In this document: positions 1 to 64,000 of the stretch, in pieces
How the letters are laid out: every line of letters begins with the position of its first letter
How positions within the stretch are numbered: the stretch's first letter is position 1
Assembly (NCBI GenBank): GCA_963813025.1
Contig: CAWEXO010000005.1
Span: forward strand, 128,001 to 192,000
Direction: 5' to 3'
Length of the DNA stretch: 64,000 nt
Source: an uncultured Verrucomicrobiae bacterium
GTDB lineage: Bacteria > Verrucomicrobiota > Verrucomicrobiia > Chthoniobacterales > JAFAMB01
Made by a program: the position numbers and the translations under genes
The notes under the pieces: model-generated
What the model was told of the DNA's origin: nothing
What the model saw: the letters and a program-made list of their open reading frames with translations, nothing else
The model's database searches: none

Positions 1-602
1 TGGTCTCGCACATACCGCAGTTTTTCGCGACCGCTCAACTCTCGATGCTGGCAAATGACGGTTGGAGTTTCAGTGAGTTGGGGCAAGCACTCGAACGCGC
101 TGTTTCCACGGCCAGCGATAGTCTGGCCATCACTCACTCGATCTGCCGCCGGCTGCGCGAGGGGCACCTCATCGAGATTGAACTTTCTGCCTTTCTCCGC
201 CTGATGGGAGCCCGCGATCCGTACCGGCGCATTTATCAGAACCGTTCCGAACCCGCTTCGGTACTCGAGCTTTTGTGGCAGAATAAGGAACTCTCGCGTT
301 CGGTCACCTGGTGCTTAAACCGGTGTACTGAGCGTTTGAACGCTTCTCTTCCGCCAAATTCCTCGACGGCTGCGGTCGCTCTAAATTTTCTGGAAGCTCT
401 CCGTCAGCGGATCCGGCGAATCGATTGGTACAGTTTTTTCGCGGGGGCAGAGGATAGCGGATTGCGCGCGGTCCACGAGGAACAACTGGTGGAGCTCCTG
501 CAGGCTCTCTTGTTCGATACGGGTCAGGTGCACCATGTGATCGCCGACAACTTCCTCAATCACCAGAAGGCCATCTCCGATCCGGAACCGATGCTGTTGT
601 AG
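1..602 (+). CDS. Alpha-E domain (DUF403-like) protein, 5' truncated by window edge
   Basis: ORF with 'GWSFSELGQALERA', 'AFLRLMGARDPYRRIY', 'VLELLWQNKELSRSV' motifs typical of the alpha-E family; frame appears open to window start. Confidence 0.75.
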   Translation, partial: VSHIPQFFATAQLSMLANDGWSFSELGQALERAVSTASDSLAITHSICRRLREGHLIEIELSAFLRLMGARDPYRRIYQNRSEPASVLELLWQNKELSRSVTWCLNRCTERLNASLPPNSSTAAVALNFLEALRQRIRRIDWYSFFAGAEDSGLRAVHEEQLVELLQALLFDTGQVHHVIADNFLNHQKAISDPEPMLL

Positions 603-614
603 TGATCAGCTGGA

Positions 615-684
615 CAACTGACAGTCAATCGAGCGGTGGGAGCGGTGGGAGCGGTTTCAGCGAGTGGATGTAGCGCCAGAGCGG
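615..684. repeat. Left arm of ~70 bp imperfect inverted repeat flanking the four-helix-bundle gene
   Basis: caactgacagtcaatcgagcggtgggagcggtgggagcggtttcagcgagtggatgtagcgccagagcgg resembles the reverse complement of 1195-1264. Confidence 0.85.
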
Positions 685-1099
685 TTGGAGAGCGCAGCTG
701 GTTTGTCGTTGGGAGGCAATGTCTTCTCGTGCTTAGCGGGTTCGATTTTGGACAGGGCAGTTCGTCGGGCAGAGTAAACCATGGCGCTTATTTCGCTCGC
801 GCGTTCGCTGGCGCCGCGGATTTTTGGTGAGACCAAAGTTTTGGATTCTTGCAGAAGCTCGAGCCAGAAAACGCTTTCATCGATCTCTTCTAAAACGACG
901 CCAAGTTTGGCGATGAACTCGGGTTTGGACCGGGCTCTTCTCGTCGAGCGGTAATTTGCTCCGGCGGATGTCGCGGACCGAACAAGTTGATGCGAAATTA
1001 TTTTGCCCGCACAACTGTTTGGTAGTCCGGCAAAAGAGCCATCACTTCCAAGGCAAACTGTTTCGTTTTGTTCAAAAGCGGAGAGCTAGAGTCGTTCAT
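657..1099 (-). pseudogene. Four helix bundle protein (23S rRNA IVS protein/TIGR02436-like) with one frameshift
   Basis: Manual translation: MNDSSSPLLNKTKQFALEVMA then, after a 1-nt shift near 1030 (CTTTTG), FAGLPNSCAGKIISHQLVRSATSAGANYRSTRRARSKPEFIAKLGVVLEEIDESVFWLELL...; missing from the ORF track. Confidence 0.85.
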
Positions 1100-1194
1100 G
1101 CGATCCTTATAAGTGAGATTGTATAACATAACAATAACAAATATTGTATCTTTATCCCGACGGACTTGCATGGGCATCAGCTGGTCAATTTCAG

Positions 1195-1264
1195 CCGCTC
1201 TCGCGCTACATCCCTCCGCTGAACCCGCTCCCGCCGCTCCCTCCGCTCAGTTGACTGTCAACTG
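1195..1264. repeat. Right arm of ~70 bp imperfect inverted repeat
   Basis: Reverse complement cagttgacagtcaactgagcggagggagcggcgggagcgggttcagcggagggatgtagcgcgagagcgg aligns with 615-684. Confidence 0.85.
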
Positions 1265-1292
1265 GACAACGGTTTACCTGTTACAATTTCCC

Positions 1293-3179
1293 ATGACCTC
1301 TCTGGCGTTTTGTCGTCGTGCTCTGGCTGATCGTGATGAATTCTGGTCTGGCCAGGCTCGCGCCATTCACTGGCAACGGTCGTTCGAGAAAGTCTGCGAT
1401 TTCTCCAATCCGCCGTTTGTTCGCTGGTTTGCCGGGGGCTTGACAAACCTGAGCTATAACGCAGTTGACCGGCATCTGGACCAACGTGGAAACCAACCAG
1501 CTATTTATTACCTATCAACTGAGGTAAACGAAGAAAAGGCGTTCTCCTTCAACGAGCTATACCAAGAGATAAATCGATTCGCGGCCGTGCTCCAAAGCCT
1601 TGGCCTTCAGCGCGGCGATCGCGTCGTCATTTATCTGCCGATGATCCCGGAAGCCGCCTTTGCCATGCTCGCTTGCATTCGGCTAGGCCTCATTCATTCC
1701 GTCGTTTTTGCCGGATTCGCGCCAGCGAGCTTGGCTGCCCGGATCGATGACGCTGAAGCCAGGCTTGTCATCACCGCCGACGCGGCCCTGCGCGGCGGCA
1801 AGATCATTCCTTTGAAGCGCTTGGTCGACGAAGCCGTTGAGCTGGCAAAACGTCCTCCGGTTAATGTTCTGGTCTGCGATCGCGGGGTTGAACAAATCAA
1901 GTGGCATCGGGAGCGCGACCACGATTACGCCTCACTCCGCGAGCGGTTTTCCGAGACGCGAATCCCGCCAGTCTGGCTGGAAAGTGGAGAGACCAGCTAT
2001 CTTCTTTACACTTCGGGAACAACAGCCCAACCCAAAGGCATCCAGCGCGATACTGGCGGTTACGCCGTGGCTTTGGCGATGACAATGCGTTATCTGTTCG
2101 CCGGCAAGCCCGGTGAGACAATGTTCACCGCTGCGGACGTGGGCTGGGCGGTTGGGCATTCTTACGGAGTTTACGGCCCGTTGCTGCAAGGGATGAGTAC
2201 GGTTCTGTACGAGGGCCTGCCGACAAACCCGGATGGAGCGATCTGGTGGAAAATCGTCGAAAAATATCAGGCCACGGTGATGTTTACTTCACCGACGGCC
2301 ATTCGTGTCCTGAAACGGCAAGATCCCGACCTGTTGCACCGGCACAATACCAAGTCTTTGCAAAGGTTGTATCTTGCGGGCGAACCGCTGGACGAACCGA
2401 CCTGGCGATGGATCACCGAGGCGCTCGGCATCCCGGTTATCGATAACTATTGGCAAACAGAAACGGGTTGGCCGGTACTCGCGCTGCTACCTGGGTTGGA
2501 AACACCGGCAATCCGGCCGGGATCGCCGGGGATAGCCATGCCCGGGTATGATGCAAAGATCGTTCACCCCGATACCGGTGAACCGCTGCCTCGCGGTGAG
2601 AAAGGTGTGCTGGCGTTTGATCTTCCCTTACCGCCTGGATGCATGCCGACGGTTTGGAAACGTGACGAAGTATTCCGCAACCACTACTGCAGCCAGTTTC
2701 CGGGCAAACTCCTCTACTCTACCTTCGACTACGCACTGCAGGACGATGATGGTTATTTCTTTCTCCTGGGCCGGTCGGATGACGTGATCAATGTCTCGGG
2801 ACATCGCCTGGGAACACGCGAGATCGAGGAAACGGTGGCGTCTCATCCAGCAGTGGCGGAAGCGGCCGCGGTCGGCGCCAGCGATGACCTCAAAGGCCAG
2901 GCCGTGCACTGCTTCGTTGTTCTGAAGGCAAAAGAAGAAAGCGATACGGGCGACATCAGAAAGGAAATCTCGGATATCATAGTCGGGCGCCTGGGAGCTT
3001 TTGCTCGCCCGTCTATGGTGTACCTGGTTAAGGGCTTGCCAAAAACCCGTTCCGGAAAAATCTTGCGCCGGGCGATTCTGGCCATTGCTGAGGGCCGGAA
3101 CCCAGGCGACCTAAGCACCCTGGAAGACCCAGTCGCGTTGGAGGCAATTCGCCACCTGATCGAAGTCGCCACTGGCTGA
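1293..3179 (+). CDS. prpE: Propionate--CoA ligase (acyl-CoA synthetase)
   Basis: AMP-binding YTSGTTAQPKG, DNYWQTETG, PKTRSGKILRR; 'PKGIQRDTGGYAVAL' is PrpE-like; 628 aa from ATG 1293. Confidence 0.88.
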   Translation: MTSLAFCRRALADRDEFWSGQARAIHWQRSFEKVCDFSNPPFVRWFAGGLTNLSYNAVDRHLDQRGNQPAIYYLSTEVNEEKAFSFNELYQEINRFAAVLQSLGLQRGDRVVIYLPMIPEAAFAMLACIRLGLIHSVVFAGFAPASLAARIDDAEARLVITADAALRGGKIIPLKRLVDEAVELAKRPPVNVLVCDRGVEQIKWHRERDHDYASLRERFSETRIPPVWLESGETSYLLYTSGTTAQPKGIQRDTGGYAVALAMTMRYLFAGKPGETMFTAADVGWAVGHSYGVYGPLLQGMSTVLYEGLPTNPDGAIWWKIVEKYQATVMFTSPTAIRVLKRQDPDLLHRHNTKSLQRLYLAGEPLDEPTWRWITEALGIPVIDNYWQTETGWPVLALLPGLETPAIRPGSPGIAMPGYDAKIVHPDTGEPLPRGEKGVLAFDLPLPPGCMPTVWKRDEVFRNHYCSQFPGKLLYSTFDYALQDDDGYFFLLGRSDDVINVSGHRLGTREIEETVASHPAVAEAAAVGASDDLKGQAVHCFVVLKAKEESDTGDIRKEISDIIVGRLGAFARPSMVYLVKGLPKTRSGKILRRAILAIAEGRNPGDLSTLEDPVALEAIRHLIEVATG

Positions 3180-3183
3180 GTTG

Positions 3184-3221
3184 CTGATGACCGATGACCA
3201 CTGACCCATGACCGATGACGA
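3184..3221. repeat. Degenerate heptamer tandem repeat (CGATGAC-like)
   Basis: ctgatgac cgatgac cactgac ccatgac cgatgac immediately after the prpE stop. Confidence 0.7.
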
Positions 3222-3295
3222 CTCGCGCAGCGCTGTCAGGACATTGCAAAGAAGGAAGAATCAAGCTTTCTGATCTTTTGCACTACTGTCCGTGA

Positions 3296-3395
3296 AAATG
3301 TTGTTTTCCTGCGAGGATTTACGAGGAGCTGAACAGTTTGAAGATTGACCGGCAAGATGCCGGTATCACGGTGGAAAAGTGGCACAGGCTTCCAG
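3296..3395. repeat. ~100 bp dispersed repeat ending in GTGGCACAGGCTTCCAG (REP-like)
   Basis: Close copy at 43757-43862. Confidence 0.85.
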
Positions 3396-3750
3396 GGTCT
3401 GTCGGACTTTGGCCAATCTGTAGCTCGCGCAATCGAGCTAAGGTTCGAGACATGTCCCAAAGCGTCTTTGGTCCTGCGCCGGTAGGGCGAAAATTTATTC
3501 GAGCCTTAGCGAGAACTTGTTTGAGCCGTCTTCAGTGTGACCTGCCGCAGCGCCCGGCTCGAACGAGTCTTCGCCGAAAGGCTCAGATGAATTCTCGCCC
3601 TACCGATTTTGGGATGTTGCGAGACATTCTCTAAATTTTCGCCCTACCGCCACAAGACAGTGCGGCATTCTGAGACGATCTCTAACCGCTCGGGCGACCA
3701 ATCGCTTGGGTGGCGTGCTACAGATTTCCAAAGTCCGACAAGTCCTGGAA
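3390..3750. mobile_element. MITE-like composite repeat with terminal inverted repeats, containing a GTAGGGCGAAAAT REP doublet
   Basis: TTCCAGGGTCTGTCGGACTTTGG ... CCAAAGTCCGACAAGTCCTGGAA; 3395-3709 nearly identical to 39892-40203; related copy at 24551-24917. Confidence 0.8.
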
Positions 3751-3751
3751 G

Positions 3752-3862
3752 GCGGGTGCTCTGCGCGAAGACGACCCGATCTATCGGATGTACAAGCTGG
3801 CCGAACCAATCGGTGGCAAGGTGACAAACCGCGACATCGACCGGCTGAATTTATGGGGTCTG
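3752..3862 (+). pseudogene. C-terminal remnant of a putative antitoxin
   Basis: AGALREDDPIYRMYKLAEPIGGKVTNRDIDRL directly upstream of and overlapping a PIN gene; 5' part replaced by the MITE. Confidence 0.45.
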
Positions 3863-4266
3863 AAGTCTTAATCGATACGAGTGGCTCCTACGCACAGTTG
3901 GATCTCAAGGATTCGACACATGAAAATGAAGGCGTGGTTGATTGCTCACCGCCCAGCGTTTGTAGCCGTGACGACAGAATGGATAATAGGAGAGACGTGT
4001 ACGCTTCTGGTTGCCCGGCGTGTTCCGCATTTGATCGACCGTTTCTCGATCAACTCGCTGAGAGTACGGCTCTGCGGACGATCAATCCGATATGGATCTG
4101 TTAGACCAGACAAAATCGTTTCTACGGAAGCACGCGAATCATGGTTATTCGTTTGTGGATTGTCTGAGTTTTTGCGTAATGAAAAGCCGCCGAATCTCGG
4201 AAGCGCTCACCACGGGACGCGCATTTTCGCAAAGCCGGCTTTAGCGCTTTGCTCGCGTCAGCCTGA
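3853..4266 (+). pseudogene. PIN-domain (VapC-like) toxin with about four frameshifts
   Basis: Pieces in different frames: MGSEVLIDTSG..., VTTEWIIGETCTLL, GYSFVDCLSFCVMKSRRISEALTT, DAHFRKAGF. Confidence 0.8.
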
Positions 4267-4519
4267 ATCCGTAATTGCGGACAACCTTCTCCGTACAGGG
4301 ATCGTGTCGCACGAGGCCGTGTGTCTTACGCCCGTGAGCTCTCAGCGGCACCACGCGCGCCCCTTATCAATTCGGCAGACTCCTTTATTGTCGACCGCGA
4401 GATACTTGCTCCGCGGAAATACGCTAGAGAAATTGCACTCCCAAGCCCATAAACGATCGCACCGATGCGCGAGCTGAAACAGACTGAAAACCGCACCGGC
4501 CAAGTTTGTCCGCTGGCTG

Positions 4520-5476
4520 GTGCCGCTCTGCGCGCTTGCGACCTTGTTGCCGTGGGTCTCGGGCGCCATGGCGTTAGTGGCTGGTATCGCCGTGACCCTG
4601 CTTTGGGGCAATCCGTACGCCGAGCGTGCAAAGTCGCTCTCGCGCCAATTACTGCAACTCTCGGTCATCGGGTTGGGCGCGGGTATGAAACTCGGCATCA
4701 TTGGCCAAGTGGGTGTGGCTGGCATCGGCTACACCGTAGTGGGATTGTCAGCAACGCTGCTCGTTGGCGCGCTGGTGGGCCGCTTGCTAAGAGTGAGCCG
4801 GGATGTCACGACGCTCATCAGCGCGGGCACGGCGATCTGCGGCGGTAGCGCCATTGCGGCTATCGCACCGGCGATCCGCGCGAAGGCGCATGACATTTCC
4901 GTTTCTCTCGTGGTTGTTTTTGCCCTCAACGCTCTGGCTCTCCTGATTTTTCCTGCTGTCGGCCACGCACTGCGGCTCAGCGAACGGCAGTTCGGGCTCT
5001 GGTGCGCGCTGGCGATTCACGACACCAGTTCGGTCGTGGGTGCGTCGATGGCGTTTGGAAACTGGGCGCTGGAAGTCGCCACGACGGTTAAGCTCGCGCG
5101 TGCACTCTGGATCGTGCCGGTTACTTTCCTGATCGGTGCAATCTGCGGACGGCGAGCCACCCTAGCCGCGGGGCCGGTCTCGGAAGAGAACCGCGGTAAT
5201 CCCGGTGTCGGCGCGCGCCAATATCCTTGGTTCATCCTCGGTTTTCTGGCGATGGCAGCATTTTTCACGGCGTTGCCCTCGCTGCATGCGTTGAGCCGCG
5301 CCATCGCTGCCATCTCCGGTCAGACGCTCGTCGTCACGCTGTTTCTCATCGGCCTTGGCCTTAATCGCGCCGCGCTGCGCGCGGCAGGATTTCGCCCCTT
5401 TCTGCATGGCATCGCGCTTTGGCTGTGTGTCGGCACGGGCACGTTGGCGGCCATCTACGCCGGCTGGATCTCGTAA
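4520..5476 (+). CDS. YeiH/UPF0324 putative sulfate exporter family membrane protein (start uncertain)
   Basis: Multi-TM; GTAICGGSAIAA, AIHDTSSVVGA, ATTVKLARALWI motifs. Confidence 0.88.
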   Translation: MPLCALATLLPWVSGAMALVAGIAVTLLWGNPYAERAKSLSRQLLQLSVIGLGAGMKLGIIGQVGVAGIGYTVVGLSATLLVGALVGRLLRVSRDVTTLISAGTAICGGSAIAAIAPAIRAKAHDISVSLVVVFALNALALLIFPAVGHALRLSERQFGLWCALAIHDTSSVVGASMAFGNWALEVATTVKLARALWIVPVTFLIGAICGRRATLAAGPVSEENRGNPGVGARQYPWFILGFLAMAAFFTALPSLHALSRAIAAISGQTLVVTLFLIGLGLNRAALRAAGFRPFLHGIALWLCVGTGTLAAIYAGWIS

Positions 5477-5675
5477 ACCTCACTTCTCCTGAGAAAGCCC
5501 TTATCGACATTCTCGACCGGCTCGATCCCAAAACATCTCGAGCTTGAATATCGGGCGTCATCTTCAAACTGCCTTCCCCCTTGACAGTGCCCCTGCGCGA
5601 TCCATTAAATAGCCATCCAGTTGTTTACCTGACCGCCCCTCGGCAACACGGCTCGTTGCACAGGAGTCCCCGGAC

Positions 5676-6830
5676 ATGGCAGACCGTCGTATCGGATTGA
5701 TCATGCATGGCGTGACGGGTCGGATGGGGATGAACCAGCACCTCATTCGGTCGATCGTCGCGATCCGCGGCGATGGCGGCGTGCCGCTCCGCAACGGCGA
5801 CCGTCTTATGCCCGACCCGATTATCATCGGTCGCAACCGGGAGAAGTTGGAGGCTCTGGCGAAGCAGCACGGCCTGGAGCGTGTCGGCACCGACCTGGAC
5901 TCGGCTCTCGCTGATCCGCAGAACGAGATCTTCTTCGATGCCGCGACCACGCAGATGCGCGCCTCGCTGCTCCGCAAAGCTATCGGTGCTGGCAAGGCTG
6001 TCTATTGCGAGAAGCCAACCGCGGATAATTTGGCCGATGCGCTGGACGTGGCACGGTTGGCCGAGCGGGCCGGCGTAAAGAACGGTGCTGTGCAGGACAA
6101 GCTGTTTCTGCCGGGGCTGGTGAAGCTCAAAATGGCGATCAACAGCGGATTTTTCGGCAAGTTGCTCTCGGTCCGCGGCGAGTTCGGCTATTGGGTATTC
6201 GAAGGCGACCTGCAGCCCGCCCAGCGCCCGTCCTGGAACTACCAGAAGGCGCAGGGCGGCGGGATGATTCTCGATATGCTCTGCCACTGGCGCTACGTGT
6301 TGGACAACATCTTTGGCGAGACGAAATCCGTGTCGTGTCTCGGCGCCACGCACATCCCGCTGCGCTATGATGAGCAGGGCCGTGAGTATCGCGCTGACGC
6401 AGACGACGCCGCCTACGCGACGTTCGAGCTGGAAAACGGGGTGATCGCGCAGATCAACTCCTCCTGGGTTACACGCGTACGGCGCGACGACCTCCTCACC
6501 TTCCATGTGGATGGCACGCATGGCAGCGCGGTTGCCGGTTTGATGAAGTGCTACACGCAGAGCCGGGTGAACACACCCCGGCCTGTGTGGAGCCCCGACA
6601 CGCCCCAGCCGATCAACTTCTTCGAGGGCTGGGAAGAGATCCCTGACACGCAGGATTATCCGAACGGCTTCCGAGCGCAGTGGGAGCTGTTCCTACGTCA
6701 CTTCGTCGGCGAGGTTGCGGAGTTTCCCTGGAGCTTGTTGTCCGCAGCCAAGGGCGTGCAACTGGCGGAGGCCGCCCTGCAATCCTGGGCCGAGCGCCGC
6801 TGGATTGACCTGCCTGAACTGGAGATATAG
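5676..6830 (+). CDS. Gfo/Idh/MocA family oxidoreductase
   Basis: Rossmann N-terminus (HGVTGRMG), YCEKP, GGGMILDMLCHW. Confidence 0.92.
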   Translation: MADRRIGLIMHGVTGRMGMNQHLIRSIVAIRGDGGVPLRNGDRLMPDPIIIGRNREKLEALAKQHGLERVGTDLDSALADPQNEIFFDAATTQMRASLLRKAIGAGKAVYCEKPTADNLADALDVARLAERAGVKNGAVQDKLFLPGLVKLKMAINSGFFGKLLSVRGEFGYWVFEGDLQPAQRPSWNYQKAQGGGMILDMLCHWRYVLDNIFGETKSVSCLGATHIPLRYDEQGREYRADADDAAYATFELENGVIAQINSSWVTRVRRDDLLTFHVDGTHGSAVAGLMKCYTQSRVNTPRPVWSPDTPQPINFFEGWEEIPDTQDYPNGFRAQWELFLRHFVGEVAEFPWSLLSAAKGVQLAEAALQSWAERRWIDLPELEI

Positions 6831-6833
6831 GTC

Positions 6834-7994
6834 ATGCCCACCATCGCCCTTCCCACCAAAGAAGGCACGCTCGCGCCCTTCACCACAAGCGCACCCCGGC
6901 AGTTTGCTCATGCGACGCCGCCGTTCCCCCGGATCGCGTACGCCGCCGCGCACGTCGTCGTCGATCCGCTGGCCGAGCAGGATCCATGGGTCGAACCTGT
7001 GATCGATTGGGAGCGCACTATCGCTTTCCGTCGATACCTCTGGTCGCTTGGCTTGGGGGTCGCGGAGGCAATGGACACCGCACAACGCGGGATGGGCCTG
7101 GACTGGGCGGGGGCTAAGACCCTGATCCGGCACAGCCTGGATGCGATGCGGGACATGCCTGGCGCCCTGATCGCGAACGGCGCCGGTACCGACCACCTGG
7201 AGGCTGGATCTGACGTCTCTATCGACGATGTCATTCGCGCCTATGAGGAGCAGTGCGAGGCTGTCGAGAGCATGGGCGGGCGGATCATTCTCATGGCGTC
7301 CCGGGCCTTGGCCAAAGCGGCGCGGTCGCCGGCCGACTACGAGCGGGTCTATGCACGCATTCTGTCCCAGGTGCGTCAGCCAGTCATCATTCACTGGTTG
7401 GGCGAGACGTTCGACCCGGCCCTGGAGGGCTACTGGGGCGACCACGACCACATGGAGGCCATGAAGATCGCGCTCGCGGTTATTCATGCCCATGCGGATA
7501 AGGTGGACGGAGTGAAGATCTCGCTGCTGGATGCCAAGAAGGAGATCTCCATGCGCCGCCGCCTGCCCCGAGGCGTGCGGATGTACACCGGGGACGATTT
7601 CAACTACGCCGAGCTGATCGCTGGCGACCAGGAGGGGCACTCCGATGCCCTGCTGGGCATCTTCGACCCGATCGCGCCGGCGGTGGGAGGAGCGCTCGCC
7701 TCGTTGTCTAAGAACGACTTGGCGACGTTTCACGATATCCTGGCGCCGACCGTGCCCTTGTCGCGTCACATCTTTCAGACACCAACCCGGTTCTACAAAA
7801 CGGGCGTTGTATTCCTGGCTTGGCTGAACGGCCACCAGGACCACTTCGTGATGCTCGGCGGACAGCAATCGGCGCGATCCATTCAGCACTTCGCCGAGCT
7901 GTTCCGGCTCGCCGACGAGGCCGGGCTGCTGCAGGATCCAGACCAGGCCGTGAGCCGCATGCGCTCGCTGCTGGCTGTGCACGGGGTGACGTGA
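6834..7994 (+). CDS. DUF993 / dihydrodipicolinate synthase-like family protein
   Basis: AYAAAHVV, GVAEAMDTAQRGMG, VDGVKISLLD, MYTGDDFNY motifs. Confidence 0.88.
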   Translation: MPTIALPTKEGTLAPFTTSAPRQFAHATPPFPRIAYAAAHVVVDPLAEQDPWVEPVIDWERTIAFRRYLWSLGLGVAEAMDTAQRGMGLDWAGAKTLIRHSLDAMRDMPGALIANGAGTDHLEAGSDVSIDDVIRAYEEQCEAVESMGGRIILMASRALAKAARSPADYERVYARILSQVRQPVIIHWLGETFDPALEGYWGDHDHMEAMKIALAVIHAHADKVDGVKISLLDAKKEISMRRRLPRGVRMYTGDDFNYAELIAGDQEGHSDALLGIFDPIAPAVGGALASLSKNDLATFHDILAPTVPLSRHIFQTPTRFYKTGVVFLAWLNGHQDHFVMLGGQQSARSIQHFAELFRLADEAGLLQDPDQAVSRMRSLLAVHGVT

Positions 7995-8818
7995 TGGGAC
8001 TGCCGACGATCGGATCGCTGTCGCTCAACACCGTCACGGTGAAGGAGCAATGGGGCCTGGCTGAGTGCATCGAGGGCTGCGCACGCCACGGCATCCCCGG
8101 AATTTCTCCCTGGCGGGATGTCCTGCAAGCTATGGGCGTGAAGAAAGCGGCACGGCACATCCGCAACGCCGGGCTGGCGGTGTCCGGCCTATGCCGAGGT
8201 GGCATGTTGACTGCGAGCGATGAGGTTGGGCGCCGCGCCGCGATCGCCGACAACCGCCGAGCGATTGATGAGGCGCAGGCGATCGGCGCCGCATGTCTCG
8301 TTATGGTGTGTGGCGGTCTGCCTCCGGGATCGCGGGACTTGTCTGGGAGCCGTCAGATGGTGAAGGACGGGCTGGCGGAAATTCTACCCTATGCGCGATC
8401 CGCCGGAGTAACCATCGGACTAGAGCCTCTTCATCCGATGACCTGCGCCGACCGAAGCGTTCTGTCCACGCTTGGACAGGCGCTCGACTTATGCGACGAG
8501 TTGGGCGAAGGGGTCGGTGTGGCCGTCGATGTATATCACGTCTGGTGGGATCCGGACCTTGCCCGGCAAATGGCACGCAGCGGCCATCGCATCGCCGGCT
8601 TTCACGTGTGCGACTGGCTGGTACCGACCACCGATCTCGTGTTCGACCGCGGCATGCCTGGGGAAGGCGTGATCGACATTCCTGCCATCAGAGCGATGGC
8701 GGAGAACGCCGGCTATCGCGGTGCCGTCGAATGCGAGGTGTTGTCGCGTCGTTGGTGGAGCGAAGATCCCGACCAAGTGCTGTCAATTATCAAGGACCGG
8801 CACGCGACGATGTGCTGA
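7994..8818 (+). CDS. Sugar phosphate isomerase/epimerase (AP endonuclease 2 TIM barrel)
   Basis: LEPLHP, DVYHVWWD, FHVCDW, DRGMPGEG; TGATG overlap with the upstream gene. Confidence 0.88.
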   Translation: MGLPTIGSLSLNTVTVKEQWGLAECIEGCARHGIPGISPWRDVLQAMGVKKAARHIRNAGLAVSGLCRGGMLTASDEVGRRAAIADNRRAIDEAQAIGAACLVMVCGGLPPGSRDLSGSRQMVKDGLAEILPYARSAGVTIGLEPLHPMTCADRSVLSTLGQALDLCDELGEGVGVAVDVYHVWWDPDLARQMARSGHRIAGFHVCDWLVPTTDLVFDRGMPGEGVIDIPAIRAMAENAGYRGAVECEVLSRRWWSEDPDQVLSIIKDRHATMC

Positions 8819-8956
8819 CGTTCGGAGGCACCGAATGCTCCGCCGCTCGGACGGATCACAGAATAGTGTTGGCACCGCAACACCAAGATCTTCCAAAAAG
8901 CGTTGCACATGATTTATTGCCGTTCAGAATCAATGTGAACAAGTCTTCCCCCTCTC

Positions 8957-10300
8957 ATGAAATGCTCCTCCCGCCCAAAAAACAATTGTTGGCTCTTGGG
9001 TTCGTTGATTCTGTTTGCCCTCGGCACAGCAGCTTTGGCCGCTCCGATTACGGTGCACTGGTTGACCCTATCTGATGGACAGTGGCCCAGCAGCGCGGGC
9101 AAGGTCATCGCCGCATTTGAGGCGAAAAACCCAGACGTCAAGGTCGTCATGGATAATTATCCCTTCCGTCAACTTTTCGAAACTATCGAAGTCCGGATGA
9201 AAGCCCAGTCAGCAGATATCGACATTCTCAGCGTCGATGTGCCTCTGGTGGCCTCCTACGCGGTTCGTGGTTATCTGGCTCCCCTCAACCAGTATTTCTC
9301 GCCGGAGGAACTAAACAGCACTTGGGTTGCCGCATCGAAACAGGCTGGCACTTACAACGGTGAACTACTGGCAGCGCCGCAGAACACGTCCACTCAATTC
9401 ATGTACGTCAATCTCAAACTATTTCGCGAGGCGGGAATACCTGCTCCCGATAGCATCACCGCCGCTAAACCGGTAACCGCCGAAAGTGTCGCGACATTGG
9501 CGGAGCAGCACCGATGGACTTGGGAAAAGGTGGTTGATGCAGCAAAGAAACTTACTAAAAATGGACCCGACGGGCAGGTCTGGGGTATGGAGTTCGACCA
9601 GGTCAGTCGACTTTATCAACTACAGGCACTCGGTGAGTCACTAGGTGGTCGCCTCGTGAGTGAAGATGGACTAAAAGCCTCTGGATATTTCGACGGTGAA
9701 GCTTGGAGGAAAGCAGCCAAATGGTACTGGTCGCTTTTCAACGAGTGGAAAGTGAGTCCTAAGGGAGTTCCTCCCGCTGAGTCTCCCAATCTTTTTGCCG
9801 GAAACAAGGTGGCACTTTTTGTGGGAGGGGAATGGAACATTCCGATCTTCAAGAAGGCAGGCGTCGAGTTCGGTGTAGCGCCGCATCCTTATTTTGCCGG
9901 GCACAAACCGGTGACTGGCACTGGAAGCTGGCATATTGGGTTGAATAAAGCCTCAAAGAACAAAGACGCTGCTGGCAAATTCATCCACTTCATCACAGCC
10001 GATGACCAGGGAACACGTATCTGGTTTGAATCGCAGGGACAGTTGCCCGCGACAGAAAAACTCCTGTCAGCAATCGAGAACTCAGACCGATATAGTCAGT
10101 TTCCTGAAAATGCGTATCTCCTGGGCGTGTATGAGGCCAGGCACACGGCTGTTCCTCGGCCGCAAACACCCGGATACCTTCAGTTAGAGGACATCTTCGC
10201 GTCCACGTTTGAAGATATCCGCAACGGTGCCCAGCCCGACGAGGTTTTGACGCCAGCCGCTCACCGGGTCGACCGCTTCTTAGCACAGTTCCGCAAGTAG
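8957..10300 (+). CDS. Carbohydrate ABC transporter (CUT1) substrate-binding protein
   Basis: Signal peptide, SBP_bac_1-like pattern, followed by two permeases. Confidence 0.88.
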   Translation: MKCSSRPKNNCWLLGSLILFALGTAALAAPITVHWLTLSDGQWPSSAGKVIAAFEAKNPDVKVVMDNYPFRQLFETIEVRMKAQSADIDILSVDVPLVASYAVRGYLAPLNQYFSPEELNSTWVAASKQAGTYNGELLAAPQNTSTQFMYVNLKLFREAGIPAPDSITAAKPVTAESVATLAEQHRWTWEKVVDAAKKLTKNGPDGQVWGMEFDQVSRLYQLQALGESLGGRLVSEDGLKASGYFDGEAWRKAAKWYWSLFNEWKVSPKGVPPAESPNLFAGNKVALFVGGEWNIPIFKKAGVEFGVAPHPYFAGHKPVTGTGSWHIGLNKASKNKDAAGKFIHFITADDQGTRIWFESQGQLPATEKLLSAIENSDRYSQFPENAYLLGVYEARHTAVPRPQTPGYLQLEDIFASTFEDIRNGAQPDEVLTPAAHRVDRFLAQFRK

Positions 10301-10303
10301 CAC

Positions 10304-11179
10304 ATGAAGTCGAAAAGCGGCACGATTTTCGCCTACGTGCTGCTGGCGCCCGCTCTGCTATGTCTGGGTCTTTTTCGGTTGTACCCGATCGGGCTGACTG
10401 CGTGGGGGAGCCTCACTCAGGAGTCCTTCGAAAAGGTCGGGCAGACTGTTTTTGTGGGTCTGCAAAATTATATCGATCTCTTTGGTGATTCGCTCTTCTG
10501 GAAATCCCTGTGGGTGACGCTCAAACTCAACCTGGTGATCAATCCAATCCAGGTGTCGTTGGCTCTGGGACTGGCCCTCATGGTGAACCAGCGCTTTCGA
10601 ACAATCGCCGTTTACCGGCTACTCTTTTTTTTACCGATCGGGGTGTCTTTGCCGATCGCCTGCATCGTGTGGAGTTTGATGTTAGACCCAAATGCCGGTT
10701 TGGTGAATTCAATTTTGGCGAGACTTGGTATCGATAAGCAGCCGTTTCTGATCAGCGAAGGTCAAGCGCTTTGGAGTATAGTCCTGATCGCTACCTGGAA
10801 GGGAGTGAGTTTCTGGATGATTTTCTTGTGGGCTGGTTTGCAGGCTATCCCTCTCGAACTTTACGAGGCAGCGCGGATCGATGGTGCCCGAAGCTTTCGT
10901 CGCTTCTGGCAGATCACACTTCCTCTCCTTAGGAAGCCACTGCTTTTTGTCTTGGTCACTGATACCGCTGTCAATTTCCTGCTTTTTGTTCCGATGTTCT
11001 TACTTACCCGGGGCGGACCTGCTTACTCGACCAATGTCTTAATGTACGAGGCTTATAAGTCAGGATTTATTTACGGGGAAATGGGGCGCGCTCTCGCCAT
11101 TGTCATGGTGCTTCTTGCCTTGGTGACGGCGACGGTCATCCTCCAATTTCGACTACTCAGGCAGGAGGAGCAGGCGTGA
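10304..11179 (+). CDS. Carbohydrate ABC transporter permease
   Basis: EAA motif LYEAARIDGA, TM helices. Confidence 0.92.
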   Translation: MKSKSGTIFAYVLLAPALLCLGLFRLYPIGLTAWGSLTQESFEKVGQTVFVGLQNYIDLFGDSLFWKSLWVTLKLNLVINPIQVSLALGLALMVNQRFRTIAVYRLLFFLPIGVSLPIACIVWSLMLDPNAGLVNSILARLGIDKQPFLISEGQALWSIVLIATWKGVSFWMIFLWAGLQAIPLELYEAARIDGARSFRRFWQITLPLLRKPLLFVLVTDTAVNFLLFVPMFLLTRGGPAYSTNVLMYEAYKSGFIYGEMGRALAIVMVLLALVTATVILQFRLLRQEEQA

Positions 11180-12009
11180 GAACCAGTTTTAAACTAATCA
11201 GCACTCACCTATTCTATTTGGCAGCAGGTTTTGTCTTTTTGCTGCCACTTTGGTGGGCTTTCACATCTTCGCTGAAACCGCTTTCGGAAATTTTCGCAGA
11301 CGTTTCGCCATTCAGACTGCAAGCGCTTCTACCGACATCTCTGAATTTCAATGCTTATTACAACATTTTTCAAAAGGGATTTGGTCTGGCAATCTTCAAT
11401 AGCCTGGTCGTGTCCGGATTTTCGGTCGTTCTCGGCCTTCTCGTCAATGGCTCTGCTGGCTTCGCCTTCGCCGTGCTGCGCTTCCCGGGACGCAACCTGC
11501 TTTTTGGTCTAACGGTTTTGACCTTTCTTGTTCCTTCTGAAGCGATCGCGGTACCCCTTTATCGGGTGATACGTGATCTCGGATGGCTCGACTCCTATGC
11601 TGGCCTGGTCGCACCGGCAGTGGCCAACGGAATCTGTATTTTCTTATTTAGACAGTTTTTCGCTCTGGTACCGCGCGAACTGGCAGAGGCGGCCCGTATG
11701 GATGGTGCAGGATGGCTAACCATTTTGGTGCGAATCTATGTTCCCCTCAGCGGCCCGGTTATCATCAGTGCGGGACTCCTGTTGTTCCTTTTTCAGTGGG
11801 AAGCGTTTCTTTGGCCTTTAATCGCTACTCGATCCGAAAATATGCGCGTGATTCAAGTGGCATTGGCCGGATTCGAGCAACAATATCAGACCTTGTGGAA
11901 CGAGTTGTTTGCTGCCTCAGTGATTTCAGCGGTGATCCCTTTATTGATCCTGTTGCCGCTCCAACGTTATTACATCCAAGGGGTCACTGGCGCTGCCGTG
12001 AAAGGGTGA
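11176..12009 (+). CDS. Carbohydrate ABC transporter permease
   Basis: ELAEAARMDGA; ends GVTGAAVKG. Confidence 0.92.
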   Translation: MRTSFKLISTHLFYLAAGFVFLLPLWWAFTSSLKPLSEIFADVSPFRLQALLPTSLNFNAYYNIFQKGFGLAIFNSLVVSGFSVVLGLLVNGSAGFAFAVLRFPGRNLLFGLTVLTFLVPSEAIAVPLYRVIRDLGWLDSYAGLVAPAVANGICIFLFRQFFALVPRELAEAARMDGAGWLTILVRIYVPLSGPVIISAGLLLFLFQWEAFLWPLIATRSENMRVIQVALAGFEQQYQTLWNELFAASVISAVIPLLILLPLQRYYIQGVTGAAVKG

Positions 12010-12019
12010 GGTAAAATAC

Positions 12020-12898
12020 GTGCTTATGATGAGACCCGTAATTCTGGACACCGATATCGGCAGCGACGTCGACGATTTGCTGGCGCTGATCTTTCTGCTC
12101 CGTTCCACGCAGATCGAACTACGTGGAATCTCAACCGTTTATGGCGATACGCTTCGCCGCGCTCGTTTGGCGAAAGCGGTTTGCCGGATGTTAACGGACC
12201 GGGATTTGCCCATCATACCGGGCGAAAAGACCACCCTGTCGGGCCGCCAGGTTTATTGGGCAGGTATTGAAGGCGAAGGAGTGCCAAACCTTGATCAAAT
12301 GGAGGTTGAAACAGGACTGTCTGCACCCGAGTTCCTTATCGGGCAATCCCGCGACACGCAGGGAGAGCTGGAGATTTTGGCGATCGGCCCATTGACCAAT
12401 CTGGCTCGGGCGATTGAACAAGATTCAAGCTTCGTCAGTCGCGTAAAGCACTTACATCTCATGGGAGGTGCATTCTACAGCCCACGTCCTGAGCACAATA
12501 TCCGGTGCGATATTCTGGCGGCCAAACGAGTCTTTGGTTCGGGAATACCAATTACGGCGATCGGATTGGATGTCACAACAATTCCATCCATTACTGAAGC
12601 CGAGGTGATCCGGCTAGAGAGATCAAAGCATCCGGTCGGTCAGCTGGCTGCCGACCAAATCAGACGTTGGTGGATCTTTCGCAATGCAGCGATGAATCAT
12701 CCGCATGACCCGTTGGCCGCACTAAGCATGGAACGTCCTGACCTTTTTCGATTCGAGAAATGTTCAGTCGAGGTGGAGCTCGAGGGTTTGCACTACGGGA
12801 TTACCCGAAGAATTAAGGGACCGGGAACAACTCAAGTAGCCAGTGACGTTTTTCCGCGTACCGCACTCAACGAAATAATCAGTCGGCTTGAAAGTTGA
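12020..12898 (+). CDS. Nucleoside hydrolase (IU-NH family)
   Basis: DTDIGSDVDD, IGPLTNLA, EHNI, HDPLA motifs. Confidence 0.9.
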   Translation: MLMMRPVILDTDIGSDVDDLLALIFLLRSTQIELRGISTVYGDTLRRARLAKAVCRMLTDRDLPIIPGEKTTLSGRQVYWAGIEGEGVPNLDQMEVETGLSAPEFLIGQSRDTQGELEILAIGPLTNLARAIEQDSSFVSRVKHLHLMGGAFYSPRPEHNIRCDILAAKRVFGSGIPITAIGLDVTTIPSITEAEVIRLERSKHPVGQLAADQIRRWWIFRNAAMNHPHDPLAALSMERPDLFRFEKCSVEVELEGLHYGITRRIKGPGTTQVASDVFPRTALNEIISRLES

Positions 12899-12967
12899 TG
12901 CCGCATATCGCCGATTTGAATTTTTAGTCGGCTACGATAATCAGATTACATGAGAGGAGGTTCCTAA

Positions 12968-13612
12968 ATGAAAAACGATTCGAATTTGAATGTTGAGATT
13001 CGGGACGTGACAGACGGCTTGTGGGTGTGGCGATTCGAAAATCCCTTCTGGAAGCCTGGTCTCGATTGGGAGCCTCTCACGACGTCAACATGCGTTGCGT
13101 CAGGAGGTGAGATCCTGGTTCTGGATCCGCAGGCCCCACCATTCGGCGCAGTTGAGGTGTGGGAACGGCTTGATGCACGTCCCCCGACCGCAGTTGTTAT
13201 TCTCAAGCCGGATCACGTTCGAGATGCTGATCTGTTCGTGCGCCGTTACGGTTCCCGTGCATTCGGGCCAAAACTCTTCTTTCGTGACGACGTTCCTGAG
13301 ACCCTGCTGGAGCCGATTGAGCCCGGGAGCAATCTTCCGGGAGGGATCATCGCCCTGTATGATGGACGGGGCGAAAATGAAACGCCGCTATGGTTGCCTG
13401 AACAGCGGGCCCTTGTTTTTGCTGATGCGCTGACAGCGCCCGGAGGGGAGCTACGAGTTTGGGGGACACCATGGCATGAAGAGCGTGTATTACCGGCATT
13501 ACGCCGGTTGCTTGAGCTGCCATTCGAATACGTGATCGTTTCACACGGCGAGCCGGTGCATACTCGCGCCGCTTATGAGCGTGCTCTCGAGCTGATCCCC
13601 TGGACTGGATAA
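12968..13612 (+). CDS. Metallo-beta-lactamase-fold hydrolase-like protein
   Basis: Degenerate MBL motifs (LKPDHVRD, VFADAL, VSHGEP). Confidence 0.65.
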   Translation: MKNDSNLNVEIRDVTDGLWVWRFENPFWKPGLDWEPLTTSTCVASGGEILVLDPQAPPFGAVEVWERLDARPPTAVVILKPDHVRDADLFVRRYGSRAFGPKLFFRDDVPETLLEPIEPGSNLPGGIIALYDGRGENETPLWLPEQRALVFADALTAPGGELRVWGTPWHEERVLPALRRLLELPFEYVIVSHGEPVHTRAAYERALELIPWTG

Positions 13613-13686
13613 ACGAGGCTCAAAGAAAGAGAGCGTCTCGGAACATTCTTGGGCTCTGTGCTGGTAGGGCAGTATCTGAGCAGGTC

Positions 13687-13692
13687 TGGCAA
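13687..13692 (-). promoter_or_regulatory. -35 half (TTGCCA) of circle-junction promoter
   Basis: On circularisation: TTGCCA-17 nt-TATAGC (15349-15354). Confidence 0.7.
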
Positions 13693-13701
13693 GGGAAAAA
13701 G

Positions 13702-14976
13702 TTAAAGTTTTTCACCGATTGGTGAGTGGCGTTTTTTGAGGACTTGGAGGTAGCGCTCTTCGTCATAAGGGGTGCGGTCCTGCCAGAGCCGGAAGATGAC
13801 GCGGATCCATTTAAAGGCCAAGGCGCGCACGGCAGTGTGGTGGGACTTACCGCGGGCCATTTGCTCTTGATAATAGAGCTTGGCCCATTGGGAATAAGGA
13901 ATGGAATGAGCCGCGAATTCGTGGAAGCTCTGGCACAGGAATTTGGAGCGAAAGCGCCGCCGCTGGACGCTTTTGGTTTGGCCGCTGCGCACTTGGACCG
14001 GAGCGATTCCGCTTTTTTTCTGTACCTCCAGGGCTTGGGCAAAAGCCTGCCGATTGGAGCCAAAAGCCACCAACAAGCGCGGGGCTAATTGCGGGCCGGC
14101 TCCGGGCAGACTTTCAAAAATGTGCCGATCGGGATGTTTGGCAAACAGAGTGTGGATGGCTTTGTCAAAAGCCTTGATGGAATCTCGCAGCGGCAACAAT
14201 TGACTGACCAAACACTTGCAACTCAGCACGGAGGGCTCCAGCAGAGAACGATCCTCGGTGACGGTTTGGGCCCGAGCAATCTTTTCCAAGCGCTCCTCGA
14301 TCAAGCTCTGGCTGCGGCTGTGGTGCTGATAAAAAAAAGAGCGCAGGGTCTGGGGCTTGGCTTTTTTTAAACTCTGCAGGGTCGGCCAGCGTTTCAAAAA
14401 ATGCAGCGCCAGAGTGGTGCCCAAATCATCGAGGAGCTCGAGGGCCAGCGGATAGTAGACTTTGAGTAAGCTGGTGAGTTGGTTTTCGCACACCACGGAG
14501 GCCTCGACGGCTTTGCGTCGGTGCTGACCGAGCAAATCCAGTTCCCGCACTACCGGCTCCGGGGGTTGATAAAGCCGGAGCCGATCCCGATGGTGATCAA
14601 CGAGCTCTTCGATCAATTGGCTGTCGCGAGGGTCATCCTTGGCGCCACTAGTAAAGAAGACCTTGCGGTATTCGCTTAAACTCAAAGGATTGAGCGGATA
14701 GAGGTCGATCCAGTCTCCCTGGGTGCGGAGCATTTCAAAGAGTGCTCCCCGATTTTGTTCAAAACCAATGGCCACCCGCCCCTGCGGACCAGCCAAGCTT
14801 TTGAGCTCTTCGAGCCAGGTCCGAACCGAAACGGGATCGGCGCCCAGCTGGAATGTCCGGCATCCTCCCTCCGGACCAGAGCGTTGACAGACAGCGTGTT
14901 CTTTATCAGCCCAATCGATTCCCACGCTGACCATATAATGGGGATCTGGGACCGGAAACGGATTTGATCGGTTCAT
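13702..14976 (-). CDS. IS110-family DEDD transposase/recombinase
   Basis: RuvC-like DEDD residues (VGIDWAD, GFEQ, KDDPRD), LPGAGPQLAPRL, and SGIAP...RSG with candidate catalytic Ser; RBS AAGGAG. Confidence 0.95.
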   Translation of the reverse strand: MNRSNPFPVPDPHYMVSVGIDWADKEHAVCQRSGPEGGCRTFQLGADPVSVRTWLEELKSLAGPQGRVAIGFEQNRGALFEMLRTQGDWIDLYPLNPLSLSEYRKVFFTSGAKDDPRDSQLIEELVDHHRDRLRLYQPPEPVVRELDLLGQHRRKAVEASVVCENQLTSLLKVYYPLALELLDDLGTTLALHFLKRWPTLQSLKKAKPQTLRSFFYQHHSRSQSLIEERLEKIARAQTVTEDRSLLEPSVLSCKCLVSQLLPLRDSIKAFDKAIHTLFAKHPDRHIFESLPGAGPQLAPRLLVAFGSNRQAFAQALEVQKKSGIAPVQVRSGQTKSVQRRRFRSKFLCQSFHEFAAHSIPYSQWAKLYYQEQMARGKSHHTAVRALAFKWIRVIFRLWQDRTPYDEERYLQVLKKRHSPIGEKL

Positions 14977-15000
14977 GCTTGCTCCTTTTTTCTGGTTTTA

Positions 15001-15345
15001 CCCAGCGCGAAAAAAGCCGCTTGGCTTTGGCCGTCCGAAATCCGTATAGTTAAGTCGTCGAAGTGTGAAGTGCTCGACCTCAACTAGAGTATTCGTTGTG
15101 ACGAATCAAAGCGCGACCGGCTGGCTCGAAACTCTGCCCTAAAGATCTCGCGGACCCGAAAATCCTATTCGTAGCCAGCCGGCGCGTCCTTCTTCGCGTG
15201 GGCAGCGCGGGATTTTGCCCGACTGCCCTTGGCAAAGAAAACCCTTTCTTTTTTCCAAAGCTTTCTTTTCTCCGGGCGGAGTTATTCACAAGCTGGAGCT
15301 CCGACCGGTAGGGCCTCCGACCACAGCTTGCTGAATAACTCCGGA
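15001..15345 (-). ncRNA. Putative bridge RNA (target- and donor-binding loops) in the IS110 left end
   Basis: Two stem-internal-loop-stem domains closed by stem 15001-15016/15189-15202; loop segments match the REP target (GGATTTTCG, TAGGGC) and the circle junction (ATACT, CTATAC). Confidence 0.8.
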
Positions 15346-15348
15346 CTT

Positions 15349-15354
15349 GCTATA
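15349..15354 (-). promoter_or_regulatory. -10 half (TATAGC) of circle-junction promoter
   Basis: First six bases of the IS left end; 17 nt from TTGCCA in the circle. Confidence 0.7.
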
Positions 15355-15445
15355 CGAAAATTCACTCGAGCGGCCGAGGCCATGTTGCGAGACACTCCCA
15401 GACCGTATTCCCTCCTTGCTCCTTAGAACTCTGGCTGTCGGCCTG

Positions 15446-16435
15446 CTATAAGGCATGCACTGCGCTGAGCTGTTCGTGAACAAATTTGATGCGGTTCACC
15501 AACGGACGCCCGAACACCGGAGAGCTGATCTCGACGACGTCTTCGTCCTGCATCCTGATTCCATTGGCGAAAGAAAGTGTGCCTGTTCCGAAGAAATGGA
15601 CATGAACATCGCCAGGCCGACGAAATTGCGGGTACTTGAACTGGTGATATTCAAGGTTTGCCAGAGAATGGCTCATGTTGTCTTCTCCGGACAAAAACGG
15701 CTTTTCCCAAAGTACTTTTCCGTTCCGGAGAATGCGGCTTACTCCCGCCACGTGAGCGGGCAAAGACCCGACCAGCAATTCGGGTCCTAACGCGGAGGGG
15801 CGTAGTTTCGAATGCGCCAGGTAAAGATAGTTCCGTCTCTCCATGACGTGATCGGACAATTCGTTGCCGAGGGCAAACCCGACACGGCAAGGCCGAGTAT
15901 CGGGTCCGATGAGATAGAGCCCGACAATCTCCGGTTCTTCGCCGGCATCCTCGCCGAAACCAGGAACCGATAGTGAAGCGCCTGGACGAGCGATGATGCT
16001 GCCGTCGCCTTTATAGAACCACTCTGGCTGCACTCCCGGCCGACCCTGTTGAGGTTTTCCTCCCTCAACTCCCCACCGAAACATTTTGAGCGAATCAGTC
16101 AATTCTTCTGCCGCTGCGCTGATCTTCTGGTGCATTTGGTCGCGAGTCGCCGCGCTCCCCAGATGGGTCAGACCGGTTCCAGTGACTAGACAATGTGCTG
16201 GATCAGGGTGATCCAGTGGCGGAAGAATTTTCTGCTCTGCTAATAATCGGCTGTACTCATGCGTTCCCGCGACTTGGCAATTCTCGATTTGTTGGGCCAG
16301 AGTTTTACCTGAACCGATTGCTTGCCAAGCCAAATCCCGGATCGATTCCAGGCCTGCGATTTCCAGCGCCTTTTCTTCGTCGATGATCGCCACGGCACGG
16401 GCGCCGTCCGCTTTTTCGAATTGGATTAAATTCAT
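15446..16435 (-). CDS. AraD1/GguC family (FAH superfamily) protein
   Basis: GTGLTHLGSA, QPEWFYKG, GEEPE, NYLYLAHSKLR motifs. Confidence 0.88.
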   Translation of the reverse strand: MNLIQFEKADGARAVAIIDEEKALEIAGLESIRDLAWQAIGSGKTLAQQIENCQVAGTHEYSRLLAEQKILPPLDHPDPAHCLVTGTGLTHLGSAATRDQMHQKISAAAEELTDSLKMFRWGVEGGKPQQGRPGVQPEWFYKGDGSIIARPGASLSVPGFGEDAGEEPEIVGLYLIGPDTRPCRVGFALGNELSDHVMERRNYLYLAHSKLRPSALGPELLVGSLPAHVAGVSRILRNGKVLWEKPFLSGEDNMSHSLANLEYHQFKYPQFRRPGDVHVHFFGTGTLSFANGIRMQDEDVVEISSPVFGRPLVNRIKFVHEQLSAVHAL

Positions 16436-16470
16436 AAGCTGAAGCCGGTCGGGCCGTTTCGAGCGGACTC

Positions 16471-18984
16471 CTATTTTCGGCGTTTGTACTCTTGCACTGA
16501 ATAGAGCGCCACTGCGATCAGCAAAAGAAGACCTGTCCAGATATACTGGTAATAGGCAGAGACATGGAGCTGGTTCAGAGCGTTTTGCAAGAGCACCAGA
16601 AAGACCGCCCCGAGAAGCGTTCCCACCATCGTGCCGCGACCGCCAAAAACGCTGGTACCCCCGACTACAACCGCAGTGATCGAAGTAAGTGTAAACTGAC
16701 TACCCGCTTGCGCGTCGCCGCTACCGATCCGTGCTGCGATCACCAAACCGGCCAGCGCCGCCATTGCCCCGCAAAAAAGGTAGGCGAGACAACGAACCTG
16801 ATTGACCAGGATCCCGCAGACGTAAGCGGCCTCTCGGTTCGATCCCGTTGCGTAGAGTCTCGATCCGATCCGACCCTTGACCAGCAATACTTCGCCGACT
16901 GTTGTGATCAGAAGAACGACTAAACTGGCTACCGGCACCCAACCTATCCGAAGGGTGATCAAATCAGAAAACCGATCGCTTACATGCCCGCCGGGGCTGG
17001 GTCGCACGATCAATGCGAAACCGAACGCTAATGAATAGGTTGCCAGCGTACTGATCAGGTCGGGGATGCCGCACAACAAAATCAAAACGCAATTCAGGGC
17101 GGCTATGGCTAAGGCGACCAATAAGCAAGTAACTACGCCAAAAATTTCGCTCCCGTTATTCAGAATGAGGTAGGAGGCGATGGCCGTAATCAGACTGATC
17201 GAGGGCCCAACCGAAAGATCAATACCCCCAAGCACGATCACTGCCATTTGGCCGATAGCAACGAGGGCAAGCGGAACAATTTGGATCAGCAAATTGCCAA
17301 GATTTCTTTCCGTCAGAAAATACGGTGAACGGCTGGTCGTGTAGAGACTCACCGCCAAGATCATAGCCGAAAGGAACAACACGCCCGAGTAGCGACGCCA
17401 GAGGACTTCCGCAAGGCCGACCCGGTGCCCGACTTTTTGGTCAGGGGCCAAGATGTCGCCGCCGTTTTCCACACGGCCAGAGTCCCGCCTTGTTCTGACC
17501 GCGCTTCCAATAATTCTTTCTTCAGTTGCTTCCGCCGCCGGGATCTCGTCGACGATCGCCCCGTTGGCAACGACAAGAATGCGGTCGCTGAGGCCGATCA
17601 GCTCCAAAAGATCGGAGGTTAGCAAAATTACTGCGGCACCTTCAGTCGCCAATCGGCGAATGACGCGATAAAGCTCTAGCTTGGTCGCGACATCAACCCC
17701 TAAGGTTGGCTCGTCTAAAAGGTAAATTCTGGGTTTCGCCAACACCCAGCGACCCATTGCCACCTTTTGCTGGTTGCCGCCACTTAGCAGCGCGATCGGT
17801 TGCTCAGACGACGGAGTTTTCACCCGAAAACGATCAATTGTCTGAAGGACCGCCCTGGTTTCCTGAGCACGGTTGAGAACACCAAATGTGCTCCAGGCCG
17901 ACAGATGAGGATTACCAATATTATCACGAACGGAGAGCGGCGGAAAAAGGCCTTCTCCGCGACGGTCCGCTGGTGCGTAAACCAAGCCCGCGTGGATCGC
18001 GTTACGCGGGGAACGTAACAAAATATTTGTCCCGTCAACCTGTGTTTCGCCGCGCGTGGGCACCAACCCAAAAAGGGAGCGCACGATTTCGCGTTGGCCG
18101 TTTCCCTGAATCCCCCCCAGGCCAACGATCTCACCTGCCGCTGCCGTGAACGAAATATTCTGAAAATAGCCAGAGCTGGATAGGCGATTGACTCTGAGCC
18201 GCGTCAGGCCGGTTCCGGCTGATTTTGGAGGAAAAGCGAGTGCAAGTTGTCGACCCACCATTTTGCTCACCAGATCATCTTCACTTATCCGATCGTTCCC
18301 GACCGTGGAAACAACCTCGCCATCTTTCAGCACGGTAATTCGATCGGCGAAGGCCAACACTTCCCGCAGACGGTGAGAAATATAAATGATTCCTATTCCC
18401 CTCGTGCGCAGGTTGCGCAAAATGCGCTGCAATCGATCGACCTCGGCAGGATCCAGAGCAGAAGTGGGTTCATCGAGGATCAGGACTGCCGGGTCAGCGG
18501 CGACAGCCCGAGCGATTTCGACGAATTGGCGCTCTACGGTGCTCAGTTCGCAAACAAGCCGCCTGCAATCCAGCTCAATCCCGAGCCGATTCAGAATGGC
18601 TTTGCTGCGCTGTTCGATCTCTCGGCGATTGACGAGCAGGATTGGACCTGGCTCTCGTCCAAGAAGAATATTTTGGGCGACGTCCAGATCTCCAACCAGC
18701 CGGGTGTCCTGGTATACCATGGCGATTCCCAGATCATGGGCACGCCGCGGAGAGGTGAAACTTACTGTCTCACCTTTTACGCGGATCGTGCCAGAATCCG
18801 GCGGTAAAACGCCCGCCAGTATTCGCATCAAGGTGGTTTTACCAGCTCCGTTCTCTCCCACCAGCCCGTGTATTTCGCCGGCTCGACAAGAAAAAGAAAC
18901 GCGCCGTAACGCCTGAACTCCGGGGAATGATCGCTCAACGGCGTCGACCTCCAGAACCGGCGGCTCGCCCGAGGGCGCGATCAT
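16471..18984 (-). CDS. Fused sugar ABC ATPase (two NBDs) plus permease
   Basis: GENGAGKT, LSGGNQQK, then a C-terminal RbsC-like domain (GGIDLSVG, VVGGTSVFGGRG). Confidence 0.9.
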   Translation of the reverse strand: MIAPSGEPPVLEVDAVERSFPGVQALRRVSFSCRAGEIHGLVGENGAGKTTLMRILAGVLPPDSGTIRVKGETVSFTSPRRAHDLGIAMVYQDTRLVGDLDVAQNILLGREPGPILLVNRREIEQRSKAILNRLGIELDCRRLVCELSTVERQFVEIARAVAADPAVLILDEPTSALDPAEVDRLQRILRNLRTRGIGIIYISHRLREVLAFADRITVLKDGEVVSTVGNDRISEDDLVSKMVGRQLALAFPPKSAGTGLTRLRVNRLSSSGYFQNISFTAAAGEIVGLGGIQGNGQREIVRSLFGLVPTRGETQVDGTNILLRSPRNAIHAGLVYAPADRRGEGLFPPLSVRDNIGNPHLSAWSTFGVLNRAQETRAVLQTIDRFRVKTPSSEQPIALLSGGNQQKVAMGRWVLAKPRIYLLDEPTLGVDVATKLELYRVIRRLATEGAAVILLTSDLLELIGLSDRILVVANGAIVDEIPAAEATEERIIGSAVRTRRDSGRVENGGDILAPDQKVGHRVGLAEVLWRRYSGVLFLSAMILAVSLYTTSRSPYFLTERNLGNLLIQIVPLALVAIGQMAVIVLGGIDLSVGPSISLITAIASYLILNNGSEIFGVVTCLLVALAIAALNCVLILLCGIPDLISTLATYSLAFGFALIVRPSPGGHVSDRFSDLITLRIGWVPVASLVVLLITTVGEVLLVKGRIGSRLYATGSNREAAYVCGILVNQVRCLAYLFCGAMAALAGLVIAARIGSGDAQAGSQFTLTSITAVVVGGTSVFGGRGTMVGTLLGAVFLVLLQNALNQLHVSAYYQYIWTGLLLLIAVALYSVQEYKRRK

Positions 18985-20090
18985 GTCTTGAACAAAGATT
19001 TCAGCTCATCATTCGAGAGGTCAGTATCAACGAAAACTCCATCAGGTAAATCGAGTCGAACAAAGTTCTTATAGTTCTCGGATGTGATTAATTCAGGCTC
19101 GATCGTCTGTCGCTTTGGCACTTCCTCTCCGGCCAGCAACTTAAGCGCTGTACGTAAGGCAATGACGCTCTCCCACGTCGGTTCGGACAAAAGCCCGATC
19201 TTGAATTTAGGCTGGTTAGCAGCCTCTTGAGCATAGAGTTTCAGCAGCCCGTTGTAGTCGTCGCCGGTAACCGGAATTAATGGACGTTTGGCGGCAAGCA
19301 ACGCTTTCATTGCGCCAGCGCCATCTTGAGAGCCGTCGCACCAGACTCCGTCAATCTCGGGGTAAGCTGCAGTGAGATCGGCCATCACGACCTTCGCTCG
19401 ATCTTCCTCCCAGTAGGCGTCCCGGAAAGCTAGAACCTGGATCTGGCTTCCCGCCATCGCCTTTTGAGCGCCCGTCCATGCCGCTGCGGTGTAGGAGTTG
19501 CCCGGAAGTCCTCCCAAAGCCACAATTTTCGCGGAATTTCCAACTGCGTCCCGCAACCATTGGCCAAGCGCATGCCCTTTCTTTTCTGGATCAGTGCCAA
19601 TAAATGCCGTCCAGTCCTCTCCATCGACCGGTAGATTGAATGGTATCGTCACGATCCCCTGTTTCGTCGCCTCGCGGAGAGCAGGAGCAACCGCCGATCC
19701 GGAATTCGGGATGCAGAGAATAGCATCAACATTTTGCGAGACCAGATTCTCAATATCGTTGACTTGCTTGGTGATATCGCCCTGGCCGTCGACCACTATA
19801 AAATCGCTCAGCTCCTTGTGTTGACTCGCTTCCTTCTTGACCGAGTAGAGGCATTCAGTTCTCCAGGTGTTCCCTGAAAAGCCGTTACTGAATCCGATGC
19901 GCACGGTGCCTTGCTTCTTGAACTTCGCACCATTCACCGTGCCACCGCTGGAGACGATTTTGGCCTTGCTGGTCGCCTCATCCGCGAATGTGGGTAAAGC
20001 ACGGGACAGAGCAGTGAAGCCGAGCGCCGCTGCGCCGATCTTCACCGCTTGTCGCCGTGAATAATGAGGGGGAACGTAGTTGTTACTCAT
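18981..20090 (-). CDS. Sugar ABC (CUT2) substrate-binding protein with Tat-like signal
   Basis: SRRQAVK twin-arginine motif; periplasmic binding protein pattern. Confidence 0.85.
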   Translation of the reverse strand: MSNNYVPPHYSRRQAVKIGAAALGFTALSRALPTFADEATSKAKIVSSGGTVNGAKFKKQGTVRIGFSNGFSGNTWRTECLYSVKKEASQHKELSDFIVVDGQGDITKQVNDIENLVSQNVDAILCIPNSGSAVAPALREATKQGIVTIPFNLPVDGEDWTAFIGTDPEKKGHALGQWLRDAVGNSAKIVALGGLPGNSYTAAAWTGAQKAMAGSQIQVLAFRDAYWEEDRAKVVMADLTAAYPEIDGVWCDGSQDGAGAMKALLAAKRPLIPVTGDDYNGLLKLYAQEAANQPKFKIGLLSEPTWESVIALRTALKLLAGEEVPKRQTIEPELITSENYKNFVRLDLPDGVFVDTDLSNDELKSLFKT

Positions 20091-20356
20091 AAGTTGGCGG
20101 ATATCAATCGAACACAGATTTCGCAGTTTAACACGATTTAAAAAGACTTAAGAAATAAACGCCGGCTTAGCTAACGCGGAACTTGTCACACCGCAGAGCC
20201 GCGAAACGGACATCAACGCGTAAGGCCTCGCCCCCCTCCGGGAGGGACGCACAGGACCATTCGCTCTCCCCAGGAGGAGGACGACGATAAGCATGAGAAC
20301 CGACGTTTTTTGGAAGCTTCATTCTTAGTGAAATCCGTGGGTAACAATGGCGCTAG

Positions 20357-20642
20357 TGCACCGTCATATAATGGTGCCATCGCCGCAGGTCAGTTGGCTG
20401 TTTTTCTAGGCGCGAGCGAAGCGCCCATATCTGAATCCATACGGGTCGAGCGAGCAACGCCGAAAAACAGCCAACTGGCCGCGGCCCAAAGGGTTGCGTT
20501 GAAAATGGGCCGGCGGCGGCGTTGCTCCTCGGTTACGTATCGATGCAGATATGCGCCCTCCTACTGCCAGTCCGGCTCGGACCGCCTTGCCGGCGGTCCA
20601 ATTTGAACGCAACGATGGCACCATGATATGAGAGACGGTGCA
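20357..20642. mobile_element. MITE with TIRs flanked by CTAG
   Basis: CTAG-TGCACCGTCATATAATGGTGCCATCG ... CGATGGCACCATGATATGAGAGACGGTGCA-CTAG; no credible ORF. Confidence 0.8.
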
Positions 20643-21605
20643 CTAGGATACAACGGCTTTCGTGCTGCTCAGGCCGATCCAACGATAGAGCAAAACACTC
20701 ATGGCGATGACGGCGCCTTGGAGGACAAACTGCGTTCCGGTCGAAACATGAACGATATTGGTAAAGCTGGTCAGCTCAGTGATAAATAACGTTCCGCCAA
20801 TTGTTCCCGTCACCGATCCGATCCCTCCAGTCAGGGCGGTGCCACCCACTACGGTCGCCGCAATGGAAGTCAAAAGAAATTGGTCGCCGATGCCCAGGCT
20901 GGGAGAACCGATATAGGAAGTAAGCAGCAAGCCGCCAAACGCCGCCAGGATACTGCTCAGGATATAGGCAACTATTACAACCCGAAAAACCGGGATCCCG
21001 ACGAGTCGAGCGGCCACCTGGTTCGCGCCCACCGCATAGAGCTGACGCCCGAACATAGTGGCTCGCATGGTCCAGGCGATCAGTAAAGCAACAGCCAACC
21101 AGCAGATTGTGCTGATCGGAAATCCGAACAGGCGCCCTTGCCCAAAGACGGCGAAACTCGGAGAAATGGAGCCATGCGGAGCCCCCTGCGTGTAAACCAG
21201 AGCCACGCCAAAAAGAATCGAGTTCATTCCAAGAGTGGCCACCAATGGTGTTACCCCCAGCCAGGTAATAAGCAGGCCATTGAGTGATCCGACAAGCGCG
21301 GCAATCAATAAACAGACCCCGAGAGCGGGTAAAAGTCCGGTCCCCTGCCCTCCCATAATGCTCGTCGAGACGATGTTGGCCATGGTGACCACCCCTGCTA
21401 CCGAGAGATCGATTCCGCCGACTAATAAAGCGAGCGTCTGACCTGTCGCGATGATCCCGAGAAAAGCGGAAACCTGGAGAATATTTAAAAGCTGCTGGAT
21501 CTGGAGCATGCCGGGTGAAATCAACCCCGAGGTGAGGTAGAGTATGGCGGCAATAAACCAGACCGGACCAACGCGAAAGGCTCTTCTACCAATCCAGGAT
21601 CGCAT
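20643..21605 (-). CDS. Sugar ABC transporter permease (RbsC-like)
   Basis: GGIDLSVAG, VVGGTALTGGIG. Confidence 0.9.
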   Translation of the reverse strand: MRSWIGRRAFRVGPVWFIAAILYLTSGLISPGMLQIQQLLNILQVSAFLGIIATGQTLALLVGGIDLSVAGVVTMANIVSTSIMGGQGTGLLPALGVCLLIAALVGSLNGLLITWLGVTPLVATLGMNSILFGVALVYTQGAPHGSISPSFAVFGQGRLFGFPISTICWLAVALLIAWTMRATMFGRQLYAVGANQVAARLVGIPVFRVVIVAYILSSILAAFGGLLLTSYIGSPSLGIGDQFLLTSIAATVVGGTALTGGIGSVTGTIGGTLFITELTSFTNIVHVSTGTQFVLQGAVIAMSVLLYRWIGLSSTKAVVS

Positions 21606-22755
21606 TGTCCGGAGCGCGAATACTAAGTGGATGGATCACCTCCTGTTTGAAAGGATGTTTTTTGGCGCGTTCCTCATCGACCTCGATTCCGAGTCCCGGG
21701 GCGGTACTCGGCAACCAATAGCCGTTCTCTGTTCTCAACGAACTGTTCACGACCTCCCAGCGCCAGGGGACGTCCGTCAACATATCTTCCTGGATCAAAA
21801 AGTTTGGCGTCGAAAGCGCAAAATGCAGTGCGACTGCATTGGCGATCGGGCCGAGCGGATTATGCGGCGCAACGCCCATCTGGTAAGTCTCGGCCATTGC
21901 CGCAATTTTTTTGGCTTCAAAGAGACCGCCGCAATGACAAAGGTCGGGTTGAATCACGTGACACGCGCGCTGCTCGAAGATCGGCCTGAACTGATGGCGA
22001 GCGACTAAACGCTCGCCGCTTGCAATCGGCACCTGGACACTTTCTCGGACCTCTCGCAAAGCTTCGACGTTCTCGGGCGGAACTGGCTCTTCGCAGAAAT
22101 ATGGTCGAAATTCCGCAACCGCGTTGATGTACTGGATCGCCATGGCCGGGTAGGTGCGCCCATGAAAGTCGATCATGATGTCGACCGCGTCGCCGACGCT
22201 GTTCCGCAGTCTTTCCATGAGCCTGGCAAACTGTTTGATCTTGCCGATCCCTTCCAGAGACTCCGAGTACGGCACGAAAACCACTTTGAGAGCAGTGTAA
22301 CCTCGATCAATCACTTTGTGCGCGAGATCAATCAGCGGCTCAACATCGAAGGTTTCGTAGACGGAGGCCATATCGCCGCCGCCCAAATGGGTATACATCC
22401 GAACTCTGTCGCGCACTCGACCCCCCAGTAATTCGAAAACCGGTACTCCCAACCTTTTGCCATTGATGTCCCATAATGCTTGTTCAATAGCCGAAATCGC
22501 GCTCATTCCGATCACCCCGAGACGCCAAAAAGACTGCCGATAGAGTTTCTGAAAGATGTGTTCGAGCCGGCAAGGGTCTTCACCAATCACCATCGGGCTG
22601 AAATCCTCGATTGCGCCCACGATTGACCGAGTTTTCCATTCCAACGAGCCTTCGCCCCATCCGAAAAGGCCGGCTTGGTCAGTCTCGGCTTTGCAGAAAA
22701 CCCAGTTCCGCATTTCCGCGTTAACGACTACAGTTTTTAGATTGGTAATTTTCAC
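21586..22755 (-). CDS. dgoD: Galactonate dehydratase-like enolase superfamily enzyme
   Basis: IDFHGR, EEP, SGERL, QPDLCHCGG, APHNPLGP. Confidence 0.8.
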   Translation of the reverse strand: MKITNLKTVVVNAEMRNWVFCKAETDQAGLFGWGEGSLEWKTRSIVGAIEDFSPMVIGEDPCRLEHIFQKLYRQSFWRLGVIGMSAISAIEQALWDINGKRLGVPVFELLGGRVRDRVRMYTHLGGGDMASVYETFDVEPLIDLAHKVIDRGYTALKVVFVPYSESLEGIGKIKQFARLMERLRNSVGDAVDIMIDFHGRTYPAMAIQYINAVAEFRPYFCEEPVPPENVEALREVRESVQVPIASGERLVARHQFRPIFEQRACHVIQPDLCHCGGLFEAKKIAAMAETYQMGVAPHNPLGPIANAVALHFALSTPNFLIQEDMLTDVPWRWEVVNSSLRTENGYWLPSTAPGLGIEVDEERAKKHPFKQEVIHPLSIRAPDNAILDW

Positions 22756-22836
22756 AGATTCGCGGAGAATCGTTCACGTTTCGCACCGGCAGGAAGCGAG
22801 CCAAGAAGCCCTTCCGCACACGATAAAAAACGACCT

Positions 22837-23724
22837 TCATTGTAATCCCAGGTGTCCGGCCATCGCATACGCCAGTTCGAGGTGCACAGACTCAGGCCAG
22901 TTGCCCAGCTGCGGCCCGAGCTGCAGACAAGCCGTGCGCAAATCTTTTAGCCCGGAATTTCTTAACAGCAGCTCCGCCCGCTCGACAAAAGCCCGCGTTT
23001 CCTGACAGAACTCGGCGATTTCCGGTCCTCTTTTTATTGGCCAATGGCAGCTCACGTAATAGTCGAGATCAAGCTGCTCGATCAATTGACAGGTCTGCAG
23101 GTAAGTCTCCGGATAAAGATAGGTCGGACAGAGCGCCGGCTGACCCGTCGTGCTGAGGTACACCGCGCCTTGAATCGCGTCGCCCCCGAATAGTGCCCGA
23201 TTCCGGTGATCCCAAATTCCGAGGTGCCCTTTGCTATGGCCGGGAAGATGAAGAATCTCCAAATCCCAATCCGCGTCCAAACGGATGTGTTCGCCGCCGC
23301 GAAAGGTTAAATCAACCGGCTGTGGATCTCCCAAATCAATCCGCATGTTCCGAGCAACTTCCTCCGGGTAGAAGACGCCGAATCGCCGGTAAGCGTCGTA
23401 GCGTGTTTTGAAGAGCTCTTCCGGCCGCTCAATGACGCACCGGTCGGACTGCCCACAGCAGAGCAAGGATCGGGGGGCCCAGCGCTTGATTCCGGCGTTC
23501 CCGCCGACGTGATCAGAATCACAATGGGTGTTGATGACAAATCGAAGATCGTCCGGTCCGAGCCCTAATTCGTGCAGACCAGGAAGAATCAGGGAATCGA
23601 CATGCTCCGCGCATCCCGTATCGAGAAGCAGGGTTCCAAAACCGCCGCGCAACAATGGCAGGTACAACGGTCGAATACCCACCCGACCTTCCAAAAGGTA
23701 AACGCTTTCAAAGAGCTCGTTCAT
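22837..23724 (-). CDS. MBL-fold metallo-hydrolase
   Basis: THCDSDHVGG, PGHSKGH, GDA, SCHW. Confidence 0.85.
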   Translation of the reverse strand: MNELFESVYLLEGRVGIRPLYLPLLRGGFGTLLLDTGCAEHVDSLILPGLHELGLGPDDLRFVINTHCDSDHVGGNAGIKRWAPRSLLCCGQSDRCVIERPEELFKTRYDAYRRFGVFYPEEVARNMRIDLGDPQPVDLTFRGGEHIRLDADWDLEILHLPGHSKGHLGIWDHRNRALFGGDAIQGAVYLSTTGQPALCPTYLYPETYLQTCQLIEQLDLDYYVSCHWPIKRGPEIAEFCQETRAFVERAELLLRNSGLKDLRTACLQLGPQLGNWPESVHLELAYAMAGHLGLQ

Positions 23725-23729
23725 GGTTT

Positions 23730-24521
23730 TCAGGAAGTCGGCTGCTGTCCCTGTACGGCGTAGCCGCCATCGCACCGGATATCGGTTGCGGTGATATTGG
23801 CGGATTCATCGCTGGCTAGAAAAACAAATACTGCCGCAACTTCCTCGATCGAACCTACTTTCCCACGAGGGTGAAGCCGATCGAAAGCGGCGCGAGCTCG
23901 CTTCGCGTCACTAGCGTGTTCGCTCAAGAAGCGGTGCAGCATGGGAGAATCGACCGTGCCCGGAGAAACTGTATTAACCCGGATATTATCTTTAGCGAGC
24001 TCGATTGCTTGTCCACGCGCCAACGCAATCAGACCTCCTTTGGTGGCGCCATAAACCGTAATCCCGGGATGCCCGTTATGGCCGGTAACGCTGGCCATAT
24101 GAATAATCGAACCACCTCCCGTTCGGCGCATCCACGGAATGACGAAACGCACAAAGAGAATCGGCGCCCGTAAATTGACCTGGAGGATTCGGTCGATTGT
24201 TTCTGCGTCAATAGCATCCGCTGCTTTCACCGGCATGACTGCTGCGTTGTTCACCAGGCAATGAATCGATCCGAATCGATCCCCGGCTTGCTCCACAAAT
24301 TTCTGGATCGCAGTTGGCTGACGCACATCAAAGGGTTGCGCAAAAACCTCGGTGCCGATCTGCTCAATTAGAGCGGCCGTTTCCTGAACGATCGCCGGCT
24401 GCACGTCGCAAATCGCCAGCTTTGCCCCGTGCTGAGCAAAGGCCAAAGCGATTCCTCTCCCGATGCCATCGCCAGCACCGGTGACAATTGCCACTTTCCC
24501 AGTTAATCGCTCACTATTCAC
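23730..24521 (-). CDS. SDR family oxidoreductase
   Basis: TGAGDGIG, NNA, YGATK. Confidence 0.92.
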   Translation of the reverse strand: MNSERLTGKVAIVTGAGDGIGRGIALAFAQHGAKLAICDVQPAIVQETAALIEQIGTEVFAQPFDVRQPTAIQKFVEQAGDRFGSIHCLVNNAAVMPVKAADAIDAETIDRILQVNLRAPILFVRFVIPWMRRTGGGSIIHMASVTGHNGHPGITVYGATKGGLIALARGQAIELAKDNIRVNTVSPGTVDSPMLHRFLSEHASDAKRARAAFDRLHPRGKVGSIEEVAAVFVFLASDESANITATDIRCDGGYAVQGQQPTS

Positions 24522-24550
24522 TGTATTATTTTCAGGTTAACCGGCAGGAT

Positions 24551-24917
24551 GGGTCTGTCGGACTTTGGAGCACGCGGTACGATTTTTGTAATTTGCTTCG
24601 CGACCTGACAAGATCGGTAGGGCGAAAATTCAATTGAGCGCCAGGCGAGAACTTGTTTGAGCCGTCTTGGGCGCGGCGAACCCCAACATCCGGCTCGAAC
24701 GAGTCCTCGCCGAAGGCTCGGATGAATTCTCGCCCTACCGACCGTGAAACAAGACCACTCCCTTGTGTGAAGGTTCTCGTGCTTCGGACACGTCCCGAGG
24801 TCAGGCCAACCCGGCGGCGTCTTGGAGTGCGCGCGACTTGTCGCCGCTTTCGGATCGCGCGGAGCGCGGCCAATGCAGATCTTCCGGATCTTCTCACGCC
24901 TAAAGTCCGACGGACCC
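24551..24917. mobile_element. MITE-like composite repeat with TIRs and an internal REP doublet
   Basis: GGGTCTGTCGGACTTT ... AAAGTCCGACGGACCC (15/16 inverted match); GTAGGGCGAAAAT...ATTCTCGCCCTAC inside. Confidence 0.8.
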
Positions 24918-24974
24918 TCCCGTCTGTGAGCGGATCTGTGCGGCCGATTTGATGGCGATCGCGGCGCACATTTG

Positions 24975-25994
24975 TCAGTCCAGTTTGCGTCTCCGCCGCC
25001 CAAAATTGTCAATGAGCACCGCGATCAAAAGGGTGGCTCCGATCACCAGGGTGTTCCAGTAAACGTCGACCCCGAGCAGGGTCAGAGCTCCCACGAGAAT
25101 TCCCATCAGCAACGATCCGAGAAAGGAACCCAGAACGGTTCCTTCTCCCCCTTTCAGACTGGCTCCGCCGATGATCACCGCGGAAATCACGTTCAGCTCT
25201 AGACCAGTTCCCGCGGTAACCGAAGCGGTGCCGAGGCGAGCAGTCATGATGATTCCCGCCAGCGCTGCCAAAACACCGGTCAACCCGTAGTTGAAGATTT
25301 TGAGACGGTCGACGCGAATGCCCGAGAAAAGCGCGGCGCGTTCGTTGCCGCCAAGGTAGTAATTCTGCCGAAAGAAGCGCGATTTACGAAGCAAGATGTC
25401 GCCGACCAGCACCAACAGCAGCGCTGTCCAGATCGGGTTTTGCACCTTGAAGAGATTACCTTGACCGATGACCCGAAAGGAGGCAGGCAGGCCCGAAATA
25501 TTTCGGCCTCTGGTTATCACCAGCAGAGCGCCTCGCAGGATGCTCATCATGGCTAAAGTGGTAACAAAGGGATTGATGCCGATCCTGGCGATAATTAATC
25601 CATTGACCACTCCCACGACGGCGCCCACTGCCAAACCGAGAAGCAGCCCGAGAAAAACCGGAAGTCCCGCAACGATCGACATTGCCGTGATGGCCCCGGC
25701 CAGGGCAAACGTAGAGCCCACTGATAAATCAAACCCGCCGCTCACCAGCAGGATGGTCATCCCGATCGCGACGATGCATTCTACTGAGACCTGCAGAAGC
25801 AAGGCCGACCAATTCCCAAATGTCATGAATATCGGAGACGCAAAGCTCATCGCTATGCAGCCGCCGATGATAATGGCCAGAATCATGAACTCCCGGAAAT
25901 CGGTCAGCCGTCCAATCAGTTCGCTTACCCTGGGTTTGGGACGATCTGCGGACGGTTTCTCGGGTTGAACCCCAGGCTCCAGATCCGCTTTCAT
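24975..25994 (-). CDS. Sugar ABC transporter permease
   Basis: GGFDLSVGS, IIGGASLKGGEG. Confidence 0.92.
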   Translation of the reverse strand: MKADLEPGVQPEKPSADRPKPRVSELIGRLTDFREFMILAIIIGGCIAMSFASPIFMTFGNWSALLLQVSVECIVAIGMTILLVSGGFDLSVGSTFALAGAITAMSIVAGLPVFLGLLLGLAVGAVVGVVNGLIIARIGINPFVTTLAMMSILRGALLVITRGRNISGLPASFRVIGQGNLFKVQNPIWTALLLVLVGDILLRKSRFFRQNYYLGGNERAALFSGIRVDRLKIFNYGLTGVLAALAGIIMTARLGTASVTAGTGLELNVISAVIIGGASLKGGEGTVLGSFLGSLLMGILVGALTLLGVDVYWNTLVIGATLLIAVLIDNFGRRRRKLD

Positions 25995-27505
25995 GCCGCC
26001 TTTCCCTGGATTGGAGTTGAGGCCAGCCCGGTCGCGGCAAGAATCAATCTTTCCTCGGTAGCTTGTTCGCGATCAAATTCAGCTACCGGACGACCCCCAC
26101 GCATTACCAATACGCGATCGCTCATTCCGAGAATCTCCTGCAGTTCAGAAGAAATCATCATGATCGCCACACCAGCGTCCGCTAACTCCCGCAGCAGACG
26201 ATAAATCTCTGACTTGGCTCCTACATCCACGCCGCGGGTTGGTTCATCGACAATCAGAACGCGGGGCTTGGCTCCGATCCACATGGCCAACAGAACCTTC
26301 TGCTGGTTACCGCCGGATAACTGGGAGACTGGTTTGCGAATGCTCGGCGTAGCAATATTAAAACGACGCTTTGCCGCGATAGCGGCTGCGGTAATTCTGC
26401 GATCGGAAAGAAAGCCAAACGCGGTCGCAAACGTGCGCAAAGTGGGAGCAACACAATTCTTCCGCATCGACATCGAAAGGTACAGACCAGATTCTTTCCG
26501 GTCTTCTGTCAGATAGATGATACCGCGTTGAATCGCTTCCGCAGGATGTCTGAAGCTAAATTCCTGCCCGTCCAGGACAACTCTAACGGCGGGATTTGGA
26601 GTGATGCCGACAATTTCTTGCGCAAGTTCTGATCGCCCGGCGCCGATTAATCCGGCGATACCCAAAATTTCACCCCGCCGCAGTTCGAGAGCGGCGTTTT
26701 GATCGTTCACCCGACGGAAGCGGAAACAGATCTCCCCGGGTACCTGCTTCCGCTGACCGTACATGTTCGTCAACTCCCGCCCAACCATCCGTTTGACCAA
26801 GCCCTCCTCGTTGACTTCCGAGGTTGTGTAGGTGCCGACACGTTTACCGTCACGCAAGATGGTGACTCGATCGGAAAGCTGAAAAATTTCGGAAAGATGA
26901 TGCGAGATATAGAGGAAGGTCACGCCGTCTGCCTTCATGCGCTGAATATTGGCAAAAAGCAGTTCCTTTTCGGCAGCGCCAAGCGACGAGGTTGGTTCAT
27001 CCAGGATGAGGATCTTCGGCTGCAGGGAGATCGCTTTCAGAACCTCAATCAGCTGACGATTTCCCATCGAGAGGTCTTTAATCAGACGAGTTGGTTTCAG
27101 CGTGAGCTCGAACAAACTTAACAGTTTGCTTGCTTGTGTATTGAGACGACCGGTGGCGACAAAACCGAGCGAGTTGACCGGTTGTCGATTAAAGAAAATG
27201 TTTTCGGCGACGCTCAGTCCCGGAACAAGGCTGAGTTCTTGGAAGACGACGGCTATGCCGCGTCGCCCAGCCTCAGCGGCATTTGCGAATTGGGCCGGTA
27301 TCCCTTCAAGCAAGATTTCACCGGCATCCAGCTGCAGAACTCCGCCGACAATGTTTATCAACGTGCTTTTGCCGGCGCCATTTTCTCCCACCAACGCATG
27401 CACCTCCCCCCGCCGCAGTTCCAGACTCACATTGTCAACGGCGCATACCCCAGGGAATGACTTGGTGATACCGCGCAGCTGCAGCACATGTTCGGTGCGT
27501 TTCAC
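25991..27505 (-). CDS. Sugar ABC transporter ATP-binding protein (RbsA-like)
   Basis: GENGAGKS, LSGGNQQK, DEPTRGVDVGAK. Confidence 0.93.
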   Translation of the reverse strand: MKRTEHVLQLRGITKSFPGVCAVDNVSLELRRGEVHALVGENGAGKSTLINIVGGVLQLDAGEILLEGIPAQFANAAEAGRRGIAVVFQELSLVPGLSVAENIFFNRQPVNSLGFVATGRLNTQASKLLSLFELTLKPTRLIKDLSMGNRQLIEVLKAISLQPKILILDEPTSSLGAAEKELLFANIQRMKADGVTFLYISHHLSEIFQLSDRVTILRDGKRVGTYTTSEVNEEGLVKRMVGRELTNMYGQRKQVPGEICFRFRRVNDQNAALELRRGEILGIAGLIGAGRSELAQEIVGITPNPAVRVVLDGQEFSFRHPAEAIQRGIIYLTEDRKESGLYLSMSMRKNCVAPTLRTFATAFGFLSDRRITAAAIAAKRRFNIATPSIRKPVSQLSGGNQQKVLLAMWIGAKPRVLIVDEPTRGVDVGAKSEIYRLLRELADAGVAIMMISSELQEILGMSDRVLVMRGGRPVAEFDREQATEERLILAATGLASTPIQGKAA

Positions 27506-27592
27506 GTTTCACTCATCACATTTCGGGGCGTCTCGTTCGCCGATCCTTACCGAACGCGAAACGTCCAACGTGAAACCCGAGACGGCTTTCTC

Positions 27593-28576
27593 CTATTTGC
27601 GTACGAAATATTGATAATTTTTCTCATCCACAATTATCACACCGGTGTCCACGACCGCCGGAACACCGGTGACGTGCGCCCGTGCATTGTCGTTCGAAAT
27701 CGGTACGGGATGGTTCTTCAGATTAAAGAGAATTTGGAGCGCGTAAAAAGGCATCAACGCAGTTTGCTGGACAACGGTGGCGGAGATCACGCCGTCCTTG
27801 ATTGCTTGCAGCACCTCGTTACCGCGATCCATCGACACAATTTTCACCGTCCCCTTCTTCCCGGCTTCATTGACAGCGGTTGCCGCGCCGCTGCCACCGG
27901 CCGCTTCCACGCAACCGATGCCGGCCAAGTCGGGAAATTTCTGCAGCAGTGATGCCGCGGCCTGGGCCGCGACACTCGGATCGGATTGCGTATCAGCGAT
28001 TTGTACCAGTTGTATCCCCTGACCTTCGGCAAAGGCTTTTTTGTAGCCCGCGATGCGCTCCTCGAGATTGGATTGGCCCGGTTTGGTCATAAGAGCAACC
28101 TTCCCTTTTCCTCCAATCAGCCGCGCCAGCGTTTTCCCGCCTTCATAGCCGGCCTGCAGATTCCCCGTGCCGACAAAGGCTATGCGCTTCGAGCCGGGCA
28201 GATCAGCGTCAACAGTGACAACGGGGACCCCGGCGTCAGCCGATTTATCGACAATTGCGTTCAGTGAGGATTCGAAGCCGACCACGATTATGCCCGCTGG
28301 CTTTCGCGCAATCGCTTGCTCAAAAGCGGTTACCATCGCGGACATATCATAGCTCGCCGGACCGACGTACTCGGTTTGCACACCCATGACTTTACCTGCT
28401 TCTTGCAGGCCGAGTTTGTGATCGTAGAAATAGTCCAGGCTGCCGAGCGCAGACACTTGTATATAAAGTTGGTCAGATGTTTTCTGCTGAGCCGTCGCTG
28501 GGAGCAGCAGGCTGAGCGAGGCGATGAACGCGAACCAAATTGTTCGGCCAAGTCGGGGGGAACTTAGGTTGGGCAT
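27593..28576 (-). CDS. Sugar ABC substrate-binding protein (RbsB-like)
   Basis: Signal peptide; Peripla_BP_4 pattern (VPVVTVD, FVGTGN). Confidence 0.9.
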   Translation of the reverse strand: MPNLSSPRLGRTIWFAFIASLSLLLPATAQQKTSDQLYIQVSALGSLDYFYDHKLGLQEAGKVMGVQTEYVGPASYDMSAMVTAFEQAIARKPAGIIVVGFESSLNAIVDKSADAGVPVVTVDADLPGSKRIAFVGTGNLQAGYEGGKTLARLIGGKGKVALMTKPGQSNLEERIAGYKKAFAEGQGIQLVQIADTQSDPSVAAQAAASLLQKFPDLAGIGCVEAAGGSGAATAVNEAGKKGTVKIVSMDRGNEVLQAIKDGVISATVVQQTALMPFYALQILFNLKNHPVPISNDNARAHVTGVPAVVDTGVIIVDEKNYQYFVRK

Positions 28577-28700
28577 AGAATGTAAAGAGTTTTGTAGGTG
28601 CTATTGGACGACTGCGCTGGCTGGTCCGGAAACCAAACTGCGCCGAAAACAATAAACTGGCCGGAAACGCCCGCAAATCGATTATACACCGCCGCTTGGC

Positions 28701-29024
28701 GTGATCGAACGGGAATCAACTAACGTGGTAGCGACGACGGACAAAATCGTGGCGCAAGCGCTCCGTACGGTGCGACGAGAGGCCTGTGAGGGTTTGACGG
28801 TTAAGAATCTGCTGCAACAGCTCAAGATCTGTCGCCAACCTCGAACTTCGTCTCAAAAAGAGTGCTCGGTCGCGCCAATCCACGACGAGATCACACGGAT
28901 CCGGCTGAAACGAGTTTGTCAATTACTCTATATAGGCGATCTGAACCTGGCGAGCATTGCCCAGCGGACAGGCTATTTGGATGTTTCTCTCATGAGCAGA
29001 TCGTTCCGAAAACGTACGCCATGA
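28701..29024 (+). pseudogene. Truncated/frameshifted XylR-type AraC regulator (C-terminal part)
   Basis: VIERESTNVVA...VAQAL...EACEGLTV...IHDEITRIRLKRVCQLL...IAQRTGY; lacks the N-terminal domain. Confidence 0.65.
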
Positions 29025-30449
29025 TCAGGGGTTCGCCGGATCCTTTGTCAAACTGCCATTCACTAGACGCCAGATCCCGAGCGGGTTGCGATCTTTTAAG
29101 GCGTCCGGCAGCAGATCCTGCGGCGCGTTCTGAAAGCAAACAGGTCGAGCAAATCGGAGAATGGCGGCCGTCCCTACCGAGGTGAAGCGGGAATCTGTGG
29201 TGGCAGGAAAAGGTCCACCGTGCTGCATGGAAGGGCAGACCTCGACGCCAGTGGGAAAACCATTCCAAAGGACTCGCCCGGCTTTTTCACGCAAAACCAA
29301 AAAGAGCCGCGACGCCGAAGGCAGATCACGGTCCGTGCCGTGAACGCTGGCCGTGAGTTGTCCATCGAGGTCTGAGGCCAGCCGGAGCATTTCTTCCTCA
29401 TCTCCGCATTCAACCAAGACAGTAAGCGGCCCAAAGATCTCGTGATGGAGATTTTTGTTCGATTGGTAGGTATTGGCGTCGACAACGGCCAGGTAAGCGC
29501 CTCCGGAGGCCTGAATGAATTGCTGAACTTTCGCGAGATTATCTTTGAAACCTTGCGCGATCTTGTCCGTCAACATTCGTCCACACGGAAAAGCTGCTAG
29601 TTCACGAGCGAGAGCCTGACGAAACGAATCCAGAGCGGAGTTTTTGACCGCAAACACAAGACCCGGTTTGGTGCAGAACTGTCCATCTCCCAGCGTGACT
29701 GACCCGGCCAACCCTTTGGCCAGACCCGCAGTGTCATTGGCCAGGGATCCTGGCAACAGGAACAATGGATTCAAGCTGCTCATTTCGGAGAAAACCGGGA
29801 TCGGATCCGGCCGGGAGGCGCCGGCATCGAAAATGGCCCGGCCCGCAGCGAGGGAACCAGTAAAGCCGACCGCTTTGATCCGTGAATCTTTTACGAGGGA
29901 TAAGCCTGCTTCGACGCTGGTATCGTCGACCATTCCAAACACGCCTTCTGAGTAGCTGGTTTTCTTGATCGCTCGTTCGATCGCTTCCGCCACGAGTCGG
30001 GAGGTTTCGGGATGTCCGGGATGCGGCTTGACCACGGTTGAGCAACCGGCGGCCCACGCGGAGGCGGTATCGCCCCCGGCAACTGAGAACGCAAAGGGGA
30101 AGTTGCTCGCCGCAAAAACCGCGACCGGTCCAATGGGAAAAAGCATCCGGCGGAGATCCGGTTTCGGAATCGGTTTGCGTTCTGGCTCGCCGGTGTCGAC
30201 GCGCGCATCAATCCAGGAACCTTTCCGGACCAACGCTCCGAACAGTCGAAGCTGGTTGACCGTGCGTGCTCGCTCGCCGGTTAGCCGCGCCTCGGACAGC
30301 GCCGTTTCTTTTTGGCAGACCAGGATCAATTCATCGCCAACCGCAAGAATCGCCTCGGCGACCTGGTCGAGGAATTCGGCAAGTCTTTCTGAGTCCGGCG
30401 CGACATACGCCGCGGCTCGCCGAAGGAGGGATTCAGTGGTTTCAACCAT
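29025..30449 (-). CDS. Aldehyde dehydrogenase (NADP+), alpha-ketoglutaric semialdehyde dehydrogenase-like
   Basis: ASNFPFAFSVAGGDTASA, GFTGS, GQFCTKPG, HGGPFPAT. Confidence 0.88.
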   Translation of the reverse strand: MVETTESLLRRAAAYVAPDSERLAEFLDQVAEAILAVGDELILVCQKETALSEARLTGERARTVNQLRLFGALVRKGSWIDARVDTGEPERKPIPKPDLRRMLFPIGPVAVFAASNFPFAFSVAGGDTASAWAAGCSTVVKPHPGHPETSRLVAEAIERAIKKTSYSEGVFGMVDDTSVEAGLSLVKDSRIKAVGFTGSLAAGRAIFDAGASRPDPIPVFSEMSSLNPLFLLPGSLANDTAGLAKGLAGSVTLGDGQFCTKPGLVFAVKNSALDSFRQALARELAAFPCGRMLTDKIAQGFKDNLAKVQQFIQASGGAYLAVVDANTYQSNKNLHHEIFGPLTVLVECGDEEEMLRLASDLDGQLTASVHGTDRDLPSASRLFLVLREKAGRVLWNGFPTGVEVCPSMQHGGPFPATTDSRFTSVGTAAILRFARPVCFQNAPQDLLPDALKDRNPLGIWRLVNGSLTKDPANP

Positions 30450-30680
30450 ATTTGGCAGCAAGGTAGGACAAGCTTCCCAGCTTGTCATTTCAGGTCCAGC
30501 AGACAAACGACGACCTCATCGCCGGCTAAATGCTCGTAATAACGAAGATGCTGCGCGCTCAAAAGACTGTTTCAAGATCTTTTCGTAGAAAACACAGCAG
30601 AATTTTCGGGCGAGTCCGAAAATTCTGCTGCCACAGCCTGCATCGCCTCCAAATCCCTAAGGATTTGCGAGCGATGCAGG

Positions 30681-31952
30681 CTAACTCTTCGGTGTGCCGG
30701 CAAGCTCCATCGCACCGTCTGCTTGAGCGCATCTCCTTAAGGCAAGCACCCGATCGAGGACCGGCGGATGCGTGTAGCGGAGCATAACTAACAGCCAATG
30801 AGGAGTGAGGTTGGAAAGGTTTTCGCGGCTGAGGCGCTTCAAGGCCAGAATCAACGGCTCGGAATCACCGAGCGCCCGCGCCGCAAAATGGTCCGCCTCA
30901 TACTCATGGCGACGGCTCCACCACTTGCTGAAAACACCGAAGGCTATGCCGGCCGGTCTCAGCAAAATCAGCATGAGAGCCAAACCAACATAGTAGGAAG
31001 GAGTAGTCACCCCGAATGCCGCGAAGAGCGGCGGCCAGGAAATACAAAACGCGGACAAAAGAAAAAGACCGAACAACGTCACTTGGCCAAAGACAAAATG
31101 CTGAAGAATGTGCCGGCGCTTGAAGTGGCCGATCTCATGCGCAAGAATCGCGAGCAACTCTGCGGTGGGATGGCTGTTGATCAGCGTGTCATAAAGGGCG
31201 ATCCGTTTGTTCGAGCCGAATCCGGTCAGAAACGCGTTTGCCTTCGAAGAGCGCCGGGACCCGTCAATCACGAGAAGGTCTGTGACGGGAAAGCGCTGTT
31301 GGGCGCACAATTCAATGATGCGCTCCCGCAGTTCGCCATCCGGCACCCGAGTTAGCCGGTAGAAAAGTGGCAGAATAAGCGGCGGCGCCACGTAGACCAG
31401 CAGGACCGACAAGCATGCGGTAATGCTCCAGGCGATCCACCAGGCGTTCAGTCCAAACGACTGGAACAGGTAAAGCACGACAGTGACGATCCCGGTTGCC
31501 AGAGCGAGCGCCAAGGACCACTCTTTGATCCGATCCAGTACAAAGGTGGATAATGTTGCTCGATTGAACCCGAATCGCTGTTCAATGACAAAGGTCTGGT
31601 AGTAATCGAAAGGCAAACTCAGTAGCTCCCGCGCAACCGCTAAGATTCCTAGATAGACTATGCCGGCCAGTACCGAATGCAGATGAAAAGAGCGCAACCA
31701 GTCGTCCAATTTGCCGAAACCACCCACACCCCAGAATGTTAGTAATGCCGTCAAGCCGGTCGCGGAAGCAGCGAGATCCACCCAGGTATTCTGCCGCGTA
31801 TACGCCAGCGAACGCTGGTAGCGATATTCGTCGTACACCTCAGAAAACTCGTCCGGGATCTTGGCGTGAAGGCAGCGCAGGTTGAGTATTTTTGAGAGGA
31901 GATCGACCGCGAAATAACCTACCAGCGCGACCAGAAGAAGGGCGGAGAGCAT
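30681..31952 (-). CDS. M48 (Ste24-like) membrane metallopeptidase
   Basis: SSKANAF, HEIGH, EYEAD, THPP. Confidence 0.92.
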   Translation of the reverse strand: MLSALLLVALVGYFAVDLLSKILNLRCLHAKIPDEFSEVYDEYRYQRSLAYTRQNTWVDLAASATGLTALLTFWGVGGFGKLDDWLRSFHLHSVLAGIVYLGILAVARELLSLPFDYYQTFVIEQRFGFNRATLSTFVLDRIKEWSLALALATGIVTVVLYLFQSFGLNAWWIAWSITACLSVLLVYVAPPLILPLFYRLTRVPDGELRERIIELCAQQRFPVTDLLVIDGSRRSSKANAFLTGFGSNKRIALYDTLINSHPTAELLAILAHEIGHFKRRHILQHFVFGQVTLFGLFLLSAFCISWPPLFAAFGVTTPSYYVGLALMLILLRPAGIAFGVFSKWWSRRHEYEADHFAARALGDSEPLILALKRLSRENLSNLTPHWLLVMLRYTHPPVLDRVLALRRCAQADGAMELAGTPKS

Positions 31953-32015
31953 ATCGGTGTCCTGGGCGAACGAAAACAGCCGGACCGCCGCGGTCAGGCT
32001 ACCTCGAAAAACTTT

Positions 32016-33613
32016 TCATGCGGCTGAAGCCGGAGGAAGATTCCTTAATCGCCGGCTTTCCTGCTCTGCTCTCTCCTCGTCCTTCGGGTATTTAATTCGC
32101 GTGTGCAGCATGTTTTGCAGCGTAAATCGGAATGTTTCCGCAACTGCTCGAATTTCCCGCAGGGTGAGATCGCATTCGTCGAGCTGGCCTCCGGCGATCC
32201 GTTTGCCAATGATTTCGTTTACCAGCTGCTCGATCTTTTGCGGAGTTGGTTTGTCGAGACTGCGTGAAGCGCTCTCCACCGCGTCGGCCAGGCTGATAAT
32301 GCCACTTTCCCGGAACTGGGGTTTCGGTCCGCTGTAGCGAAAACTTTCGTCGCGCACTTCGGGAATATCTTCCTCGCGAATGTTCATGATTTTTCCGCCT
32401 TCGCGAGCGTCCCGTTGTTGCTGGAGGGCGCGCTGTAAAAATACGAAACCATCGACGTGCCGTGATGCTGCTGGATCACATCGATGATGCGCTGGTTCAA
32501 ACCGAACTTCAAAGCGAGATCAACTCCTTCCTTGACATGCGCTATGATAATCAAGGCGCTCATGGTCGGAGCGAGATCGTCATGGGGGTTTTCGTCTCCC
32601 ACAATGTTTTCCGAGAAGTAGTTCGGCTTTACCAGCTTACCGATGTCATGAAAATAGGCACATGCACGAGCCATCGTGCCATTGGCACCGATCCGATTGG
32701 CGGCCGCTTCGGCCAGATCAGCCACCACATCACTGTGATGCCAGGTCCCGGGGGCCTCAAGGCTCAAACGCAGAAGCAACGGATGATTGCGATCAGCCGT
32801 TTCCAGCCACGACATGTCGGTCGTGATATGAAAAGCAGACTCGAGAACGGGAAGCGCTCCGCCGACTACCATGGCGGTTATCACCCCGGTCAACACAGCA
32901 GCCAGGGACTGTTTGGCAAACATCGTCCAATCAGTCGCTCCCAGTTGGAGCCAAGGCACGGTGATTATTCCGAAGGAAACGGCCAGAACCCAGGTGGCCA
33001 GGCCGACGTAGACCCCGGCTCGAATAAGCCGGCTTCTCCGCCGAACCTGAATCGTCACGAACACCGCGATAAAACCGCTGATCAGGCTCATCACGAGCAG
33101 AAATGCGTCAATCCCGCGAAAGAGAATGGCGCTCCACAGGCTAACAAAGATCGCGGCATACAGACCATGGTTTTTACCCAGCAGCACCGAGAGAATGAGC
33201 GGAGCAAAGGCGAAAGGGATAAACAACACTCCAAACTCTTTCGGTACGCTTCCCTGCCCTTGCGTCGAAAAGACCATCAGCAACTTGGCAATGCAGAGAT
33301 GCAGCAAAATAACTCCGAAAACCAGGCCAACCCGGGAGTTCCTCCTGAAGGTTTCGGGATGGTTGATCCAAAGTTGAGCAACCGCCGTGACGAAGATCAG
33401 TAAGCCGATCAGGAAGTACTTCGCCGGATCCGGATGCTCACCCGAGAAAATTAAAACCGCCAGAACCGAAATGAACACTCCGAAAATCGCGATTTTCATG
33501 CGCGGATCGGAGTCGAGTCTCCGCATCCACTCTTTTTGCGTCGGTTTACGCCGCATCTTTCGGCACGCAAACCCCTGCTTGATCAGTTTCCGTCGATCTG
33601 GAGCGCCAAACAT
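32016..33613 (-). CDS. 7TM-HD (HDIG, PgpH-like) phosphohydrolase, split by a 1-nt frameshift at ~32434
   Basis: APGTWHHS, YFHDIGK, QHHGT in one frame; YSGPKPQ...LADAVESA in the next; adding one A restores YFYKRALQQ. Confidence 0.85.
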
Positions 33614-33616
33614 ACC

Positions 33617-34579
33617 CTAATTTTTACCTCGATGAATTTGATAAGCTTTAATGATCGATTGAACAAGCGGATGCCGGACCACGTCCCGCTCGTCAAACTC
33701 CGTAAAACTGATCCCCGGTACCCCCTTCAGAGCATGCAAAGCCTCAATGAGTCCAGAGATGCGATTCTGAGGAAGATCAATTTGGGTTTGATCTCCGGTT
33801 ACCACGCATTTTGAATCCGCTCCCAGACGGGTAAGAAACATAAACATCTGTTCCGCTGTTGTATTTTGTGCCTCGTCCAGAATCACAAAGGCATGTGTCA
33901 GCGTCCGTCCGCGCATATAGGCCAGAGGAGCGATTTCAATTACGCCACGATCCATGTACTTCTGAATTTCCTCTGGGTCCAGCATATCATACAAAGCGTC
34001 ATAGAGCGGTCGCAAATACGGGAAGATCTTTTCTTGCAGATCGCCCGGAAGAAATCCGAGCGCTTCCCCGGCTTCGACGGCGGGCCGGGTTAACACGATC
34101 CTTTTGACCTTTTCCCTTTTTAAGGCATCCACCGCCATCGCCATCGCCAGAAAGGTCTTACCGGTACCGGCTGGGCCGACGCCAAAAACTATGTCAAAAT
34201 TCTGGATAGCCTGCACGTAGATCAGCTGCTGTCGTGACCTTGGGGTTATCGGCGGCCGCTTCGGGGGTACCAATACGCGGAAATCCGCGAGATGTCCCAG
34301 GGATGCCCGGTCGTTTCCTTCAACCACGGAATCCAGGGCGTACTGGAATTCATGACGCCGGATTGGCATTCCTTTCAGCCGGGCTTGCTCAAGTTGGTCA
34401 AAAACAGCACGCGCTTTCTCAATGCTCGAACGCTCACCCTCGAGGCGGATCCAGCCGTCCCTCGTAGTGACCTTCAGCTCCAGGCGATTTTCCAGGGATT
34501 GCAGAAGGTTCAAGTCATTTGCGTACAGGTTTTGCACGGCCCGCGCGTTCTCGAACTGAAGCGTTTCGGAATCTACCAT
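33617..34579 (-). CDS. phoH: PhoH family ATPase
   Basis: GPAGTGKT, RPAVEAGE, GFLPGD, YMRGRT, DEAQN. Confidence 0.95.
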   Translation of the reverse strand: MVDSETLQFENARAVQNLYANDLNLLQSLENRLELKVTTRDGWIRLEGERSSIEKARAVFDQLEQARLKGMPIRRHEFQYALDSVVEGNDRASLGHLADFRVLVPPKRPPITPRSRQQLIYVQAIQNFDIVFGVGPAGTGKTFLAMAMAVDALKREKVKRIVLTRPAVEAGEALGFLPGDLQEKIFPYLRPLYDALYDMLDPEEIQKYMDRGVIEIAPLAYMRGRTLTHAFVILDEAQNTTAEQMFMFLTRLGADSKCVVTGDQTQIDLPQNRISGLIEALHALKGVPGISFTEFDERDVVRHPLVQSIIKAYQIHRGKN

Positions 34580-34752
34580 CCAGGCTGGATTTAAAGGACC
34601 CTCCCTTTAACGCAAATCGAACCCTTTGTAAACGGCCGATCGCGATCGCCTTCGAGGCCGGCAGAGCTCTCATCATGTCGAGAAAACCGTGTTGCCGTCG
34701 ACTGATTTGATTGAATGCGAGTCAGCAAGTGTTGGCGCCTCCGGAACAATCG

Positions 34753-35175
34753 TTATTTGTAGGCGTAGACCATCGCCCAGTGTGTCCGCTCGGCGGGAGA
34801 ACTGGAGACCTCAACGACGATATAAAAGGTTCCAGTAGCCGGCGGTTTGACCCGGGCAGCGGCAAATCGGCCTTTTTGCCATGAGTCGTTCTCGACCAGT
34901 TTGCCCCGGTTATCATAAACGTGGATCGAGATTTTTGCCCCATCGACATCGGTGCCCATCACAAACCAGTAGTCATTGCCCTTGAATAAGGTGTGCGGGA
35001 TTGCTTTCTCTTCCTTTACCCCAAGATCGCCGCCCCATTGATCGTCTCGGACCGTGTAGCCTTGCTTGACGTACTGCTGAATCCCTTCCATCGCCCGCGA
35101 AATCGCATCGTCCACTGTCGCGAACGCGGTCGCTCCGTAGTGAACGAGACCTAGGAAAAGGAGAAATCGTTTCAC
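34753..35175 (-). CDS. Hypothetical secreted protein
   Basis: Signal peptide, beta-rich sequence, 12 nt downstream of the preceding ORF. Confidence 0.7.
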   Translation of the reverse strand: MKRFLLFLGLVHYGATAFATVDDAISRAMEGIQQYVKQGYTVRDDQWGGDLGVKEEKAIPHTLFKGNDYWFVMGTDVDGAKISIHVYDNRGKLVENDSWQKGRFAAARVKPPATGTFYIVVEVSSSPAERTHWAMVYAYK

Positions 35176-35187
35176 GATTAAGCGCGA

Positions 35188-35979
35188 TCAAGCGTTCGCA
35201 TCAATCGCGCGAACCGTTTCCGCCGTAATTTCGTTAATGCGCTTAACCGATGCGGGCGTGATTTTCTGATGAATTAAAGGTAATATTTCCTCCAAGCTGC
35301 GCTCGACATGGCTAACCAGCTCATGGTTCCTGAGTCGAGACGGCATTCCAGCCAGGCGTTCCTGAAAATAACGAAGCAAATCAGGTTGGTTCAACAAATC
35401 CGCTCCATCCGGAGAGTAGCTTTTGTCGACAATGGAAGTCAGTACCTCGGTACCGCGGAGCCATCCACCCAGGCTGACCAGGTGCGCCAATTGAGCGTCT
35501 TTGAGTTCGATCATCGCGTTCTTGACGTCGGTTAGCGCGCCGTCCAGTTCGCGTCGCACCCCCATCCAATCAGCCGCGTCCGCTTTCGTTTGGATTGCGT
35601 TCGTGCGCGTCAGAACCGCTTTCTCAACCCCGATGGCCCGAGAGAGGGAAAGGACGTCGCGCCCGATATCGCGAACATGCTCCCGGTCCTTCGCTTCCAC
35701 CGCCACGAACCCCTCGGCGATTACCGCGCCAAGCAGGAGCGCGATGCGGGGTCGTTCCCCGCGGACCCCAACCGGAGGGTCCCGCAGTTCACCTCGCCAA
35801 TCCGGTGTCCCCAGCTTGTCCAGTACATTGAAAACTTCACTCGGCAGCGGCACCACGACATCGTCGAGCCGGGTGGCCGGAAACCGGGAAAGGTCAATCT
35901 GGCGAGGAGGAGCCTCCGCTCGGTCCAGCGAGCAAAGTGATCCAAGAACCAGCAGCACGAGAGTAAATTTTTTGGTCAT
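35188..35979 (-). CDS. Hypothetical secreted helical protein
   Basis: Signal peptide, 263 aa ORF of normal composition. Confidence 0.7.
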   Translation of the reverse strand: MTKKFTLVLLVLGSLCSLDRAEAPPRQIDLSRFPATRLDDVVVPLPSEVFNVLDKLGTPDWRGELRDPPVGVRGERPRIALLLGAVIAEGFVAVEAKDREHVRDIGRDVLSLSRAIGVEKAVLTRTNAIQTKADAADWMGVRRELDGALTDVKNAMIELKDAQLAHLVSLGGWLRGTEVLTSIVDKSYSPDGADLLNQPDLLRYFQERLAGMPSRLRNHELVSHVERSLEEILPLIHQKITPASVKRINEITAETVRAIDANA

Positions 35980-36210
35980 CTGGCGTAAAATCGTTGAGAA
36001 AAGAATTTGTCACTCGTCATCAGGACATCGTCCCAAGCAGGCTCCTGCGAAGCCCGAAACACAATGTCCCAATGCTAAAAGCAAAAAATTGATTCGGCAA
36101 ACCTTGTTTGGTCAAGCTCGCTCTGAACGACCGGAAGAGTGACCGATCGCCGCCTGTTTTGCTTGAAACCGACCGGGAAAGCAGCGAGATCGATGGGCTC
36201 CAAGCCGCCT

Positions 36211-37209
36211 ATGCAAGTCCAGAGAGTTCAGCAACTGATTCAGCTCTTCCGTGAGAAAAAGCTTCTGGTGATCGGCGACCTCATGCTGGATGAGTACGTG
36301 TGGGGCCGGGTGTCCCGCATCTCGCCGGAAGCACCGGTCCCGGTAGTCGAGGTTTTACGCGAATCGTATTACCCGGGTGGCGCGGCCAACGTTGCGCGCA
36401 ACGTGCGGGAGTTTGCTGACAAAGTTGAAATCATTGGCTCGGTCGGATCCGATCCCTCTGGCACCCGGCTGCAAAAGTTGCTCGCCGACAGTGGAATTGC
36501 GCTCGTTGGACTTCCCGCTCGCCCATCCTTCCATACCATCGTGAAGACGCGAATCATCGCGCGGCAACAACAGGTTGTGCGTGTCGATCGCGAGCTGCCG
36601 ACGGCCATCGGACCCGAGCTCCAGGAAGAGTGCCTCGATTATCTTCGGAAGAATATTCCTTCGGTGGATGGAATTATTCTGGAAGATTACGGGAAAGGTT
36701 TTCTCCAACAAACGATGGTCGACGGCATCGCCGAGATTGCCCGAGCCAACGGGAAGATCATCACGGCGGATCCGAATCAGCGCAATCCGATCCGGTGGCG
36801 ATCAATGACATCGGTTAAACCGAACCGGCAGGAAGCGTTCGCTGCGGCAAACGAACTCTGGTCAGAACCGGCTTCTCACCCGCTGAAAGACCGTCCGTTG
36901 CTCAAGGTTGGAGAAAAGCTGCTCCAGGATTGGCAGCCGGAGAACCTGGTGATTACTCTCGGTGATCTCGGGATGATCCTCTTTAGCCAGCACGACGAAC
37001 CCCATCACGTGCCGCCGCGCGCCCGGGAAGTTTTTGACCTTTCGGGAGCCGGGGACACCGCTGTTGCTCTTTTTACCCTTGCTCTTGTCTCCGGCGCATC
37101 CCCGGTCGAAGCGGTGGAAATCTCCAATCGTGCGAGCAGCATTGTTGTCGGCAAGCTCGGGACGGCCACGGCCTCTCCCAGCGAACTGCTCGAGAGCTTT
37201 TCCGGATGA
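36211..37209 (+). CDS. rfaE1: D-glycero-beta-D-manno-heptose-7-phosphate kinase (HldA/RfaE1); start may be 36193
   Basis: GDLMLDEY, RISPEAPVPV, GGAANVA, DLSGAGDT. Confidence 0.92.
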   Translation: MQVQRVQQLIQLFREKKLLVIGDLMLDEYVWGRVSRISPEAPVPVVEVLRESYYPGGAANVARNVREFADKVEIIGSVGSDPSGTRLQKLLADSGIALVGLPARPSFHTIVKTRIIARQQQVVRVDRELPTAIGPELQEECLDYLRKNIPSVDGIILEDYGKGFLQQTMVDGIAEIARANGKIITADPNQRNPIRWRSMTSVKPNRQEAFAAANELWSEPASHPLKDRPLLKVGEKLLQDWQPENLVITLGDLGMILFSQHDEPHHVPPRAREVFDLSGAGDTAVALFTLALVSGASPVEAVEISNRASSIVVGKLGTATASPSELLESFSG

Positions 37210-37754
37210 CCCGAATTTCAAAGGACTCTAATAAGGCCGTTTTTCTCGATCGCGATGGCACGCTCATGCAGGATGTGCCGTACCTTTCGCGACCGGGTGG
37301 TGTTCAGATTGTGCCTGGAGCGAAGGATTCTTTGTGGAGACTCCGAAATGCCGGGTTCCATCTCGTTATTGTGACCAACCAGAGCGGTATCGCTCGAGGA
37401 TACTTCACGGAGCGTGAATTCTGGCAGGTGCAAGGCCGCCTTGAAGAAGAGCTCGGGCCGGGTTTGATCCAGGCGGTGTACTTCTGCCCGGATGGTCCCG
37501 AACAGGCATCTTCCCGGCGCAAGCCAGCACCTGGAATGCTGCACGAAGCCGCTCGTGATTTTTCTCTGGCTCTGGAGGAGAGCTTTCTGATTGGCGATAA
37601 AATCAGTGATGTCGAAGCCGGCGTACGGGCCGGGCTTCGGCTTTCTATTCTCCTGGGTGGACCGGCCGACGATCTGCTGAACGTGCCCGGCCGGGCGGTC
37701 AGCGCGGCAACGTTGAGGGACGCCGCTGAACTCATTCTGGGGATCGTTGTATAG
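37206..37754 (+). CDS. gmhB: Heptose-1,7-bisphosphate phosphatase (HAD)
   Basis: FLDRDGT, TNQSG, RKPAPGM, GDKISD. Confidence 0.9.
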   Translation: MTRISKDSNKAVFLDRDGTLMQDVPYLSRPGGVQIVPGAKDSLWRLRNAGFHLVIVTNQSGIARGYFTEREFWQVQGRLEEELGPGLIQAVYFCPDGPEQASSRRKPAPGMLHEAARDFSLALEESFLIGDKISDVEAGVRAGLRLSILLGGPADDLLNVPGRAVSAATLRDAAELILGIVV

Positions 37755-37811
37755 AGGCGGAAGCAGTTAACCAGATCATCGTGGCGACGGTACTCCACTT
37801 GGCGTTTCCGG

Positions 37812-38028
37812 CACGTCGCGCGATCCTCTCGATCCCAGGGCGCTCAAGCCGTGCGCGCTAAGCATACCGCCACAGCGTGTATTCATTCGGACTCTAGACC
37901 GGCTTCGCCTGGATTCTTTCGCAGGTAATCGCGAAACCTTTCCACCCGGACGGCATTACGAACAATGAGTGGATCCCGCACTGTACTGGCACCGCCAGCA
38001 AAAATACCGACGAGGCCGTCGGCGCTAC
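37812..38028 (-). mobile_element. Internally deleted derivative of the RAYT/REP unit
   Basis: Minus strand: REP GTAGCGCCGACGGCCTCGTCGGTA + tgcgggatccac + diverged RAYT 3' end (IVRNAVRVERFRDYLRKNP...) + downstream linker, homologous to 56995-57032 and 57590-57740. Confidence 0.85.
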
Positions 38029-38084
38029 ATAGCTCTCACATCTACGTCTGCCTGCCCCAATCCTGATACTTCTAAGGCACAGCT

Positions 38085-38413
38085 CTATCCCCAAAAGTGC
38101 ATGGTTATTCTCGGGTTAGCGCCCCCTCCCTTAAAGGCCTGTTCGATGGCCCTATTCTCAGCCTCTTTTTTGGATTTCTTGCCGAGGGCAACTCCAATCA
38201 CTGAGCCCTTTCCCTTTTGAGCGACAGCCATGGCACCGTACCCAACTCGAGCCGTCGAAGCCAATATCCGGGATTGGTGCCGCCGTGCTTAAAACAATCT
38301 GTAAGCGCCTGCGCTTTGGCCGACTCCATGGTATTGGCTCCATGGACGGCGACCGGAAAATGATTTCCAGTTCCTACGGCAACAACCGAGGCCCCGCGCG
38401 CGTCGCGGAGCAT
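38085..38413 (-). pseudogene. Frameshifted paralogue of the adjacent DUF4189-like gene
   Basis: MLRDARGASVVAVGTG...GGTNP / GYGAMAVAQKGKGSVIG...NPRITMHFWG; aligns to 38465-38845; no signal peptide. Confidence 0.75.
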
Positions 38414-38464
38414 CGGTCCGACAAAGCCCGGTGAAGTGATCTCACTGACACGCCAGGCGCGTCT

Positions 38465-38845
38465 CTATCCCCAAAATTCAGCGATTATCCTCGGATTGCG
38501 ACCGCCAGCTTTCAAACATTTCTCGATGGCCAGACTCGCGGCTTCTTTTTTAGATTCCTTACCCAGGGAAAATCCGAATACTGAGCCTTTTCCTTTTTCA
38601 GCAACAGCAGCAGCACCGTAGCCTACTTTATCGGTCGCAAGTACAATACGGGGATTAACTCCACCGTGTTCAAAACACTCCCGAAGCGCCTGTGCCTTGG
38701 CCGACTCAATAGAACGCGAACCATGGACTTCGACGGGATAGTGTCCTCGAGTTCCTACGGCTACCGCTGACGCAGCGCGCGCGTCGCGGAGCATTAAAGC
38801 AGCCAGCGCTACCCCCAGAAAAAAAGTTCTGTTCCTCCGAACCAT
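38465..38845 (-). CDS. Secreted DUF4189-like protein with an internal duplication
   Basis: Signal peptide; two similar halves each with A...C...GG.NPRI. Confidence 0.65.
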   Translation of the reverse strand: MVRRNRTFFLGVALAALMLRDARAASAVAVGTRGHYPVEVHGSRSIESAKAQALRECFEHGGVNPRIVLATDKVGYGAAAVAEKGKGSVFGFSLGKESKKEAASLAIEKCLKAGGRNPRIIAEFWG

Positions 38846-38905
38846 GTTTTTCCAATATCCCGGTTGAACCATTTTCAATAGAGCGCGCGGTTCGATAAGC
38901 CAGTT

Positions 38906-39712
38906 CTATGGACCAATCGAGGCGCCGAACTGTGTCCGCATAATGCGCACATCGATGACGTTTGGGGTGATCGGCGGGATTTTGCTCCCGTTAAGAAGGG
39001 CAGGATCAGGGAGGACGATGACATTGCGCTTCCACGTTGGGGACACCGTATCTGTTGCCGCCGTTCCAAGAGCAACGATTCCGCCGGTTAACAACACGTT
39101 CTCTGAACTGATTGCCAAAGCCGGATTTGACAGCCCCGTGATGATGACCGCGTTGATAAGTGTCCTGCCACCGGATCGCCCGGGTCCCGTCGGCTGAATG
39201 TTATTTGTACCCGTCGATCGCACCGAACCGGCAAAAGGATTCTCAACGAAAAAATTTGACGAGTTGTTCACGCCGTAGGGGTCGACCGACGCAGGCGCGT
39301 CAACCGTGTTTTCATTCGAATTCTCAGAAGGTGCGTCCACGCTATTGGTATCGGGGGCATCCACAGCGGTCCCGTTGTCTGCGCCGTCTGTACCATCACC
39401 CGTTCCGTCTGCGCTCCCGTCACCACTTCCATCACCGCCGCCATCGCTACTTCCTCCGTCGCTGCCTCCCCCATCGCCACCACCGCCACCACCGCCACCA
39501 CCGCCGTCCGCCCTCGGGCTGAAGGGGTTACCCGAAAGACCGGACCAGCCGCGCGCTAAAGCCGGAATCACAAGCTTAATGACAGCGCGCAAGAGGACCG
39601 GCGATCCCGGTGCACCGGACGGCCATTCCGCGTGCAGCGGACGCACTGCCAAGGTCGCGCTTAGCAACACCACGAGCGCCAAGGGCTCATTCCTCTTTCC
39701 CCGAAAAAGCAT
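38906..39712 (-). CDS. Secreted Gly/Asp-rich low-complexity protein
   Basis: Signal peptide, poly-G/GD tract, VDAP repeats. Confidence 0.6.
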   Translation of the reverse strand: MLFRGKRNEPLALVVLLSATLAVRPLHAEWPSGAPGSPVLLRAVIKLVIPALARGWSGLSGNPFSPRADGGGGGGGGGGDGGGSDGGSSDGGGDGSGDGSADGTGDGTDGADNGTAVDAPDTNSVDAPSENSNENTVDAPASVDPYGVNNSSNFFVENPFAGSVRSTGTNNIQPTGPGRSGGRTLINAVIITGLSNPALAISSENVLLTGGIVALGTAATDTVSPTWKRNVIVLPDPALLNGSKIPPITPNVIDVRIMRTQFGASIGP

Positions 39713-39891
39713 GGTTTTGTTTTTTGCTCACGCTCGTCTAGCGAAGCCGAGTCACCGTCGTCAATCCTTTTCGATTCCACTTTTCGAAATTGTTTTACTC
39801 CGTCCCGCCGGGGGGTCCGTTTTCGTACTCGTCGTCATCCTCGAATAGGGCGCACGACCTCGTGGGTCACCTCCGAAATACGGACGGGGCC

Positions 39892-40203
39892 GGGTCTGTC
39901 GGACTTTGGTCAATCTGTAGCTCGCGCAATCGAGCTAAGATTCGAGACATGTCCCAAAGTGTCTTTGGTCCTGCGCCGGTAGGGCGAAAATTTATTCGAG
40001 CCTTAGCGAGAACTTGTTTGAGCCGTCTTCAGTGTGAATTCCCCAACGCCCGGCTCGAACGAGTCTTCGCCGAAGGCTCAGATGAATTCTCGCCCTACCG
40101 ATTTTGGGATGTTGCGAAACCTTCTCTAAACTTTGCCCTACAGGCACAGGACAGTGCGGCAATCTGAGACGATCTCTAACCGCTCGGGCGACCAATCGCT
40201 TGG
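39892..40203. repeat. Copy of the ~315 bp composite repeat (left TIR only)
   Basis: Near-identical to 3395-3709. Confidence 0.9.
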
Positions 40204-40273
40204 CGCCGCTCAGCCGCTCAACCCGCTTTCCTTCTGGAGCTTACTCCTTCGCCCCGCTAAGACTCGTAACCTG

Positions 40274-41014
40274 ATGGGCAAAGTTGCAGGAATCATCCCG
40301 GCTCGCTGGGGCTCCACCCGATTCCCTGGAAAACCGCTCCACGGTATCGCCGGTAAACCGCTCATCCAGCACGTCTGGGAGCGTTGTGTCGAAGCGGAAG
40401 CGTTTGACCAGATTATCGTCGCGACGGACGATATGCGGATTGCCGAGACGGTCTTCAACTTTGGTGGTGAGGTCTCGATTACTTCACCCGATCACCCGAG
40501 CGGCACCGATCGAGTGGCCGAAGTAGCCCGTAAGCTAAAAAACGCATCGATTATTTTCAATATTCAAGGCGACGAACCGTTGATCGAAGCCAGTCTCATG
40601 CGCCGTCTTGTCAGAAAAATTCTCAGCAGCGACAAAATTGGTATCATCACCGCAGCGACGGCCGCGACGCCGGAGGAAGCGCGCCGGGAACAAGTTGTGA
40701 AGGTGGTCTTCGATCGACTTTCCGATGCCCTGTATTTTTCGCGGTCTTCCATTCCCCATACGCGCGGAGTATTGCCTGCCAGCCTGTACAAGCACCTTGG
40801 TATCTACGGTTACCGGCGCCGGGTGCTTTTGGAGTTCGTTCGCCTTTCACCGAGTGTTTTGGAGCAGACAGAACACCTTGAGCAGTTGCGCGCCCTCGAG
40901 AATGGGATGAAGATTCGCGTCGTTGTGTCAGAGACTCGGGCGATCGGCGTAGATACGTTGGAAGACGCAAAGGAGGTCGAAAAGACGTTGCTTCGCGGGT
41001 TTGGCCGTCGCTAG
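40274..41014 (+). CDS. kdsB: 3-deoxy-manno-octulosonate cytidylyltransferase
   Basis: IPARWGSTRFPGKPL, SGTDR, QGDEP, LEQLRALE. Confidence 0.95.
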   Translation: MGKVAGIIPARWGSTRFPGKPLHGIAGKPLIQHVWERCVEAEAFDQIIVATDDMRIAETVFNFGGEVSITSPDHPSGTDRVAEVARKLKNASIIFNIQGDEPLIEASLMRRLVRKILSSDKIGIITAATAATPEEARREQVVKVVFDRLSDALYFSRSSIPHTRGVLPASLYKHLGIYGYRRRVLLEFVRLSPSVLEQTEHLEQLRALENGMKIRVVVSETRAIGVDTLEDAKEVEKTLLRGFGRR

Positions 41015-41121
41015 CCTGCCTCGTCGCAAATCCTGGAGAGATTTGCGAACGAGGCAGGCTGTGGCAGCAGAATTCTCCGCTACGCTGGTGAATTCTGCTG
41101 GCACTCGTCGGAAGGCTTTAA

Positions 41122-42741
<1,620 letters not shown>

Positions 42742-42819
42742 CTGTGCGGCGCGGTTTCAGCTGACTCGCGCGGAACAGTTTCCGAGCGCTTTACATGTGA
42801 GCGCAGAGGTATCGGGTAA

Positions 42820-42925
42820 TCGGTTTTCTGCCAACGTACGCGAACTCGAGACCATGGTGCGCCGGGCGCTGCTGGTCACCCCGGGCTATCCGATCACCCT
42901 CCGAGATGTCAAGCGAGCGATGTAT
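42820..42925 (+). pseudogene. Remnant of a sigma-54 activator AAA C-terminus
   Basis: ANVRELETMVRRALL resembles the GNVRELEN motif; rest of the gene absent. Confidence 0.5.
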
Positions 42926-43067
42926 GCCGACGCTCGCTGGGAGGCCAAGAGTGATCGATCCCTCGCATGCGATCGACACTTCCCGGTTCCAAAATCGGAT
43001 TCACGATTAAATTTCTCCGCCCGCTGTGTATTGCGCTCAGCGACCTTCTGTATTACAATTGAATTGG

Positions 43068-43307
43068 ATGAGAACCTTGGTATTAAGAATTCCCGACGAC
43101 CTCGAGGTGCGACTCGAGGCGTTAGCTTCCCGACATGGTAAGACCAAGTCAGCAATCGCGAGAGAGGTTCTCTCGAGAGGAGTCCGCCGTGGACGCAAAG
43201 GTGATTTATCGGCCATTGATCTCATGCGGGACCAAATCGGGATTGTCGATAGCGGCATCGGCGATCTGGCGTCAGATCCTAAGCACATGGAAGGATTCGG
43301 CCGTTAA
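43068..43307 (+). CDS. CopG/RHH antitoxin
   Basis: MRTLVLRIPDDLEVRLEALASRHGKTKSAIARE; TAATG overlap with the PIN gene. Confidence 0.85.
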   Translation: MRTLVLRIPDDLEVRLEALASRHGKTKSAIAREVLSRGVRRGRKGDLSAIDLMRDQIGIVDSGIGDLASDPKHMEGFGR

Positions 43308-43723
43308 TGGCTCAAGTGATTGTTGATACAGGGCCACTCGTCGCAATTCTCGACAAGAGCGACGGTGTTCACGATTAGGCAACGGAGAAGCTGAAATCGA
43401 TCCGCCCACCGCTCATCACCTGCGAGCCGGTTCTGACGGAGGTTTGCTTTTTGCTCAGAAGACAAACCAAAGCATTAGCAGCTGTTGCTCTTCTCCTGGA
43501 AAGACGAATCCTCGAGATTAGCTTTTCTCTTGAGCGGGAAATCGATCCGGTTTTCCGGTTGCTGGATCGCTTTAAGAACGTTCCAATGTCGTTGGCTGAC
43601 GCCTGCCTTGTCCGATTGTCGGAGTTGAATCCGGAACACGCGATCTTCACCCTCGACAGCGATTTCCAAATCTATCGCCGAAACCGTCGACAAAAGATCC
43701 CACTTTTCGTTCCTGGGACCTAG
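43307..43723 (+). pseudogene. PIN-domain VapC toxin with in-frame TAG at codon 24
   Basis: MAQVIVDTGPLVA...HD*A...TCEPVLTE...MSLADACL...FTLDSDF; stop at 43376-43378. Confidence 0.88.
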
Positions 43724-43756
43724 CATTTTTCATCGAAAAGCGACTCCAACTCCCTC

Positions 43757-43862
43757 AAATCTTGTTTTCCTGCGAGGATTTACAAGGAGCTGAACAGTTG
43801 GAAGGTTCACCGGCAAGATGGGCGAGTCACGGCCGGAAAGTGGCACAGGCTTCCAGCCTGTC
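43757..43862. repeat. ~100 bp dispersed repeat with GTGGCACAGGCTTCCAGCCTGT REP-like hairpin
   Basis: Matches 3296-3395. Confidence 0.85.
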
Positions 43863-43934
43863 AGTGGAGTTTGCGCGGATGCTTTGGTTGCGGACCTCGG
43901 GCGTGAGCTCGGCCGAATGCTACGCCACAAGGCT

Positions 43935-44594
43935 CTAAAAAACGCCCGGAATGAGCCGTGATGTCCGGGCGCGGTAAGCGTCGTACTCAGCGCCGAATTG
44001 CGTGCGCAGTAAGATCTCTTCCGCACGGATGCGCGCGAGGAGCGGCGGAATGAGGAGCGCCCCGAGCAACACGCCGACGCCAGAACGAAAGGCAAGACCC
44101 CAGCCCAGCGAGCTGATCAATAGCCCAAGGTAACTGGGATGACGGATGACGCCATAAAGACCGTTCGTCACCAGGGTGTGCCTAGGCTGGATAGCCACCA
44201 GCCCGCTGAACCGATGACCGAGCACAAAGACTGGCCAGATCCGCAAGGCACCCCCAATAGCGAAGAGAGCGACCCCAAGCCAACGAATGCCGTCGCCGTC
44301 GAACGTCCAGAAATCCTTCCGGTCCGTGTAGGCCGGCAGATAACCGGCCAGCAATCCGAGCAAGCCGAACGCTGGAAGCACCCAGCGGTTGCTACGATCC
44401 TCGCGCAACCCTGGGCTTAAATTTCCGCCGGCAAAAAACGCGACGCCAGACAACGCAAAGAGCACGACGGCGAGCGCGATCAGCGCCGGGTGAGAGAAGA
44501 AGGCCGCAAATCCGCCCCAGCCGAGGACGGCCAAACCGAGGTAGACAACTGTGCCCGCAAAGATGAACATCAACCGGGTGCCAGGTCTCTTCAT
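43935..44594 (-). CDS. Isoprenylcysteine carboxylmethyltransferase family membrane protein
   Basis: LVTNGLYGVIRHPSYLG, RIRAEE...FGAEY. Confidence 0.9.
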   Translation of the reverse strand: MKRPGTRLMFIFAGTVVYLGLAVLGWGGFAAFFSHPALIALAVVLFALSGVAFFAGGNLSPGLREDRSNRWVLPAFGLLGLLAGYLPAYTDRKDFWTFDGDGIRWLGVALFAIGGALRIWPVFVLGHRFSGLVAIQPRHTLVTNGLYGVIRHPSYLGLLISSLGWGLAFRSGVGVLLGALLIPPLLARIRAEEILLRTQFGAEYDAYRARTSRLIPGVF

Positions 44595-44623
44595 TGCTGA
44601 CTTGTCGGCTCGCCGTTCCGGCT

Positions 44624-45649
44624 CTAGCTTTTCCGCTTCCTTTGAGCTGCCAATTTCTCAATGAAATCGTACGGGTAAGGCAGCTCCGGCATGCTCGCGC
44701 GATCGAGCTCGCCCACCTGGTCCGCCGACAACTCCCAACCGACCGCTCCGAGATTTGTCTCCAGTTGTTCGAGGCTGCGCGCTCCGATAATTGGAGCCGT
44801 CACTCCGGGCTTACGCAGAAGCCAATTGATCGCGACCTGGGCCGCAGTGTGTCCCGCTTGCTTGGCGATGCCGTGCAACGCATCCAGCGTTCGCCAGGTT
44901 GATTCTCGATCGTACGCGGACCAACTTTCCGACCAACCCTCCTTTTCGGCCTTCTCGATCCGTGAACCCGAAGGCGGCGCCGACATGCCTCGGCTGAATT
45001 TGCCGGACAGCCAGCCGCCGCGCAGCGGGCTCCACGGGATCACACCCAGTCCTTCGTTGAGCGCGACGGGGATAAGCTCCCATTCCGTCGAACGACAAAG
45101 CAGGTTGTATTGCGGCTGCAAGCAAACAAACGGCTCCCAGCCGTGCGCTCGGCTCAGGTCGATCGCTTTTTGCAATTGCCAGCCAGTGAAATTGCTCGCT
45201 CCGATGTATCGCGCCATTCCTCGTCGTACGAGATCGTTCAGACATGACAAAGTCTCTTCCAGCGGTGTGCCCGGGTCCCAACAATGGACTTGATAGAGAT
45301 CGAGGTAATCGGTTTGCAGACGGCGCAGACTGGCGGCCACGGACGCTAGAATATGTTTCCGGCTCAGCCCGACGTCATTCGGCCCGTCACCCATCGGAAA
45401 GCGAACCTTGGTCGCGACCACCAGATCGTCGCGGCGCTGCCGAGCTAACCAGCGGCCAACGATTTCTTCGGACACACCTGTCGAATAAACATTGGCCGTA
45501 TCGATAAAATTGCCGCCTTCAGCCACGAACTTGTCCAACATCGTGTGGCTCTGTTTCTCGTCTGCTTCGTCTTTCCTCCCGAACGTCATTGCGCCCAGGC
45601 AAAGCTCACTCACTTTCATTCCTGTTTTGCCGAGATATTGAGTTTCCAT
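44624..45649 (-). CDS. Aldo/keto reductase
   Basis: [34 protein letters not shown]. Confidence 0.93.
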
Positions 45650-46006
45650 GCTAATTTGGACGGTCGCCGCGCGAATCGCAGATCGCAAATCGCAAAGTTA
45701 ATCGGCAGAAGCTCAAAGCAGCAGTAGAATGAGCTTCCAGCTTGTCAGCTATGAGAGCCGGCAAGGACGCCGGTGTCACGGCGGAGAAGGACAACAGACC
45801 TGCTCCATCAACCGTGCGGGCAAAACGTTGACCCGCCTTCCCGGTTTTCGACAGTAGTCCTTTAGCGACTCACGGATAGTAATCTTATTCCAATCCTTCC
45901 GTTGCACCGGTACCATTCCGGCCGGACTGCGCTCGGCTGATTCTACTTCGTACGGCTCAAGCGATTTGTCGCGCGAGAGGAAGAGGTCGTCTCAGAGTGC
46001 ACATTG

Positions 46007-46154
46007 CCCTGTGTCGGTAGGGCGAAAATTCATTTGAGCCGGACGCTGGGTGGGCCCCCGCTCCAGACGGCTCCTCCTTCGCTAAAGCTATGGCGGACAC
46101 GTCAAACAAGTTCTCCCTAAGGCTCAAATGAATTTTCGCCCTACCGACACAGGG
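46007..46154. repeat. REP doublet (REPIN-like) with a perfect 34 bp inverted repeat
   Basis: ccctgtgtcggtagggcgaaaattcatttgagcc (46007-46040) / exact reverse complement at 46121-46154. Confidence 0.9.
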
Positions 46155-46196
46155 ACCAAAGACGCGTTGAGACAAGTCTCTAATTCTTAAAGCCGT

Positions 46197-46793
46197 CTAC
46201 CTTGGCGACCGTCCTCTCGCCGGTTCGATCCGCTCTCTCGCTTCGGCCTGCTCAGCGACCAACTTCTTCAGGCGATTGCCTAGAGATGCTTTCATCGCCG
46301 AATTCATTCGATCGATAAACAGTATTCCGTTCAGATGATCGATTTCATGCTGGACCGCTCGCGCGAGCAGTCCTTCTGTCTCAAATTCGATCTTTTGGCC
46401 ATCTAAACCATCGGCGCGAACATGCACATGCGATGCCCGCGAGATGTCGGCGCTAATTTCCGGAAAACTCAGACACCCTTCCGGACCGATCTCCGTCTCC
46501 TTACTCAAATCGATCTGCGGATTGAGGAGCACGATCGGCATATGCTTTCGAGGATCAACTTCCGCGCCTTCGATCCAAAGCCGGCTGGGCCGGTTCTCGG
46601 CTTCAGCCACATCGACAACGGTCAATTGCAGTGGCACCCCGACCTGTTGCGCCGCCAGTCCAACTCCATTCGCCGCTCGCATCGTGTCGAGCATGTCTTC
46701 GGCCAACGCGCGAATCTCATCCGTCACCCGGTCAATGCGTTTGCCCTTCGCCCGTAAAACCGGGTTGCCATAGATGACGATCTCGCGGATCAC
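46197..46793 (-). CDS. def: Peptide deformylase
   Basis: GVGLAAQQ, EGCLS, QHEIDH. Confidence 0.97.
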   Translation of the reverse strand: MIREIVIYGNPVLRAKGKRIDRVTDEIRALAEDMLDTMRAANGVGLAAQQVGVPLQLTVVDVAEAENRPSRLWIEGAEVDPRKHMPIVLLNPQIDLSKETEIGPEGCLSFPEISADISRASHVHVRADGLDGQKIEFETEGLLARAVQHEIDHLNGILFIDRMNSAMKASLGNRLKKLVAEQAEARERIEPARGRSPR

Positions 46794-47209
46794 TTGGTCT
46801 CCTTTGGTTGAGTAAAGGTGGGCAGGTTCTTAATTCCTGACTCTCGTAAAGCATCCAACACCTGGACCAGAAAACCAAACGAGACCTCCTTGGCCGCATT
46901 CATGGCCAGGGGTCGATCCGGAGATCCCTGCTGCAAGTCTTTCAAAGCAGGCGCCAATTGGTCAACGCCGCTCAGTTGCTTGTCGCCTAAGTATAGTTTC
47001 TCATCGGCGGTGATCGATAGAATGATCGGCTCTTTCGGATTCTCGCTCGTGGTGGCCGTCCGCGATTCGGGTAGCTTGATCGAAAGCTGGGACTGAGCGG
47101 TTTTGAACGTCGTCGTGACGATGAAAAAGATCAGGAGGATCGCGAAGATATCGATCAGATTTACAATGATGATCTGCGGCGTTCGCTTCCTTTTAACGTA
47201 AAACCTCAT
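46790..47209 (-). CDS. exbD: ExbD/TolR family protein
   Basis: LIDIFAILLIFFIVTT single TM with the conserved Asp. Confidence 0.88.
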   Translation of the reverse strand: MRFYVKRKRTPQIIIVNLIDIFAILLIFFIVTTTFKTAQSQLSIKLPESRTATTSENPKEPIILSITADEKLYLGDKQLSGVDQLAPALKDLQQGSPDRPLAMNAAKEVSFGFLVQVLDALRESGIKNLPTFTQPKETK

Positions 47210-47895
47210 CGCGTCGCTTCTTCCAAGGACGTTTCTTCCGCGTTATAGTTTTTGCGCGGCAGGTGAAAGAGCTTCTCGATCAAGTCCGTGACGAGTGCCT
47301 CCATCTCGACGGCCAGCCGTTCGATCCGGCGCGAGAAATAGGTGAAAGCGATCAGGGCAGGAATCGCGATAGCAAGGCCGACGATCGTCGTACTTAAAGC
47401 CTCGCCGATACCGGAGGCCATGCCCTTGAGATCAGCCGTCGACATCACGCCGGAGCCGATATTGCCGAAGACCTTGATTAGGCCATTCACCGCGCCGAGC
47501 AAACCCAAAAGGGGCGCGATTCCCACGACAATTTCCAGGATGAAGAGACCGCTCTCCATCCGGACAATCTCTTGCCGGGCCTTGGATTGTACCAGCTCAA
47601 CTGTTTCCTGCTTCGAATTATTGTAGGGGCGGATCGCCGCCTCAACCACTCGAGAAAGCGGTGAGTCGTCGTCCATGATCAGGTGCCGCAGGTGCTCGGG
47701 TTCGTCGCCCGGTTTCAGAGTGTTTATCTCGCGCTCAATCAATTGGGGAATAACCGCTCGGCGGCGCAACGCCAGCGAGCGCAGGAGAACAACCGTAAGC
47801 CCGACAAACGAGCAAAACAGAAGGACTCCCATGAAGATCCCGCCTTTGATGAAGAAGTCGGTAATATTTTCGAACAGGGCTAGCTGATAATGCAT
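47206..47895 (-). CDS. exbB: MotA/TolQ/ExbB proton channel
   Basis: APLLGLLG, GIGEALSTT.VGL.IAIPA. Confidence 0.88.
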   Translation of the reverse strand: MHYQLALFENITDFFIKGGIFMGVLLFCSFVGLTVVLLRSLALRRRAVIPQLIEREINTLKPGDEPEHLRHLIMDDDSPLSRVVEAAIRPYNNSKQETVELVQSKARQEIVRMESGLFILEIVVGIAPLLGLLGAVNGLIKVFGNIGSGVMSTADLKGMASGIGEALSTTIVGLAIAIPALIAFTYFSRRIERLAVEMEALVTDLIEKLFHLPRKNYNAEETSLEEATR

Positions 47896-47897
47896 GG

Positions 47898-48884
47898 CTA
47901 TTGGATGAGGAAGGTAAACGTAAACGTAAAATCGACACCATTGCTCGGAACCGCGGAGACAAGCTCTTCTGGCATCGGCGGTATTTGCGCATCGCATACC
48001 GCGCGCAAAGAGCAAGATGCCAATGTCTGATTGGACGCCGCGCCAACGACACGAGCGTTCTCCACCCGACCGTCGGGCAAAACATGAAAATTCACTTGAA
48101 CCGAATCGGGCATCAGGGACGCCCCGCCGCGCTCGTTAACGTAAAAATACCAGCGTGAACCGACCGCATCAGAAACCGCTTTCTGGAACCGTCCCCACGG
48201 GGTTCCGAGCGCCGCCGCTGAGGATCGTCCCCGATTCGTGATATTGCCCCGCATCTCGTTGAGCAACGATTGCTGCCGGTAAGCGGTCCGAGGCGCAGTC
48301 CTCTGTCTCTGAGTTCGCTGTGAATTCGCGGGCGGCGGTGTTGGCGCTGGGGTCGGCGCCTGTTTCAGCATGGCTAGCTCCTCTTCTTTTGGCGGGGTTG
48401 GCGTGGGCGTGGGCTCCGGAGTCGGCGCCGGCGTGGGCGTAGGTGTAGGTGTCGCCTCCGGCTGCTCGGGTTGTGTCTGGTCCGGTTGACGATTGAATTC
48501 TGTTCCCTTCGCATCGAGCGAGTAATCGTGGTTCAGAAACGCCATGTCTGGGAATTTTTTCCCGTCCTGCGTTGGAACCGGGTCGGTTCCTTTAGCAGGC
48601 TGTTCCGCCGCAGCCGCGGTGTCCTTATCGGATTCAAATGTTGAATCCACCGGCTTCTGATCTGCCTTTTGCAGGTCATCGGTCCGCACATACCGATGCT
48701 CCGGCTGTTGGGGCGCCGGTTGATCGAGCATTGTCAGCTCAGGCAGTTGATCCTGGCTGGGCGATGCCTGGACAGATTCAGTCTGTGGCCAGATCGAGAG
48801 CATCCCGCTGACCGAGAGGATGATGAGGATGTGCAGGATGATCGATCCCGCAACCGCCAGAGCCACCTTCTTCCGGTTAGACAT
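47898..48884 (-). CDS. TonB/TolA-like energy transducer
   Basis: N-terminal TM with SIILH, Pro/Thr-rich linker, TonB_C-like C-terminus. Confidence 0.8.
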   Translation of the reverse strand: MSNRKKVALAVAGSIILHILIILSVSGMLSIWPQTESVQASPSQDQLPELTMLDQPAPQQPEHRYVRTDDLQKADQKPVDSTFESDKDTAAAAEQPAKGTDPVPTQDGKKFPDMAFLNHDYSLDAKGTEFNRQPDQTQPEQPEATPTPTPTPAPTPEPTPTPTPPKEEELAMLKQAPTPAPTPPPANSQRTQRQRTAPRTAYRQQSLLNEMRGNITNRGRSSAAALGTPWGRFQKAVSDAVGSRWYFYVNERGGASLMPDSVQVNFHVLPDGRVENARVVGAASNQTLASCSLRAVCDAQIPPMPEELVSAVPSNGVDFTFTFTFLIQ

Positions 48885-49037
48885 CGACAAATTGCGCAAA
48901 GAGTAAGTCGAGTCCGCACATCGCTCAAGTCTGAACTCGCAGTGAAAAACTCCCGAGAAACCGACGAGTGTCTCGCTGGTGAATAGTCATGCGTGTCGTG
49001 CCTTTCGGCCAGCAAAGACGTCCTCCGCCTGCCCACC

Positions 49038-49769
49038 TCAAATCCGCCGATCAGTGCCGCGCGACATTGGCGCCCAGATCTCCGGTACCGGTGGTATGCC
49101 GCGGTCACCCGATCGAGCTTGCTCGATTATGCCATTGGCGATGCCAGTCGCGATTTTCTGACGGTACGATCCGTTCGCCACTTTAAGCACCTCCGATGGA
49201 TTGGTTAGATAAGCGCATTCGCAGAGAACACAGGGAATTTCAGGATTTCGCGTCAAACGTAACCGCCGCCGAGTGACGCCCCAATCATGTTCTCCGGTGG
49301 CTGCCACTACTCCACGCTGGATTCGCGTCGCCAGCCCATGGCTGTTGGCATGCCAGAAAAAAGTTTGAACGCCGCTCGCCCGCGAATCGCCAACTGCGTT
49401 GTAGTGGATACTCACCAGAACAGCTCCCGGGCCGGTCCGATTGGCCAAAGCCACGCGATCATCGAGTTCCACAAAGTAATCGCCGTTACGAACCATCACC
49501 ACCCTCAGCCCCGAGCGCTTCAACAAATCTCGCACACGCCTGGCCGTGTCGAGAGTGACATCTTTTTCTCGAACAAAGACCGGACCCCGGCCGCTTGTCC
49601 CGCCATTATCCTTTCCCCCGTGGCCGGCATCGAGAACGACCGTCCTGAAATGAAGGTGAGGATTCGACCCGCCTGAGGTGCAGGAAACAAAGAAAAATCC
49701 GGTGAGGGCGAGCAGGGCCAGGCCGAGCAGTCGGATCAGTGTGGGTCGGTCAGCGTTCAATCTCGCCAC
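49038..49769 (-). CDS. N-acetylmuramoyl-L-alanine amidase (Amidase_3), possible lipoprotein
   Basis: LDAGHGG, EK, SIHYN, CECAYLTN. Confidence 0.9.
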   Translation of the reverse strand: MARLNADRPTLIRLLGLALLALTGFFFVSCTSGGSNPHLHFRTVVLDAGHGGKDNGGTSGRGPVFVREKDVTLDTARRVRDLLKRSGLRVVMVRNGDYFVELDDRVALANRTGPGAVLVSIHYNAVGDSRASGVQTFFWHANSHGLATRIQRGVVAATGEHDWGVTRRRLRLTRNPEIPCVLCECAYLTNPSEVLKVANGSYRQKIATGIANGIIEQARSGDRGIPPVPEIWAPMSRGTDRRI

Positions 49770-50451
49770 CTGCCTGCTTCCGAACCGCGACGATCAAGTC
49801 AACCACACTTCGCTTGTTTGCGAGGTTGATGATAAATGAAGGCAAATCGCCCCCTCCATCCGTGTAGAGCGTGTAAGTCGCTTGAGTTTTCTTTCCTCCA
49901 TCGATCGCCTCGAGCTTCCACGACCCTTCGGTCACCTTGACCCGGGTGATTCCCTTTTCCGCCGGCGGACCAAGCTCGTTGGCCTGCTCCCAATGGCTGG
50001 CGTACCGCTCGTCGGAGGATTGGTCGTCGTGCACGAGAATGGTGAAATCGCGCGGACCAACAATTGGCGGGTTCAGGCGCATATACTGAACAATGGTATG
50101 TTTCGCGGAATCTCGCGAGAGGACTCGGGCCTCCTTGGTGTAAGGCATGAATTGCGGGTAGCTGTCAACGTCGTGCAGAACACGTCTTACTTTTGACAAA
50201 GGCGCGTCAATTTCGCCCACGGCCCTCAGCTCCTTAATTGGGCTTCCCTCTCGGGTGCGAGTGAGCACGGTGACGTCGGCATTCCGACCAATCTCCTCCC
50301 AGTCAGTGGCTCCAGTGGATCCGCCGGAGGCGGCAGCAAGCAATTGCGCGCAGATCACGATTGGTAAAAGCGCGGCCGTCGGCCGCCGGCTCCAGAAACG
50401 CCTTAGTGTTTCATCGTAACCACGGTGGTAAGCGAACAAATGATCAGCCAT
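49750..50451 (-). CDS. START/SRPBCC domain protein
   Basis: PRDF, GSWKL, DGGGDLPSFIIN motifs. Confidence 0.75.
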   Translation of the reverse strand: MADHLFAYHRGYDETLRRFWSRRPTAALLPIVICAQLLAAASGGSTGATDWEEIGRNADVTVLTRTREGSPIKELRAVGEIDAPLSKVRRVLHDVDSYPQFMPYTKEARVLSRDSAKHTIVQYMRLNPPIVGPRDFTILVHDDQSSDERYASHWEQANELGPPAEKGITRVKVTEGSWKLEAIDGGKKTQATYTLYTDGGGDLPSFIINLANKRSVVDLIVAVRKQAGGEIER

Positions 50452-50701
50452 CGATTGATCTTCGGGAAAAGCTCACAAGATGCCGTTGACTGCTTCCGAT
50501 GCAACCAGCATTTTCCCTGGCAAGTCTCCCCGCGCGCCGTTTCTAATCCATAGAGCTGCGTTTTGGCAAGCATTACCGGAACTCATAGGCCCGTCAGACC
50601 TACAGGACTTATCGCGGCACAGTCGTTTTTCGAAAAAGAATCAGCAACGCCGCCACTCGGGACCCGGGACCCGGGACTCGGGACTCCTCCCGCAATCCGC
50701 A

Positions 50702-52135
50702 TCAGCTTGCCAGCGGTACCGCGGCCGGTTCCGGCACTTCTGTCGCGGCCGGCAGAACAATGGTAAACCGCGAACCTTGGCCCTCGGCACTCTCGACCGA
50801 GATTGTGCCGCCATGCGAATCAATGACCGCTTTGACTAGACTTAGTCCGAGACCGAGTCCGCGCTCGGTTCTACTCTTGTCTCCCCGGTAGAGTCTGTCC
50901 CAAATACGCGGCCTCTCCGCTTCCGGGATTCCTATACCCGTATCCGTCACGGTCAAACGCACGGTGGCATGCTGCTCATCACAGAGCATTGATACTCTCC
51001 CGCCCTTCGCGGTATACTTGATGGCGTTGTCGAGCAGATTGCCCAGGGCCTGTCGAATCCGGTTTGGATCGACATCGACGCGACAGGGGCCTGAACAGCT
51101 TGTCTCAAGGGCAATCTCCTTCTCTTCGGCCACGATCCGGTAGACATCAGCAACCTGTTCGATTACTTGGGCCAGCGGCACGATCGTCTTCTCCAGGCGC
51201 ATCATTCCGTTTTCCGCTTCGGTGATGTCCATCAGGGTGTGCAGCATCGTCAGCACCCGATCCGATTCTTCCACGCAGTCTGCCAAGGCGTTCCGTGCGA
51301 AAGCGGGCAGAGAACCCTGGAGCGCCGTCTCCGCCGAACTCCGCAATCGTGTGAGGGGAGTTCGCAGATCGTGCGCCACATTATCGAGGGCATCGCGCAA
51401 CTCCTGGATGAGCCGTTGATTTTTTGCGAGCACACGGTTGAATTGGCGCGCCAGATCGGCCAGGTCGCTTTGGGCCAGAGTTTCCGGCACGCGCTCGGCC
51501 AGGTTACCCGTATTGATAATGTTGCGCGCAGTCTTTAAAACGCTGCGCACCGGAGCGCTCGCCCGATGGGCAAAAAAAGCACCACCTGCCAGCCCAAGCA
51601 AAAAGGTTGGCGCCATTACGAGAAAGAAGGCCCGCACAAAAGGTTCCAGAAGCGCGACGCTCCGGTTTGTACTGCGCCCGACCTGCAGGATCGATCCGTC
51701 ACTGAGCGGCATGGACGCAATCGTGAAATCGGTTCGATTGTCTTTGGGAATCCGCAACCAGGATCGCGGGCGTCCAGGGTCCGGACTCGTCGCCGGATCG
51801 TTGTTGAGACCGGCCCAGTCCGCGGGTGCGGCAAGGAAGAGAACGCTCCCGAGTTGACCGGTGACCCGGACAAAAAAGGGGCCCTCATCTTGATTGAACT
51901 GGCTCTGATGCACCAGCTCTTGCAAGGCCGGCAGGCCTCGCGTGGTGTAGACCGCCGCGCATTCTTTCAGGCGAGCTTCCACAATCGCTTGTTCGCTCCG
52001 TTCGTAAAATGATGTCAAAAGAAAGTAGAGCAGCGCAAAAAGGACGGCCGAACTCGCCGTGAAAATCACGGCATAGAGGACAGACAAGCGGAAAGCAAAA
52101 CTATGCCTGAGGCGACTTAGCTGAGCGAACCACAT
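50702..52135 (-). CDS. HAMP sensor histidine kinase
   Basis: AHDLRTPL, NLLDNAIKY, DTGIGI, GLGLGL. Confidence 0.95.
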   Translation of the reverse strand: MWFAQLSRLRHSFAFRLSVLYAVIFTASSAVLFALLYFLLTSFYERSEQAIVEARLKECAAVYTTRGLPALQELVHQSQFNQDEGPFFVRVTGQLGSVLFLAAPADWAGLNNDPATSPDPGRPRSWLRIPKDNRTDFTIASMPLSDGSILQVGRSTNRSVALLEPFVRAFFLVMAPTFLLGLAGGAFFAHRASAPVRSVLKTARNIINTGNLAERVPETLAQSDLADLARQFNRVLAKNQRLIQELRDALDNVAHDLRTPLTRLRSSAETALQGSLPAFARNALADCVEESDRVLTMLHTLMDITEAENGMMRLEKTIVPLAQVIEQVADVYRIVAEEKEIALETSCSGPCRVDVDPNRIRQALGNLLDNAIKYTAKGGRVSMLCDEQHATVRLTVTDTGIGIPEAERPRIWDRLYRGDKSRTERGLGLGLSLVKAVIDSHGGTISVESAEGQGSRFTIVLPAATEVPEPAAVPLAS

Positions 52136-52790
52136 AACCCACTCCGCGAATGGTGTGTATCAGTTTGTTGGGAAAGTTTCGATCGATCTTGGTACGCAGC
52201 CGGTGAACCAACACATCGACTACATTGGTTTGCGGATCAAAACTGAAATCCCAGACATGCTCCAGGATCATTGTCTTGGTTACCGGCCGCCCGGCGTGCC
52301 GCAAGAGCAGCTCCAGTAGCGAGAATTCCCGGCTCGGCAATTCGATCAACTGACCGTCTCGGCGTACTTCTCTGGTGAAGAGGTCGACCGTCAGATCGTC
52401 CACCGCCAGCTTGGACGGCTCTGGTGTTTGGGTCGACCGTCGAATCAGGGCCTGGACCCGGGCGAGGAGTTCGGAAAAAGCGAAGGGCTTGGTCAGGTAG
52501 TCGTCCCCTCCGGCCTGCAGGCCACTCACCCGATCGTCGACTTTGGCGCGGGCACTCAGAATTAGAACCGGTACGTGTATTTTTTGCTGACGCAGGCGCC
52601 GGATCAGGGACAAACCGTCCAGCTTCGGCAGCATGAGGTCGACTACGGCAGCATCATAAGTAATCGCCGCGGCGAGGTCGAGCGCGACCTCGCCATCAGC
52701 GGCGCGATCTATCGCGAAGCCGCTCTGCTTTAGTCCGCCGGCAATAAACGAGGCAATCTTCGGGTCATCCTCTACGACCAACACGCGCAT
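52101..52790 (-). CDS. OmpR-family response regulator
   Basis: VEDD, DLMLP, KPF, winged helix TIRGVGY. Confidence 0.95.
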   Translation of the reverse strand: MRVLVVEDDPKIASFIAGGLKQSGFAIDRAADGEVALDLAAAITYDAAVVDLMLPKLDGLSLIRRLRQQKIHVPVLILSARAKVDDRVSGLQAGGDDYLTKPFAFSELLARVQALIRRSTQTPEPSKLAVDDLTVDLFTREVRRDGQLIELPSREFSLLELLLRHAGRPVTKTMILEHVWDFSFDPQTNVVDVLVHRLRTKIDRNFPNKLIHTIRGVGYVVRSAKSPQA

Positions 52791-52867
52791 AATTTGAGTC
52801 AACCGCTCCTCTTCCGTTTCCCGATATGGGCGGGAAGAAACTCTGTCCGGGTAATCTACCATTGAAA

Positions 52868-52898
52868 CAAAAAGGGACCGGTAGCAACCGGTCCCTTT
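52868..52898 (-). terminator. Intrinsic terminator after degP
   Basis: GGGACCGG-loop-CCGGTCCC followed by a T-run on the minus strand. Confidence 0.75.
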
Positions 52899-52920
52899 GT
52901 TCGTTACCTTGGACAGCGAC

Positions 52921-54441
52921 TTAGTGCGACTCTTCGACCGTCACGTAGCGGGTGCCACCATGGCTCCAGATTTTGACCAGGGTCTCGCCGCCGGAGGGCT
53001 TGCTGGTCACATCAACTGCTTCCTGAGCATTGGTGATCGGATGGTGGTTGATCTCCAGAATCACGTCCCCTTCCTCCAAGCCGGCTTCGGCAGCCGGCGT
53101 GCCCGGTTCCACCTGGGTAATGACAGCACCGTGAACGTTTGCCGGAACTTTCAGCTCGGTACGGGCTTCCCGATCGAGATCAGCGACGGCAACGCCGTGG
53201 AGTGTGTCACTCGAGTTATTTCCACCGGGAGCGTTTTGCTCATTCTTGGCCAAGTCACTCTTGGCCAACTGCTTCAGGGTGATGGAAAAGTCCTTCGTTT
53301 CGCCGTTGCGATTGATTTGCACCGGAACGGTGGTTCCCGGAGGCGTTTCGGCAACTTTCAGCTTTAACCGGCTCGCATCCTGAACTGGCTGATTGTTGTA
53401 CTTCGTGATCACGTCACCGCTCTTCAAGCCAGCTGCTTCGGCCGGACTGCCTGGGGTGACGTCCGCGACCAGAGCGCCATTGGCGCGGTCCACTTTGAAA
53501 GCCTGGGCCAGGCTTGGTGTAAGCGACTGGATTTGCACTCCGAGAAATCCGCGGGAAACGTTGCCGGTTTTCACCAGACTATCCATGACCCAGCGGCAAA
53601 GGTCTGAGGGAACGGCAAAGCCAATCCCCTGATTGCCGCCGCTGCGCGACAGAATCGCGGTATTGATCCCGACCAGACGACCCTCGACGTCTACCAGTGC
53701 ACCACCGGAATTACCCGGATTGATCGCGGCATCCGTTTGGATGAAGTCCTGGTCCATGTCACCCGAGGTTACCCGATTCTTGGCGCTGACAATTCCCGAC
53801 GTAACGGTCTGGCCAATCCCGAATGGGTTTCCGATAGCCAGCACCACGTCGCCAATTTGAACCTGGTCACTATTGGTAAGGGGCAAGGCCGGCAGATTTT
53901 GCGCGTCGATTCGGACGAGTGCGATGTCGGTCTGCGGGTCAGTGCCAACAACCTTGCCCGTAAAATTGCGCCCATCATTCAATCCGACCTGGATCTCCTT
54001 GGCATTCTGAACCACATGGTTATTCGTTAAAATATAACCGTCGGCCGAAACGATCACGCCTGAACCCAGGGCATGCTCTAAGGGCTGTTGCATCTCGCCA
54101 CCCAACCCATTTCCGCCGGGACCATTCCCGCCGAATCCGCGGTTGCCAAAGAAATGACGGAAGAAATCAAGATCGGGTCCGCTCAGCCGTTCCTCCGGGT
54201 TACTTGCCGTTACGGCAATTTTGACCACACTCGGGGCGACTTTTTGCACGATTGGCGCATAGCTACTCTGAGTGCTTTGCGTGCGAGTCAGTGGCGAATC
54301 ATCTTCCTTGAGATTTAAGGGAGGTTTCTCCGTTTGGTTCTTATTTTCCGTTCCGGCGTTGATTGCCCACGCCGAGCCTGCGATCACTAAAAGGCCGGCT
54401 ACGGCTCCCTGTAGCCAGCGTTGCGCATTGGGTTTGTTCAT
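52921..54441 (-). CDS. degP: Do/DegQ (HtrA) serine protease with two PDZ domains
   Basis: TNNHVV, D, GNSGG, two PDZ domains. Confidence 0.92.
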   Translation of the reverse strand: MNKPNAQRWLQGAVAGLLVIAGSAWAINAGTENKNQTEKPPLNLKEDDSPLTRTQSTQSSYAPIVQKVAPSVVKIAVTASNPEERLSGPDLDFFRHFFGNRGFGGNGPGGNGLGGEMQQPLEHALGSGVIVSADGYILTNNHVVQNAKEIQVGLNDGRNFTGKVVGTDPQTDIALVRIDAQNLPALPLTNSDQVQIGDVVLAIGNPFGIGQTVTSGIVSAKNRVTSGDMDQDFIQTDAAINPGNSGGALVDVEGRLVGINTAILSRSGGNQGIGFAVPSDLCRWVMDSLVKTGNVSRGFLGVQIQSLTPSLAQAFKVDRANGALVADVTPGSPAEAAGLKSGDVITKYNNQPVQDASRLKLKVAETPPGTTVPVQINRNGETKDFSITLKQLAKSDLAKNEQNAPGGNNSSDTLHGVAVADLDREARTELKVPANVHGAVITQVEPGTPAAEAGLEEGDVILEINHHPITNAQEAVDVTSKPSGGETLVKIWSHGGTRYVTVEESH

Positions 54442-54559
54442 AAAGTCTTTGTTTGCTGTTTTAATCTGCGCTTCTAGTGGACCACTCTCAAGTGACGGGA
54501 CCCTTGCGGCACAATTACATTTCTGAAAGGAATCAGCCTTGCTACCGTTCCCAGGGCTG

Positions 54560-54715
54560 GAGCGAATCCCCCTGACATTCACTACCGACAACCCATTTCT
54601 GCCACTCGCACAATAGAGCATCTTCTTTCCAGAATCCAAAGCAATTGGGTCGACATCACCGGCGATCGCAATGGAGCTAAGGCGTTCGCCCGAGTCAGCG
54701 TTCAACACCACAGCT
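54560..54715 (-). pseudogene. Fragment of a YncE/YVTN beta-propeller gene
   Basis: AVVLNADSGERLSSIAIAGDVDPIALDSGKKMLYCASG. Confidence 0.4.
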
Positions 54716-54843
54716 GGCCGTTGCCATTGGCCATCGGTCATCGTCCATCGGTCATCGCTCATTGCTTCTGCGCGCCAGGTACAAAAAAGCTACAATGCGT
54801 TGCTCCGCGCACATTCGCCAAGCGACTGTTTTTCTCCTATCAG

Positions 54844-55740
54844 ATGAATATCGTGGCTGCTCTTCTGAAACTCGCATGGAAACACGCCCGATCCGTCGCG
54901 GCCGGTGTGTTCCTGCTCTGCGCACCGGCCGCCTTTGCCCGAAATGTAATTATCTTTGTGGCCGACGGCCTCCGCTCCGGATCGGTGAATGAGCAGGACG
55001 CCCCCACGCTCACCTCGATCCGCGAAAAAGGCGTGTTCTTTCAGAACAGCCATGCACTGTTCCCGACCTTCACGACGCCGAACGCCTCCGCGATCGCCAC
55101 CGGACATTATCTTGGCGACACCGGTGATTTCAGTAACACGGTTTACACTGGTTACCTCACCGCTCGGTTGGACAATACCCAGACCCCTTTTATCGAAAGC
55201 GATTCCGTCCTCAGCGACATCGACAAGCATTTCTCGGGCAATTTTCTAGACGAAGAGACTTTGCTGGCTTTTGCCAAGGATCACGGCTTTGAAACGGCCG
55301 CCGTCGGAAAGGTCGGTCCAACGTTGATCCAAGTGATCGCTGAAGCGAACCCTGTTCACGGCTCGGTTCCGATCCCCGGGACAATCATTATCGATGATGC
55401 GACCGGAAAAAAGGGAGGCGTGCCCCTGAGTTCGCGAGCAGCAGAAGCACTCACTGCTGCAAGACTTCCTCTGGTGGCGCCCGACCGATCAAATCAAACC
55501 GCGCCAACCGCCCCGGAAAACAACGGCTATCCGGGGACAAACGAAACGCCGGGCACAGTGCAGCCAAATGTCTCCCAGCAACAATACTTTACCGACGCCT
55601 TTACCAAAGCGGTCCTTCCCCTTTTCGTAGGAGAACACCAGCCCTTCGCCGCGGTCTTCTGGACCCGCGATCCGGACGGCACGCAGCGCGGACGCTGGCT
55701 TACATCCTCAAATTTCGAATTCCGCTCAAAGGAGATCTGA
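54844..55740 (+). pseudogene. Alkaline phosphatase/phosphodiesterase family gene, apparently 3' truncated
   Basis: FVADGLR, FPTFTTPN, then breaks after RDPDGTQ where the metal-binding His is expected. Confidence 0.7.
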
Positions 55741-56052
55741 CTGGGCGCGTCCTTCTGGAGGCTTTGGCCTCCGGGCCGGCAAAGGTCGCTTTTTCGCGCT
55801 TAACAGTCCGCTCTGAACCAAACGCTAACGGAATGGCAACAGTTCTGAATTTTCAGGAAGTCGGCGGCACGCGGTATTTCGATGCAGCGGGTTTTCCCGG
55901 AAGAACGGTCGGGCTGCAAGCCGGGCATTGAGGTAGTGCCAGTGCTGGTGCTAGTGCTAGTGTCGGTTGTCAGCAGCATGGTCGGACTAGCAGCGCCTTA
56001 TTTCCGCTGACGCGTGAGGCGACGACGCATCCGGCCCTGCGTGGGACGCTAC

Positions 56053-58113
56053 GTAGCGCCGACGGCCTCGTCGGTACACCCCGGGGGAGATTGCCCAGCA
56101 CGTCGCGCAATCAGTCGATCTCAACGGCGCAGGTGATACGTAGCGCCGACGGCCTCGTCGGTACACCCCGGGGGAGATGCCCAGCACGTTGCGCAATCAG
56201 TCGATCTCAACGGCGCAGGTGATACGTAGCGCCGACGGCCTCGTCGGTACACCCCGGGGAAGGTGCCCAGCACGTTGGGCAATCAGTCGATCTCAACGGC
56301 ACAGGCGATACGTGGCGCCGACGGCCTCGTCGGTACATTGCGGAATCCAAGCAAAGCCGGTCTTAGTCCAGATGAATACACGCTCTGGAGTTATGCATAG
56401 CGCAGCTTTGAGCGTCACCGGATCGAGGGGATCGCACGACGTCTTGGGCGTGTACACCGGAGTACCGACGGGGCCGTCGGCGCTACGCAACGCACACGCC
56501 TTTCTGGGTCACCGGATCGAGTGGATCGCGCGACGTCTTGGGCGTGTTCACCGCGTACCGACGGGGCCGTCGGCGCTACGCAACGCACACGCCTTTTGTG
56601 GTCACGGGATCGAGCGGATCGCACGACGTCTTTCGGCGTGTTTACGGGCGTACCGACGGGGCCGTCGGCGCTACGCCGACCTCGGGCGTGCCCGAATACG
56701 TCGCGCAATCAGTCGATCTCAAGGGCGCAGGTGCTACGTAACGCCGACGGCCTCGTCGGTACATCCCGGGAAGGTGCCCAGCACGTTGAGCAATCAGTCG
56801 ATCTCAACGGCACAGGCAATACGTAGCGCCGACGGCCTCGTCGGTACACCCCGGGGAAGGTGCCCAGCACGTTGAGCAATCAGTCGATCTCAACGGCACA
56901 GGCGATACGTAGCGCCGACGGCCTCGTCGGTACACCCCGGGGAAGGTGCCCAGCACGTTGCGCAATCAGTCGATCTCAACGGCACAGGCGATACGTAGTG
57001 CCGACGGCCTCGTCGGTACATTGCGGGATCCACTGGACAGTCTTGCAAAACAGAATCACAACTATTATAAAATTGGTTATATATGCGAGAACGTTTTCAG
57101 CCCTTCTCAAGGGGCGGCGCAGTGTCAAGGCACCGCCGGCGGCTCCCGCACTGGCAGCAAAACGGTGCGACATACTTTGTGACGTTCCGATTGGCTGACT
57201 CGGTTCCACAAGTGCTGCTCCAGAGATCGGAAGAGGAAAAGGCCTCTTGGCTTCGAAACAACCCGAAACCTTGGAAGCCGGCTGCGGCTCAAGAATATAG
57301 AACTCGCTTCTCCAACAAAATGGAGCGGTGGCTCGATAGGGGCTATGGCAGTTGTCTGCTCCGGAATCCTGAAATCCGGGCTGTTGTGGAAGAACATCTG
57401 CTGTTTCAACACGAAAGGGAATATTTCCTAAATAGCTTCGTAGTGATGCCGAACCACGTCCATGTTCTGGTCGTTCCACGGCAACCACTCGCGAAATTGG
57501 TGCAAAGGTGGAAGTCTTGCTCTTGCCGGCGTATCAACACACTCCGCCGAGGTTTGGGAACTCTGTGGATGCGGGAATACTTTGATCACATCGTTCGTGA
57601 TGCTGTCCGGCTGGAAAGATTTCGCGATTACCTGCGAAGCAATCCAAGCAAAGCCGGTCTTAGTCCAGATGAATACACGCTCTGGACTTATGCATAACGC
57701 GGCTTTCTGCGTCACCGGATCGAGTGGATCGCGCGGCCTCTTGGGTGTGTTTACCGGAGAACCGACGGGGCACGTCGGTGCTACGCCGACCTCGGGCGTG
57801 CCCAGCACGTCGCGCAATCAGTCGATCTCAACGGCGCAGGTGATATGTAGCGCCGACGGCCTCGTCGGTACATTGCGGAATCCAGGCAAAGCCGGTCTTA
57901 GTCCAGACGAATACACGCTCTGGACTTATGCATAACGCGGCTTTCTGGTTCACCGGATCGAGGGATCGCACGACGTCTTGGGCGTGTGTACCGGAGTACC
58001 GACGGGGCCGTCGGCGCTAGCAACGCGCACGCCTTTCTGCGTCACGGGATCGAGGGGATCGCACGACGTCTTGGGCGTGTGTACCGGAGTACCGACGGGG
58101 CCGTCGGCGCTAC
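56053..58113. repeat. REP (BIME-like) arrays around RAYT: 15 copies of GTAGCGCCGACGGCC(T/C)CGTCGGTAC
   Basis: Direct copies at 56053, 56140, 56226, 56312, 56738, 56823, 56909, 56995, 57847; inverted at 56462, 56555, 56650, ~57759, 57996, 58089; conserved linkers. Confidence 0.93.
57083..57697 (+). CDS. REP-associated tyrosine transposase (RAYT, TnpA-REP)
   Basis: LPHW, YFVTFRL, HUH motif VMPNHVH, WMREYFDHIVRD, YLRSNP; flanked by GTAG REPs. Confidence 0.93.
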   Translation: MRERFQPFSRGGAVSRHRRRLPHWQQNGATYFVTFRLADSVPQVLLQRSEEEKASWLRNNPKPWKPAAAQEYRTRFSNKMERWLDRGYGSCLLRNPEIRAVVEEHLLFQHEREYFLNSFVVMPNHVHVLVVPRQPLAKLVQRWKSCSCRRINTLRRGLGTLWMREYFDHIVRDAVRLERFRDYLRSNPSKAGLSPDEYTLWTYA

Positions 58114-58115
58114 GC

Positions 58116-58577
58116 CTACACCTTCAGTTCGGTCTCTTCCTGCTCAAACAGCTCAAGGCTTACGGCCGGTTCTGTTGCCTCCAGAAGTGATTTGCGGGAT
58201 TTGGCGTCGCGAAAGATTCGCATCAGCAGGCCTACCACCCGCAAATACTCCGAATCCAGGGCTTTCGGAACGCCAATCACAAAGAGGAACTGCAGAAAAC
58301 TGTTTCGCTCCTCGAGTGGGGGTAATAAGCGTCCAAAAGCCATCACCATCTCGTTTACGGCGTTGGTTCGGATATGTACAAGAGCAAGGCCGAAATCGTA
58401 AGTAGCTTTGCTTTTGCTTTCCTTGTCAATCAACTGATTGTAAAACTGTCGCCAATCGACGACGCGCGCGTCTTGCTGCAGAGATTGCGCCACCCGACGC
58501 ACGGCTTCTTCCCGCGTGCCCACTTTTATATCCAGCAGGACGTTTTCCGGGCGCAGCGCTTCGCGAAACCGGATCAT
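58116..58577 (-). CDS. PTS EIIA (Fru/Ntr-type) domain protein
   Basis: GLALVHIRT with phospho-His; MAFGR; YLRVVG. Confidence 0.8.
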   Translation of the reverse strand: MIRFREALRPENVLLDIKVGTREEAVRRVAQSLQQDARVVDWRQFYNQLIDKESKSKATYDFGLALVHIRTNAVNEMVMAFGRLLPPLEERNSFLQFLFVIGVPKALDSEYLRVVGLLMRIFRDAKSRKSLLEATEPAVSLELFEQEETELKV

Positions 58578-59437
58578 AGGGCGCTCCCGCTCCAGCGGAG
58601 TTTCGCGCGGAGAATATCGGCAAAGGTGAGGTCCTTCGGCAGGAGCAGGGGTAGACGCGCTTCCGCCGCGCGCACGACAACCGAGTCCCCACCAGAGATC
58701 TGGGTGGCGTCCTGACCATCGACGCTGAAAAGCAACGGCAGCTCAACCCGACTTGGGCGCAAGGTAATGATGGAGCGGTTGGAAACGATGACCGAGCGAT
58801 TAGTGAGCACGTGCGGACAAATCGGCGTGACAAGAAATACTCCTGAGTTTGGGCTGACGATCGGACCTCCGGCCGAGAGCGAATAGGCAGTTGAGCCAGT
58901 CGCGGTCGCCAGGATCAATCCGTCCGCATTGTATTCGGCAAGAAACGTTTGATCAGTCCAGACCTCCACCTGGACAAGGCGCGCTCGCTCGCCCCGCGAA
59001 ACGACGACATCATTCAAGCCGAGCTGGCGGTGGATCAGTTTGCCATCGTGCTCCAGACGCGCTTCCAAAAGCGTACGTTCGTCCACTCGGTAATCCGCGA
59101 CGGCCAATGCACGAGCCGCGATCGCGAAGTCGGGACCGCCGAAACAGGTGAGAAATCCGAGCGAACCGAAATTAATTCCCATGACGGGTTTCGTTTTGCC
59201 GTTAAGGTCGCGCACCAGCCGCAGGAGGGTACCGTCACCGCCAAGGGCGACAAACAGATCAACTTGTTCGTAGAGTTCGTCCAACGCGCGCCCTTTTTCG
59301 CCGATCAGCCGAGCCGAGTCCCGCTCCAGAAGAGTTGAGATACCCTCCTGACGGAGAGCTGTCAGAAGCACTCTGAGCGACTCGGCCGCACCGGGTTTGC
59401 GCCAGTGGGCATAAATTCCTAGCGTCAGCGAAGACAT
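58574..59437 (-). CDS. nadK: NAD kinase
   Basis: GGDGT, GSLGFL, LND, TGSTAYSLSAGGP. Confidence 0.95.
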   Translation of the reverse strand: MSSLTLGIYAHWRKPGAAESLRVLLTALRQEGISTLLERDSARLIGEKGRALDELYEQVDLFVALGGDGTLLRLVRDLNGKTKPVMGINFGSLGFLTCFGGPDFAIAARALAVADYRVDERTLLEARLEHDGKLIHRQLGLNDVVVSRGERARLVQVEVWTDQTFLAEYNADGLILATATGSTAYSLSAGGPIVSPNSGVFLVTPICPHVLTNRSVIVSNRSIITLRPSRVELPLLFSVDGQDATQISGGDSVVVRAAEARLPLLLPKDLTFADILRAKLRWSGSAL

Positions 59438-60162
59438 CCGAGAAATTCCCTGTTTCCTTTTGCTCCAGTGATCGGCGATTCTATTGCGCCGAGCCATTCG
59501 CGATACAGCACATTGAGGCAGTATTGTCTGATTCGCTCCACCGCCAGGAACCGGCTGTTCAGGTCGCGCACTATTCCTCCTTTTCCAACCTGCTCGGAAG
59601 AAAGCTCGAACTGTGGTTTAATAAGAACGATTACGAAGCCGCCCGCCTCGACACAAGAAAACATTGCCGGCAGAACGAGGGTCAACGAAATGAAGGAGAC
59701 ATCGGCGACCGCGAGCGTCACCTTATTTCCCAGCATCTCTGGCGTCAGGTAGCGCGCGTTCTGACCTTCAAGGAGGGTTACGCGGGGGTCTGTGCGCAGC
59801 TTCCAGGCAAGCTGATTGTGACCCACATCCACCGCGATCACCCGGGCAGCGCCGTTTTGCAAAAGACAATCGGTGAAACCTCCGGTTGAGGAACCCACAT
59901 CCAGACAGGTTTGCCCTTCCGGGAAAACCTGAAAATGTTGCAAGGCTGCTTCCAGCTTATAGCCACCTCGTCCGACGAATTTCTCGCGCGCTTTCACCTG
60001 CACCGCGATGCCTGGCTTCACCAGCGAACCGGGTTTGTCGATGATCTGCTCGTTCACGAGCACCTGACCGGCCCGGATCAAACGCTGCGCGCTTTCACGC
60101 GAATCGACTTTTCCGAGCTCCACCAACAATCGATCGATCCTGGTCTTTTTGCCGGGCTCCAC
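59425..60162 (-). CDS. tlyA: TlyA family RNA methyltransferase
   Basis: S4 domain, GRGGYKL, DVGSSTGGFTD, DVSFISL, KPQFE. Confidence 0.95.
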   Translation of the reverse strand: MEPGKKTRIDRLLVELGKVDSRESAQRLIRAGQVLVNEQIIDKPGSLVKPGIAVQVKAREKFVGRGGYKLEAALQHFQVFPEGQTCLDVGSSTGGFTDCLLQNGAARVIAVDVGHNQLAWKLRTDPRVTLLEGQNARYLTPEMLGNKVTLAVADVSFISLTLVLPAMFSCVEAGGFVIVLIKPQFELSSEQVGKGGIVRDLNSRFLAVERIRQYCLNVLYREWLGAIESPITGAKGNREFLGCLR

Positions 60163-60247
60163 TTCTAGTAAATATCCGACCTAACCCGTCGAAATAAAAG
60201 CTTGATAAAGGGAACAAAATCTATTCGGGTTCCCGAGCCGGATACTT

Positions 60248-60523
60248 ATGTCGTCTCAAGATCTCAAGGAGCAGATCAAAGAAATGTTGATCAACAATTT
60301 GATGCTTCGGACCCCGAAAGAAGAAATTGGTGATGATTTGCCGTTGTTTGGGCCGGAAGGGCTTGGCTTGGATTCGATCGACGCTCTGCAACTGGTCGTC
60401 AGCTTGGAGAAAACCTTTGGAGTCGGGATTCCCAACTCAAATGTGGCCAGGATCGCCCTCGAGACCGTAAACAGCATTCACGATTACATTGTGCGCAACA
60501 GAACACCGGGCAGCGCCACGTGA
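60248..60523 (+). CDS. Acyl carrier protein
   Basis: GLGLDSIDALQL phosphopantetheine motif. Confidence 0.9.
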   Translation: MSSQDLKEQIKEMLINNLMLRTPKEEIGDDLPLFGPEGLGLDSIDALQLVVSLEKTFGVGIPNSNVARIALETVNSIHDYIVRNRTPGSAT

Positions 60524-60582
60524 GGCGGGTCCGTTTCACGTTTCACGTTTCGTGTTTCACGTTACTTCTTGCCCCTGTGCTC

Positions 60583-60842
60583 GGTAGGGACGAGCTCCGC
60601 TCGTCCGAATGGCGAGATCCACCTGCGCTCAAATGGTCAAGCAGGAATTTGACCGGAGTTTGACCCTGCCGCCTCAGGTGTTGCGGGACAATCTCTTTAT
60701 TCGAACCTCCGGCGGGAACTCGTTTGAGCCGCACACAGGGGGTGTGCCACACCTCCACGACGGCTCAAACAAGTTCTCGCTGACGCTCGAATGAATTTTC
60801 GCCCTACCAGCACAGAGCCCAGGAATGTTCCGAGGCGCTCTC
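60583..60842. repeat. Composite REP cluster containing an empty IS110 target site
   Basis: GTAGGGACGAGCTCCGCTCGTCC hairpin plus ...gaattttcGccctaccagcacagagccc matching the IS110 flanks. Confidence 0.85.
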
Positions 60843-60883
60843 TGAATTCTCCCCGACCGACGCGAAACGTGAAACGTGAAACC

Positions 60884-61969
60884 CTATGCCGCCCCCGTCA
60901 CGGTCTCGGCACGATTGATCGCATCAATCAACTGACGGATCCGTCCAAAGTTTCCTCGGTGGGGAATCCCTACTATTCGCGACAATCGGTTCAGCTCCGG
61001 CTCATTCTGTTCCTGTTTCAGCGGCGGCGACGCGCGGAACGGACCCTTGCCTGCGAGGTCACCAAATTCACGGTTAAGGTCATCGAGAGCTCCCGCCGTA
61101 AGCTGCTCCTGAAGCCGGATCACCAGACGGTCGCCGACCCACCGGTAGGAGTGAAAGTTCCGATAGAATTGGATAATCTCCGCGACGGCCTGCTCCACAT
61201 TTTCGGTCACCCGGAAAAGGCAAAGGTCCGCCGGTGAAATCAATTCGGCGCCAAGCAGGTGCCGGGTGAGAAATTCGTGCCAGGTTTTCCAATAGGTACC
61301 GCCTTCCTGGTCCACCAGAACCATCGGAATGATTCTGGATTTCCCGGTTTGCATCAGCGTCAGGCATTCAAACCCTTCGTCCATGGTGCCGAACCCTCCC
61401 GGAAAAAGCGCGATCGCATGCGTCTCTTTGACGAAATTGACCTTGCGCGTGAAGAAATAGTTAAAATTCACGAGTTTTGGGTCGCCATTGATAATTTCAT
61501 TTGCCCGCTGCTCGAATGGCAGGCGGATATTCAATCCAAAGCTGTGCTCTCGTTCAGCCCCTTTTTGGGCAGCCCCCATGATACCGTCTCCGCCCCCGGT
61601 GATAATCATATAGCCGTGCTCGCGAATCAGGCGGGCGAATCGTTCGGCCGCCGAAAATGCCGGTTGACCGGCGGAGGTCCGGGCTGAGCCAAAGATCGCT
61701 ATCTTTCGGATACCTTGGTAGGGAGCAAAAGCCTTGGCCGCTGCCCGCAATTCCTTCAACGACCGATTGATCATCTTCAGATCCGGCACGGGCACAGCAT
61801 CGCTTCCCATCCGCAGCGCGGTCACGATCATCTCGGCAATAAGCTCGGGCGACTGCCGGACGCCCCAGTCAGACACCAACTCCTGGATCCGCCGATCGAA
61901 TTCAGGATCGCCCGAAGAGGCAAAGGACGTCTGGAGAGCATGGATACCGCCCGCGGTAAAATCTTGCAC
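60884..61969 (-). CDS. LOG family (TIGR00730) protein
   Basis: IFGSART, TGGGDGIM, FFTRK, PGGFGTMDE. Confidence 0.9.
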   Translation of the reverse strand: MQDFTAGGIHALQTSFASSGDPEFDRRIQELVSDWGVRQSPELIAEMIVTALRMGSDAVPVPDLKMINRSLKELRAAAKAFAPYQGIRKIAIFGSARTSAGQPAFSAAERFARLIREHGYMIITGGGDGIMGAAQKGAEREHSFGLNIRLPFEQRANEIINGDPKLVNFNYFFTRKVNFVKETHAIALFPGGFGTMDEGFECLTLMQTGKSRIIPMVLVDQEGGTYWKTWHEFLTRHLLGAELISPADLCLFRVTENVEQAVAEIIQFYRNFHSYRWVGDRLVIRLQEQLTAGALDDLNREFGDLAGKGPFRASPPLKQEQNEPELNRLSRIVGIPHRGNFGRIRQLIDAINRAETVTGAA

Positions 61970-62261
61970 AACTTGATCTAAAACGGCTCCTCACTGATTG
62001 CATTAAGAAAAAGGTTGAGCGGGCCTGCATCGCTTTATCCGGCCTGAGCCGAAAGGAGCCCCGGCTCGGAGGGTTGAAGCGGCACGGGTCCATCCGGCGG
62101 CGCTGCTTGTCGGTCGCGCAGGAATTCACGCTATTCTCCCTCCGCGCGCCTTGCCACTGGACTCGTGGCGCTTCAACCGTGCTCCCGCTACACTAAACAG
62201 TGCCCTAGTCGGTTGCGATTTGTCGTTCGGCTCAATCCGTGCTAATGCCTCGGTTCCTTTC

Positions 62262-63281
62262 ATGATTGTCATATTAAAGCCGAACAGTCCGCCGGATAAA
62301 ATTGACGAGGTCATCCAGGAGGTCGCCAAGCTCGGGTACACCCCCCATCCGATCCGCGGCGAACTGCAGACGGTCGTTGCGGCGATCGGGGATGAGAGAA
62401 CCCATCACACCCTGGAATCGCTTACCGTGCTCCCGCAGGTCGAACGGGTATTGCGCGTGCAGAAGCGGTTCAAGCTGGCCAGCCGTGAGTCGCGAACGGA
62501 GGGAACGGTTGTCGATGTCGATGGATTATTGATCGGCGGAGACAGTTTTGTAGTGATGGCCGGCCCGTGCAGTGTGGAATCCGAAGAACAGCTTCTGACG
62601 ACCGCTCGTGCGGTCAAAGCTGGAGGCGCCACCGTTCTCCGCGGCGGAGCTTACAAACCGCGGACCTCGCCGTATGAATTCCAGGGCCTCGGGAAGGAAG
62701 GCTTGCGCCTCCTGGAATGCGCGAAGCGAGAGACCGGCTTAAAAATCATTACCGAAGTGTTGAGCGAACGCGACGTCGAGCATGTCGCGGAAACGGCTGA
62801 TATTTTGCAGATCGGCGCCCGTAATTCACAGAATTTCCAATTGCTCGTCGAGTGCGCCCGATCTCGGAAGCCGGTCCTGCTGAAGCGCGGCATGAGCGAG
62901 CGGATCGAGGAGTGGCTGCTGGCGGCGGAGTACCTGCTGGCGAATGGCAATCCGAATGTGCTGCTTTGCGAGCGGGGCATTCGCACGTTCGAGAATTATA
63001 CTCGAAACACACTGGATCTCTCCGCCGTGGCGATTGCCAAGAGAGAGTCGCACCTGCCGGTCATTGTCGATCCGAGCCAGGGTTGCGGCCGGGCTGATCT
63101 CGTAAAGGTTCTTTGCCGTGGCGCCATCGCCGTCGGGGCGGATGGGCTGTTGGTGGAGGTCCACCCGAATCCGGCCGAAGCGTTGAGCGACGGCCAACAG
63201 CAAATAGATTTCCAGCTCTTTGCTGAGTTGGTCGACGAATCGATGCCTTTTCTGAATGCCGCCGGTCGAAAAATCGTCTAG
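62262..63281 (+). CDS. aroF: DAHP synthase (type I-beta with ferredoxin-like N-terminus)
   Basis: AGPCSVES, RGGAYKPRTS, IGARN, LKRG, CERG. Confidence 0.93.
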   Translation: MIVILKPNSPPDKIDEVIQEVAKLGYTPHPIRGELQTVVAAIGDERTHHTLESLTVLPQVERVLRVQKRFKLASRESRTEGTVVDVDGLLIGGDSFVVMAGPCSVESEEQLLTTARAVKAGGATVLRGGAYKPRTSPYEFQGLGKEGLRLLECAKRETGLKIITEVLSERDVEHVAETADILQIGARNSQNFQLLVECARSRKPVLLKRGMSERIEEWLLAAEYLLANGNPNVLLCERGIRTFENYTRNTLDLSAVAIAKRESHLPVIVDPSQGCGRADLVKVLCRGAIAVGADGLLVEVHPNPAEALSDGQQQIDFQLFAELVDESMPFLNAAGRKIV

Positions 63282-63427
63282 TTGAATGGATTAACCCCTC
63301 ATCGAGCGTTTCCGCGGAGCAGGCATCCGCAAAGCGGCGAACTTTCGAAGAACTTGCGACCAGAACCGCTGGATTGCTAAAACAGGCGCACATTGCTGAA
63401 TCACTCCCGATTTCCAGACCAGCATTC

Positions 63428-64000
63428 ATGGATCAGCCCTATGACGTTGCAATAATCGGCGGAGGCCCCGCCGGAAGTACTGCCGGGACCTTTCTAGCCA
63501 GGAAGGGCCGGCGCGTCATCATCCTCGAAAAAGAGACGTTTCCTCGGTTTCGCGTTGGCGAATCGACTCTTCCGGCGATCAATGATATCCTCGAACGACT
63601 CGGGGTCAGGTCGAAAATTGATCAGGGCGGGTTCCTGATAAAGTACGGTGGAGAGATCGTGTCGGCCTGTGGTTCAGCTCGGGCGCGTTTTTATTTCCGG
63701 GACGGCTGGCATTCCCGTCACGAAACGGCGTACCAGGTCGAGCGATCGAGGTTTGACCAGATTCTCCTGGAGCATGCCGTCGAGTCCGGTTGCGAACTGC
63801 GACAGCCCCTGACCGTGAGGAAGATCACGTTTACTCCAAACGAGGTCGCCCTGAGCAGCGATGGCGCGACGATCAAGGCTCGCTACATCATTGATTGCAC
63901 GGGTCGCAACAGCTTGATCGCTCATCATCTCAACCTGAGGCAGCCGTACCCTCATCTCCGCAAATTTTCCGTATTTGCCTTCTTCGACAATATGCGCTGC
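63428..64000 (+). CDS. FAD-dependent oxidoreductase/halogenase-like protein, 3' truncated by window edge
   Basis: Manual translation MDQPYDVAIIGGGPAGSTAG...EKETFPRFRVGESTLP. Confidence 0.85.
   Translation, partial: MDQPYDVAIIGGGPAGSTAGTFLARKGRRVIILEKETFPRFRVGESTLPAINDILERLGVRSKIDQGGFLIKYGGEIVSACGSARARFYFRDGWHSRHETAYQVERSRFDQILLEHAVESGCELRQPLTVRKITFTPNEVALSSDGATIKARYIIDCTGRNSLIAHHLNLRQPYPHLRKFSVFAFFDNMRC

Follow-up and report, generated by a model that had tools for sequence, protein, structure and literature searches.

REP-specific insertion was listed in 2006 for the IS110-family elements ISPa11, ISPpu9, ISPpu10, and ISRm19 (Tobes and Pareja, PMC1525189), and IS621 inserts at E. coli REPs (Durrant 2024, PMC11208160). 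The CT core of IS621 has been called invariant and always paired (PMC13626964), its T9 is read by the protein (Hiraizumi 2024, PMC11208158), and reprogramming of this core has concerned the first base only, changed in both partners (PMC11208160). IS622 designs need matching cores, and the pairs selected for editing had the same core, CT or GT, in both partners (10.1101/2025.05.14.653916). ISPpu9 and ISPpu10 have a shared two-base core, AG or CT (PMC1525189, PMC12288879, 10.64898/2026.03.19.712850), and the targets of ISPpu10 are 97% noncoding and often paired (10.64898/2026.03.19.712850). In ISMch6, guides have been redirected naturally through changes in the bottom-strand guide (Siddiquee 2024, PMC11187229); according to the same source, target duplication is not characteristic of the IS110 family, which makes a one-base overlap such as the one reported below less surprising.

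We analyzed an IS110-group element in a 64,000-nt stretch of DNA from an uncultured Verrucomicrobiae bacterium (the window, i.e., the whole stretch). The element resembles IS621 in its DEDD and serine recombinase, its long upstream noncoding end, a two-loop bridge RNA and a circle-junction promoter (both predicted here, the latter from the element ends), predicted handshake pairing with the partner DNA, and an insertion site close to the GTAG/CTAC end of a REP. It differs from IS621 in the length of the recombinase (424 aa, against about 328 aa in IS621; phmmer E = 8.7e-6, C-terminal half only), in a cut that appears to lie ~four bases further into the REP, away from the GTAG end, and in the core, where position 9 would be G and position 8 unequal between target and donor. 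Because the recombinases are only distantly alike and the cut position is shifted, the use of REPs is likely independent of that in IS621, as a preliminary description of this DNA had proposed.

As in ISPpu10, ISPpu9, ISPa11, and ISRm19, all copies sit at one base of an intergenic REP of which many sites are empty, and the targets are frequently paired as in ISPpu10 (101 of 178 sites have a neighbor site within 200 bp); ISPpu9 and ISPpu10, however, share two core bases where this element shares one. An upstream guide RNA and natural guide redirection are traits in common with ISEc21 and ISMch6 (seekRNA). One redirected relative with one copy is reported for ISMch6, whereas here the left guide exists in four forms that follow the REP variants of the hosts, beside a fixed right guide, and guides crossed to nonidentical cores are not described in the accessible part of that report on ISEc21 and ISMch6 (PMC11187229). 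In the literature searched, we found no account of IS110 elements with REPs in Verrucomicrobia. REP targeting alone adds one lineage to a known list, and it is the core that is of interest: the crossed, unequal core with G9, together with a guide that tracks the REP, would be the new part.

The element and its insertion junctions

The element and the two halves of the repeat that it splits are located in the window as follows.

13670..15355 (−): IS110-group element of 1686 bp, a length that counts both copies of the shared base (G at 15355 and 13670, − strand); ends set by 11 left-end and 10 right-end genome matches
13702..14976 (−): IS110 DEDD recombinase ORF, 424 aa, with GID, GFEQ, and KDDPRD motifs and an RSG serine aligned to ESG of IS621
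15356..15375 (−): left half of the split REP, ending in GAATTTTC
13630..13669 (−): right half of the split REP, starting with CCCTACC

The insertion splits the repeat at ATTTTC/G/CCCTA. An IS110 insertion at 13630–15375 had been claimed earlier; the insertion is borne out but its extent is not, the element covering 13670–15355 and the remainder being flank. The joined flanks were said to reproduce an empty site from 60785 onward, and, when joined over one G, they do so at 54 of 57 aligned bases. The recombinase matches PF01548 and PF02371 above cut-off and NF033542 at 148 bits (cut-off 140), in agreement with the IS110 identity first given to it. The noncoding ends measure 379 bp upstream of the recombinase and 32 bp downstream, which is the IS110-group layout; membership in the IS1111 group, where the long noncoding region is downstream, was rejected. 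An imperfect 11-bp subterminal inverted repeat (9/11) was seen by eye at the element ends. The whole element sits between the convergent ORFs 12968–13612 (+) and 15446–16435 (−).

The host genome (G000; 4.4 Mb, 80% complete) carries 10 full copies at 98–100% identity and one 5′ fragment. AATTTTC precedes 11 of 11 left ends and CCCTACC comes after 10 of 10 right ends, so every left and right end lies in the REP, and the condition earlier named as refuting, copies in unrelated sequence, did not occur. Whether all copies sit at the same G had been put as a check: the insertion base is fixed, with G at nine of ten right junctions and A at one. One specific insertion site common to all copies is an IS110-family trait. 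The closest named homologues are in one Verrucomicrobiota MAG and one Acidiferrales MAG. Nine other IS110-like regions of the genome were inspected by eye, and none has this REP junction; other IS110-family elements at 24–40% identity, several of them disrupted or nested with further ISs, lie at G000 C13:18620, C13:452680, C3:83269, C11:72255, C13:99368, and elsewhere.

The flanks of the copies diverge after about 10–50 bp and belong to different REP units, one copy being in an inner repeat unit, which indicates separate insertions at a short site. Shared flanks could also go back to one insertion that was multiplied later through gene conversion, segmental duplication, or an error of assembly, and recombination between copies does happen, as seen in mosaic SNP blocks at element positions 628–1078 (the recombinase gene; two alleles and recombinants among the G000 copies), which suggest gene conversion between copies. 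The divergence of the flanks in different REP units largely refutes a single insertion, however, and the same junctions are found in relatives from other genomes. In run X1 (possibly the source sample, and so not independent), element contigs also break at the junctions, with a depth of ~24 vs. ~3 for the flanks; neither joined element ends nor the empty site was seen among the contigs of this run, which speaks in neither direction. We consider a single copied insertion extremely unlikely, and separate insertions remain our reading.

The bases of the guides described below are identical in 10 of 10 full copies. It is likely that the element has spread recently and that the bridge RNA in its upstream end directs insertion to the GTAG end of a host REP associated with RAYT genes; by analogy with known relatives, it is very probably steered to the repeat by a guide RNA that it encodes.

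In three copies (G000 C1:207985, C11:77964, and C13:92670; two SNP sub-lineages), 13 bp of the left end are duplicated in tandem, and the right donor guide together with its handshake bases is perfectly complementary, over 9 bases, to the inner junction of this duplication. This duplication may be a half-match join made by the recombinase rather than slippage; a similar duplication, of 12 bp, is present in locus L079. The truncated copy at G000 C1:207760-207998 breaks off within the target-binding loop without reaching the right guide, and REP-like sequence follows.

The target repeat and its occupancy

GTAG-family REPs with RAYT (TnpA-REP) genes are arranged as REPINs or BIMEs. The window holds seven uninterrupted copies of the target and three of a variant, at the positions at which both had been reported.

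3483..3494 (−): empty target in REP, exact 12-mer ATTTTCGCCCTA
3635..3646 (+): empty target in REP, exact 12-mer
24618..24629 (−): empty target in REP, exact 12-mer
39980..39991 (−): empty target in REP, exact 12-mer
46018..46029 (−): empty target in REP, exact 12-mer
46132..46143 (+): empty target in REP, exact 12-mer
60795..60806 (+): empty target in REP, exact 12-mer, nearest match to the preinsertion site
3591..3602 (+): REP end of the ATTCTC variant, with C as target position 6, variant 12-mer ATTCTCGCCCTA
24726..24737 (+): ATTCTC variant REP end, variant 12-mer
40086..40097 (+): ATTCTC variant REP end, variant 12-mer

The 12-mer at ≤1 mismatch has 10 matches in the window against 0.34 ± 0.61 expected. 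Genome-wide, 130 exact ATTTTCGCCCTAC 13-mers and 48 ATTCTC sites are empty, so that many sites are available, as had been supposed. The other strand of the repeat starts with GTAG, and this tag and the high copy number of the two 13-mers are those of a REP. ORFs of at least 200 aa (mechanical ORFs, not from a gene caller) cover 72% of the genome, while 8 of the 130 and 3 of the 48 sites lie inside them, i.e., the repeat is mostly extragenic. The profile NF047646 gave 17 subthreshold RAYT-like matches in the genome, merged into 14 regions (best 71.6 bits vs. cut-off 80), and the repeat lies on both sides of three of the 14 (59.5–67.7 bits vs. cut-off 80), two with the ATTCTC variant and one with the GTAGGGCGAAAA type. 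Given the GTAG start, the extragenic location, and the RAYT-like flanking, the assignment to a host REP family, RAYT-associated, holds. The “safe harbour” that had been proposed would follow from the location of the REPs.

The repeat thus shares with GTAG-family REPs the GTAG tag, >100 intergenic copies, inverted pairs ~100 bp apart, and clusters flanking Y1-type transposase genes. It differs from them in a weak fold after GTAG (mean about −2 kcal/mol over 33 nt) and in RAYT-like genes that score below the family cut-off. One such gene lies in the window at 57083–57697 (+) (a RAYT-like tyrosine transposase, 76 bits vs. NF047646 cut-off 80, in the region 56050–58240). It was ruled out as the cognate transposase of the target REP, a different GTAG repeat flanking the gene; this repeat, a second GTAG REP family whose palindrome is strong, has 45 exact 13-mer copies in the genome, forms a large cluster around the gene, and is unused by the IS.

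The occupied contexts are GAATTTTC (n = 6) and AAATTTTC (n = 5), and the same two contexts are the commonest among empty sites (43 and 84, respectively). ATTTTC-type sites are occupied in 11 of 141 cases and ATTCTC-type sites in 0 of 48 (one-sided test under no preference: P = 0.036; Fisher exact test: P = 0.068, two-tailed). Avoidance of ATTCTC, raised earlier as a point to check, is statistically borderline in these counts and only suggestive. C at target position 6 would make one guide pair a wobble and break one handshake pair; locus L060 occupies a site with a comparable U·G wobble, at position 4. The unentered ATTCTC variant flanks RAYT-like genes at G000 C14:454645 and C15:124797, and avoidance would spare RAYT-proximal repeats. 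A site outside the REP family, at G000 C5:54682, is a perfect Watson–Crick match to the target guide and is empty.

A conserved 5′ stem-loop is reported in ISPpu10 targets beside base pairing (10.64898/2026.03.19.712850), and protein recognition of a REP stem-loop might likewise be the main targeting cue here, with the guide match secondary. The target of L069 carries a 5-bp GGCTC/GAGCC hairpin, and five of the 11 occupied sites show a weak CGAA/TTCG stem. The 11 sites have no stem in common, however, the folds being different (−0.5 to −4.3 kcal/mol), and one copy occupies an inner repeat unit without the GGCTC arm. Mean fold energies are alike at occupied sites (−2.42), empty T-variant sites (−2.11), and empty C-variant sites (−2.42). 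An ISPpu10-like stem-loop gate received no support, and recognition mainly by protein is very unlikely; targeting by the guides is the reading that we follow below.

Putative bridge RNA and unequal cores

The guides and the unshared core go beyond the preliminary description. Features of the upstream noncoding end, with the −35 box from the opposite end, are given below.

15025..15188 (−): putative bridge-RNA core made of a target-binding and, after it, a donor-binding loop, both closed by CGAA/UUCG (RNAalifold and single-sequence fold)
15158..15165 (−): left target guide GGAUUUUC, matching target positions 1–8 (RAATTTTC; G·T wobble at positions 1–2) and changing with the flank in relatives
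15133..15141 (−): UAGGG as right target guide, followed by CA (core-binding) and GA (handshake); complementary to the right junction (donor core TG + CCCTA)
15084..15094 (−): region of the left donor guide, register uncertain: either AUACU beside the core or a bulged CUC-U-AG, with no covariation that would favor one of them
15041..15049 (−): CUAUA as right donor guide, followed by CG (core-binding) and GA (handshake); complementary to the left junction (target core CG + TATAG)
15277..15344 (−): long hairpin close to the left end, also present in relatives (arms taken from the alignment)
15349..15354 (−): TATAGC, read from the sequence, which would serve both as right-donor arm and as −10 box of a predicted promoter at the circle junction; TATAG kept in relatives
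13687..13692 (−): TTGCCA, predicted −35 box, 17 bp from the −10 box when the ends are joined, read from the sequence; TTG-type hexamers at the same place in relatives

RNAalifold over 13 elements gave 29 pairs, 15 of them with compensatory changes, and two internal loops, and the single-sequence fold of the upstream arm has z = −4.86. Fold and covariation are both those of a bridge RNA; three of the four guides are clear, and the left donor guide is uncertain. A search of Rfam returned two chance-level matches only, far under the gathering scores. The loop of the left-end hairpin, at about 15305–15315 (−) of the window, contains GCCCTACC, which is the right half of the element’s own target; relatives have other sequence there.

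On the model of IS621, the element ends would join into a circle, forming the predicted TTGCCA-17-TATAGC promoter. The target loop of the bridge RNA would then pair with RAATTTTC (bottom strand) and CCCTA (top strand), and the donor loop with the joined element ends, after which the top strands would be cut after position 9 and swapped. The two leading G bases of the left target guide (positions 1–2) would, through wobble pairing, allow the same guide to recognize the two dominant REP variants.

Target and element ends share one base only at the junctions, and no IS621-type identical dinucleotide with T as the second base is present. In IS621 numbering, the core would be CG in the target and TG in the donor, instead of a shared CT. 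In this position-9 register, position 8 differs between target (C) and donor (T), and the shared position 9 is G, not T. The target-loop CA mismatches target C8 and pairs with donor T8, and the donor-loop CG forms a pair with target C8 but no more than a wobble with donor T8. Each right guide thus appears to complement the core of the partner, as if the handshake rule of Hiraizumi et al. were carried into the core: the target-loop core bases would fit the donor and the donor-loop core bases the target, with position 8 acting as a third handshake base that favors the exchanged state and position 9 (G) alone being common. Within the clade of the element (elements at 63–100% identity, those outside the host at 63–72%), and read in this register, all 19 loci have CG as the target core, and 15 of the 16 with a readable right end have TG as the donor core, many of the loci being near-identical kin.

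The numbering was set by more distant relatives, in which the left junction is CT-TATAG, the right junction is CTCAG, four bases, and CT, and the donor guide is CUAUA-AG or a close variant. Parsing succeeded for 41 of 132 loci and gave 21 guide sets: 13 CT/CT, 1 AT/AT, 1 CA/TA, 5 of the element’s clade, and 1 misparsed (the automatic parser misread L036/L038; L042 and L167 were unparsed in clade parsing, and L042 was read by eye). L031 has CA/TA cores, guides UA and UG, and crossed complementarity with standard loop spacing, and it is sister to the clade (SH-aLRT 99). L042, by eye, has CG/TG cores with crossed complementarity and standard spacing; it is placed elsewhere in the tree, but its grouping with the clade is not rejected (p-AU = 0.35), and its split core may share one origin with that of the clade. 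L007/L084 were discarded as a clean split core: their cores are unequal either way (TT/AT or CT/AT), but their left guide does not keep the register, and a tree that unites them with the other split-core elements in a single clade is rejected (p-AU = 0.005). All of these trees are quick trees.

The clade target loop has one extra base, and a spacing-strict parser puts the core at donor CT, one base earlier, so that the cut position is ambiguous by one base. In that register, bridge-RNA targeting would use a donor CT core (ATA-CT-GTATA) and a target core TC, with the shared G as position 10 of both right arms, and the cores would share no base. The target loop AGGGC-AG-AG-U-UUCG of the clade does match the CT-core relatives in spacing and motif, and the junction sequences are compatible with either cut. 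The earlier register, however, gives the donor loop a nonstandard spacing and conflicts with the CT relatives, in which TATAG occupies positions 10–14. Furthermore, one and the same base precedes TATAG and the right target in CT, AT, CA/TA, and CG/TG elements alike, an identity that points to the shared base as core, and L042 has TT, not CT, at donor positions 7–8 with standard spacing in both loops. We regard the earlier register as unlikely and retain the position-9 register; in either, target and donor share no dinucleotide.

The broader proposal, for which we see the balance as even, is that of a natural bridge-recombinase lineage that recombines nonidentical cores: T9 would have become G (A in the sister lineage), position 8 would be an extra handshake base driving one-way insertion, the right guide would be pinned on the GTAG tag that REPs must keep, and the left guide would be retuned, with wobble, to the host REP variant. 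In the literature searched, no natural mismatched, unequal, or single-base core is described, and such cores may already be catalogued in supplements beyond it; three short junction and guide motifs had no convincing match in the searchable part of the Durrant 2024 supplements. If the proposal is true, the rule of a matching CT or GT core in designing edits with bridge recombinases would relax, and a natural, recently multiplied enzyme with G9 and unequal cores would widen the range of joinable sites and give a built-in direction bias. It would also make it possible to trace how a guide RNA follows a repeat of its host.

Guides and repeats in relatives

The right target guide UAGGG-CA is invariant in 19 of 19 clade loci parsed, with a right flank of GCCCTAC or nearly so, and the left guide occurs as four sequences. 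An element’s own guide is the best or tied best fit to its flank in seven of nine distinct guide–flank pairs, and the two misses, L070 and L005, fit another guide better. L070 is probably a chimera, with the left end of one element type and the guide of another, and was set aside as evidence for wobble tolerance.

Host repeats differ in the same direction between two of the 43 family genomes, a contrast of two genomes and not a statistic: G000 has 129 sites of the REP variant read by its own guide and 0 of two variants targeted by relatives, and G269 has 0 sites of the G000-type variant and 5 of the variant read by the guide of the G269 element. The GGGCGAGGCTC-type repeat is present in 25 of the 43 family genomes, and the target repeat looks like an A/T-shifted tandem form of this type.

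Among the relatives, L160 (in G120) is a mini-element of ~170 bp, with the left end joined at an internal CTG straight to CCCTACC, the junction predicted by the right target guide. The flanks of L032, L042, L086, L031, and L012, which are more distant subfamily members, appear by eye to be hairpin-like, REP-like repeats of other sequence families, and targeting of repeats may be common across this IS110 subfamily.

Follow-up and report, generated by a model that had tools for sequence, protein, structure and literature searches.

A putative bridge RNA in the left end of an IS110-family element, with loops that match the element's target repeat and part of its donor junction

The long non-coding left end of an insertion sequence raises the question of whether an RNA folded from it, and not the recombinase encoded next to it, selects the insertion site. 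The locus in question lies in a window of 64,000 nucleotides of DNA from an uncultured Verrucomicrobiae bacterium. An initial annotation had read positions 15001-15202 as a bridge-RNA-like transcript with one loop matching the target and a second loop matching the element's own junction. All four loop motifs were found at the annotated places on the minus strand (GGATTTTCG, 15157-15165; TAGGGC, 15136-15141; ATACT, 15088-15092; CTATAC, 15044-15049), and so were the stems and both closing strands (15189-15202 and 15001-15016). As detailed below, this region is very probably the bridge RNA core of an insertion sequence that is active and belongs to the IS110 group. Coordinates of the features are given in Table 1.

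BLAST of positions 13600-15450 against the element's own genome retrieved ten full copies with 98-100% identity and one 215-nt left-end fragment. Alignment of the junctions displayed a single left end (...TTTTCG/TATAGCAAG) and a single right end (...CTCAGATACTG/CCCTACC) in differing surroundings. The copy in the window is an IS110-family element of approx. 1.68 kb on the minus strand (13671-15354) with the left tip TATAG (15354) and the right tip ...CAGATACT (13671). Its left junction reads ...GAATTTTCG/TATAG... (T at 15354) and its right junction ...CAGATACT-G/CCCTACC (T at 13671, G at 13670). Since the G at 15355/13670 is the sole base common to target and donor, the element boundary is ambiguous by one nucleotide. 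The non-coding left end (LE) comprises 378 nt (14977-15354), the right end (RE) only 31 nt. The junctions of the copies together with the empty sites demonstrate that insertion is site-specific and occurs without target duplication. Assignment to the IS1111 group, which is characterized by a long RNA-bearing right end and subterminal inverted repeats of 7-17 bp, was ruled out by the short RE and the location of the RNA in the LE.

Two full copies and the solo left-end fragment of the same genome carry the first 13 nt of the element in tandem (TATAGCAAGTCCG twice; L005, C13:92669..; L010, C11:77965..; L011, C1:207986..). Insertion of a circle at the CG that lies 12-13 nt within a resident left end, with subsequent collapse of the tandem copies, would be expected to leave such a duplication; another option is a variant that transposes as a unit. 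The solo fragment (L011, C1:207772-207986, 215 nt) breaks off within the target-binding loop, at a place that is not a contig end.

All ten full copies reside in one short repeat, RAATTTTCG directly followed by CCCTACC, and the target of the window element reads RAATTTTCGCCCTACC. The left flank was GAATTTTCG in six of 11 copies and AAATTTTCG in five, while the right flank was GCCCTACC in nine of the ten full copies and ACCCTACC in one. Joining of both flanks yields the empty site GAATTTTCGCCCTACC, which was found 42 times as an exact match in the genome compared to 0.002 occurrences expected from composition, confirming that target and donor have a single G and no other base in common. Further 118, 81 and 74 matches contained one, two and three mismatches, respectively, resulting in a total of 315 at up to three mismatches, and AAATTTTCGCCCTACC occurred 83 times in the genome. 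Inside the window, ten unoccupied sites of the pattern RAATTYTCGCCCTACC were counted (none in 100 shuffles), eight of which form four inverted pairs approx. 100 bp apart. A search with a pattern that leaves a 2-nt gap between the target halves gave no match because the halves abut. The target is a high-copy interspersed repeat, and the host repeat looks like a paired unit of the BIME or MITE type. The term REP of the initial annotation therefore fits in a loose sense only: a stem-loop beside the target, as in ISPpu10, was sought in the 41 nt upstream of 127 sites and none was found (-3.0 kcal/mol versus -3.0 kcal/mol for shuffles). The 15-mer AATTTTCGCCCTACC was counted 127 times genome-wide.

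The 424-aa recombinase encoded directly downstream of the RNA region contains the Pfam domains PF01548 (DEDD_Tnp_IS110; residues 18-176, E 1.3e-20) and PF02371 (Transposase_20; residues 285-370, E 1.1e-8). Motif spacing and the structure-match alignment point to D21, E73, D115, D118 and S331 as candidate catalytic residues. Among solved structures, the protein matched those of ISCro4 (PDB 9t56, E 2e-6) and IS621 (8wt6, E 9e-6) in the Tnp domain only, which argues for a recombinase lineage distant from IS621. Because the similarity to IS621 is this distant, the transfer of its mechanism to the window element is an inference. The recombinase of the DEDD+Tnp type downstream, the combination of a long LE and a short RE and a loop geometry like that of IS621 all support the proposed IS110-group bridge RNA.

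Folding of the 202 nt from 15001 to 15202 (minus strand) with RNAfold, a check suggested in the initial annotation, resulted in a minimum free energy of -82.1 kcal/mol. Shuffled sequences reached a mean of -61.4 kcal/mol (sd 3.9; z = -5.31) and none out of 200 was as stable. The MFE structure contains the closing stem and both stem-loops. A consensus structure calculated from ten clade members with RNAalifold consists of 66 pairs and reproduces the closing stem and the two arms, each with its CGAA/UUCG closure and its inner hairpin. Two internal loops flank the inner hairpins in the MFE structure, in the relatives and in the clade consensus. The outer stem of the target loop is formed by CCGGCTGGCT (15173-15182) and AGCCAGCCGG (15117-15126) on the minus strand; RNAalifold analysis of 24 relatives revealed 15 pairs for the target-loop stem as a whole, 12 of them with compensatory double changes, among them the CGAA/UUCG closure of the loop, which is replaced by CGGA/UCCG in L057. 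In the donor loop, the inner stem consists of TAGTTGAG (15079-15086) and CTTAACTA (15047-15054), again on the minus strand. RNAalifold recovered only three pairs from a MAFFT alignment of the donor-loop half alone, which was ascribed to the alignment, and per-sequence folding and the clade alignment were used instead. Per-sequence folding displayed a donor arm outer stem of at least five pairs around both anchors in 22 of 23 relatives.

The long hairpin 5′ of this core is probably equivalent to the stem-loop at the 5′ end of the primary transcript. Its apex contains GCCCTACCGG, which resembles the right target flank; as sister elements lack it, the resemblance was taken as coincidence. An Rfam search of positions 13500-15600 at E values up to 1 yielded no bridge-RNA family and three chance-level matches only (MAT2A_D, mir-223 and Histone3), the miRNA match at the 5′ hairpin merely reflecting the hairpin shape.

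Table 1. Positions of the element, its RNA and its target sites within the window.
Feature	Position	Strand	Evidence or remarks
Whole IS110-family element	13670..15355	-	Ten full copies with the same ends in differing flanks; empty sites join the flanks directly
Left target half GAATTTTCG (LT + target core CG)	15355..15363	-	Junctions of copies
Right target half G-CCCTACC (RT)	13663..13670	-	Junctions of copies
Right donor arm RD, TATAG	15350..15354	-	Doubles as -10-like box of the predicted circle-junction promoter
Right end, 31 nt	13671..13701	-	-35-like TTGCCA (13687-13692), CTCAG (13676-13680), left donor arm ...AGATAC-TG
Long 5′ hairpin, 65 nt, GGAGTTATTCAGCAAGCTG ... CAGCTTGTGAATAACTCC	15278..15342	-	Stem arms kept in relatives, apex variable
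Closing stem, 5′ strand	15189..15202	-	MFE and ten-member clade consensus, two compensatory pairs
Closing stem, 3′ strand	15001..15016	-	MFE and clade consensus
Target-binding loop (TBL) domain	15117..15182	-	Outer stem 15173-15182/15117-15126, CGAA 15168-15171/UUCG 15127-15130, inner hairpin 15144-15156
LTG GGAUUUUCG	15157..15165	-	Same sense as left target; would pair with target bottom strand, G.T wobble at 1-2 positions
RTG UAGGG-CA	15135..15141	-	Complementary to TG-CCCTA = RT + donor-type core
Donor-binding loop (DBL) domain	15025..15111	-	Outer stem CUUUG 15107-15111/CAAAG 15025-15029, CGAA 15092-15095/UUCG 15036-15039, inner stem 15079-15086/15047-15054
Candidate LDG region	15077..15092	-	Options: AUACU (15088-15092) or homologous-register CUC(U)AGUUG (15079-15089)
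RDG CUAUA-CG	15043..15049	-	Complementary to CG-TATAG = RD + target-type core
Recombinase gene, 424 aa	13702..14976	-	GGAG (14982-14985) precedes ATG; directly downstream of RNA region
Unoccupied target 16-mer copies, ten in total	3481-3648, 24616-24739, 39978-40099, 46016-46145, 60793-60808		

Relatives with 29-72% protein identity were collected from 60 related genomes, from a set with one genome per species (by record title including assemblies of Verrucomicrobiota, Acidobacteriota and Planctomycetota) and from metagenome contigs. The RNA region was aligned for 24 elements, the loop strands were cut by alignment column and the flanks of each element by coordinate, and the longest exact match was scored. 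LTG matched the left flank with a median length of 6 in 21 cognate pairs compared to 3 in 479 non-cognate pairs. Scored against the right flank, the reverse complement of RTG gave medians of 7 (23 cognate pairs) and 3 (525 non-cognate pairs). When flanks were permuted among the RNAs, none of 2000 trials reached the observed match sum for LTG, RTG, LDG or RDG, although kinship of the relatives means that this overstates independence. Guides and flanks varied jointly across approx. ten different target sequences. While the window element combines LTG GGAUUUUCG with the flank GAATTTTCG, its sister L033 combines AGGUUUUCG with AGGTTTTCG. The RTGs of L040 and L016 (GCGGGA versus CCGGGA) co-vary at a single base with the targets CTGCGGGA and CTCCGGGA, respectively, and the guides of L053 and L056 go with GTCTCCGGT and GTCTTTGGT. 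In the window element itself, the segments of the first loop match the left half and the reverse complement of the right half of the insertion site, with both junctions as annotated. The right flank fits the element's own RTG poorly (longest match of 5 or less) in five of 23 cases (L021, L047, L049, L050 and L052; L054 is marginal), which may be off-target or decayed copies.

One element on a metagenome contig, L079, is inserted at CAGAGCCTCG and combines a CAGGTTTTCG-type LTG with a left tip (TATAGCTAATCC) that belongs to another subclade, which may point to recombination or to insertion off target. L033/L045 and L044 are nearly identical elements with an upstream flank identical over more than 60 nt, found in a Verrucomicrobiota and a 'Candidatus Acidiferrales' assembly. 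Either the element lies inside a larger shared repeat or one of the contigs is mis-binned.

In the donor loop, RDG was exactly the reverse complement of the junction dinucleotide plus the 5-nt tip in all 21 elements with a known left junction. It follows changes of RD from TATAG to TATGG, TACAG or TATTG and of the dinucleotide from CT to CG, CA or AA. The CTATAC segment, annotated as a match to the donor junction, overlaps the donor inner stem by 3 nt. In these alignments LTG, RTG and RDG track each element's own flanks, so that the comparison with homologues proposed in the annotation turned out positive for these three guides. The second donor motif, ATACT, is a doubtful left donor guide (LDG). 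It is located in the family-conserved motif CGAAUACUC, which is kept where the right ends of relatives differ, and a 5-nt match of this kind, taken alone, is not beyond chance. At the homologous place, 20 of 23 relatives repeat their right end with CUCAG plus zero to four further bases (ACC, ATG, GTG, GGC etc.). The corresponding segment of the window clade is CUCUAG or CUCUGG, of which only CTC matches the right end contiguously. Hand alignment in this register, with one bulged U and G.T/U.G wobbles allowed, paired 8 of 11 positions in the window element and 10 of 11 in L033.

It might still be that the RNA is a bridge RNA with AUACU (15088-15092) as LDG, which would pair with ATACT beside the core as the LDG of IS621 does, and that the CUCAG match seen in the relatives is not relevant to this clade. 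The LDG of IS621 ends at exactly the point where ATAC-T meets the core here, all examined right ends of the clade retain TACT and all their RNAs AAUACU, and the homologous CUCAG segment is disrupted in the window clade. We consider this assignment somewhat unlikely. AAUACUC is conserved in RNAs of elements whose right ends read ACCTCT, ATGTCT or GTGCTA, which argues that it did not evolve to match the donor. Moreover, its A15092 is the last base of CGAA and is taken up by pairing with UUCG in the loop closure, and clade right ends vary between ATACTG, TTACTG and CTACTG while AUACU remains unchanged. The weaker fit of the DBL 5′ strand to the donor compared to sister elements (8 of 11 versus 10 of 11 positions), together with the presence of a solo left-end fragment, would also suit an interpretation of the copies as relics, in which the RNA once guided insertion and the element is now inactive. 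This is improbable given ten copies with 98-100% identity over 1.7 kb, all of which carry the open 424-aa frame, indicating recent spread. Still further from a bridge RNA, the structured region could be a mere 5′ leader of the recombinase mRNA involved in translational control or stability; the protein would then pick the target, and matches between loops and flanks would be due to coincidence or hitch-hiking. The position directly upstream of a Shine-Dalgarno sequence and start codon would fit a leader, and a lone match of 5-6 nt does not exceed chance. What makes this explanation extremely improbable is the joint change of guides and flanks over approx. ten target sequences with single-base compensations (L040 versus L016; window versus L033), a degree of matching that flank permutation did not reproduce, and a strand logic (5′ side in the same sense, 3′ side complementary) identical to that of IS621.

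The core reads CG in the target and TG in the donor, and only its second base (G) is common to both. LTG reads CG, RDG is complementary to the CG of the target and RTG to the TG of the donor. In the CT-core relatives, target and donor have a short core in common that all four guides read; in the window element, they share only the G. Before exchange, RTG of the window element faces the first core base of the target with an A.C mismatch. As RTG reads the donor T and RDG the target C, the right guides fit best after strand exchange. According to Hiraizumi et al. (2024, PMC11208158), cleavage of the top strands in IS621 takes place 3′ of the CT core, and exchange brings the incoming core into pairing with RTG and RDG; the two bases that follow RTG or RDG ('handshake guides') are expected to suit the non-cognate partner. 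The first core position of the window element seems to behave like such a handshake position, since the right guides complement the first core base of the partner, resembling the published rule. Handshake positions were scored in 15 elements, after nine of 24 had been dropped (four without flanks, five without an exact RTG site). Donor position 7 pairs with the base that follows the RTG core in all 15 elements, compared to five of 15 for the cognate target, while the base on the DBL side did not discriminate (12 of 15 versus 13 of 15). It is conceivable, albeit rather doubtful, that the first core position is unequal by design (target C, donor T), with right guides written for the incoming partner and a core that itself serves as an intrinsic handshake biased towards the state after exchange. 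An unequal first core position was seen in the window clade and, as deduced from junctions, in L022 and L015. All ten full copies contain the C of the target as first core base on the left and the T of the donor on the right. This would be the outcome expected from top-strand information alone and not the 50:50 mix of an unrepaired heteroduplex. Should the reading of an unequal core be true, natural copies bear on the contribution of the bottom strand to the product, i.e. cut-and-paste versus top-strand or copy-type transfer.

In each of 23 elements, a TTGNNN hexamer precedes the right end by exactly 17 nt, and a circle of the window element would consequently carry TTGCCA-17-TATAGC. A sigma-70 scan of the integrated copy detected no promoter on the strand of the RNA. 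We infer that the RNA is expressed. In the description of IS621 by Durrant et al. (2024, PMC11208160), the -35 of the natural promoter belongs to the right end, LTG and LDG pair with bottom strands and RTG and RDG with top strands, and all four guides read the core. Homology to IS621 predicts that the window element excises as a circle, the junction of which would bring the right-end -35 TTGCCA and the left-end TATAGC together at a distance of 17 nt. The junction promoter might then drive a transcript that spans the 5′ hairpin and the bridge RNA together with the recombinase mRNA. Each loop would be loaded with recombinase dimers, LTG and LDG would pair with bottom strands and RTG and RDG with top strands, and the top strands would be cut 3′ of the core and swapped before the bottom strands follow.

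These results argue for a genuine bridge RNA, a divergent example of a kind of RNA-guided recombinase known since 2024. The novelty implied by the initial annotation did not hold, as the mechanism has been in print since that year and the cited part of the report by Durrant et al. (2024, PMC11208160) already predicts thousands of orthologous ncRNAs and finds a bridge RNA in 85.7% of the IS110s in ISfinder. For general biology, the element is an ordinary mobile element of an already explained kind. Its value is that of a natural example, distant in lineage from IS621, whose sequence reveals guide, target (hundreds of genomic copies), donor and predicted junction promoter in full. Bridge-recombinase mining may profit from the conserved CGAA/UUCG loop closures, the approx. 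ten natural target reprogrammings and the one-base shared core.

Among known systems, ISPpu10, also an IS110 element, resembles the window element in that its bridge RNA directs it to a conserved intergenic repeat present in many identical copies; unlike the target described here, that of ISPpu10 bears a GC-rich 5′ stem-loop, which provides a second check (bioRxiv 10.64898/2026.03.19.712850). IS1111-type seekRNA elements share the recombinase family and RNA segments matching both target strands, but differ in a non-coding region downstream of the gene and a reversed order of guide segments (Siddiquee et al. 2024, PMC11187229). The transposase of ISCro4 (PDB 9t56) is the best match among solved structures (E 2e-6, residues 224-412); the alignment is restricted to the C-terminal domain and includes the SG motif, with S331 of the window protein at S244 of the chain. 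Compared to IS621, as far as the cited parts of PMC11208160 and PMC11208158 describe it, the window protein displays remote similarity only (E 9e-6, confined to the Tnp domain). The RNA of the window element differs in that a closing stem connects its two arms, each loop is closed by CGAA/UUCG pairs and a 65-nt 5′ hairpin precedes a spacer of approx. 75 nt. Target and donor share one core base instead of CT, and LDG of the window element's relatives lies further from the core. Like IS621 in those same reports, the window element combines a DEDD+Tnp recombinase with an ncRNA in the long left end and a genomic repeat as target, two internal loops with putative guides for the bottom strand on the 5′ side and for the top strand on the 3′ side, a -35 in the right end that would create a promoter across the circle junction, and a putative handshake position after RTG.

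What the first reader, a model, noticed from the sequence alone, without database searches (positions are those of the whole stretch)
15042..15141. Apparent single-nucleotide core with product-matching 'handshake' bases
Seen: target (TTTC-G-CCCTA) and donor (TACT-G-TATAG) share only G at the crossover, not an identical dinucleotide. The right target guide extends to TAGGGCAG, whose reverse complement CTGCCCTA is the recombinant junction (donor CT + target GCCCTA). The right donor guide CTATACGG fits the other recombinant junction TCGTATAG with one G-T wobble (it also fits the intact donor with one wobble). Established: IS621 has a 2-nt CT core plus handshake pairs that favour strand exchange. 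Inference: this subfamily may need only a 1-nt (or mismatched CG/TG) core, which would widen programmability.
Basis: partly seen in the sequence, partly recalled or inferred. Interest (0 to 1): 0.8.

Follow-up and report, generated by a model that had tools for sequence, protein, structure and literature searches.

The report
Bridge recombinase with one shared base
This RNA-guided jumping gene joins two DNA sites that share only one base at the crossover instead of the usual two, and its guide RNA appears to be matched to the joined products, a real but modest variation on a known system.

Summary
The stretch holds the two right-hand guides of the bridge RNA of an IS110-group element (minus strand, 13670-15354) with 10 full copies and 1 partial copy in this genome. 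All 11 left junctions read TC-G and 9 of 10 right junctions CT-G; empty targets are a repeat with CG in 129 of 137 sites. Close relatives agree (17 of 17 left, 17 of 18 right), so later mutation is excluded. Homologues most likely place G at core position 9: target CG, donor TG. The differing position 8 is read by the guide of the opposite loop, like a third handshake base. Of 28 hand-curated related guide sets, 5 share only position 9; a sister lineage has TG/TG. A rival register (cut before G, no shared base needed) keeps about 20%: one copy has A on the right, and the target loop is one base long. No circle junction was seen and no activity tested. Cores of about 1-5 nt are already in print; a mismatched core with product-matched guides was not found in my searches. 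The scan noted the same element earlier on another contig of this genome.

The parts
13670..15354 (-). IS110-group element, 1685 bp counting one copy of the shared G (the other G is at 15355)
   Evidence: Ends defined by 10 full copies at 98-100% identity with different flanks and by empty targets
13702..14976 (-). Bridge recombinase, 424 aa; D21, E73, D115, D118 and S331 invariant in 24 of 24 aligned homologues
   Evidence: Pfam DEDD_Tnp_IS110 + Transposase_20; alignment; model pLDDT 87, best fold matches IS621 and ISCro4, 17% identity
14977..15354 (-). Left non-coding end, 378 nt, encoding the predicted bridge RNA
   Evidence: no Rfam match in the window
15112..15188 (-). Target-binding loop (approximate limits), closed by a conserved CGAA/UUCG pairing
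   Evidence: Fold; consensus structure of 38 homologues
15157..15165 (-). Left target guide; reads target positions 1-8 including C8; the base opposite position 9 varies (G, A, U) in relatives with the same target G
15133..15141 (-). Right target guide UAGGG plus C (position 9), A (8), G (7), A (6); positions 9-7 match the incoming donor G, T, C
15024..15112 (-). Donor-binding loop (approximate limits)
   Evidence: Fold; alignment
15081..15089 (-). Left donor guide by homology, with one extra base and one mismatch; ends at about donor position 5-6 and does not reach the core
   Evidence: Alignment column of the conserved guide; pairing is inference
15041..15049 (-). Right donor guide CUAUA plus C (9), G (8), G (7), A (6); pairs 4 of 4 with the incoming target (one wobble), 3 of 4 with its own donor (one wobble)
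15355..15363 (-). Left half of the target repeat with C8 and G9
13664..13669 (-). Right half of the target repeat
13670..13701 (-). Right non-coding end, 32 nt, with a -35-like TTGCCA at 13687-13692 that would lie 17 nt from TATAGC (15349-15354) in the circle
   Evidence: promoter function is inference
15277..15343 (-). Long hairpin at the 5' part of the left end, conserved in close relatives
   Evidence: Fold; sequences

Best explanation
An IS110-group bridge recombinase inserts its circle into an abundant repeat. As in IS621, both top strands are cut 3' of position 9, here G, and positions 6-9 are swapped between the two RNA loops. Target and donor cores are CG and TG. Position 8 no longer acts as a shared core base but as a third handshake base: the target-loop A mismatches the target C and pairs with the incoming donor T, and the donor-loop G goes from a wobble with donor T to a Watson-Crick pair with target C. 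Watson-Crick pairs at positions 6-9 rise from 4 before exchange to 6 after, which should favour insertion and hinder excision. The top-strand product is the one fixed in the genome. Shown: junction and guide sequences and their co-variation. Inferred: circle junction, cut site, RNA expression, and the benefit of the position-8 pairs.
For: Same asymmetry at 11 of 11 left and 10 of 10 right junctions in this genome and 17 of 17 left, 18 of 18 right flanks of close relatives at position 8. Donor spacing, donor-loop length and left target guide align G with the T of CT-core relatives. In a quick tree the clade joins L028 (target CA, donor TA, guides UA and UG) and L149 (TG in both, guides CA and CA) with SH-aLRT 99 (junctions), so the position-9 base and both guide bases change together. 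Among 28 guide sets, 5 differ at position 8: the donor-loop base is Watson-Crick to the incoming target in 5 of 5 and to its own donor in 0 of 5; the target-loop base matches the incoming donor in 3 of 5. Control: in the same register the known position-7 handshake appears in 22 of 25 (target loop) and 20 of 25 (donor loop) sets. In the ISEsa2-like lineage the left junction varies at positions 8-9 (GA 5, GG, AG, AA, TT) while the right reads GA in 9 of 9 loci, which fits a cut 3' of position 9 with the top strand inherited.
Against: Copy C4 has G on the left and A on the right, and remnant L212 has C on the right; a cut 3' of G predicts variation on the left only. The target loop has one base more between position 6 and the closing stem than 27 of the 28 sets. 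In this register the donor-loop position-7 G pairs with its own donor C, a pair that strongly reduced IS621 recombination. The target-loop base at position 8 is substrate-matched in 2 of 5 sets. The table was hand-curated: 37 loci chosen, 4 failed to parse, donor offsets set by hand for 10, and kin are not independent. The careful tree did not finish. No circle junction or RNA was observed.
Confidence: 0.62

Rival explanations
1. Shifted register: both top strands are cut 5' of G. The donor keeps a canonical CT at positions 8-9, the target offers TC, and G is position 10 in both, shared by descent or chance. No shared core base would be needed.
For: The target-loop 3' end aligns without gaps to CT-core relatives as AG-AG-UUUCG, and that AG pairs with donor CT. 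Copy C4 (left G, right A) is what a target with A would give; A occurs there in 2 of 269 repeat copies, against 7 other private changes over 10 copies of about 1.7 kb, roughly 10-20 times likelier than a later mutation by my estimate. L212 has C at the right junction. IS621 recognises T at position 9 through the protein, and donors of this clade all have T just before the shared base.
Against: It needs a donor loop one base shorter and a donor one base shorter than any of the 28 sets. L028 has canonical loop lengths only in the other register. G/G to A/A change in both target and donor has no cause in this model. L136 (TG) and the ISEsa2-like sets (GA) show non-T at position 9 with canonical loop lengths. 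C4 is one event, has a second private G-to-A change, and could be a consensus error; L212 is a remnant without its left end. A 1-nt staggered cut around G would also give C4.
Confidence: 0.22
2. Same register as the best explanation, but the position-8 mismatch is only tolerated. The element moved from a TG/TG ancestor onto an abundant CG repeat; the target-loop A is a relic and the donor-loop G is the family's usual base.
For: L149 has the same target-loop CA with a symmetric TG core. G at donor-loop position 8 is the commonest state. A second L028-type left end has TA instead of CA, so position 8 is loose. 263 of 269 repeats have C, so all-C junctions may reflect supply.
Against: In the TT/AT lineage both guide bases changed away from the CT/CT state of their 66% identical relative L155, each to match the incoming strand. 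The left target guide has C at position 8 throughout the clade.
Confidence: 0.14
3. Ordinary 2-nt core; one flank mutated after insertion in this copy.
For: None beyond the prior that most relatives have identical cores (22 of 28 sets).
Against: All copies and relatives show the same asymmetry, and empty sites have CG.
Confidence: 0.01

Closest known systems
IS621 (E. coli) bridge recombinase and bridge RNA (PMC11208160, PMC11208158, PMC13626964)
   Same: RuvC-like DEDD plus Tnp-serine protein with the same fold; long left end with a two-loop RNA, short right end; repeat target; junction promoter spacing; right guides extended by handshake bases that match the incoming strand.
   Different: 17% identical, 424 against 328 aa. 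Core CG/TG instead of CT/CT, described for IS621 as invariant; G, not T, at position 9, where IS621 is almost invariant; left guides stop short of position 9; the glycine after the catalytic glutamate lies four residues on (E73, G77) against three in IS621 (E60, G63), as in CT-core members of this clade too.
ISCro4 (IS622 of preprint 10.1101/2025.05.14.653916)
   Same: Same fold and loop logic.
   Different: Used with matching CT or GT cores; site pairs were filtered for identical cores.
ISEsa2-like IS110 elements of Enterobacterales plasmids
   Same: About 41% identical protein; homologous RNA scaffold and donor ends.
   Different: Donor core GA with UU guide bases and varied target cores; no study of its core was found (one paper listed, not read).
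ISPpu10 (preprint 10.64898/2026.03.19.712850)
   Same: IS110 element that targets a repeated intergenic element through a bridge RNA.
   Different: CT core on both sides.

Membership tests
IS110 family | DEDD RuvC-like domain plus Tnp domain with catalytic serine | tested here: met
   Pfam PF01548 and PF02371 above cut-off; D21, E73, D115, D118, S331 invariant in 24 sequences; fold match to IS621
IS110 family | Conservative insertion without long terminal inverted repeats | tested here: met
   Flanks rejoin to the empty repeat; longest inverted match between the ends is 5 nt
IS110 family | Circular intermediate with joined ends | tested here: inconclusive
   No junction in the genome, in contigs of 4 runs or in 5 related genomes; contigs cannot show absence. 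17-nt promoter spacing fits
IS110 group (not IS1111 group) | Long left end carrying the RNA, short right end | tested here: met
   378 nt against 32 nt; criterion from PMC11208160
IS621-type bridge RNA system | Two loops whose guides co-vary with target and donor | tested here: met
IS621-type bridge RNA system | Handshake bases matched to the incoming strand at positions 6-7 | tested here: met
   Family: position 7 in 22 of 25 and 20 of 25 sets; this element: target-loop 7 and donor-loop 6 match, donor-loop 7 and target-loop 6 favour the substrate
IS621-type bridge RNA system | Identical dinucleotide core (CT) in target and donor | tested here: not met
   CG against TG in all copies
IS621-type bridge RNA system | Top-strand cut 3' of position 9 | not testable with these tools
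   Indirect evidence mixed: supports in the ISEsa2-like lineage, against in copy C4
IS621-type bridge RNA system | RNA is expressed and bound by the recombinase | not testable with these tools
   No RNA holder listed

The most novel reading that the evidence does not exclude
This clade needs no identical base between target and donor: core bases are read only by the guide of the loop that receives the strand, so positions 6-9 are all handshake positions and any target-donor pair could be programmed. Copy C4, and relatives whose left and right junction cores share no position (L248 AG/GA, L177 TT/GA), would be natural examples.
Probability: 0.25. Interest if true: 0.72.

Novelty: new variant of a known kind. 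Interest (0 to 1): 0.5.

Why it matters
Bridge recombinase tools are limited by a shared CT (less well GT) core; one paper names this limit and calls for mining relaxed orthologues (PMC13396178), and another uses different cores to keep two reactions apart. This clade offers natural TG, GA, CG/TG, CA/TA, TT/AT and CT/GT arrangements on one RNA scaffold. It makes a simple question testable: is core identity required by the chemistry, or only by guide pairing? A mismatch paired only after exchange should also make insertion less reversible. The gain is incremental and unproven until tested.

Tried and rejected
Rfam: no match in the window. Circle or tandem junction: 0 in the genome; no joints in contigs of 4 runs, of which only one covered the element; 4 pattern matches in 5 related genomes, below the reversed-pattern control and unlike the donors. 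No RNA holder listed; not evidence either way. Viral contigs: no relative. The sigma-70 scan cannot see a junction promoter in linear DNA. A hybrid register (target cut before G, donor cut after G) was rejected: it predicts no G on the left and two on the right. A 1-bp target duplication with a donor lacking G was rejected as unlikely: the donor guide has C for G and promoter spacing would fall to 16. A match of GAAUACU to the donor is the conserved scaffold, not the left donor guide. L243 (G missing at the left junction) was dropped because its right end is decayed or error-ridden. L161 is ambiguous (CT/CC or CT/CT with a longer donor); no empty site found. No empty site found for the TT/AT lineage with the one pattern tried in 2 genomes, so its target rests on junctions of L004, L077 and L091. 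L008 may be an off-target insertion. The loop after the catalytic glutamate does not separate CT from non-CT members. The automatic table misplaced several right ends and was replaced. One locus from an unpublished genome was not used. Literature searches and passages of 12 papers showed no report of a natural mismatched core with product-matched guides; subscription papers, ISfinder entries, figures and all supplements were not seen and may hold such cases.

Full report
What is there. The flagged 100 bases lie in the left non-coding end of an insertion sequence on the minus strand (13670-15354). Its 424-aa protein carries both IS110 Pfam domains; the DEDD residues and the serine are invariant in 24 aligned homologues; the predicted model matches IS621 and ISCro4 best, at 17% identity. 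The left end is 378 nt and the right end 32 nt, with no inverted repeat longer than 5 nt, which places it in the IS110 group by the criterion in PMC11208160. The genome holds 10 full copies at 98-100% identity and 1 partial copy. The closest homologues (about 70%) include a Verrucomicrobiota genome of the same family.

The observation. Both flagged motifs are at the stated places. All 11 left junctions read TTTTC-G-TATAG; all 10 right junctions have ACT, followed by G in 9 and A in 1 (copy C4). The target is an abundant repeat: 129 of 137 strict sites have TCG, and of 269 looser sites 263 have C and 266 G at the two positions. Outside this genome, 17 of 17 distinct left flanks end in TCG and 17 of 18 right flanks start with TG, the exception being a remnant with TC; 6 of 7 empty sites in G023 have CG. 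Later mutation of one flank is therefore excluded. The guide matches are only modestly above chance on their own (11, 50 and 169 of 1000 shuffles); their weight comes from homology.

Register. Relatives at 37-47% identity share the RNA scaffold and donor ends. Most have CT on both sides. In them the right donor guide is followed by four bases (positions 9, 8, 7, 6) and a short tail. The window's RNA has the same length there, with C where CT-core members have A, so G takes the place of the core T. The left target guide ends on the target C at the column where CT-core members read C8, and the base after it varies among close relatives, so it is not read. In a quick maximum-likelihood tree of 59 proteins (the careful search did not finish) the window's clade groups with L028 and L149 at SH-aLRT 99. 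L028 has CA on the left and TA on the right, with U in both guides; its empty repeat has CA in 21 of 45 pattern matches. L149-type ends have TG on both sides, with CA in both guides. The shared base and both guide bases thus change together.

Family count. Of 37 hand-picked loci with both ends, 33 parsed and fell into 28 guide sets (L030, L072, L177, L179 failed; donor offsets were set by hand for 10). 22 sets share both core bases (18 CT, 3 GA, 1 TG), 5 share only position 9 (CG/TG, CA/TA, TT/AT, AA/GA, CT/GT), 1 only position 8 (ambiguous). Where position 8 differs, the donor-loop base matches the incoming target in 5 of 5 and the target-loop base matches the incoming donor in 3 of 5. The known position-7 handshake shows in 22 of 25 and 20 of 25 sets, against 1 and 3 for the substrate, which supports the numbering. 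These are related sequences, not independent trials. In ISEsa2-like loci the right junction is GA in 9 of 9 while the left is GA in 5 and GG, AG, AA, TT once each: the left core comes from the target, and identity is loose even at position 9.

Mechanism. From IS621: top strands are cut after position 9, positions 6-9 move to the other loop, and pairs formed after exchange help while pairs formed before exchange hinder (PMC11208158 sections 8, 11, 12; PMC13626964 discussion). Applied here, the target loop pairs W. w W with its target and W W W. with the incoming donor; the donor loop pairs W w W. with its donor and W W w W with the incoming target (positions 9 to 6; W Watson-Crick, w wobble). 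Position 8 behaves as a handshake base. Only top-strand products are seen in natural copies, which fits repair or replication from the top strand; single-strand excision has been proposed for IS621 (preprint 10.64898/2026.08.31.748434, section read). All of this paragraph is inference for this element.

Against. Copy C4 has the variant base on the right, which a cut 3' of G does not explain unless it is a later change or a consensus error; it has one other private change. The target loop is one base longer at its 3' end than in 27 of 28 sets, and without that base it reads AG-AG as in CT-core members, pairing with the donor's CT; L149 shares this extra base. The donor-loop position-7 G pairs with its own donor, which inhibited IS621. 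These keep a register with the cut before G at about 22%. No circle junction or transcript was observed.

What is known. The Durrant preprint describes IS110 cores as about 1-5 nt direct repeats (10.1101/2024.01.24.577089, passages), so a 1-nt repeat is within the published range. Published core changes in IS621 altered target and donor together, at the first base only (PMC11208160, passages). Genome-scale pipelines treat the core as a repeated sequence. Eight library searches and passages or sections of 12 papers showed no natural mismatched core with product-matched guides. No paper was read whole and no supplement was seen.

Verdict. Real, reproducible and shared by a lineage; a new variant of a known system. 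Interest 0.5: useful to people who build bridge recombinase tools and directly testable, but a small step from the IS621 mechanism, with the cut site unresolved.

Noticed in passing
G000 C13:92658, C11:77976, C1:207997: Three of 11 left ends carry a 13-bp tandem duplication of the first bases of the element. The new junction pairs fully with the right donor guide and its four extra bases, so it could come from insertion into the element's own end followed by deletion, or from slippage. L072 has a 12-bp duplication at the like place that does not fit that reading.
   Followed up: partly
G000 copies C13:131609, C11:84546, C11:77965: These three copies share a block of about 20 substitutions in the middle of the coding sequence but have the same guides; contigs of one soil run carry many differences in the same part. 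Suggests two alleles that recombine.
   Followed up: no
window 15356-15363 with 13664-13669, genome-wide: The target is a REP-like repeat with at least 269 copies, often in inverted pairs; only 11 are occupied by this element.
   Followed up: partly
L082 upstream of the coding sequence: An element appears inserted into the left target guide of another copy's RNA gene, which has the same sense as the target: self-targeting.
   Followed up: no
L178, L179, L247-L249, L252: ISEsa2-like elements have UU at both core-reading positions of both loops, able to pair with A or G, and varied purine cores at the left junction.
   Followed up: partly
L074, L161, L084: Further non-CT candidates: a CC donor with GG guide bases (L074, left end missing), an ambiguous CT/CC case (L161), and AU guide bases without junction data (L084).
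   Followed up: partly
window 15305-15314: The loop of the 5' hairpin of the left end holds a 10-base copy of the right half of the target repeat; not conserved in close relatives.
   Followed up: no
G000 C13:19819, C3:83269, C11:73278: Other, distant IS110 recombinases (28-33% identity) in the same genome.
   Followed up: no
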